A stretch of 32,529 bases of DNA, from IMG/VR virus record IMGVR_UViG_3300032216_001428, positions 1 through 32,529 of that record. One strand, given 5' to 3'. Both the position numbers and the translations under genes were made by a program. This stretch comes from a virus. Its lineage: Duplodnaviria; Caudoviricetes. Of the stretch, positions 1-32,529 are shown piece after piece; positions within the stretch are counted from its first letter, which is position 1; each line of letters opens with the position of its first letter. Below the pieces are notes generated by a model. It searched no databases and was not told where the DNA came from. It saw only the letters and a list, made by a program, of their open reading frames with translations.

Positions 1-123
1 CAACAGAGTTTGTTACAAAGATTACATCTGAACTTGCTAAACTTCCACGAGCACAAGGTGGATTAAATACACTTATAGAAAATGCGCAAGATGCTCTTAC
101 AAAAGCAGCAGGTACAGTAGGTG
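1..123. repeat. Terminal direct repeat (identical to 32407-32529); circular-assembly overlap
   Basis: The first 123 nt (caacagagtt...cagtaggtg) match the last 123 nt, and the tape-measure frame runs uninterrupted across the join. Confidence 0.95.
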
Positions 124-1061
124 CTGGTTTCATTAAACTATTTACTGCTGGTGGTGGAGAAAGTAGTAAGTTCTTTGATATGATACAAGGTGCTGCTGAA
201 CAAATAAATATTGTATTGACAGCATTATCTGAAAGCGAGGCATTCAAGGCTATTCAAAGAAATATAAAAGTTATTATTGATAGTCTTGCTAAAATGGGTC
301 CTTTTTTCAAGGGTGTATTTACTGTTGTTTTAGGACTTATTGTTGGTGTAGTTCAAGAAGTTACTCAAAGAATAGCATTTGTTGCTAACTTTTTAGGGCA
401 GTTATTTTCAAATCCACTAAAAACTATTAAAAATGAGTTTATAGTATTAGGACAACAAATAAAAGCAATATTGAATAATGCTTTGGCTGGCGCATTAGAT
501 GGGTTGAGAAAGTTTGTATCTGGTATTGATAAGTTTGCTGGTACTAACTTTGCTTCTAAAATCCCACAAATGGCAACTATGGATGTACCTGGTCAAACAG
601 CAGGTCAAAAAGCATTAGGTGCTTTATTATCAGGAGCACCAGGATTTGATGCTTTGATGAAAGGTGCCAAAGCAGCGGGAGAAATAGCAGGTCTTGAAAA
701 ACCATTACAAAAACTTCCTTCTGATTTGATGTTTGGTGGAGGTGGTGGTGGCAATCCTGATACTAAAAATGGTAAAGACACAAAAGAAAAAGCAGCAAAA
801 AAAGTTAGCGATAAACAACAAAAAACTCTTGAACTTATTGAAGACCATACAAGAAAAACATCAGAGTTTTCATTAAGAAATGTAACATATGGTGGTGGTT
901 TATTAGCAGCACAAGGCATTTCTAATATGGAAATAAGAGGATTTGGTAGAGTTGGAAGTCCTCAAATATCAGGTTCAAACGATATTGTTAGAGGTATAGA
1001 AAAACTTATTAGAGGATATAACACTAATAATAGTTTAAATATTAATCCAAGGAGAGCATAA
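1..1061 (+). CDS. Tape measure protein, C-terminal part (gene starts at 31806 and wraps; ~553 aa total)
   Basis: Same frame as the ORF starting at 31806. Ala/Gly/Leu-rich helical sequence, located between the tail chaperone and the tail-tip genes. Confidence 0.88.
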   Translation, partial: TEFVTKITSELAKLPRAQGGLNTLIENAQDALTKAAGTVGAGFIKLFTAGGGESSKFFDMIQGAAEQINIVLTALSESEAFKAIQRNIKVIIDSLAKMGPFFKGVFTVVLGLIVGVVQEVTQRIAFVANFLGQLFSNPLKTIKNEFIVLGQQIKAILNNALAGALDGLRKFVSGIDKFAGTNFASKIPQMATMDVPGQTAGQKALGALLSGAPGFDALMKGAKAAGEIAGLEKPLQKLPSDLMFGGGGGGNPDTKNGKDTKEKAAKKVSDKQQKTLELIEDHTRKTSEFSLRNVTYGGGLLAAQGISNMEIRGFGRVGSPQISGSNDIVRGIEKLIRGYNTNNSLNINPRRA

Positions 1062-4000
1062 TGCCATCATCATTAGATGAGTTAGATGTTAAAGTATATA
1101 TTGACTATCCACAAGATAGAAGAAATGTAAAATCAAGTATTGTGTATGCAGTTGATGGTACTTGTTTAGATGCCTCTTCTGCTATAAACTGTTATTTTGA
1201 ACCTGTAACTCGTACAGTTATGGGTATGCCAGTTCCAATGACACCTGAATGGAAAACTACATTTACTGGTCAAGGATATACTCGATTTCAGAAATCTGAT
1301 TTTACTTTTTCATCCTCATCTTCTTGGGGAAATATATTCTTTTATGGTACTAATGATTGCTACTTATTTTGTGGCTCTAATGTTTCTACTATTACGTCTG
1401 CTCCTGTTCAACTAACTGGTGGTGTAATAAGAAATCAACCATTATTTTTTTCATATATAAAACAAGATAAAAAATCAAGTAATACTAAAATAACAGCAAA
1501 GTTATTTTGGGGTGGAACTAACTTTATTGATAAAGATACTGCTTTATATTTTAAAGATGATGGTTCTTGCGATGTTTATAGAGGATATACATTAAAAACT
1601 GGTGCTATTTTATGTACTACTTCATCTGCTGTTGTAACAGGTTCAGGTACATTATTTTTATCTGAACTATCTACTGGAAATACAATATATACAGAAGATG
1701 GTAGACTTATTGGCACTGTATCAGTTGTTTCAACAAATACTTCTTTAACTTTATCTTCAAATGCTTTGATTTCATATACTGGCAGATTTCATAAAAAAGA
1801 TTTACAAAAAGTTGGTTCTTATAGTAGAAATGAAAATAACTATAATCAACAAGCAGTAAAGATTACTCATACAAACCCTGGAAATGAATATAATGATGTA
1901 TTTATTATGCCAATGCGTGGTAAAGAACTCGTTGTAAATACATCATTTGGTTTAAACTTTTCTCATACATTTGAAGATTTAAATGACCCAAATGACCCTT
2001 CTTTTAATACATTTTATTATGCTGGATTTACAGGATTATATTCTACTCAAATGTTTATGAACCAAGAAATATTACCAGCAGGAGATTTTAGTATTGTTAT
2101 ACCTGATGGTAAAGCAGCATTTCAACTTGCTAAACTATATTTTTTATCCAACTGGTCAGTAAAAAGTAATACTATATATAATGAAGTAGCAGCACAAGGT
2201 TATAAAAATGCTCTTTATAAACAAAATACTCCATTAACAGGAACTATTGATACAGTATTTAGAAGTAATATTATATTAGGTACTGGAACATCATTTAACT
2301 CTTCTTTTGTTGGAGGAAAAATATTTGGTTCCGATGACAATGGTATTTCTTATTTTGAACTTGGAACAGTACAAACAATAAATACTACAACTTCATTGGC
2401 ATTAACTTCTTTGAATACATTAGTTTTAACAGGTGCTTTGTATCTTATTTGTTATAAAAAAACTGGTACTATAACATCATCAAATAGTTCAAATATTATT
2501 ACTGGAACTGGAACTTTATTTAATACAGAGTTATCAGTAAATGATGATTTATATGATAGTAATAATAACTATTTAGGAAAAATACAAAGTATTTCATCAA
2601 ATACTTCATTAACTTTATATTATAATAGTTTAGTAGCAGGTTCTTCTATCTCTTATTTTACTAACATTCCACAAGTAAAATCTGATATTTCAACATCTCA
2701 ATACGAATATATTGGACCAAGTAATAGCTCATTATTTACTGATTTGAACGCAACAGTTACATTACAAACTGATGGAAATATTACAACTACTGATGATTTA
2801 TATTGTAATCTTTATATAAAACAAAGCTCTATTTCAGCACCCTCTAACTCATTATTAAATAATGATAGTAGCATAACTTTTTATTCATTTGATAGAACTA
2901 TTACATATAAAACTCAAAAAACTAAAACTTCAAGCGTTGATATAACAAATATTTTAGAAAATCTTTCAGTAGAAAAAACGGAAGAAGGATATAGCAACTG
3001 TTATTTTAGTGTAAGAAGACAATCTCTTATAGATTTAGGAGTATATAATCCTGATAAAATATCAAATAGGTCAATAAAAATAACTTTAAAACCAAGAGAT
3101 ATAACTTATGATGAAGTTTTATTATTTGATGGATTTTTAAATAATCCAGAAATAGAATATATCCAGGGTGCTAACTATAATAAATATGCTTTATTGAGTT
3201 TTACTGGTCATTGTAGAAAAAAATCATTAAACGATATTTATTTTACAAAAGCACCTTCTTATGATAATAAAACAATATTTTCAACTATAAAAAATCTTAT
3301 AGAATATTCAGGTATTCTTGATAAAAATAGTTATGTTTTTTATGACCCAAGTTTTTTAACATATTGGTCTGGTAATAATAGAAATAATAGTAATGGTCAA
3401 TATAATAATGTTCCACAACTAACTGATAGTGTAGGGTCATATATTGAAAAAATGCGTTCAGAAATAGTACAAAATATGGTTTTTTCAACTAAATGTGCTT
3501 GGATTTTTGATTATAACTATAATACATATAAACAATATTCAACATTTGATTTATTTAATAGTTCAATAAATAGATATGTTGGATTTACATATGATTATAT
3601 GTATTTATCTGAACAAAATGCTAATACATATGGAAGTATACCATTAAATAAAGCATATAAAAGAACATTTAGAAGTTTAAAAAGAACTTATGAAGCACCA
3701 GAAGCAAATCAAATAGTTATTATAGGTGTTGATAAAACTAATAATAGTAGAATAACAAGTATCATTGATGATGTTAATAGTCAAAATCCATATATTTCAA
3801 ATAGACCCGACAACTGGTTAGGAGAAGTTAAAACATTTGGTTATTTTAATGATAGATTGACAAGTCCTAATATAGTATCAAAAGCAGCACAATCATTTTT
3901 TGACAAAATAACAACTGGAAGAGAAATCATTGAGTTTACATCTGATTTTTTAACATATTTTGATAGTTCTACTAACTATCCAAATATGGCACCTAATCCA

Positions 4001-4753
4001 GCAAATACAGGTACTATTGACGCATTTACTTATTCAAATGGTGTCAATGGTACTGGAACATCATTTATAGCACAAGCACCAGCAGGAACAAAACTTTATG
4101 ATAGTACAGGAAAACTTATAGGTACAGTCGCATCAGTATCATCAAATACATCTTTAACATTAACAACAAATGCTAATATTGCTATTACTGCTGGAACATA
4201 TTATTCAACTGTTCCTCCGTATTTATGGCTAAATCAATATAAATATTATGATTTAAATGATGGAATATATTTTATAGATGAAACTGGAACTTCATTAGGA
4301 TTATATATAATAAGTTCTTGGAAAGTTGATTTTATAAAAAATAATATTCCAGTTTATGCGTCTGGTATATTACAAAATCCTGATACTATAAATATAGCAC
4401 AAGCAACATACAAATGTATTAGAAATAATGTTCAAAATAAAAGTCAAATATTAGAATATGATTTAAATAATAATGTTTTTTCAAATACTATAAATGTATT
4501 AAAAAATACTGCTTCTAAAACTGTTTTATTATTTGTTCCATCAGGATGTACTATAACAACTATTGGAATGCCAACTGGAATGACAACTACTACAACTAAT
4601 CTTGCATTATTTACTCAAATAGATTTGAACTGGACACCTACTCCTGCACAAGCAAAAAATAGTTATGTATTTTATATTGATGTAAATAATGCTTATGGTA
4701 CTGGTTCAACATATAGAATGCAAATGACTTTTAAGGTTTTTGACACACTCTAA
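1061..4753 (+). CDS. Large tail-tip / baseplate hub-like structural protein (1230 aa) with four repeated beta modules
   Basis: Follows the tape measure with TAATG coupling. Ser/Thr/Asn-rich, with four copies of a TGTI..S....GTGT.F....G...Y...G..IG.V....SNTSLTL module. Confidence 0.65.
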   Translation: MPSSLDELDVKVYIDYPQDRRNVKSSIVYAVDGTCLDASSAINCYFEPVTRTVMGMPVPMTPEWKTTFTGQGYTRFQKSDFTFSSSSSWGNIFFYGTNDCYLFCGSNVSTITSAPVQLTGGVIRNQPLFFSYIKQDKKSSNTKITAKLFWGGTNFIDKDTALYFKDDGSCDVYRGYTLKTGAILCTTSSAVVTGSGTLFLSELSTGNTIYTEDGRLIGTVSVVSTNTSLTLSSNALISYTGRFHKKDLQKVGSYSRNENNYNQQAVKITHTNPGNEYNDVFIMPMRGKELVVNTSFGLNFSHTFEDLNDPNDPSFNTFYYAGFTGLYSTQMFMNQEILPAGDFSIVIPDGKAAFQLAKLYFLSNWSVKSNTIYNEVAAQGYKNALYKQNTPLTGTIDTVFRSNIILGTGTSFNSSFVGGKIFGSDDNGISYFELGTVQTINTTTSLALTSLNTLVLTGALYLICYKKTGTITSSNSSNIITGTGTLFNTELSVNDDLYDSNNNYLGKIQSISSNTSLTLYYNSLVAGSSISYFTNIPQVKSDISTSQYEYIGPSNSSLFTDLNATVTLQTDGNITTTDDLYCNLYIKQSSISAPSNSLLNNDSSITFYSFDRTITYKTQKTKTSSVDITNILENLSVEKTEEGYSNCYFSVRRQSLIDLGVYNPDKISNRSIKITLKPRDITYDEVLLFDGFLNNPEIEYIQGANYNKYALLSFTGHCRKKSLNDIYFTKAPSYDNKTIFSTIKNLIEYSGILDKNSYVFYDPSFLTYWSGNNRNNSNGQYNNVPQLTDSVGSYIEKMRSEIVQNMVFSTKCAWIFDYNYNTYKQYSTFDLFNSSINRYVGFTYDYMYLSEQNANTYGSIPLNKAYKRTFRSLKRTYEAPEANQIVIIGVDKTNNSRITSIIDDVNSQNPYISNRPDNWLGEVKTFGYFNDRLTSPNIVSKAAQSFFDKITTGREIIEFTSDFLTYFDSSTNYPNMAPNPANTGTIDAFTYSNGVNGTGTSFIAQAPAGTKLYDSTGKLIGTVASVSSNTSLTLTTNANIAITAGTYYSTVPPYLWLNQYKYYDLNDGIYFIDETGTSLGLYIISSWKVDFIKNNIPVYASGILQNPDTINIAQATYKCIRNNVQNKSQILEYDLNNNVFSNTINVLKNTASKTVLLFVPSGCTITTIGMPTGMTTTTTNLALFTQIDLNWTPTPAQAKNSYVFYIDVNNAYGTGSTYRMQMTFKVFDTL

Positions 4754-7647
4754 TGCCTACATTTACTGATATTTCAAGAACAAGTAAACAAGAAGGTATC
4801 TTTACTTTTACCAACTATAATAAAAAAGTACAAGACCCTACTTGGGCTTTTCCACCAGATATGTATATTCATAATACTGCTTTTGATTTTACTATTGGTG
4901 GACATTATGGTTGTTCAACAAGAGTTAGAGATTGGCCTATAATATCTCAACCTGCTGGACCTCTAACTCCTTGGTCTTGGTCATTATATGCTCGTGTAAC
5001 AGTTACAAATGGGCACGGAGCATCTACTACTTCTGATATTCTTTTAGCAAGTGGTGGACCTTTTGCTGCTGGTACAACTGCTAATATTTCATTAGGTAGT
5101 ATTAGCGGTACCTTTTATTTTGAAACTCCATCAGATATAAAATATGATGTAAATGAAACTGCTACTGCTGTTTTAGATTATCCTTCTTACACAACATATA
5201 AACAATATGAGCGAAGTACTGTTGGCGGAACTGCTCTTTCAAAAATGACTATAAGTGGAACAACAGTACAAGCATCAAGTACAGTTGCTTCTTCTCTTGC
5301 TACAACATATAGATATAATGTAAATATAACCCAGTTTTTAAAAGGTGGTTCTGCTTCTGGCATAAGTCAACTAACAATGAGTACTATGACAACTAATAGT
5401 ATTGCAGTACCTGGATATACCCACCTAAACTTTATAAACTCTAACTTTTATGCTTCTCATACTGGCGCTAATGTTGATTGTAAAAATATTGGTACAGATG
5501 ATGTTTTTGGAGACCCACAAAACTCTACTATAACAATGACTTCATATACTGCTCTTGAAAGAAGAATGAAGTTTCTTGGCAAAATAAATGCTTATGATGT
5601 ATCTTATCCTGATGCTTTAACAATAAGAATAACAGGTGTAGATAATGCTGGTTTAGGTTATAGAGACATAGTTAGAACTGGGGCATATGATGAAAGCGAT
5701 ACTTATTATGATTATAGTATTTCATCAACTTTATTAGCATATCCTGGTTCTTCTCCTCAAACTGTAAATACTGGACCTGTTTTTACTTTACCAACATCTA
5801 TTAAAACTGCTATTATTGCTTCTTCTTTAACCGCAAATGGAGATGACCCTAAATATTCCAGATTACCATTTAGAGGCTGGAACTTTCCTGGTGCCTTTAT
5901 GCAACTTGCTAACTCTACTCAAATAACTACTGGTGGAACTACTAATACAAGAGCATTTAGTGGAATAGGCGAAAACTTTAACTCTTATCGTTATTTAGAA
6001 GTAGAAGTAAAAAGTAATACTGGTACTTTACAATCAGATACTTTAACTTTAACTTGTCAACCAAGTTCTGATACTAAAACTTATACATTTAGCACTTCAT
6101 CAACAGCTTATGAAATAAAACGATTTGATTTGCTTATTCCTAAAAATAAATCTTTAAGTATAGATGACCAAGATGACCCTTATCCACGTTTATCTCCTTC
6201 TGGCTCTAATCCTGCCCAAGAAAGAACAAATCTTGACTGGTTCGGAGTTGCAAGAATATCTCAACTTGCTATCGCTAATGCTAATATTACTTTGGGTAGA
6301 GTTTGGTTGGTTGCTGATGCTTCTACTTGCCAGTCTGATTTTGCTTTTTCTCCTGAATATTATATAAAGATAGAAACTGATGCTACTGCTGGGACAACTT
6401 ATTTTGGTAGAAGATTATGGACCCAAAATGTTTCAGGAAGACACGAAGAAGAGTTTGATATTCTTAAAACATCAGGTGTAGCAACAAATAATACTATTGT
6501 TAACTTTGTTTCAAGAGTTTTAGGAAATCATAAAGGATGGACTGCTTCTGCTTCAACAGCGTCAGGTAGTGGTAGATTATCTTATGCTAACTCAACTTCT
6601 GGTTATGCTTTATGGCTTGGTGGTATTACATATAAAGCAGATACTGGTGGTGGAACAATACAAAAAGATTATTTAAACGTTTATCAAAATCAAGGGGAAG
6701 CAGATTGTCAAGTATTAGCACAAACATATTTTGATGAGTTTTTAACATCTGAACTAATACCTGATTATGGAGACCCTTTTGGAGTATACAAAAATACTGC
6801 TTTTCCTCTTATTACATTACCATCAGCTACAATATTAAGAGGTCCAGCTTTTGGTTTATTAGTAGATGGAACTAAAACTCCTTTATATGCTGGAAATGTA
6901 GATTTAAAACTTTCTTCTACACTTGCAAATAGAGGTAGTGGTATTAGTACTATAAATGGTACCTATAAAACTGGTACTCCTATGGGCTTATCTTACAAAA
7001 ACCATAGAGTTGATTACCTTACTTTAACTTCTAATATTACACCACTTTATGCTTCAAAAAAATATCGTAAAGCATTCTTAAATCCAGCAGTTGTATATGG
7101 TGTTTTATCAGGAGACCATAGCGATATGTATCAACACGTTATTGCTTATCAAGATGCTGGCACAATAAAACTATTATTAAATATTGCGCCTGATTTTTCA
7201 ACTTATTCTATTCTTGCTACAAATATTACAGGAGCAGTTGGAGCAGCAGTTAAATGGCAAAGATATAGTGGTTTAAATAATCTTATATTAGACGTAGAAG
7301 ATAGTACAGGCACAGTTAAAAAATATATTTTAAATAATCTTGAAACAGGAGTAGCAACTTTGGCAACTACATTAGGAACTGGAACTCAACCAGCAGTAGC
7401 AATATATCGTAATGGATTAGAGTTTCATTTTTTTAGAACAACTGATAGTGGAGGTTCTATCAAAAGAGTGGCAATAGACCCAAGTGGAAATATTTATATA
7501 GCATCAAGCATTGTAATAACTGGTAATGTATCAACAAATGGATTAGCAGCATATACAAGAGATGATGTTATTTATTTAGTTTATAGCCACGCAACAACTG
7601 GTATTACTATTGTTAGAAGTTATGATGGTGGAAATACATTTAGTTAG
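4753..7647 (+). CDS. Minor tail / receptor-binding structural protein (964 aa)
   Basis: TAATG-coupled to the preceding tail gene. Thr/Ser/Gly-rich beta-type composition with a propeller-like C-terminus. Function inferred from position. Confidence 0.55.
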   Translation: MPTFTDISRTSKQEGIFTFTNYNKKVQDPTWAFPPDMYIHNTAFDFTIGGHYGCSTRVRDWPIISQPAGPLTPWSWSLYARVTVTNGHGASTTSDILLASGGPFAAGTTANISLGSISGTFYFETPSDIKYDVNETATAVLDYPSYTTYKQYERSTVGGTALSKMTISGTTVQASSTVASSLATTYRYNVNITQFLKGGSASGISQLTMSTMTTNSIAVPGYTHLNFINSNFYASHTGANVDCKNIGTDDVFGDPQNSTITMTSYTALERRMKFLGKINAYDVSYPDALTIRITGVDNAGLGYRDIVRTGAYDESDTYYDYSISSTLLAYPGSSPQTVNTGPVFTLPTSIKTAIIASSLTANGDDPKYSRLPFRGWNFPGAFMQLANSTQITTGGTTNTRAFSGIGENFNSYRYLEVEVKSNTGTLQSDTLTLTCQPSSDTKTYTFSTSSTAYEIKRFDLLIPKNKSLSIDDQDDPYPRLSPSGSNPAQERTNLDWFGVARISQLAIANANITLGRVWLVADASTCQSDFAFSPEYYIKIETDATAGTTYFGRRLWTQNVSGRHEEEFDILKTSGVATNNTIVNFVSRVLGNHKGWTASASTASGSGRLSYANSTSGYALWLGGITYKADTGGGTIQKDYLNVYQNQGEADCQVLAQTYFDEFLTSELIPDYGDPFGVYKNTAFPLITLPSATILRGPAFGLLVDGTKTPLYAGNVDLKLSSTLANRGSGISTINGTYKTGTPMGLSYKNHRVDYLTLTSNITPLYASKKYRKAFLNPAVVYGVLSGDHSDMYQHVIAYQDAGTIKLLLNIAPDFSTYSILATNITGAVGAAVKWQRYSGLNNLILDVEDSTGTVKKYILNNLETGVATLATTLGTGTQPAVAIYRNGLEFHFFRTTDSGGSIKRVAIDPSGNIYIASSIVITGNVSTNGLAAYTRDDVIYLVYSHATTGITIVRSYDGGNTFS

Positions 7648-7659
7648 ATAAAATGAAAT

Positions 7660-8184
7660 ATGGAAGAACAAATCGCAATATTAGCAGCAGACGAAGCCCT
7701 GGCAAATGTAGGAGTAACAGAAAAGGGAGGAGACAACCAAGGAGACCACATCGCCAAATATCTAAAAACAGTGGGACTTGATGAAGGTTATGCTTGGTGT
7801 GCTGCTTTCGTAAAATATAGATGGATTGCTGCTGCTACTAAACTCAAAAAGAAACTACCTAAATCTTTTATGGATTTATCTGGTTATACTCCTGATTGGG
7901 CTAACTGGGCTAAAATAGAAAAAAGATTTATTACTATTCAAGAAGCAAAAGAAAATCCAGAACTTATTAAAAAAGGTTATCTTGGCTTATTTTATTCTAA
8001 AACAAAAGGCAGGATTTATCATATTGGAACTGTAATAGAAACTATTGATGGTGGAGTTAAAATGGTTGAAGCTAACACTGGACCTGAAACAGATATTGTT
8101 TCTGCTAATGGAGATGGTGTTTATATTAAGCATCGTAAATGGATAAACTTCGGCATCTTTGGTGGATTTATTAAAACATATTAG
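7660..8184 (+). CDS. CHAP/NlpC-like cysteine peptidase, probable endolysin
   Basis: GVTE.GGDN.G, AWCAAFV (catalytic Cys), HIGTV (His) and VEANT motifs typical of CHAP-type lysins; lies after the tail genes. Confidence 0.8.
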   Translation: MEEQIAILAADEALANVGVTEKGGDNQGDHIAKYLKTVGLDEGYAWCAAFVKYRWIAAATKLKKKLPKSFMDLSGYTPDWANWAKIEKRFITIQEAKENPELIKKGYLGLFYSKTKGRIYHIGTVIETIDGGVKMVEANTGPETDIVSANGDGVYIKHRKWINFGIFGGFIKTY

Positions 8185-8193
8185 GATAAATAA

Positions 8194-8436
8194 ATGAGTA
8201 TTATTAGCAACTTTTTAAAGAAGAAAATGGGAGTTCCAGAAGTAAATATCAATAATCTTCCTTTGGGTAGTATTTTGATGGATGCTCTTACAAATGATGG
8301 AATAAAACAAGTTTTTGGCCCATTATCAGATGAAGATATGAAACTATTAGATAAGGCTGTTCAAGTGGAAATGTACCATAGAAAAGCAAAGTTTGAAACA
8401 GCAAATAAAGCAGGTATAGGAAAAGGTTATGAATAG
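8194..8436 (+). CDS. Hypothetical protein (80 aa)
   Basis: ORF packed directly after the endolysin with an AGGA RBS. Confidence 0.6.
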   Translation: MSIISNFLKKKMGVPEVNINNLPLGSILMDALTNDGIKQVFGPLSDEDMKLLDKAVQVEMYHRKAKFETANKAGIGKGYE

Positions 8437-8611
8437 TTTAGTTTGTCTATTATTTTTATTACAAAATCCTTTATATAATCAAACAAAAATAATAAACTTA
8501 CAAAAACCATTAATGATAGAAAAAATAACATTACAAAAACTCGACCCAAGAGATTTAGCACGTTTAACATATATTTTGAATATTGACCAGTTTACAAGAT
8601 TTAAGAGATAA
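8429..8611 (+). CDS. Hypothetical protein with hydrophobic N-terminus (60 aa)
   Basis: Overlaps the previous stop by 8 nt and ends just before a terminator. Confidence 0.5.
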   Translation: MNSLVCLLFLLQNPLYNQTKIINLQKPLMIEKITLQKLDPRDLARLTYILNIDQFTRFKR

Positions 8612-8617
8612 ACACAC

Positions 8618-8651
8618 AAATAACCCACAAGTTTTGCTTGTGGGTTATTTT
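8618..8651. terminator. Bidirectional intrinsic terminator between convergent transcription units
   Basis: Inverted repeat aaataacccacaag / cttgtgggttattt. Confidence 0.8.
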
Positions 8652-8754
8652 CTTTACTGTGTTGCAAAATAAACAAAAATGTTATTTATTTCTTGTAAGT
8701 TTATGTATTGCTCATTTTAATGTACGTCTACTATCCTGTCTGCTTTCCACTTAC
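8618..8754 (-). ncRNA. Candidate small RNA 1 (~140 nt)
   Basis: Extended -10 promoter TGTGGTATAAT upstream, no substantial ORF, GTAAGT...ACTTAC closing stem, and it ends at the 8618-8651 terminator. Confidence 0.5.
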
Positions 8755-8771
8755 AAATATATTATACCACA
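8753..8771 (-). promoter_or_regulatory. Extended -10 promoter (TGTGGTATAATATATTTGT), identical to 15910-15928
   Basis: Perfect TGnTATAAT, with a 19-nt identity to the other small-RNA promoter. Confidence 0.75.
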
Positions 8772-8772
8772 T

Positions 8773-8841
8773 CTATCTATCTTTATCCTTCAACCATTCA
8801 AGATATTTTACTATTAAAGCATCTCCAAGTTTACTTTTCAT
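8773..8841 (-). CDS. Small hypothetical peptide MKSKLGDALIVKYLEWLKDKDR (22 aa)
   Basis: Hand-translated; its start overlaps the end of the upstream small ORF. Not in the ORF track. Confidence 0.35.
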   Translation of the reverse strand: MKSKLGDALIVKYLEWLKDKDR

Positions 8842-8917
8842 TTTTTATTTTACTTCCTATATATAAACCACAACAAAATATTTGAATAATAGATAACAAA
8901 AAGATTATTTCATTCAT
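8831..8917 (-). CDS. Small single-TM peptide MNEIIFLLSIIQIFCCGLYIGSKIKNEK (28 aa)
   Basis: Hand-translated; ATGA overlap with the upstream ORF, hydrophobic core and basic tail. Confidence 0.5.
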   Translation of the reverse strand: MNEIIFLLSIIQIFCCGLYIGSKIKNEK

Positions 8918-9051
8918 TTACAACATCTCTTTATGCTAACATAATGACCTTTATCAATAACCATTTCAAGCTCTTCTATTGCTTTTAATGCTACTTCATA
9001 CTTTTCTTTATAAAATGCTATTTCTTTTAATAACTCTTCTCTACTCTTCAT
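8914..9051 (-). CDS. Small hypothetical coiled-coil protein (45 aa, MKSREELLKEIAFYKEKYE...)
   Basis: Hand-translated; its start overlaps the end of the methyltransferase gene. Confidence 0.55.
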   Translation of the reverse strand: MKSREELLKEIAFYKEKYEVALKAIEELEMVIDKGHYVSIKRCCK

Positions 9052-10498
9052 TTTCTTCCCATAAAACATAGTCTATTCTTGCTTTTGCTATCTCTAAATA
9101 ACTTTCATCCATTTCAATACCAATAAATGAAAATCCTTCTAATATTGCTGCTTTTCCTGTACTTCCACTTCCCATAAACGGGTCAAGAATAATACCTTCT
9201 TTTGGTGTAATGAGCCTACATAAGTATTTCATAAGTTCAGTTGGTTTTACTGTTGGATGATGATTATTATATTTAGTAGAATATTTTTTATCTTCATTAT
9301 TTCTTGGAGCATTTACTCTCATATGATTTTTTTCTTCTAAACTTTCGCAACCTTCATTCCTATCTTTTTTATTAGCCTTCGCACAATAGAAGAAACGAGC
9401 AGCAGAACCACTATCTCCATAACCTTCAAAATCTCCTCTTGTAAAAGGAGTTGAAGTTTCTTTTTCTTCATAATCAGATGCTTTAAAACTACCACTTGAA
9501 CTTTTAGTATTAGGAAATAAACTTACTACATCTTCCGAACCATCGTGGATAATATTTGCTGGCCATCTACCTGTATGTTCTTTATAAGATGATGTATCAG
9601 AACCTCTATTTTCATCTCCACCGGCAAATGTACCTTTCGGAGCATTATGTGTTGAAATAACTTCATTTCCAACTCTACAAGCATCAATATTTACAGCGCC
9701 AGTACCATATTTCAATACATTAGTAGCAACATCTCCTTTAAATGGTTTTCTTGCCATAATAATAGGTTCGTGTGCTGGTTTTAGAGCAGTTCCCCATCCA
9801 TCCCATTGTTTTGCTTCATTTGTAGATGCTTCTGTTATTTCTAAATCAACATATGTAGTTTCAGAACCTAAACCTGGAATAGCATAAGAACTATCAAAGT
9901 TTCTTGCTTTATTTATTACATCAATAACTGGTCTATTAGCAGGAAATGTTTTATCAAAATATTCTTTCATTTCAGGCCAAGCATCTACTATTTTTTGGAA
10001 CTCTTCTGGTTCTGGTATTCTTATTCCTTTTGGTCTTCCTTCATACCAAGAATAGTTTGTTGTTCCATTACAAAACATTTCATCTGCTTGCTTTAATGTA
10101 ATATTTCTTTTAGTTCTTGCTTCTTTTAGTTTTTCAGCAATCTCATTATTCAAAACATTATTCCCACCACGTTTATCAATGGCTTTTCCAATGTTATGAC
10201 TTTTAGGAAAACCTGAACCATAAAGCCACATAATAGTGTCTCTGATTTCAAAACCAGCATCTTCAATATTTACACAAATGCGATGAAAAGTACGAGAACC
10301 ACCAAAAGATAATAAATGTCCACCAGGCTTTAAAACTCTTAAACATTCATTCCATATTTCTACTGAAGGAATATCATAGTCCCATTTCTTATTCATAAAA
10401 GAAATGCCATAAGGAGGGTCAGTAACAATACTATCAACACTATTACTTTCCATTTCTTTCATTTTTTCAAGACAATCTCCAAGAATAAGATTAACCAT
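9041..10498 (-). CDS. Beta-class N6-adenine/N4-cytosine DNA methyltransferase with inserted XRE-type HTH
   Basis: GDCLE, SVDSIVTDPPY (motif IV) at the N-terminus; HPTVKP and ILDPFMGSGST (motif I) at the C-terminus. Start placed at MVNLILGD, overlapping the sigma stop. Confidence 0.93.
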   Translation of the reverse strand: MVNLILGDCLEKMKEMESNSVDSIVTDPPYGISFMNKKWDYDIPSVEIWNECLRVLKPGGHLLSFGGSRTFHRICVNIEDAGFEIRDTIMWLYGSGFPKSHNIGKAIDKRGGNNVLNNEIAEKLKEARTKRNITLKQADEMFCNGTTNYSWYEGRPKGIRIPEPEEFQKIVDAWPEMKEYFDKTFPANRPVIDVINKARNFDSSYAIPGLGSETTYVDLEITEASTNEAKQWDGWGTALKPAHEPIIMARKPFKGDVATNVLKYGTGAVNIDACRVGNEVISTHNAPKGTFAGGDENRGSDTSSYKEHTGRWPANIIHDGSEDVVSLFPNTKSSSGSFKASDYEEKETSTPFTRGDFEGYGDSGSAARFFYCAKANKKDRNEGCESLEEKNHMRVNAPRNNEDKKYSTKYNNHHPTVKPTELMKYLCRLITPKEGIILDPFMGSGSTGKAAILEGFSFIGIEMDESYLEIAKARIDYVLWEENEE

Positions 10499-11270
10499 TC
10501 TTTTCAATAGTCTCCCCATCAAGAAGTCCACTATCTCTAATAACATTTAAAGCTGTATTCAAAATGTCAGTCATTTCTCTAACTGGTTTATTGTATTTTG
10601 CAGCAAGTTGTTCAAGTTCCATCATTGTATCTTCATCGCCTAAACCACAATAATCTTTAATGATTGAAGCTGAAAGTGGGTCCTTATCAAATAAAGCAAT
10701 AACATCATCCATAACACTATCTAAAATAACTCTATCCATATTTTTATCCTCATAAATGTCATTAACATCTTCCAAGCTCATTGTTTGTGTTTTATAACCA
10801 TCAAGAGCAGCTTGTATTCTACTTGGTGGTAAGTTTATTTTATTTATTAGTTCTGTATAATCTAAATCTATTCCTGCTCTCAAAATCTGTATCAATGCTT
10901 CGTGTATATGGTTTGGTAATCTTATTGTTCTACCTGTATTTTCAATAGTTCTTAAACAATATTGCCAAATCCAAGGAGTAGCATAAGTGGATAGTTTTCC
11001 TTTATCAGCATTGTATTTTGTTAAAGCATACAATAATCCCATTTTTGCGCTTTGTAATAAATCTTCTAACTCTACTCCTCTACCTTTGCATTTAATCGCT
11101 ATACTATGAGCAAGATTTCCATACAAATCTAATACTTGTTCCGCTGCTTTTTTATTTTCTCTATCGGAACCATTTTTATATCTATCTGTTAACCATCTAT
11201 CATCTTCAATAGTTGGATTTTTATTCTTTTTTCGACTAATATTATAATCAGTCCAGTTTTGATGTTGCAT
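10491..11270 (-). CDS. Phage-encoded sigma-70 family RNA polymerase sigma factor
   Basis: Region 2 motifs EDLLQ...GLL.A..KY...KG.LSTYAT.WI.Q...R.I....RTIRLP. The start at 11270 has a GGAGG RBS. Confidence 0.9.
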   Translation of the reverse strand: MQHQNWTDYNISRKKNKNPTIEDDRWLTDRYKNGSDRENKKAAEQVLDLYGNLAHSIAIKCKGRGVELEDLLQSAKMGLLYALTKYNADKGKLSTYATPWIWQYCLRTIENTGRTIRLPNHIHEALIQILRAGIDLDYTELINKINLPPSRIQAALDGYKTQTMSLEDVNDIYEDKNMDRVILDSVMDDVIALFDKDPLSASIIKDYCGLGDEDTMMELEQLAAKYNKPVREMTDILNTALNVIRDSGLLDGETIEKNG

Positions 11271-11278
11271 AAAAAAAT

Positions 11279-11314
11279 CCTCCAAATACATTTTACTTTT
11301 TATATACTTGGAGG
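11279..11314 (-). promoter_or_regulatory. 12-bp hairpin sequestering the GGAGG RBS of the sigma gene
   Basis: On the - strand CCUCCAAGUAUA pairs with UGUAUUUGGAGG (10 WC + 2 GU) around a 12-nt loop. Confidence 0.65.
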
Positions 11315-11322
11315 CATAATAC

Positions 11323-11532
11323 TTATCCTGCTTTTCTTTCTTTGTACTTATCTAATAAATATTCTGAAACAACTGAAATAGGAAGATTACAAGCATCAGA
11401 AATCTTTTTAATATTCATAAGGGTTGGCATACTTTTTCCTGATAAATATTTGCTTATATGAGATTGATGTAAACCACTTCTATTTGCAATCTCTAACTGT
11501 GTAAATCCAAAAGTCATATTACTTGCTGGCAT
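11323..11532 (-). CDS. XRE/Cro-family helix-turn-helix transcriptional regulator (69 aa)
   Basis: TQLEIANRSGLHQSHISKYLSGKSMP...IKKISDA is a canonical HTH_3 pattern. Confidence 0.88.
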   Translation of the reverse strand: MPASNMTFGFTQLEIANRSGLHQSHISKYLSGKSMPTLMNIKKISDACNLPISVVSEYLLDKYKERKAG

Positions 11533-12145
11533 TATTTAAAATATCCTCCATAATCTTATCCGCATTTCTAACAACTGTATCTGATAATGCCTTTAAATGA
11601 TTATTATCTATATATTCATTAAGTTTTCTCATTCTCATTTTCCAGTTGTAATATAATCTATCGCTCATTATACCTGATTTACCAATATTTTGTTCATTAC
11701 TATGATGTAAACATAATCTAAACCAAGTATAGCTTCCATCATTATTATTATGGCTCCAAATAGCATAAGCTGGTAAATCGCTCTTTTTAGCTAACTCAAT
11801 AAGTGCTGATTTTTGACCATATGACAAAACACCTTTTTTACCTGTTTCATCATAAATCTTATATTCAATGAGAGCAAATGGTTGAAACTGACTAATACCT
11901 TGTTCTTGGATTAAACATTCAAAATCAACTCCCATAGGTGTTAATAATGCATCAATATCAAATGTATTAAGAAATCTTGGTGCTGTATCTATTTTCATCA
12001 TATGATTATGTCTATTTGTTATTTCTTCTTGCTTTTCTTTTAGTTCTTGAATGTGTTGTCTTATTCGCACTTTACATTCCAATAAAAGTTCGTGTTCAAG
12101 TAAATCGAAATCTCTAAATCCTGTGTCAAAAAGTTTTCCAATCAT
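11519..12145 (-). CDS. Putative PD-(D/E)xK nuclease-fold protein
   Basis: FDID...ALIEYK...LSYGQ..AL..LA pattern resembles the restriction-endonuclease-like fold; AGGAG RBS. Confidence 0.55.
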   Translation of the reverse strand: MIGKLFDTGFRDFDLLEHELLLECKVRIRQHIQELKEKQEEITNRHNHMMKIDTAPRFLNTFDIDALLTPMGVDFECLIQEQGISQFQPFALIEYKIYDETGKKGVLSYGQKSALIELAKKSDLPAYAIWSHNNNDGSYTWFRLCLHHSNEQNIGKSGIMSDRLYYNWKMRMRKLNEYIDNNHLKALSDTVVRNADKIMEDILNNASK

Positions 12146-12224
12146 AATAATAATCTCCTATATTTACGTTATACAACTTATAACATAAATACTATTCTGA
12201 TTATTATTCGTTTACACCTGCTTG

Positions 12225-13199
12225 TTATTTGCTCATTTTTAATAAATCTTGTAATGACATTCTATCAAGTCTTTTTTTAACTGTATTTTTTAGTAAATCA
12301 AGTTTAGTGCTAATAGTTGTTAATGATACTAAACCAGGATTTCCATTTTTATTATCAATGTAGTAGTAGCCATCTCTTTTTCTTAATGGAGCTAACATAA
12401 TATTCTTTCCTGATTTTTCAATAGTCCAATAAGGGTTGTTTTGTAATACTAATATATTTCCATTTTTGTTAGGATAAAAGACAGCCTTTACATAATCCTT
12501 TTGAGCATCAGTAAGAAGGGATAAATCAAGCTTATCAATATAATATAAGTTTTTACGAAGGGGTTCTCTCCATACTAAATCTGCTAATGCTAAAATGATA
12601 CTGTTAATATCTACCTTGCCATCTTTTACTACAAGTTTATGATTTGGTAAGAATACTGGCTTTTCTTTTTTAATCTTAACAACAGGAACTTCTACTTCTT
12701 CTTTTTTAGGCTCAATAACCTCTATTTTAGGAGTTTCTATATGTAATGTGGGTTTTGATATGTTTTTAGGTTTTTGATAGTATTTTATAGCATTTTTGAC
12801 TATATTTTGTTCTATCCAACTTTCAAGAATAAATCTTCCTTTTTGTTCATTTTTAACCCAATCATCAGTAGACCAATATAACCATTCATCTTTAAAGTTT
12901 TGATTGAACCAAATAAAGGAATGTTTGAATGTATAGTGGTTTTTGCTAATGAAGTCATAAGCATCATTAATACCTTCTATATGACGAAAATCTTTTGCTT
13001 CTATTCTATTATGTTCAAAATATTGAGTTCTTATTCTTAATGCTATTGCGCTTTCAAAAGTAAAGTAAGCAGCTTTTTGATTTTTCTTTTTAGATGGTCT
13101 ATTCCAATCAGACATCATCTGATTGTAATGATTTCTTTGCTGCTCTGCATAATAATCATTTTCAATGTCATCTAACTGGTAATCATCTTCAAAATACAT
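12225..13199 (-). CDS. Hypothetical protein; positional candidate for replication initiator
   Basis: Long ORF with probable start MYFEDD after GAGG. It lies next to iteron-like repeats, but I recognised no family motif. Confidence 0.55.
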   Translation of the reverse strand: MYFEDDYQLDDIENDYYAEQQRNHYNQMMSDWNRPSKKKNQKAAYFTFESAIALRIRTQYFEHNRIEAKDFRHIEGINDAYDFISKNHYTFKHSFIWFNQNFKDEWLYWSTDDWVKNEQKGRFILESWIEQNIVKNAIKYYQKPKNISKPTLHIETPKIEVIEPKKEEVEVPVVKIKKEKPVFLPNHKLVVKDGKVDINSIILALADLVWREPLRKNLYYIDKLDLSLLTDAQKDYVKAVFYPNKNGNILVLQNNPYWTIEKSGKNIMLAPLRKRDGYYYIDNKNGNPGLVSLTTISTKLDLLKNTVKKRLDRMSLQDLLKMSK

Positions 13200-13220
13200 T
13201 TCATTTTCCTCTTGTTGTTC

Positions 13221-13249
13221 ATTATACCTATTATTTCTTTTTAGTGCAA
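13221..13249 (-). promoter_or_regulatory. Sigma-70 promoter TTGCAC-17-TATAAT for the leftward early operon
   Basis: -35 at 13244-13249 and -10 at 13221-13226 with a 17-nt spacer. Confidence 0.65.
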
Positions 13250-13344
13250 ACATTTTCTTCTATTTTCAAGATTTTGTTGAATAACCAAAATAATCTAACT
13301 TCATTGATAATAACTAAAATAATAACCGCATTTGTAATATCCAT
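13231..13344 (-). CDS. Small hydrophobic protein MDITNAVIILVIINEVRLFWLFNKILKIEENVCTKKK (37 aa)
   Basis: Hand-translated; strong GGAGG RBS upstream. Confidence 0.55.
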   Translation of the reverse strand: MDITNAVIILVIINEVRLFWLFNKILKIEENVCTKKK

Positions 13345-13570
13345 TTTTTTAATCCTCCAAGTATGATATCTTATTATTCTTCATAGTGTATATTATTTCC
13401 TTCTTTTATTTTCTCTCTTATTTAGATGGAGCGAAGCGAACCTTCTGGGTTTATTAAAAAATATATATATATAGGCGAAGCCTTTTTCGGGGTTTCTCCT
13501 TTTAATAGTTATTTTAGTTATTTTAGTTATAGAGAGTTATATAAGGAAATGGATTTATAGGCTAAAATGA

Positions 13571-13668
13571 GGATACATCTATAAGAAGTATCCAAAAAAG
13601 TAAAAGATGTATCCAAATAAATAGGTAGATGTATCCAAATAAATAGGTAGATGTACACTTTTGTATCC
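13571..13668. repeat. Iteron-like array (AGATGTATCC core), putative replication origin
   Basis: Direct copies at 13584, 13605, 13627 and 13649 (21-22 bp period), an inverted copy at 13571 and a partial copy at 13661. Flanked by AT-rich TAGTTATTT repeats (13505-13530). Confidence 0.7.
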
Positions 13669-13747
13669 TTCTTTATTTAACCTAAAAAAGCCAGATTTCC
13701 ACATTCAAAAAGTTCGTACAAGTGTATGATACTATTTAAAGTTGATA

Positions 13748-13794
13748 GATTTAGTCAACATTATTATGTATAGTATTCCTACTGATTTAGTCAA
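13748..13794. promoter_or_regulatory. Two GATTTAGTCAA direct repeats; candidate operators or tandem leftward -35 boxes (TTGACT)
   Basis: Exact 11-mers at 13748-13758 and 13784-13794. Confidence 0.45.
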
Positions 13795-13818
13795 TATAAG
13801 AGTTTAAGTTTTTTCTCA

Positions 13819-13827
13819 TTATACCAT
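13819..13827 (-). promoter_or_regulatory. Leftward extended -10 promoter (TGGTATAAT)
   Basis: attatacca on the + strand; divergent from the 13906 promoter. Confidence 0.5.
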
Positions 13828-13905
13828 TACACGCACTACTATGCTATGTATTATCTTACGAGATTTAAATACTAACAATCGTAGAATAATGAAAAAGAAG
13901 GTGTG

Positions 13906-13933
13906 TTGACATTTAGTGCGGAATGTGTATAAT
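13906..13933 (+). promoter_or_regulatory. Consensus sigma-70 promoter TTGACA-16-TATAAT
   Basis: Perfect -35 (13906-13911) and -10 (13928-13933) with an A-rich UP-like tract upstream. Confidence 0.85.
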
Positions 13934-13939
13934 AGATGT

Positions 13940-14287
13940 AGATGATTACACGGAAGGCAACCAAGAAGTAAGGGCTGACATACTCGCAAGGGTCGAATGG
14001 AAACTTACAGACTAACTACCGCATCTACCGCACTTTACTAAACATAGCAATAGGGAAGGTCCTGATAGCAGGGCTCCACTCAAACCCCAACTGACGTTGG
14101 CAACCTGAACACCGATGAGTTCCAAAGTAGGGTTGTAAGTCCAGTAGAACTGGTGGGTTAGGAATGGAAGAGAAGCAGTATAGACCAACCACCGCACCCG
14201 AAGCGAAGGTGCTCTTGCGCATCATAAGGAAGAAAATACAAATATAAAAAAATTGTGGGTGTAGGAACCCGCAAGGAGAAATGTCAG
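13940..14287 (+). ncRNA. Long structured 5' leader / candidate ncRNA (~345 nt) upstream of the SprT-like gene
   Basis: GC-enriched with no long sense ORF. Several hairpins plus a long-range helix (14003-14019 with 14127-14140). Confidence 0.55.
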
Positions 14288-14995
14288 ATGGCACGATATA
14301 CGAATGATGAAGGTTGGGATAACCACGTTTGGGTAAACCAAGAAGAGTTCTTGGAAAGAGCAACCAAAGAGTGGCATCTCATCAATGACCGATACTATGG
14401 TGGTAAGTTAGACATCAATAAGACAATGAGTGCGGATGCGCTCAAAGACTTTATGTGGAAAGCGTACACCTATTGTATGGAAACATACTATGACCACGGC
14501 AAGGATTGTAAGCACCCGTTGCGACACGATGGGGACCTTTCTATTACCAAGTACAAGACATCGTATGCTGGATTATGTAGAAGCTGGGGAAAGGGAGAAG
14601 GTGCAACGCACTTCATCATCATCTCTTACCGCTACTATCAGGATTGGGGTAATGCCCACATTCTTGAAACGCTCTACCACGAGATTGGGCATCTTTCCCA
14701 TTGGAACCACGATGATGATTTTTGGCAAGAAGGAGAGCGTATCGGGTATGGACTGGCACCTATGGGTGTTAAACCGAGACCAGCAAAGTTCCGTCAGTAC
14801 TGTGGTCAACCTGGTTGCGATTGGGAGCGCTTCTATAAAACTCGTCCAAACAAGTATGTAATCTGTCCTTACTGCTTCCCATTATATGATGGCGCACCGG
14901 AACCAAACTATGACACTTGGTTAGCGCTTCCGTCAGAAGAGAAGGTATGGACAATCATTGAGAAGTACACGGGACCTGAATACCTTATCTACTAA
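14288..14995 (+). CDS. SprT-like zinc metalloprotease with C-terminal zinc ribbon
   Basis: ETLYHEIGH (HExxH), downstream H and F (NHDDDFW), and Cys pairs YCGQPGC and ICPYC. AAGGAG RBS 9 nt before ATG 14288. Confidence 0.85.
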   Translation: MARYTNDEGWDNHVWVNQEEFLERATKEWHLINDRYYGGKLDINKTMSADALKDFMWKAYTYCMETYYDHGKDCKHPLRHDGDLSITKYKTSYAGLCRSWGKGEGATHFIIISYRYYQDWGNAHILETLYHEIGHLSHWNHDDDFWQEGERIGYGLAPMGVKPRPAKFRQYCGQPGCDWERFYKTRPNKYVICPYCFPLYDGAPEPNYDTWLALPSEEKVWTIIEKYTGPEYLIY

Positions 14996-14998
14996 ACT

Positions 14999-15032
14999 AA
15001 AAGCCCCGCATCAAAAGGTGCGGGGCTTTTTT
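14999..15032 (+). terminator. Intrinsic terminator after the SprT-like gene
   Basis: aaaagccccgcatc-aaaa-ggtgcggggctttt followed by more T. Confidence 0.92.
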
Positions 15033-15061
15033 ATTGCAAATTTTGAATGGTAAAATCCTAT

Positions 15062-15433
15062 ATGAAAAAAGAAGCAGAAATCCATATAGAGATTATGGAT
15101 TGGGTGCGGGCTAATGAAGAAGATTTTGATGCTTTAAAATGTATTTATCATCCACCTAACTCTTTCTTTGGCGTAGGATTTGGAATAGTTAAATGGCTTC
15201 AAAAACTTGGTATGCGGAGTGGAGTTTGGGATATTATTGTGCCGATTGATAATAATATCTATTCAGCACTCTACATTGAAGTTAAATCAGAGAAAGGTAA
15301 ACTATCAAAGCAACAACAAGAATGGAAAGAAGTTATTATGAAAAACACTGCTAAATGGCCCTTATTTGTTGAAGTAAAAGATGCAAACACTGGAATAGAA
15401 CTAATAAGTAAATATCTTGGTATGAGCGAATGA
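15062..15433 (+). CDS. VRR-NUC domain nuclease (possible Holliday-junction resolvase)
   Basis: E..I...I, GVWD, LYIEVKSEKGKLSKQQ.EW motifs of VRR-NUC. Start placed at the second Met. Confidence 0.85.
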   Translation: MKKEAEIHIEIMDWVRANEEDFDALKCIYHPPNSFFGVGFGIVKWLQKLGMRSGVWDIIVPIDNNIYSALYIEVKSEKGKLSKQQQEWKEVIMKNTAKWPLFVEVKDANTGIELISKYLGMSE

Positions 15434-15675
15434 AACATAGCATTGAAATAGAAAAACTTGATGAGATTTATGATAGCGGTTCTCTACAAGTTTATTCAGG
15501 TTTTGTTTTTGGCGTAAAGATGATTATTGTTAAGAGTAAACTAATCGTAGGATATATCAGTAGAGAAGACTGGGATAAACACGGATACAAGTTTAAAGGT
15601 AAAAAAATAAATAAAATAGAAGAAGGTAACTATTGCTATTTTAGAGAAGAGAATGATAGACTGTATTTAGTATAA
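15430..15675 (+). CDS. Hypothetical protein (81 aa)
   Basis: ATGA overlap with the VRR-NUC gene. Confidence 0.65.
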   Translation: MKHSIEIEKLDEIYDSGSLQVYSGFVFGVKMIIVKSKLIVGYISREDWDKHGYKFKGKKINKIEEGNYCYFREENDRLYLV

Positions 15676-15685
15676 GGAAAACATT

Positions 15686-15907
15686 ATGGAAGAACAAGAA
15701 GACAATAGACCACTCAAAGGGTTGTATCCAATGCTTAAAATCAATATTGCTGCAAAAACAGAAGAACACGAAATGGCAACAATCCAAGAACTTATGGAAG
15801 CTTTTGATTTACCAGAAAGTCCTGTTGAGTTTATTAAAAAGTTATTAGATGCTGGTTATGCAAATATTTATTTACATAGCTGGGATGAGAGTTTAAAGTT
15901 AATGTAA
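15686..15907 (+). CDS. Hypothetical protein (73 aa)
   Basis: AAGGA RBS; packed within the operon. Confidence 0.65.
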   Translation: MEEQEDNRPLKGLYPMLKINIAAKTEEHEMATIQELMEAFDLPESPVEFIKKLLDAGYANIYLHSWDESLKLM

Positions 15908-15909
15908 TG

Positions 15910-15928
15910 TGTGGTATAATATATTTGT
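15910..15928 (+). promoter_or_regulatory. Extended -10 promoter (TGTGGTATAATATATTTGT)
   Basis: Identical to the reverse-strand copy at 8753-8771. Confidence 0.75.
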
Positions 15929-15989
15929 TAGTTCATTGACATTTCTAACTCCTTGTAAGCCCCAGCCTCCTACTGGGGCTCTTTTTTTT
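15927..15989 (+). ncRNA. Candidate trans-acting antisense small RNA 2 (~63 nt) complementary to the SprT-like gene RBS/start
   Basis: Own promoter and terminator. 15934-15956 is complementary to 14271-14290, and the terminator loop carries an anti-SD CCUCCU. Confidence 0.65.
15958..15989 (+). terminator. Intrinsic terminator
   Basis: agccccag-cctccta-ctggggct followed by C and T8. Confidence 0.9.
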
Positions 15990-16022
15990 ATTGAAATGTT
16001 AAAATACAATGAGGTGTCTATT

Positions 16023-16403
16023 ATGGAAGAACGAAAAATAAGAACATATACAAAAATAACTAATGATTTGAAAGCAGATATTATTGCTGGATTAATGGTT
16101 GGTTTAGGTGTATGCGAACTATCAAGAAAACACGGTATTGCTAAAAGTGCTGTATCTAAAATAAAACAAGAGTTAGATGAAGACCAAAAAGCACTACTAC
16201 CTGAAAATGCTATTGATAGGATAGAGGATTTGCTTATTACAAGTTTGAAAGAACATTTAAAAGCAATAGAAACAATAGCAAAAGTAGGTCAAGATGAAAG
16301 ATATATCAGGACACAAAGCGCAGGACAGATTGCCGATTTACATCAACAACTTGTCAACTGGAGCGTTCAACTTCTCTCGGCAGCAAACCCAGATAGAGAA
16401 TAA
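16023..16403 (+). CDS. terS: Terminase small subunit (HTH-containing)
   Basis: N-terminal HTH (ELSRKHGIAKSAVSKI) then helical region, directly before terL. GAGGTG RBS supports the 16023 start. Confidence 0.7.
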   Translation: MEERKIRTYTKITNDLKADIIAGLMVGLGVCELSRKHGIAKSAVSKIKQELDEDQKALLPENAIDRIEDLLITSLKEHLKAIETIAKVGQDERYIRTQSAGQIADLHQQLVNWSVQLLSAANPDRE

Positions 16404-17721
16404 TGAAAAACAAAAAGAACATCCCCTTTATTTAGATTTTATTAAACAAACTTATCCTAAAACTTGGACTTTTCCACCACATATTATTAAAATAGCAGAA
16501 ACAATACAAGATTTTATTGATAATAAGTTTGATAGATTGTTAATAAAAATGCCACCAAGACATTCTAAAACTCAATCATCTACTATAAGACTTGCTGCTT
16601 ATATGATGGAAATGAACCCAGAAGATAATGTTTTGATTACTTCTTACAATGAAAGAATGGCTCGTAGATTTTCTCGTATGAGCAGAAACATTTATTCATC
16701 AAGAAATAATATAGATAGAAATAAAACTGCTGCTGATGAATGGCAAACATTAGATGGTGGTGTATGTATGGCAAGAGGTACAGGTAATGCTCCAACAGGT
16801 CAAGGTTTTTCTGTTTTATGTATTGATGACCCAGTAGCAAATAGAGAACAGGCTGAAAGTAAAACATATAGAGATAATGTATGGGATTGGTATACTTCTG
16901 ATTTATTAACAAGATTAGAGCCAGGTGGAAAAATACTTATTACTATGACACCTTGGAATGAAGATGATTTAAGTGTAAGAGCAGTAGAAGCAGAACCAGA
17001 TAAATGGCATATATTAGATTTACCTGCTATTTGTACTGAAAACGATGATATTATTGGCAGAAGTATTGGAGAAGCATTATGGCCAGAAAGATACAATATT
17101 GATGATTTATTACGCATAAAAAAGGTTATTGGAGATTATGCTTTTCAATCTCTTTATCAAGTAAATCCAACACCAAAAGAAGGTTCATTTATTAAAATAA
17201 ATAACCTTAACTTTATTGATGCAGAACCAAATAATCTTACAAAAATAGTTAGAAGTTGGGATTTAGCAGCCACAGAAGATGATGGAGACTATACTGCTGG
17301 CATAAAAATGGGAATAGATGCTAATAAAAATATTTATATTCTTGATGTTGTAAGGGGTCAATGGTCTCCTGATGTTAGAGATAAATACATTAAAAATACC
17401 GCTGATTTGGATGGTAGAATAAACATTACAATCCCAGAAGACCCAGGAGCAGCAGGTAAGTTTCAAGCACAGTATTTATTTAGAGTATTAGCAGGACATA
17501 ATATTACAAAAATAAAACCTACTGGAAAGAAAGAAATAAGAGCAGAAGGAATAGCATCTCAAATAAATGCTGGTAATGTTTATGTAGTAAAAGGGGCCTG
17601 GAATAGAGAGTTTATAGAAGAACTACGAACATTTCCATTAGGTAGGCACGATGACCAAGTTGATGCTATGTCAGATGCTTTTAGTCAGTTATTTGTTTTG
17701 AAGAAGTTTATGGCATATTGA
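16294..17721 (+). CDS. terL: Terminase large subunit (start uncertain)
   Basis: MPPRHSKT Walker A variant, LCIDDP Walker B, SWDLA nuclease motif and HDDQVDA C-terminal motif. Confidence 0.95.
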   Translation: MKDISGHKAQDRLPIYINNLSTGAFNFSRQQTQIENNEKQKEHPLYLDFIKQTYPKTWTFPPHIIKIAETIQDFIDNKFDRLLIKMPPRHSKTQSSTIRLAAYMMEMNPEDNVLITSYNERMARRFSRMSRNIYSSRNNIDRNKTAADEWQTLDGGVCMARGTGNAPTGQGFSVLCIDDPVANREQAESKTYRDNVWDWYTSDLLTRLEPGGKILITMTPWNEDDLSVRAVEAEPDKWHILDLPAICTENDDIIGRSIGEALWPERYNIDDLLRIKKVIGDYAFQSLYQVNPTPKEGSFIKINNLNFIDAEPNNLTKIVRSWDLAATEDDGDYTAGIKMGIDANKNIYILDVVRGQWSPDVRDKYIKNTADLDGRINITIPEDPGAAGKFQAQYLFRVLAGHNITKIKPTGKKEIRAEGIASQINAGNVYVVKGAWNREFIEELRTFPLGRHDDQVDAMSDAFSQLFVLKKFMAY

Positions 17722-17724
17722 GCA

Positions 17725-17737
17725 ACGATAAAATAAA
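17725..17737 (+). promoter_or_regulatory. Candidate late promoter motif ACGATAAAATA(A/C)A
   Basis: Also found at 22938 and 26788, each in an intergenic gap before a structural gene. Confidence 0.6.
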
Positions 17738-17761
17738 AAAGCAACCTACGAGGAAACATTT

Positions 17762-19387
17762 ATGGGATTTTTTGATTTTCTAAAACTTACAAGCGCTAAT
17801 AATAAAGAACAACTTCCGCCACCAAATCAATATCAAATGAGTACAGGTGGATTAGTTGGAAGAGGAAATGGAGATTTATTATCATTACTTCAAAAGAAAC
17901 TACCATCATCTAATAGAGATTGGGTAGCAGAAGCAGGAGATTTATCATTAAACTCTATTGTTGCTATTTGTACTCGCTGGTATTTAACTAACTTTTCCCA
18001 GGTTGCCTTTGTAGTTGCTAATAAAACATCTGGTCAAAAAGAAATCCAGATGAATGATATTACTGAACTATTAAAAGACCCAATGAATGGTAGTATTCCT
18101 CCTTCTATTGTATGGGGCAACTATATTCAGGATTATTTACTTCTTGGTAATGCTTATATTAGAAAAATCAGAGGTATTGGTAGTAGTGTTATTGCTCTTG
18201 AATATTTACCTGCTGATATGGTTAGACCTGTTGGAGATAGTAAAGTAGCAGTTCAATACTATATTTACACAGTTACAGGCCAAGAATATAGAATAGAAAA
18301 AGAAGATTTAATACATTGGCGCTTTGGGAGAGATACAACTGATATAAGATTAGGTAGAAGTCCTATAACATCGGTTTTGAGGGAAATAGCAGCAGACAAT
18401 CAAGCATCATCAACTGCTTATGGTCTTATTAAAAATGGGGCCCTGCCTTCTATGATTATTGGTCCTGATGCTAATGATAATGCTGTTGATATTAGCCCAG
18501 ATGATGCTAAAACAATCAAAAAGAGATTGAGAGAAGATTTTGCCTCTGATAATGCTGGTGGTATTGCTGTTTTATCTGGCGCTTATAAGATGGAAAGAGT
18601 ATCATTTAGTCCATCTGAACTTAACCTTTCAGAAATAAGAAGATTACCAGAAGAAAGAATACCTGCTGCCCTTGGTTTAAATGCTATGGTTTTAGGATTA
18701 GGAGCAGGTTTAGCACATTCTACTTATTCTAACTATGAACAAAGCCAATCTGCTGCGTGGACTGATGGAATGTTGCCTTTATTAGATAGTTTATGCGAAA
18801 TCTTATCTATTATGTTATTGCCAGAGTTTAATCCACAGACAGGCGATTATGTAGATTATGATGTATCTGATGTTAGAGCATTAGCAGAAGATGTTTATGC
18901 TAACTCTGATAGGGCAGGATTATTATATGAAAAAGGTGTCATTTCAAGAGCAGAAGCAAAAAGAATGATTAATCTTGAACCAATGCCAGAAGATGAAAAT
19001 ACTTACTATGGACAAGTAGCAGTAGACCAAAATGTTGCTAAAAGTATTGCAGAAGAGATTTTAAATACACCATTTCAACAACCATATAAAACCAATACAT
19101 ATTCAGTACCAGCAAATATTTATAATGATGTTAATAAAAACTATTATTCTTATGAATGTAGATATAAAAGTTATGCTTATAAAGTTGTACATTCAGCACT
19201 AACTCAACAAGATATTTTAGAACTCAATCATTTACTCTATGATTTAGAAGAGATAGATGCTTATAGTTTTAAATATTTAGGCGGAAATAATATGCTTGAT
19301 TGGACAAATACAATCAAAGAAGATTTATCATCATTTGGTATTGTTTTAATGGCTAAAAATACAGATATTACTTATGGCACAGAGTAG
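17762..19387 (+). CDS. HK97-family portal protein with C-terminal extension
   Basis: LLLGNAYI, LIHWR...G.SPI, KNGA.PS and GVISRAEAKR motifs; follows terL. Confidence 0.92.
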   Translation: MGFFDFLKLTSANNKEQLPPPNQYQMSTGGLVGRGNGDLLSLLQKKLPSSNRDWVAEAGDLSLNSIVAICTRWYLTNFSQVAFVVANKTSGQKEIQMNDITELLKDPMNGSIPPSIVWGNYIQDYLLLGNAYIRKIRGIGSSVIALEYLPADMVRPVGDSKVAVQYYIYTVTGQEYRIEKEDLIHWRFGRDTTDIRLGRSPITSVLREIAADNQASSTAYGLIKNGALPSMIIGPDANDNAVDISPDDAKTIKKRLREDFASDNAGGIAVLSGAYKMERVSFSPSELNLSEIRRLPEERIPAALGLNAMVLGLGAGLAHSTYSNYEQSQSAAWTDGMLPLLDSLCEILSIMLLPEFNPQTGDYVDYDVSDVRALAEDVYANSDRAGLLYEKGVISRAEAKRMINLEPMPEDENTYYGQVAVDQNVAKSIAEEILNTPFQQPYKTNTYSVPANIYNDVNKNYYSYECRYKSYAYKVVHSALTQQDILELNHLLYDLEEIDAYSFKYLGGNNMLDWTNTIKEDLSSFGIVLMAKNTDITYGTE

Positions 19388-20408
19388 ATTATATAAAAGC
19401 GCTAATAGATATAAAAAAAGATTAGCACAACTTGAAGAAAAAGCCCTGGCAGATATGAACAGGGCCTATTCTGCTTCAATGGCCTCTACTTTAAATGAAA
19501 TAAATAAACTTGAAATAAAAATATCAAAACTAATAGATAATGGAATGGATTTACCATCTATCTATAATGATATGAAAGATTTTTTTGATAACAGATTATC
19601 AGCAATAGAAAAGAAACTTAAAGATTTCTCTATCAATGCAGAAGAGATTACAACAGAAAGTCAAAAATCTGCTGTTAAGATAGGAAATGATTATGCACAA
19701 GATAATATTAAAGCATCTCTTGGTAAACCTCCAAAAGGGTATGAATATAATATCAATCTTCTTGATAGTGCTTCTATGGAGGAGTTTATTGGTTTTGCTT
19801 CCAATGGTAGTCCTCTTAATGATTTGTTTACAACTATACATTCTACTTATGGCACAGATATAACTAATATTATTTCAAATGGTATTGTTGCTGGTAAAAA
19901 TCCATTATTTATAGCAAGAGAAATAAGAACTGCTACAAATATGCCTTTATATAGAGCCAATACAATAGCAAGAACTGAAAATCATAGAGCAGCAAGAGCA
20001 TCAACAGTATCAGCTTATAAACAAAATCCTGACCTTATTAATGGTTATATAAGATTAGCAACAGGAGATAGTAGAACTTGTGCTGCTTGTTTTGCTTTAC
20101 ACGGAACTATTTATGAGTTAAATCAAATACTTCCAACTCATCCTAACTGTCGATGTGTTATTGTACCTAAAACTAAAACGTGGGCTGAAATAACTGGGGA
20201 TAATACAATAGAAGAAACATCTGATAAAATCCCATCAGCAGCACAACTTTTTAATAGATTGTCTGAAAAAGATAAAAAAAGAGTATTAGGTCCAGAGAGA
20301 TATAGTTTGTGGAAAGAAGGAAAACCATTAGATGCATTTGTTGGAATAAAACACGATGCTGATTGGGGACCTACAACAGTTATTAAACCATTAAGAGATA
20401 TAAGGTAA
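19374..20408 (+). CDS. Head morphogenesis protein (MuF / SPP1 gp7 family)
   Basis: RA.TIARTE, D.RTC..C..LHG and PTHPNCRC motifs. Confidence 0.92.
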   Translation: MAQSRLYKSANRYKKRLAQLEEKALADMNRAYSASMASTLNEINKLEIKISKLIDNGMDLPSIYNDMKDFFDNRLSAIEKKLKDFSINAEEITTESQKSAVKIGNDYAQDNIKASLGKPPKGYEYNINLLDSASMEEFIGFASNGSPLNDLFTTIHSTYGTDITNIISNGIVAGKNPLFIAREIRTATNMPLYRANTIARTENHRAARASTVSAYKQNPDLINGYIRLATGDSRTCAACFALHGTIYELNQILPTHPNCRCVIVPKTKTWAEITGDNTIEETSDKIPSAAQLFNRLSEKDKKRVLGPERYSLWKEGKPLDAFVGIKHDADWGPTTVIKPLRDIR

Positions 20409-20414
20409 ATAAAT

Positions 20415-21554
20415 ATGGAGCATCAATATTATTATTCTGGGTCTGAAATCAAAGCAACTGATAATGGTGTTGTTAAAGGTTATGCTATTAGATTTGGTAG
20501 TCCTTCCAATACAGACTTGGAAGCAGATTTTTTTACGCCTAATACTGATTTTGGTAGACCACTTAAAAAAGGCGATAAGTTTTCAATGAACTTATATTAC
20601 CACCACGGACAAGATAATACAATCAAAACTTATTCTATTGGAAGTGGTATTGCAACATATGATGATACAGGAATATGGTTTGAAGCACAGTTAAATATGG
20701 CTGACCAATATGCTCAAATGATAAATGAACTCGCAAAACAAGGAAAGTTAGGTTATTCTTCTGGTTCTGCTGGTCATTTAGTATCAAGAACTCAAAAAGG
20801 GGCCTCATTTGAAGTTAAATCTTGGCCCATTGCTGAAATATCCCTTACACCTACACCAGCGGAGAGTAGAAATAAAGTGTTTAAATCATTATCAGATTTT
20901 GTAGATGCGTGTTTTCCAATGAAACAATATTGTCCTGATTGTTCTATGAGTATGACACCAGATAATATGTGTATGTGTGCTCCAAAGAAAATGCTTTGTA
21001 AGATGTGTAATAAACCATCTATGAAAGAATGTTGCGATGAATGTGGTGGAGAAATGGGAGATGGTATGGATAATGAAGAACCAGTAATCTTACCAGAAGA
21101 CCCAACAATGTTAGTTGATACATTATTTGCTGGATATGAAGGCGATTTAGTATGCGAAAATATCCACGAACTTTATGAACTAATGTGCGAAGGATTATAT
21201 GTAGTTTTAGAGCAAGGTAAAGATATTTCTTATATTAATGCTCTTCTTGATGGTTTTTGTATGAGAGCCAAAAATGTAGCAGGAAATATTTATAATGCTG
21301 TTCCTGCTGAAATGGCTATGCTTAAATCAATGAAGAATGGTAAACCTAAAACTATTAGAGATTTAGAAAGAAAGATGCGAGATGTATTCGAACTTTCTAA
21401 CAACCAGGCAAAAGTGTTGTCTGGGATTGTATGGTCTCATTTACGAGATGTAGATGAAACACCAGCAAAAACATCAGAAACAGAAGAAAATAAGAAATCT
21501 GTTAATGAAGTAAAACAAGCATTACTCAAAAGAGCAATGTTAGATTTATTATAA
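20415..21554 (+). CDS. HK97-type prohead protease with Cys/Met-rich insert and scaffold-like tail
   Basis: VKGYAIRFG..D...D.F, YHH, G.SSG and EISLT.TPA motifs; lies before the capsid gene. Confidence 0.87.
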   Translation: MEHQYYYSGSEIKATDNGVVKGYAIRFGSPSNTDLEADFFTPNTDFGRPLKKGDKFSMNLYYHHGQDNTIKTYSIGSGIATYDDTGIWFEAQLNMADQYAQMINELAKQGKLGYSSGSAGHLVSRTQKGASFEVKSWPIAEISLTPTPAESRNKVFKSLSDFVDACFPMKQYCPDCSMSMTPDNMCMCAPKKMLCKMCNKPSMKECCDECGGEMGDGMDNEEPVILPEDPTMLVDTLFAGYEGDLVCENIHELYELMCEGLYVVLEQGKDISYINALLDGFCMRAKNVAGNIYNAVPAEMAMLKSMKNGKPKTIRDLERKMRDVFELSNNQAKVLSGIVWSHLRDVDETPAKTSETEENKKSVNEVKQALLKRAMLDLL

Positions 21555-21566
21555 GAGGATAAATAT

Positions 21567-22877
21567 ATGACAATCGAAGAACTCGAAGTCCTCAAAACTG
21601 AAAATGCTGTTAAGGCCAAAACAATCCTTGAAGCAGAAGATGGTGTCGTTGAGGACGCACAAAAGTTGTTAGACGAAAATACAAAAATCAATGAGAAGAT
21701 TGAAGCACTTAAAAGTGTAGAAACTCAACTTCTCCCTGTTGAAACAAAAAGTAAAGGTATTATTATGGAAAATACATCAAGTATTATTATGCCATTATCA
21801 GCAAACTCATATAAGAGTTTGCCATTTAGTGGCGAAACTGGTTATGAAAAAGCAAAGATGGCTTATGCTTTTGGAATGTTCGCTTTAAGTACAAGAGGAA
21901 ACAAAAAGGCTATTCAATGGCTTTCTGAAAATACTTCTTACAAAGCAGTCAATGAAACAACCAACAGTGCTGGTGGTTATATGGTTCCTGACGAACTTGT
22001 TGCTGAACTTATCTTTTTAAGAGAGCAATATGGTGTTGTTAGACAAAATGCTTCCATTAGAACAATGCATTCCGATACATTGTGGGTTCCAAAAAACTCT
22101 GCTTCTACAACTGCTTACTGGGTTGGAGAAAGTACTGCTATTACATCATCTCAACCAACATTTGATAGAGTTCAAGTGCTTGCGAAGAAACTTGGTATTC
22201 TTACACCTGTTTCATCAGAAGTTAATGAAGATAGTATTATTGAGGTCGGGACCCTGTTGGCACAAGATATGGCCTGGAAGTTTGCACAAGAAGAAGATAG
22301 AGTTTGTATGATTGGTTCTTCTGCTACTGCTACTGATGGTAATATCAACGGCTTTATTACTGAAAACTTGGGTGTTGCTTCCAACGTAGGTTCAGTCAGT
22401 GCTGCAACTGGTTCTGCTGCTAACTACAACGCTACTACTCTTGCTAACTTCCGAACTATGGTTGGTAAACTTCCATTGTATGCTGATAATCAAGATGCTA
22501 AATGGTATATGTCCAAAGCATTTTTTAATGATGTGGTATCGAACAGACTTGACGCATTATCTGGTAATGCTGCTCTTGATATTATGAACTTCCAATCAGG
22601 CAGACCAACTCTTTATGGCTATCCTGTTGTATATTCTCAACATCTTGCTAACACTGCTGCTGGTACTACTGGTACTGCTCTTTGTGCGCTTGCTAACCTT
22701 AAAACTGGTACAGTTCTTGGAGACCGCAGAAGTGTACAAATCAGTGTTTCAACTGATTACTTATTTAATACCGATGAGATTGTTTTCAAGGCTGTCGAGA
22801 GATTTGGATTTACCTGCCACGACCCAGGTACTTCATCTGCTGCTGGTTCAGTTATCGTTCTCAAAAGACTTACATAA
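21567..22877 (+). CDS. HK97-fold major capsid protein
   Basis: GGYMVP, AYWVGE, KKLG....S.E..EDS and LYGYPV motifs, with an N-terminal coiled-coil delta domain. Confidence 0.95.
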   Translation: MTIEELEVLKTENAVKAKTILEAEDGVVEDAQKLLDENTKINEKIEALKSVETQLLPVETKSKGIIMENTSSIIMPLSANSYKSLPFSGETGYEKAKMAYAFGMFALSTRGNKKAIQWLSENTSYKAVNETTNSAGGYMVPDELVAELIFLREQYGVVRQNASIRTMHSDTLWVPKNSASTTAYWVGESTAITSSQPTFDRVQVLAKKLGILTPVSSEVNEDSIIEVGTLLAQDMAWKFAQEEDRVCMIGSSATATDGNINGFITENLGVASNVGSVSAATGSAANYNATTLANFRTMVGKLPLYADNQDAKWYMSKAFFNDVVSNRLDALSGNAALDIMNFQSGRPTLYGYPVVYSQHLANTAAGTTGTALCALANLKTGTVLGDRRSVQISVSTDYLFNTDEIVFKAVERFGFTCHDPGTSSAAGSVIVLKRLT

Positions 22878-22900
22878 TCTTTCTGGTTTTTTATTCAACT

Positions 22901-22932
22901 GGGGCTTCCTTTATGGAGGCCCCTTTTATTTT
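22901..22932 (+). terminator. Intrinsic terminator after the capsid gene
   Basis: ggggcttcc-ttta-t-ggaggcccc followed by ttttatttt. Confidence 0.88.
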
Positions 22933-22937
22933 GTTAG

Positions 22938-22950
22938 ACGATAAAATAAA
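22938..22950 (+). promoter_or_regulatory. Candidate late promoter motif
   Basis: ACGATAAAATAAA directly after the capsid terminator. Confidence 0.6.
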
Positions 22951-22964
22951 ACAGCGAGGAAAAT

Positions 22965-23450
22965 ATGGCACTTACAAGAACACAAGCAATAGCACAACTT
23001 TCAAGTATGGTTCAAAGTACTGAATATCCAGAACTTAACTCTGATGAACTTGGAACTCTTATTGATACATATAAAAGGTCTTCTGATTGGGCAGCATCTA
23101 CTTCTTATGTTTATGGAGATATTGTTCAACCAGTAGTAAGAAATGGAAGATTATATCAATGTATTAGAGCAGGAACAAGTGGTGCTACAAATATATTTCC
23201 AGATTATTACACTAATGGAGCTATTGGTATTTTATATTTAGATAATACTATTAGTTGGGTAGATGCTGGACCTGCTAATGTTGAAGTTTATGATGTTCGT
23301 TCAGCAGTAAGAGCAGGATGGATATTAAAAGCAGCAAAAGTAGCCAACCTTATTTCCTCAAAAGATGGAAGCCAAGATATAAACCTTGAAGCATTACAAA
23401 AGCAGTTTTTATTAATGGCTGAAAAATATAGACCAGTGGTAATCTACTAA
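22965..23450 (+). CDS. Head-tail connector/adaptor with inserted CBM5/12-like module
   Basis: Position after the capsid gene, helical ends (LNSDEL..LI; YDV..A...GW..KA), and an internal W..ST.Y..GD.V...G.LY.C module. Confidence 0.65.
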   Translation: MALTRTQAIAQLSSMVQSTEYPELNSDELGTLIDTYKRSSDWAASTSYVYGDIVQPVVRNGRLYQCIRAGTSGATNIFPDYYTNGAIGILYLDNTISWVDAGPANVEVYDVRSAVRAGWILKAAKVANLISSKDGSQDINLEALQKQFLLMAEKYRPVVIY

Positions 23451-23451
23451 A

Positions 23452-23826
23452 ATGATAAATCAAAACCTATTAAATAAAATAAGAAATGTATCAGCTGCTT
23501 ATCATTTACCTGATATTGTTATTGTTTATAGAGCAATAACAGAAGTAGATGTTGCTGGTGGTATTACAACAGATGAAAGAGTTATTTACACAACTAATGC
23601 TCGTATTATTGCTAAAAATATGCAAGAAGAACAAACTGGTGGAGGTTTAGCATCAGCATCAAAATGGCAAGTTATTTTTCCAAATGATGTAGAAATAAGA
23701 CCCGATGATAAAATAAAAATAAAAGATGATGCTCTTGTAGAAAGATATTATTTAGTTATAGCATCTGATTATGGGCAAACAGAAGGCTTATTTACAACAG
23801 CAGACTTAATAGAACGTTGGAGTTAA
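23452..23826 (+). CDS. Head closure / stopper protein (SPP1 gp16-like)
   Basis: Position; D..GG and I.PDD.I....Y.V pattern. Confidence 0.7.
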   Translation: MINQNLLNKIRNVSAAYHLPDIVIVYRAITEVDVAGGITTDERVIYTTNARIIAKNMQEEQTGGGLASASKWQVIFPNDVEIRPDDKIKIKDDALVERYYLVIASDYGQTEGLFTTADLIERWS

Positions 23827-23830
23827 AATA

Positions 23831-24127
23831 ATGAATGTAGACCCTAATGTAATAAATGGAGTAATAGGTAATGCTATATTGGTCATCAGTACAATCGTCA
23901 TACCAGGATTTTTATTTTTCTCCAATATTTCCAAAAAGATAGATAATGTTTCATCCGATGTTAAAAATGTTAAAGATGATGTTTTTAAGATGAGCAGACA
24001 AATCGAAAAAATAGAAGGAAAGATTGAAAACAACGAACAAGCTGTAAATAAACTACATACAACAGTAGGAGTATTACAAGCCAAAGTAGAGATGTTGGAA
24101 AAAAGTAATGAAAAACATATCCATTAG
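23831..24127 (+). CDS. Single-TM coiled-coil membrane protein (holin/antiholin-like)
   Basis: N-terminal hydrophobic helix followed by a heptad coiled coil. Confidence 0.55.
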   Translation: MNVDPNVINGVIGNAILVISTIVIPGFLFFSNISKKIDNVSSDVKNVKDDVFKMSRQIEKIEGKIENNEQAVNKLHTTVGVLQAKVEMLEKSNEKHIH

Positions 24128-24356
24128 TAAAATGTTTATGGTGGTATTGATGGCATTTTTTCTTGCTTTTATTACTGACTTTGCTAATACATTTAGTCAT
24201 ACAAATCTACCAAATAATGCTACATTTAATGACTTTTATTTGGTTATTGAGATTGCTTTTGTATCATCTTTAAAATCAGGAATAAGCGCTATTTTAAGCA
24301 GTATTTTAGCCTATCTCGTAAATAATCAAAAAGGAGAAGGAATAGTAAATGGATAA
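24108..24356 (+). CDS. Putative two-TM holin
   Basis: 82 aa with two hydrophobic segments and a polar C-terminus. Confidence 0.5.
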   Translation: MKNISISKMFMVVLMAFFLAFITDFANTFSHTNLPNNATFNDFYLVIEIAFVSSLKSGISAILSSILAYLVNNQKGEGIVNG

Positions 24357-24621
24357 TGAATATTTTGATTTAGGTTTAGTATCTTATAATATTATGGCAG
24401 ATGGTAGAGTTTCAGTAGTATTTTCTGATAATGTTGGGCTTGAATATATAAATGAACTCTCATTAGACCAAGATTGTACGCAATATGATAATGAAGTCAT
24501 AGAAAACTTACGCAAATATATTGTATGTTATTGTGCTCATTTTGGTGGAGATATTCTTGAAGGTAAAAAACTTGTGTATGATTTATCAGAACCAAATGGT
24601 AATATTGTAAGGATTGTTTAA
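24349..24621 (+). CDS. Hypothetical acidic protein (90 aa)
   Basis: Overlap-coupled ORF with an AGGA RBS. Confidence 0.65.
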   Translation: MDNEYFDLGLVSYNIMADGRVSVVFSDNVGLEYINELSLDQDCTQYDNEVIENLRKYIVCYCAHFGGDILEGKKLVYDLSEPNGNIVRIV

Positions 24622-25727
24622 TGGCAATAATAACAACAGGTACTTGTTTAAAAATAGGATATGACCAAGCATCTTATATTGTAGGTTCAACAAGTGTAAT
24701 AAATGCTTCTACTACTGGTGTTGCTATACCTTTTATAGCAGATTTTACTGGAAGTATTACAAGGATTGGAATACCGATTAGTACAGTTTCAACAGCAGTA
24801 ACTAATCTTGATGTTGGTATTATGGATAGTAATGCCACAGGAGATTTACCATCAGATACATTCCTTGCTACACCTAATACTATTTCATTATCAGTAGGTG
24901 GAATATCATTAACACAACAAACTCTTACTAATGCTGTTTCAGTTACAAGAGGAAATGTTTATTGGATTGTATTTAAACCTAATGCTTCATTTACTGGTTC
25001 TGTAACTCTTTATATTACAACTCTTTTATCTATCCAGGTTTTTAGCCATTGGAGAGCAGCAACAAGAACTGCTTCAACTTGGTCTCGTACTGCAAATGCT
25101 GGTGCTAATGCTATTTATGGTTCTTCTACTCAATGGTATAGTGCTTATATGCCTATTCCATCAGAAAATCCTACTGCTATTACTGTTTCTTCAACAACAG
25201 AATATGGATTTTCTGTTCAGTTAGACGCAAATCATCCAGCAATAAGAGTATATGGTATATCTTTTATGAACTCTTTAAATAATGCTGCTACTGGTGGAAA
25301 TCCTGGTATGTCTTATTTATGTAAGATATATAATGCTTCTGGTACTTTGCTTTATACTTTTGAAACACAAGATACAGATAGAATAAATACAAGTAATACT
25401 ACTGGTAATGCTTATTTTTTTAATGGTACTACATCTGATATTTGGTTAGAGCCAGCAACAAAATATTATATTATGATGGCTTTTACAGGAACATTTACTA
25501 CTGCTCCTACTTGGCAAACTTATCCTATGAGCGCTACATATAAAGAAGTTAATGGAGCATTTACATCAACATATACTACCAAAACAGGCTCAACTTTTAC
25601 AGAGGATAGTACAATAATATTACCTTGGCATATTGATATTGATGCTATTAGATATAATGATACTGGTTCAGGTGGTGGTACATTTATAAATGCTTCTCCT
25701 ATGTTTAATGGAGGATTTTCTGGATAA
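24621..25727 (+). CDS. Beta-rich virion surface protein A (two tandem beta-sandwich-like domains)
   Basis: Thr/Ser-rich, with duplicated motifs (VTRGNVYWIV; LEPATKYYIM); paralogous to the next gene. Confidence 0.55.
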   Translation: MAIITTGTCLKIGYDQASYIVGSTSVINASTTGVAIPFIADFTGSITRIGIPISTVSTAVTNLDVGIMDSNATGDLPSDTFLATPNTISLSVGGISLTQQTLTNAVSVTRGNVYWIVFKPNASFTGSVTLYITTLLSIQVFSHWRAATRTASTWSRTANAGANAIYGSSTQWYSAYMPIPSENPTAITVSSTTEYGFSVQLDANHPAIRVYGISFMNSLNNAATGGNPGMSYLCKIYNASGTLLYTFETQDTDRINTSNTTGNAYFFNGTTSDIWLEPATKYYIMMAFTGTFTTAPTWQTYPMSATYKEVNGAFTSTYTTKTGSTFTEDSTIILPWHIDIDAIRYNDTGSGGGTFINASPMFNGGFSG

Positions 25728-26788
25728 TGGCTACAATATCGGTTCCGACAAATAAACTTGTATTACCTCTTGATGGATTTGCAACAGTTAACTTTGGAGC
25801 AGCATCTGGCACTATTGGAGCAAATAATGGTGGTGTTGCTTGGTATTATATTCCAACTGAAACATTTACTCTTACTACAATAATATTTCAATATACCATC
25901 AACACAACTCCATCTCCTGCTACTTTTGACATTGGCATTCAAGGTGTCGATGCTACTACTGGTATGCCAAATGGTACTTTTACTACATCAGGAGTTTGGA
26001 CAGCACCTTCTGCTGGTAGTGGATGGGCTGCTATTACAGTTACATCTTTATCATTAACAAAAGGTACACCTATTTATGTAGTTATCCGTAATGCTATTTC
26101 TGGATTTACAGGTAGTGTAAGTATAAACGCAGCCTGTTCAAATAAAACAGTTGACAAACTTATTGGGTTTCAAACAAGAACATCTGGTGTTTGGGGAGGT
26201 CCAAGTACAAGACCTGGTGGTGGATTTTATTTATATAGTGGCACAAAATATTATGGAAGAAGTACATATACTCTTTCTGGTTCAGAAATAGCACAGGTTT
26301 CTCCTAATGAAGTTGGTACTACAATACAGTTTCCATCAACTGGTCCTGATTTAATCTTAAAAAGAGTAGTTTTAAATGTTACTACTATTAATACTGGTAC
26401 TGTTTTTGCTTTAAATGTTAGAAATGCTGCTGGAACATTATTAGGACAATCAACATTAGATGGAGATTTTGTAACTTCTGCTTCTGTTCCTGCTTTTACC
26501 TTTCCCACTGGTATTACAATGACAGCAGGTACTAAATATTATATTATGCTTGGTCAAATATCTGGTACTACTCCACTTGTAAGAACTTGTGTAAACTATA
26601 ATGCTCAAAGTATGACTGATATTAGAAATGGAGTAATAGCAAATAAAGTTGCTTATAATGGCACTACATATACCGAAACCACTGGTTCAACTCTTCAAGG
26701 TTTTTTGGAGTTTGAAACAATACAATATAACCAAACAGGAACAACAGTTTATTCATTACCTGCTGGATTTAATCAAATAGATTACTAA
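25727..26788 (+). CDS. Beta-rich virion surface protein B, paralogue of 24621-25727
   Basis: Shares DIGI...ATTG.P..TF, LTKGT..Y.V, TKYYIM, T.TE and I.YN..G motifs. Confidence 0.55.
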   Translation: MATISVPTNKLVLPLDGFATVNFGAASGTIGANNGGVAWYYIPTETFTLTTIIFQYTINTTPSPATFDIGIQGVDATTGMPNGTFTTSGVWTAPSAGSGWAAITVTSLSLTKGTPIYVVIRNAISGFTGSVSINAACSNKTVDKLIGFQTRTSGVWGGPSTRPGGGFYLYSGTKYYGRSTYTLSGSEIAQVSPNEVGTTIQFPSTGPDLILKRVVLNVTTINTGTVFALNVRNAAGTLLGQSTLDGDFVTSASVPAFTFPTGITMTAGTKYYIMLGQISGTTPLVRTCVNYNAQSMTDIRNGVIANKVAYNGTTYTETTGSTLQGFLEFETIQYNQTGTTVYSLPAGFNQIDY

Positions 26789-26800
26789 CGATAAAATACA
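26788..26800 (+). promoter_or_regulatory. Candidate late promoter motif
   Basis: ACGATAAAATACA before the 784-aa fibre gene. Confidence 0.55.
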
Positions 26801-26823
26801 ACAGTAAACTTTGAGGGCAATAA

Positions 26824-29178
26824 ATGTATCAAATCAAACAATCAGAAGCAACAGCAGCAAGAAGAAGAATACCAGTTTTATTTGTATCTTCTACTGATGG
26901 TTTTACTCCAACTACACCTACTTCTCCTGCCTCTTATATTAGTGTTAATGGAGGAACTTTTGTTGCTACTACTAATGCTGTAACTCTTGAAACACTTGCT
27001 TCTGGTCAATCTGCTTCTGGTTGTTATTATTTGGAGTTAACAGCAGCAGAAGTTGGTACTCTTGGTGTTATTAATGTTAATGTTCAAAGTACTAACTGTC
27101 GTCAATATAATGCTGTTATTCAAGTAATGGCTTATGATGCTTATGATATTATTAGATTAGGTCTTACATCTATTCCTAACGTGGCACAAGGTTCTGTTGG
27201 TGCTATTCCTACTGGTTCTGCTACTGGTCAAGTTACAGTTGCTACAAATAATGATAAAACTGGTTATTCATTAGCAACAACTCCTCCAACTGCTGCTCAA
27301 ATCGCCACACAAGTATGGTCAGAAACATTGCCAGGTACATATACAAGTGGTCAAGCAGGTTTCAAGTTAGATGCTGGTACTGCTACTAATGTTTGGGCTG
27401 CTACTACTCGTACATTAAGTGCTGGTACTAATATAGTTTTAGCCAAGGGAACTGGCATTACTGGTTTTAATGATATTGCTGCTACTGATGTATGGGCTGC
27501 TACAACTCGTACATTATCTGCTGGTACTAATATAGTTTTAGCAAAAGGTACTGGTTTAACTGGTCTAAACGATATTACTGCTCAATCTGTATGGGATGTT
27601 GCTACTACTGCTATTACTGCTGTTGGTAGTATTGGTGTTCAACTAAAAACTAATATTGATGTTGCTACTTCAACAAGAATGGCAACATTTAGTTATACTA
27701 CTCCACCAACAGTTGCTCAAATATCAACACAAGTATGGACAGAGCCTATTCCTGGTTCATTTGCTGCTGGTAGTGCTGGTGCTAAACTAAATGCTGCTTC
27801 TTCTGCTGGCGATCCTTGGGCAACTGCTTTACCAGGTTCATATGCTACTGGAACTGCTGGAAATATACTTGGAAATAGATTAGATGCTGCTATTTCATCA
27901 AGAATGGCTACATTTACATATACAACACCTCCAACAGCAGCAGTAATAGCAACACAAGTATGGTCAGAAACTTTACCTGGCTCATATACAAGTGGACAAG
28001 CAGGATTTAAGTTAAATGCCGCTGGAACTGCTGCTGACCCTTGGAGTACATTATTACCTGGTTCTTATGGTGCTGGTACTGCTGGTAATATTATTGGTAA
28101 TAGATTAGATGTTGCAGTTTCTACACGTTCCACTCTAACAGATGCGTTAGTTTGGTCATATGCTACGAGAGCATTAACAGATAAATCAAACTTCTCTCTT
28201 GCTTCCACTCAAACATTTAATATGACTGGAAATATTACAGGTTCTTTATCTGGTTCAGTTGGTTCAGTAACAGGAAATGTTGGTGGCAGTGTTGCTTCCG
28301 TTAGTGGTTCTATCGGAGGTAATGTAAATGGAACAGTTGCGTCAGTTGTTGGAAATGTGGGAGGAAATGTTGTCGGAAGTGTTGGGTCCGTTAGTGGAAC
28401 AGTGGGGTCAGTAAGTAATGTATCTAATATTTGGGATTATCTTACTGCTAATATTCTTACAAATAATAGTATTGGCCTTTTACTCAAAACCAACGTAGAC
28501 GCTCAAATAAGTACAAGATTAGCAAGTTCTTCATATACTACTGCTCCAACTGTTGCTCAAATATGGCAACAAGCATTACCAGGTTCATTTACAACTGGAC
28601 AAGCAGGATATATTATTGGAACAAACTTGAATGATACTATTACTTCAAGAATGGCAACATTTACATATACAACACCACCAACAACAACTCAAATAATGCA
28701 AGCTCTCTGGAACCAATCAAGAGCAACAGCATCTCCTACTGGTGGTATACCAGCTGCTGGAACATTTGGTTTCTACATAGACAAACAGTTGTCTACTATT
28801 AGTGGTGGTTCTGGTGGTAGTGGAGTAATGATAAAACAAGGGCCATTTAAACTTAATGCTACACAAGATATGGGTAGTAATGACATTCTTGATTTAGTAC
28901 AAAATGATGCCAGAAACATTGTTTTAGAAGTTATTGATGAAGTTGGAGAACCTATTCCATTATCTGGTTCTTACACATACACAGTAAACATTTATGATAT
29001 TGGTGGAGTTGGTGCTGGTTCTTATTCTGGAACAGTTGATTATGCTAATGGTGGTCAAGTAAGTTTTGATATTACAACAACTACCACTGCTACAAAGGGC
29101 ACTTATTATGTAGTTCTTTCAATAGATAATGGAACTATTATTACAAAATATGGCGGATTAAGGTTAGAGGTAAGATAA
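26824..29178 (+). CDS. Repeat-rich fibre-like structural protein (784 aa) with C-terminal Ig/BppU-like domain
   Basis: Multiple TTPPT.AQI..QVW...LPG repeats, 33-aa tandem repeats and GNVGG.V.SV repeats. Confidence 0.6.
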   Translation: MYQIKQSEATAARRRIPVLFVSSTDGFTPTTPTSPASYISVNGGTFVATTNAVTLETLASGQSASGCYYLELTAAEVGTLGVINVNVQSTNCRQYNAVIQVMAYDAYDIIRLGLTSIPNVAQGSVGAIPTGSATGQVTVATNNDKTGYSLATTPPTAAQIATQVWSETLPGTYTSGQAGFKLDAGTATNVWAATTRTLSAGTNIVLAKGTGITGFNDIAATDVWAATTRTLSAGTNIVLAKGTGLTGLNDITAQSVWDVATTAITAVGSIGVQLKTNIDVATSTRMATFSYTTPPTVAQISTQVWTEPIPGSFAAGSAGAKLNAASSAGDPWATALPGSYATGTAGNILGNRLDAAISSRMATFTYTTPPTAAVIATQVWSETLPGSYTSGQAGFKLNAAGTAADPWSTLLPGSYGAGTAGNIIGNRLDVAVSTRSTLTDALVWSYATRALTDKSNFSLASTQTFNMTGNITGSLSGSVGSVTGNVGGSVASVSGSIGGNVNGTVASVVGNVGGNVVGSVGSVSGTVGSVSNVSNIWDYLTANILTNNSIGLLLKTNVDAQISTRLASSSYTTAPTVAQIWQQALPGSFTTGQAGYIIGTNLNDTITSRMATFTYTTPPTTTQIMQALWNQSRATASPTGGIPAAGTFGFYIDKQLSTISGGSGGSGVMIKQGPFKLNATQDMGSNDILDLVQNDARNIVLEVIDEVGEPIPLSGSYTYTVNIYDIGGVGAGSYSGTVDYANGGQVSFDITTTTTATKGTYYVVLSIDNGTIITKYGGLRLEVR
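27382..27579 (+). repeat. Two tandem 99-bp (33-aa) in-frame repeats in the fibre gene
   Basis: AT.VWAATTRTLSAGTNIVLAKGTG.TG.NDI starts at 27382 and at 27481. Confidence 0.9.
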
Positions 29179-29180
29179 AA

Positions 29181-29891
29181 ATGGAACATATTATTCCTGC
29201 TGGTAGTACATCATATACAGACATTATTACATTAAGAAATAACTCTGGTGTACCTCAAACCGGCATTGCTTATAATACATCTGGTATTATTTGTAGATAT
29301 ATTAGACCAGGAGATGCACCAGTAGCGATTACTCTTGTTAATCAAACAGTTACAGGTGCTTGGGTTAGTGGTGGTTTTAAAGAGATTGATGCTACAAATG
29401 CTCCTGGTATTTATAGGATAGATATTCCAGATGCTGCTTTTGCTGTTGGTAAACCACAAGTAACATTGACTATACACGGTTTTGCTGCTTCTGCTGTAAA
29501 TACTTATGATTATCAACTTGGTAATGTAGTAAATGAAACTATTTTTACAGCACCATTTACTTTAACTTCTGACCAAACAAATCAAGACCAAAAGTTAGAT
29601 GTATATAAGAGTTCTGCTCTTACTGTAAATCTTCAAATGGTAGATGCAAATGGAAAAGCAGTTAGTATTGGAGCATCATTATTATCAGTAAAAGTTTATG
29701 ATTTAGCAAATACTCTTATTGCTACATATACTCCAACAGTTCAGTTTAATGCTAATGGAGAAGTAAGTTTTGTATTAGATGGCACTACTACAAATAATGC
29801 TGGTACTTATAATATTTATATAACAAGAACAAATGGTGTATCTGATGTAGTTTCATTTGGACCATTACAGTTATTAGTTAAGAGTTTATAA
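29181..29891 (+). CDS. Structural protein (236 aa), C-terminal domain homologous to that of the 784-aa protein
   Basis: PF.L...Q....LD, D..G..., G.VSF....T....GTY and G.L.L.V motifs shared. Confidence 0.55.
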   Translation: MEHIIPAGSTSYTDIITLRNNSGVPQTGIAYNTSGIICRYIRPGDAPVAITLVNQTVTGAWVSGGFKEIDATNAPGIYRIDIPDAAFAVGKPQVTLTIHGFAASAVNTYDYQLGNVVNETIFTAPFTLTSDQTNQDQKLDVYKSSALTVNLQMVDANGKAVSIGASLLSVKVYDLANTLIATYTPTVQFNANGEVSFVLDGTTTNNAGTYNIYITRTNGVSDVVSFGPLQLLVKSL

Positions 29892-30295
29892 TGATATCAG
29901 TTAGCACTAAAATAAATAAAAATATTTCAAAAGAACTGGTTGACCAAGTACATCTTTTATTGGGTAAAGCAGCAACCGAGTTTGAAAAAGAAATGAAACA
30001 AGAAATAGAATATGGTGCTAAAACTGGTAATACATATCAAAGAGGAAATAAAACTCATACAGCATCAGCACCAGGACAAGCGCCAGCATCAGATAGTGGA
30101 AAACTTGTTGGAAGTATTAGATATGAAAAAAAATCTAATGATAAACACGAAGTTTCTATTAACTCTGAATATGCTTTGGCTCTTGAAGTAGGAACATCAA
30201 GAATGGCAGCAAGACCATTTATTACTCCTGCTTTACAAAATGCTAAAAAGAAACTTATGAAGGCAATAAAAGCAATAAATAAAGGTAAAAAATAA
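29891..30295 (+). CDS. HK97 gp10-like neck/tail completion protein
   Basis: SAPGQAPASDSGKL..SI and YA..LEVGTSRMAARPFITPA motifs. Confidence 0.9.
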   Translation: MISVSTKINKNISKELVDQVHLLLGKAATEFEKEMKQEIEYGAKTGNTYQRGNKTHTASAPGQAPASDSGKLVGSIRYEKKSNDKHEVSINSEYALALEVGTSRMAARPFITPALQNAKKKLMKAIKAINKGKK

Positions 30296-30777
30296 TGGCA
30301 TTTGAACCGTTAGCAATAGAACAATGGATTTATACCACTCTTAAAAATGATAGTACAATACAGATAGAGTTAGCAAAAGTTAATGGTGCTGTTAAAAACT
30401 ATCAGATTGGAGTTTATAGTACATTAGCACCTGAAAGAGACCCAGTAAGTAAAATAACTCCTCAAACACCTTTTATTATTTTTGCTCGTAATGGTTCAGA
30501 AGGTGTTGATGACCCAGTATTATGTGGAGATACTTATACTTCATTTCCATTATATAGAATAACTGTATGGCATCAAAGTTCTGGTGCTGTTTCTTTTAAT
30601 ACGCTAAAATCTATTGCTGAAAGAGTTGATACTTTGCTTGGGAATACTACTGCTACTCAAAATGGAGTTCAGTTTCAGTGTCAAAGATATGATACTGATA
30701 TGCCAGTGGTAGTTCAACAAGATGGTAGAGTTGATTTTGGCTTATCAATGTTATATCGATTTATTGTAGTCAAGTAA
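30295..30777 (+). CDS. Tail terminator protein (SPP1 gp17-like)
   Basis: Position; IY..LK.D, VY...AP, PFI.F and IA.RVD.LL pattern. Confidence 0.72.
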   Translation: MAFEPLAIEQWIYTTLKNDSTIQIELAKVNGAVKNYQIGVYSTLAPERDPVSKITPQTPFIIFARNGSEGVDDPVLCGDTYTSFPLYRITVWHQSSGAVSFNTLKSIAERVDTLLGNTTATQNGVQFQCQRYDTDMPVVVQQDGRVDFGLSMLYRFIVVK

Positions 30778-30787
30778 GAGGAATATT

Positions 30788-31234
30788 ATGGCAAATACCC
30801 CTGTATTAGTAAATGGAGCAACAGTCAAAATCAGTTTTGGTACTGTTTCTCAATCAACTGGTGGAGCAACTGCTGTTCCAGCAGCACCAACCGTAGCATA
30901 CACTTGTTATGCTAAAAGTTTAAAAGCATCTATTGGTAGTCAAACTATTGATTTATCAACCCTTTGTTCAAACATTGACGCTGTTTTTGAAACAAGAAAG
31001 AGCGGAACTTTGGATATTGAACTTTATATTGATAAAGATGCTGGTCCTATTTTTAGAGATAAAGTAGGTTTTTTATGTAAAGTATTGGTTGATTTGACCA
31101 CTACTACTGGAAATACCTTTACTTATGCTGGTCTTGTAACTGACCAATCTTTAACATTAGACCCAAACAATGTGCAGGTTGAAAGTGCTACGCTGAAACT
31201 CGGAGCCTTTGGTTTAACTTCTATTAGTGGATAA
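30788..31234 (+). CDS. Major tail tube protein
   Basis: 148 aa beta-rich protein with ID.ST and K.GTL.I motifs, between the terminator and chaperone genes. Confidence 0.72.
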   Translation: MANTPVLVNGATVKISFGTVSQSTGGATAVPAAPTVAYTCYAKSLKASIGSQTIDLSTLCSNIDAVFETRKSGTLDIELYIDKDAGPIFRDKVGFLCKVLVDLTTTTGNTFTYAGLVTDQSLTLDPNNVQVESATLKLGAFGLTSISG

Positions 31235-31246
31235 TAAGGAAAATAT

Positions 31247-31627
31247 ATGATTAGTGGATTAGCAAAAGTAAAAAAACAAGAGTTAAGACCTGCTGTAAAG
31301 ATTGATTTATCAGCATATGCAGGAGAAGAATGTTTTGTTGAGTTATCAGAACCAACAAGCGCAGCATTATTTCCTGATGCTGGGTTTATTCATAACTTAA
31401 AAATCAAGTATCCTGAATATCCAGATGCTATGTTATATCAGATTGCTCTATTGGGCAAATGTTATGTTCAACAAGATAATGAACCTGAAACAACCAATCC
31501 TGTTCAAGATTTTGCTCAACTTGGAAGAGATAATAAAGAATGTTTTTATCATATTCTTTCAGAGTTTCTTAATGCTTTTCCTACTAATAATATAGATAAC
31601 AAGGTTCAAAACGCAAAAAACGACTAA
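31247..31627 (+). CDS. Tail assembly chaperone (gpG-like)
   Basis: Lies between tube and tape measure and ends with the slippery heptamer A AAA AAC. Confidence 0.8.
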   Translation: MISGLAKVKKQELRPAVKIDLSAYAGEECFVELSEPTSAALFPDAGFIHNLKIKYPEYPDAMLYQIALLGKCYVQQDNEPETTNPVQDFAQLGRDNKECFYHILSEFLNAFPTNNIDNKVQNAKND

Positions 31628-31806
31628 TCGGATGTTCTCAACAAGTATTATATTATTGCATAAAATATTTGAAGAGGCATCCGGTAGAAGTTGATTTAAC
31701 TCTTGACCAAATAGCTGAAATAGCATTGATAGGTAGAGAAATAGATAAAGCAGAGGCTGAAAATGCCTCTGCTATCTTAAATGCTCTTTTAGGAAGTAGA
31801 ATATAA
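31615..31806 (+). CDS. -1 frameshift extension of the tail chaperone (gpGT-like; RLIGCSQQVLYYCIKYLKRHPVEVDLTLDQIAEIALIG...LLGSRI)
   Basis: The -1 frame is open from the slippery site 31615-31621 to TAA 31804-31806, which overlaps the tape-measure ATG. It has no in-frame ATG. Confidence 0.82.
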   Translation, partial: KKRLIGCSQQVLYYCIKYLKRHPVEVDLTLDQIAEIALIGREIDKAEAENASAILNALLGSRI

Positions 31807-32529
31807 TGACATTCGCAGAACTAATAATAAACTTTAAAACCAATGGTTCAGCATCAGTAAAAAAAGAGGCCAATGAAGTAGGAAATGCTATGTCAGAACT
31901 TGCTGGCAAAATGGGGTTAGCTACCACTGGTGCTTCATTAGCTGCTGATGCTATTCTTGCTGCTGGTCAAGCAATCTTTAATGCTGGAAAGTTTGCTGTT
32001 AAATCTGCTATTGATTTTGATACTAATATAAGAGCATTAGCAAACTATTCTAAAAATGCTTATGAACTTGAAGGACAACTTACAAGAATGGAAGAAATCG
32101 CAAAACTTCCAGGATTAGGTTTACCAGAAGTAATGAAAGGTGTTGCTTCATTAGAAGCTGCTGGTTTTTCAGCATCATTAGCAGAAGCATCTATCAAACA
32201 GTTTGGAAATGCATTGGCATTAGCAGGAAAAGGCAAAGCAGATTTAGATGGTATAGCATTAGCATTACAACAAATAAAAAGTAAAGGTCAAATATCCGCA
32301 GAAGAAATAAATCAGTTAGCAGAAAGAGCACCACAAATAAGACAAGCAATGAAGGCTGCTTTTGGTACTTCTAATACAGAAGAACTTCAAAAAATGGGTA
32401 TTGGAGCAACAGAGTTTGTTACAAAGATTACATCTGAACTTGCTAAACTTCCACGAGCACAAGGTGGATTAAATACACTTATAGAAAATGCGCAAGATGC
32501 TCTTACAAAAGCAGCAGGTACAGTAGGTG
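31806..32529 (+). CDS. Tape measure protein, N-terminal part
   Basis: MTFAELIINF...ALQQIKSKGQISAEEINQLAER matches the tape-measure domain signature; continues through the circular join. Confidence 0.92.
   Translation, partial: MTFAELIINFKTNGSASVKKEANEVGNAMSELAGKMGLATTGASLAADAILAAGQAIFNAGKFAVKSAIDFDTNIRALANYSKNAYELEGQLTRMEEIAKLPGLGLPEVMKGVASLEAAGFSASLAEASIKQFGNALALAGKGKADLDGIALALQQIKSKGQISAEEINQLAERAPQIRQAMKAAFGTSNTEELQKMGIGATEFVTKITSELAKLPRAQGGLNTLIENAQDALTKAAGTVG
32407..32529. repeat. Terminal direct repeat (copy of 1-123)
   Basis: Exact sequence identity with the start of the window. Confidence 0.95.

Follow-up and report, generated by a model that had tools for sequence, protein, structure and literature searches.

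What is the role of the putative small RNA gene located at 15927-15989 of the window, i.e. of the whole stretch of 32,529 nucleotides of phage DNA analysed here? According to the original prediction it specifies an antisense RNA dedicated to the mRNA of an SprT-like metalloprotease, whereas our analysis points to a candidate RNA whose complementarity extends to a group of phage genes. The elements of the presumed sRNA gene are the following:

15910-15920, plus strand: extended -10 promoter, TGTGGTATAAT, without consensus -35 box, invariant in 9/9 aligned sequences
15927-15989, plus strand: candidate sRNA of 63 nt, present as a single copy in the genome, its 5' end placed according to the promoter
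15931-15945, plus strand: invariant 15-nt seed with two anti-AUG triplets (CAU), complementary to GAAAUG-N-AUG
15947-15953, plus strand: first anti-Shine-Dalgarno motif, AACUCCU, invariant in the alignment of relatives
15958-15989, plus strand: intrinsic terminator of the sRNA, comprising a stem-loop (15958-15980) and a U-run
15966-15972, plus strand: second anti-Shine-Dalgarno motif, situated in the terminator loop, CCUCCUA in this genome

The claim that this unit constitutes a trans-encoded sRNA gene with a promoter and a terminator of its own is borne out by the TGTGGTATAAT promoter, by the terminator and by conservation in all nine contigs aligned. Promoter, seed, anti-Shine-Dalgarno motif and terminator are kept in nine of ten related contigs, while in the tenth, the more distant L034, a different RNA takes the place of the sRNA. 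The latter is likewise organised as a promoter-RNA-terminator unit, contains UUCC motifs and lacks a seed resembling that of PsrR1 (see below); the comparison with this contig covers the RNA locus. Within the alignment 22 transcribed positions of the sRNA are invariant while neighbouring positions vary: the seed and AACUCCU are fixed, the spacers and the terminator stem differ across relatives. The terminator loop reads UUCUCC, the exact complement of GGAGAA, in all eight relatives examined. With its own promoter, an intrinsic terminator, no conserved open reading frame and a conserved single-stranded seed, the unit has the attributes of a trans-encoded sRNA. As to its folding, the seed had been proposed to be displayed in the loop of a GUUAG/CUAAC stem. 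This stem does correspond to the minimum free energy fold, yet the centroid structure is a different one, and among the relatives the 3' arm is variable. An RNAalifold structure of the sRNA alignment was set aside as it gave a fold of the promoter region. A pattern search with the exact seed of this genome returned 0 viral matches, a relaxed pattern four. The 63-nt unit at 15927-15989 is accordingly regarded as a conserved feature of a family of uncultured phages and as a candidate phage small-RNA gene well supported by conservation.

The protease gene, which harbours the proposed target, is part of a unit with the following elements:

13906-13933, plus strand: sigma70-type promoter of the leader-SprT unit, TTGACA-16-TATAAT, perfect (12/12), the promoter type being the same in relatives
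13939-14287, plus strand: structured leader RNA of about 350 nt with a conserved core at 14042-14192
14253-14274, plus strand: predicted hairpin immediately 5' of the SprT Shine-Dalgarno sequence
14271-14290, plus strand: SprT ribosome-binding site, the predicted sRNA target, with a GGAGAA tag and an out-of-frame AUG ahead of the start codon
14288-14995, plus strand: candidate SprT/SPRTN-like zinc metalloprotease of 235 aa with HEIGH motif and four invariant C-terminal cysteines
15002-15033, plus strand: terminator-like hairpin and U-run at the end of the SprT unit, recognised by sequence inspection and absent from the output of the terminator scan

The protease scores 15.3 bits against a Pfam cut-off of 25.6 bits and is a distant SprT (PF10263)/WLM-type HExxH protein below the cut-offs; six of the 12 profile-search relatives scanned pass the SprT-like cut-off, and the HEI[GA]H motif is invariant in 13/13 protease sequences. 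The best solved structural match of its model (pLDDT 86.5) is the protease domain of human SPRTN (rank 1, probability 0.96, E 6.8e-3), IrrE appearing at rank 35 (probability 0.04) in the same comparison, and SprT clusters of the Atlas match the protein at 0.93. By its HExxH motif and modelled fold it is classified as a candidate metalloprotease of SprT/WLM type with predicted zincin fold. The clade to which it belongs is narrow and distant (3 clusters at E<=1e-30). The SprT proteins of related contigs diverge to 38-52% identity, no match was found among GenBank phages or plasmids, and three metagenome loci match the protein at about 30% identity.

The stretch originally described as a GC-rich cassette contains a conserved structured RNA leader, which was absent from that description. 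This leader (290-350 nt) is conserved, shows covariation and is present solely ahead of the SprT gene; the three metagenome SprT loci are devoid of it. In 6/6 leaders a hairpin of differing sequence is predicted 5' of the SprT Shine-Dalgarno sequence. Support for the leader is comparative, the whole leader of this genome folding no better than shuffled sequences (z 0.16). A resemblance to riboswitches, T-boxes, group I introns or hammerheads was rejected because an Rfam scan of two leaders gave no sense-strand match at E<=10. Judged from its sequence, the leader most likely represents a cis-acting control element of SprT; it is, separately, a candidate for a new class of structured RNA tied to a phage SPRTN-like protease.

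The start region of SprT is composed of GCAAGGAG (14271-14278), AAATGTCA (14279-14286), G (14287) and ATG (14288-14290), and the predicted pairing of the sRNA over Shine-Dalgarno sequence and start codon is present in these letters as had been described. RNAduplex assigns -22.4 kcal/mol to this duplex. The site at 14271-14290 thereby tops the 34 start regions of this genome, as anticipated by the original prediction, but by a margin of just 0.2 kcal/mol, the next one reaching -22.2. Within this genome alone, seed-shuffled RNAs equal the best-of-34 energy in 32/300 trials and find an exact complement of at least 9 nt in some start region in 73/2000, so that the single SprT pairing is suggestive only. 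Since the GCAA of the target falls within the predicted hairpin 14253-14274, only GGAGAAA is predicted to be open. The compensatory changes expected between seed and SprT site in related phages do not occur, as the seed is invariant although the SprT start sites vary. Complementarity to the seed is maintained over six SprT start sites (mean -16.6 versus -11.8 for shuffled seeds; 2/400 shuffles). The SprT sites of contigs L020 and L023 have lost GGAGAA and contain GUCAAUGA, which is perfectly complementary to the seed over 8 nt spanning the AUG.

A further predicted target of the sRNA in this genome is found in a second sigma70-type unit:

12225-13250, minus strand: gene of 324 aa with promoter at 13250-13221 and a short leader containing GAGGAAAAUGAAAUG

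The start site of this gene, whose product matches no Pfam family in the Pfam scan, yields -14.6 kcal/mol with the sRNA, a value reached by 1/500 shuffles. Among 20 hand-curated sigma70-promoter units (6 SprT and 14 non-SprT sites), a class which was drawn by hand after the pattern had been noticed and whose members are related to one another, 17 carry the GGAGAA tag and 10 the arrangement AAUG-N2-4-AUG, each of which is present in 1/32 other genes of this genome. The 14 non-SprT sites pair with the seed at a mean of -14.4 versus -10.7 for shuffled seeds (0/400). With one site per gene family (n = 8) the value is 2/400, and 4/400 or 11/400 if one CAU is held fixed. For the 32 other genes of this genome no excess of seed pairing is observed (54/150 shuffles). 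In the complete relative G005, whose five early units overlap in sites with the 20-unit set, GGAGAA is found in 5/5 sigma70-promoter units versus 1/29 other genes, and the pairing energies are attained by 2/500 shuffles versus 48/150. Short imperfect complementarity to several mRNAs is above chance at the level of the class and weak in this genome alone. Several observations argue against a class-wide role of the sRNA. Many of the duplexes, taken one by one, are weak (-11 to -13 kcal/mol), and two non-early genes of this genome give cofold energies of -13.4 and -12.4, as low as early ones. Shine-Dalgarno strength differs between sigma70-promoter and other genes (p=0.002), and strong, A-rich start sites on highly expressed genes are to be expected regardless of any sRNA. 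This genome possesses just two sigma70-promoter units, one of them without GGAGAA, and its own terminator loop reads CCUCCUA. Because the seed is invariant there is no two-sided covariation for the class targets, and the same invariance would equally be produced by host targets.

Two further proteins encoded in the window bear on the function of the sRNA:

10491-11270, minus strand: sigma-70-type factor of the phage, which may recognise the late motif YGNTAAAAT found ahead of the genes at 15048, 15997, 17726, 22939 and 26789
11323-11532, minus strand: XRE helix-turn-helix protein of 69 aa, suggested by the original prediction to be the substrate of the protease

On balance, we lean towards the reading that the sRNA complements the start regions of phage sigma70-promoter genes and likely blocks these probably early mRNAs as a group, SprT being one predicted target. 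The sigma70-promoter genes would then correspond to the early genes. The sRNA would be made, either by host polymerase at the extended -10 promoter or by means of the phage sigma factor, and would accumulate. CUCCU or the terminator loop might nucleate on GGAGAA, whereupon the seed would extend across spacer and AUG; other genes would escape since their sites are of GAGG type or the genes are leaderless. Early protein synthesis would thus be ended by RNA pairing, and, by analogy, the multi-target sRNA likely damps early translation as an RNA counterpart of T4 RegB. Somewhat doubtful is the more far-reaching notion of an early-to-late switch run by RNA, in which a late or accumulating sRNA would recognise every early mRNA by its GGAGAA...AUG barcode, and a new class of structured RNA of 150-350 nt, acting as riboswitch-like sensor or protease scaffold, would always accompany the SPRTN-like protease. 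If true, recognition of a common start-site barcode by an sRNA would provide an RNA route to class-wide early mRNA shut-off, a process described for RegB of T4, which is a protein nuclease, and the candidate sRNA might be useful as a compact multi-gene silencer.

That the sRNA is instead dedicated to SprT, be it as type I-like antitoxin or as gate of a protease antirepressor cleaving the XRE protein, appears quite improbable to us. SprT is, admittedly, its top site in this genome, the SprT sites average the strongest duplexes, and 5/5 contigs with an SprT gene also carry the sRNA. No complete relative with sRNA but without SprT was found, the four SprT-negative records being fragments (14-84% complete); G004 stops at the lysis genes, before reaching the early region. 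Type I toxin mRNAs often have long, structured leaders. The prophage pair RalA/RalR, as far as described in PMC4041452, provides a precedent in which the antitoxin of an enzymatic toxin is encoded in trans. A dedicated antitoxin is, however, disfavoured by the seed, which shows no compensatory change despite the divergence of SprT, and by the 14 non-SprT early sites, which pair as a class; in L020 a non-SprT early site even outpairs SprT (-19.8 and -18.5 versus -12.2). Moreover, the SprT cassette is inverted in 3/5 relatives while the sRNA remains beside the terminase gene, and PADLOC gave no match for 13 proteins. Among the ORFs of the complete genome that were scanned against Pfam families, neither an integrase nor a partition or plasmid-maintenance gene was detected, nor did any ORF give an IrrE-type match. 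Given that an integrase was not detected and that the fold of the protease resembles SPRTN rather than IrrE, the antirepressor switch is unlikely. Nor does the proposed role of the XRE protein find backing: it is a lone helix-turn-helix protein in a different operon from SprT, with no evidence of a link between the two.

A further alternative, in our view unlikely, is that the sRNA acts chiefly on host mRNAs, perhaps by imitating PsrR1, a regulator of photosynthesis in cyanobacteria, or by blocking strong AGGAG start sites in general, its match to early phage genes being secondary. PsrR1, homologs of which occur in Microcystis and several target mRNAs of which are repressed according to the sections of PMC6596454 used here, is the best-scoring Rfam match across the sRNA (24 bits, E 0.25; 23 bits, E 0.01); both have CAUUGACAUU, CUCCU and a terminator at equal spacing. 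The endolysin has two GenBank matches in all, both labelled Microcystis phages (33%, E 4e-6), and the invariant seed agrees with selection exerted by host targets. In the Atlas, the endolysin is assigned to viral taxa only. Terminase, capsid, portal, sigma factor, endolysin and two tail proteins have only distant matches or none among GenBank phages, and searches of GTDB genomes with the capsid and with the SprT alignment yielded nothing confirmed. Yet the PsrR1 scores are far under the gathering cut-off of 42 bits, the model also matches 7/14 unrelated control genomes at E<=1, and the PsrR1-like seed is absent from L034. The loop motif UUCUCC fits the phage tag GGAGAA, whereas the canonical Shine-Dalgarno sequence continues as GGAGG, and host targets leave unexplained why the complement is confined to sigma70-promoter phage genes. 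Highly improbable, finally, is a real element that is non-regulatory or acts at the DNA level, namely an insulating promoter-terminator ahead of the terminase operon, with the complementarity being a generic property of A-rich strong start sites. The weak statistics of the single genome (32/300), the inclusion of the -35 hexamer TTGACA in the seed and the fact that the sRNA terminator would also terminate the upstream VRR-NUC operon are in line with it. It is opposed by the 22 fixed transcribed positions amidst varying neighbours, by the failure of composition-matched shuffles to give the class signal, by the second anti-Shine-Dalgarno motif kept in the terminator loop and by the equivalent unit with UUCC motifs at the same place in L034.

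P1/P7 c4 and P4 CI are antisense RNAs aimed at genes of the very phage that encodes them. P22 Sar, 24B_1, lambda OOP and aQ likewise act by pairing on genes of their own phage, which is predicted here, and they hit one or two lysogeny regulators in temperate phages; as far as PMC12197685 describes them, known phage antisense RNAs control single regulators or host genes. Unlike these, the present sRNA is complementary to a group of unrelated genes, no integrase was found in the phage encoding it, and in Rfam the sRNA gave no match to those antisense RNA families. With PsrR1 (RF02701), which represses multiple targets at ribosome-binding sites according to the portions of PMC6596454 drawn upon, it has in common the order CAUUGACAUU, CUCCU, terminator; it differs in its low score, in lacking the PsrR1 5' part and in being encoded by a phage whose host is not known to be cyanobacterial. 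RalA/RalR also combines a trans-encoded sRNA from a phage region with short complementarity to an enzyme mRNA, but involves, in the account of PMC4041452 considered here, a single target of demonstrated toxicity, as opposed to the many predicted targets here. SPRTN/SprT-like proteases, including those of cluster AZ Arthrobacter phages, share the HExxH domain, and phage examples lie near a sigma-like gene (10.1101/2025.05.26.655371, in the parts referred to); the SprT candidate of this phage differs by its narrow, distant clade and the conserved structured leader in front of it, its activity being predicted. A further parallel is offered by T4, whose early mRNAs are marked by GG*AGRAYARAA for RegB: here as there, early mRNAs would be tagged by GGAG and an A-rich stretch at the ribosome-binding site and switched off post-transcriptionally as a class, but RegB is a protein, an S1-dependent nuclease as outlined in the passages of PMC3014915 relied upon, while the putative reader in our phage is a base-pairing RNA without homology to it. 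Finally, the start-associated sequences of cluster K mycobacteriophages are likewise an extended motif shared by the starts of a gene subset, proposed as binding site of an RNA or protein; motif and phages are different and the pertinent text of PMC3203893 mentions no RNA cognate to the motif, whereas the present phage carries a complementary RNA gene.

Three features of the window are central to the analysis:

13939-14287: structured leader, an RNA 5' of the SprT ORF
14288-14995 (+): candidate gene of a 235-aa SprT/SPRTN-like metalloprotease (SprT)
15927-15989 (+): candidate sRNA gene, with its 15-nt seed at 15931-15945

On comparative sequence grounds, the sRNA gene is a real conserved feature. 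A search with the small terminase subunit yielded nine related viral contigs, and the sRNA unit is present at the same place in 9/9 of them. In an alignment of the window with eight contigs (L017, identical to L016 here, was omitted) neither the promoter TGTGGTATAAT nor the seed GUUCAUUGACAUUUC nor AACUCCU shows any change; spacers and terminator stem vary. The terminator loop bears a second anti-Shine-Dalgarno (anti-SD) motif, UUCUCC in 8/8 relatives and CCUCCUA in the window. A tenth contig, L034, whose terminase subunit is 62% identical to that of the window, possesses at the same place (861-956) a promoter-RNA-terminator unit which contains UUCC motifs, differs in sequence and is not matched by a model of the sRNA family. 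GGAA-type sequences upstream of three L034 genes, early genes not included, give a hint of anti-SD/start-site covariation. An inserted ORF which by eye resembles an HNH homing endonuclease is seen in L022 (1113-1575) and L034 (322-816), near the VRR-NUC gene or immediately 5' of the RNA unit.

The pairing of the sRNA with the SprT start (14271-14290) is present as originally described, and this site ranks first among 34 phage start regions with -22.4 kcal/mol, the runner-up reaching -22.2. When the seed was shuffled with the anti-SD motif retained, however, the best-of-34 energy was attained by 32 of 300 shuffles, and a 9-nt exact complement somewhere in the start regions by 73 of 2000; the single genome is therefore insufficient to establish the target. 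Within the SprT target, the first four bases are predicted to lie inside a hairpin which leaves GGAGAAA open. An out-of-frame AUG two bases past the SprT Shine-Dalgarno (SD) sequence opens an 8-codon ORF (14281-14307); it may be a remnant of an older start because the homologs P0001-P0006 begin with Met-Ser. The expected compensatory change between sRNA and SprT site did not materialise on the RNA side, since the seed is invariant. SprT proteins diverge down to 38-52% identity and their start regions vary; in L020 and L023 GGAGAA is lost and, in a second register, GUCAAUGA offers eight fully complementary nucleotides across the AUG, these two duplexes being the weakest of the SprT set (-12.2 and -13.7). 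An invariant seed facing shifting targets fits a multi-target RNA and, equally, host targets.

We lean slightly towards the conserved sRNA acting on multiple targets to repress early translation. Units with sigma70-consensus promoters, which we infer to be early genes, form a set of variable content in these phages. Twenty such units (six SprT, 14 others) were curated by hand, omitting three duplicates with identical start regions, ORF-less or intragenic promoter hits and one truncated leader, and retaining one unit whose ORF ends after six codons. In this class, which was defined after the pattern had been seen and whose units are related, the SprT sites pair with a mean of -16.6 compared to -11.8 for shuffled seeds (2/400 shuffles), and the 14 non-SprT sites with -14.4 compared to -10.7 (0/400). 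With a single unit for each family (n=8) the figure is 2/400 shuffles, or 4/400 or 11/400 with one CAU fixed; no excess pairing is seen in the other 32 genes of the window (54/150). GGAGAA occurs in 17/20 early start regions but in 1/32 of the other window genes, and an extra AAUG 2-4 nt 5' of the start codon in 10/20 versus 1/32. The complete relative G005 behaves alike, with GGAGAA in 5/5 early genes versus 1/29 others and pairing energies reached by 2/500 versus 48/150 shuffles. Early sites have stronger SD sequences than found elsewhere, the energy of many single early-site duplexes is just -11 to -13, and cofold energies comparable to early ones are also seen for two non-early genes. In L020, a homolog-like early gene (120-150, minus strand) with a stop after six codons lies behind the best-matching start site of the contig (-19.8), reflecting either a sequencing error or a pseudogene.

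As a multi-target repressor, the sRNA would dock with its anti-SD motifs on GGAGAA of early mRNAs, and the seed would extend over spacer and AUG, thereby blocking initiation; other genes would escape via GAGG-type sites or leaderless starts (e.g. 15062). GAGG-type sites are found in 10/32 other genes versus 2/20 early units (p=0.1). At 15048-15064, the VRR-NUC gene is apparently leaderless, its ATG lying five bases past TAAAAT, likewise in relatives. YGNTAAAAT, a candidate promoter of the phage sigma factor, precedes five genes outside the sigma70 class; YGVTAAAAT has 10 matches versus 4.6 expected (2/100 shuffles). The sRNA promoter is one base off the YGNTAAAAT copy at 15048, so the sRNA could be late, or build up from the start and act as delayed feedback. 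Another candidate non-coding RNA, ~150 nt long (8605-8775, minus strand), has the same promoter signature as the sRNA, TGTGGTATAATATATTTGT; it converges on the lysis genes and has a shared hairpin at its end. Its conservation in L001/L002 is 84-92%, and L003 retains the 3' part alone.

Absent from the original prediction is the leader, which spans ~350 nt from its promoter (13906-13933) to the AUG, and 290-324 nt in five relatives. A 150-nt core of the leaders in relatives is 73-88% identical to that of the window, the coding sequences 61-65%. In a five-helix model 95.7% of cells are paired and five pairs are changed on both sides (0-1/500 shuffles), statistics which lean in favour, the six sequences having also served for choosing the helices; folded by itself, the window leader does no better than shuffles. 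The core pattern matched five viral contigs, exactly the five with SprT. A covariance model found no copies beyond its own members in 13 sources, and Rfam gave no sense-strand match. In the accessible part of PMC10690425, two candidate RNAs of 67 and 40 nt precede SprT genes. The leader appears to be an unclassified structured RNA, cis control of SprT translation being the simplest reading. Directly 5' of its promoter, L019 (6224-6285) and, at the matching place, L016, L018, L021 and L023 carry an extra short promoter-driven ORF-less unit, which in L023 resembles the leader 5' hairpins; the window leader has a longer 5' domain instead. Further upstream, window 13580-13830, possibly a replication origin, contains iteron-like direct repeats (~13600-13660) and TTTAGTCAAC-type motif repeats read from a minus-strand promoter at ~13825, both kept in relatives.

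HEI[GA]H and four C-terminal cysteines are invariant in 13/13 SprT sequences. The window protein scores under the cut-offs of Pfam SprT-like, WLM and YgjP, and PADLOC gave no match; a profile search returned three clusters at E<=1e-30, the number rising to 60 at E<=0.001, and 6/12 relatives scanned pass the SprT-like cut-off. Among solved structures, its model (pLDDT 86.5) best matches the protease domain of SPRTN (prob 0.96, E 6.8e-3; no match at E<=0.001), IrrE ranking 35th. By analogy to SPRTN, our guess is that the candidate clears phage DNA of bound or crosslinked proteins. The leader-SprT cassette and adjoining early units are inverted or rearranged in L016, L020 and L023 compared to the window, and the 324-aa gene of the window is just 29% identical to its L016 counterpart between flanking genes of 85-95%.

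This protease fold argues against a dedicated SprT antitoxin or an antirepressor gate, as originally proposed. The pairing signal is common to the whole early class, neither integrase nor partition families were detected among the ORFs scanned of this complete 32.5-kb genome with direct terminal repeats (terminase, portal, prohead protease, capsid, sigma-70-type factor, methylase and a 69-aa XRE protein), and no link was found between SprT and the XRE protein, its supposed substrate. Even considering that no complete SprT-free relative exists among the contigs examined, we regard such a dedicated role as improbable. Somewhat less unlikely is a host-directed or PsrR1-like sRNA: among Rfam families, PsrR1 scores highest over the sRNA, albeit at 23-24 bits where the cut-off is 42, and the sole GenBank matches of the endolysin carry Microcystis phage labels, for which reasons we retain this role as a minor alternative; host searches by phage-protein comparison assigned no host.

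A phage anti-SD sRNA acting on early genes was not found in the mostly open-access literature searched, and the phage RNAs in the accessible part of a review (PMC12197685) are single-target or host-directed. The nearest functional analogue of the proposed repression of early translation is T4 RegB which, according to the accessible part of PMC3014915, inactivates early mRNAs at GG*AGRAYARAA.
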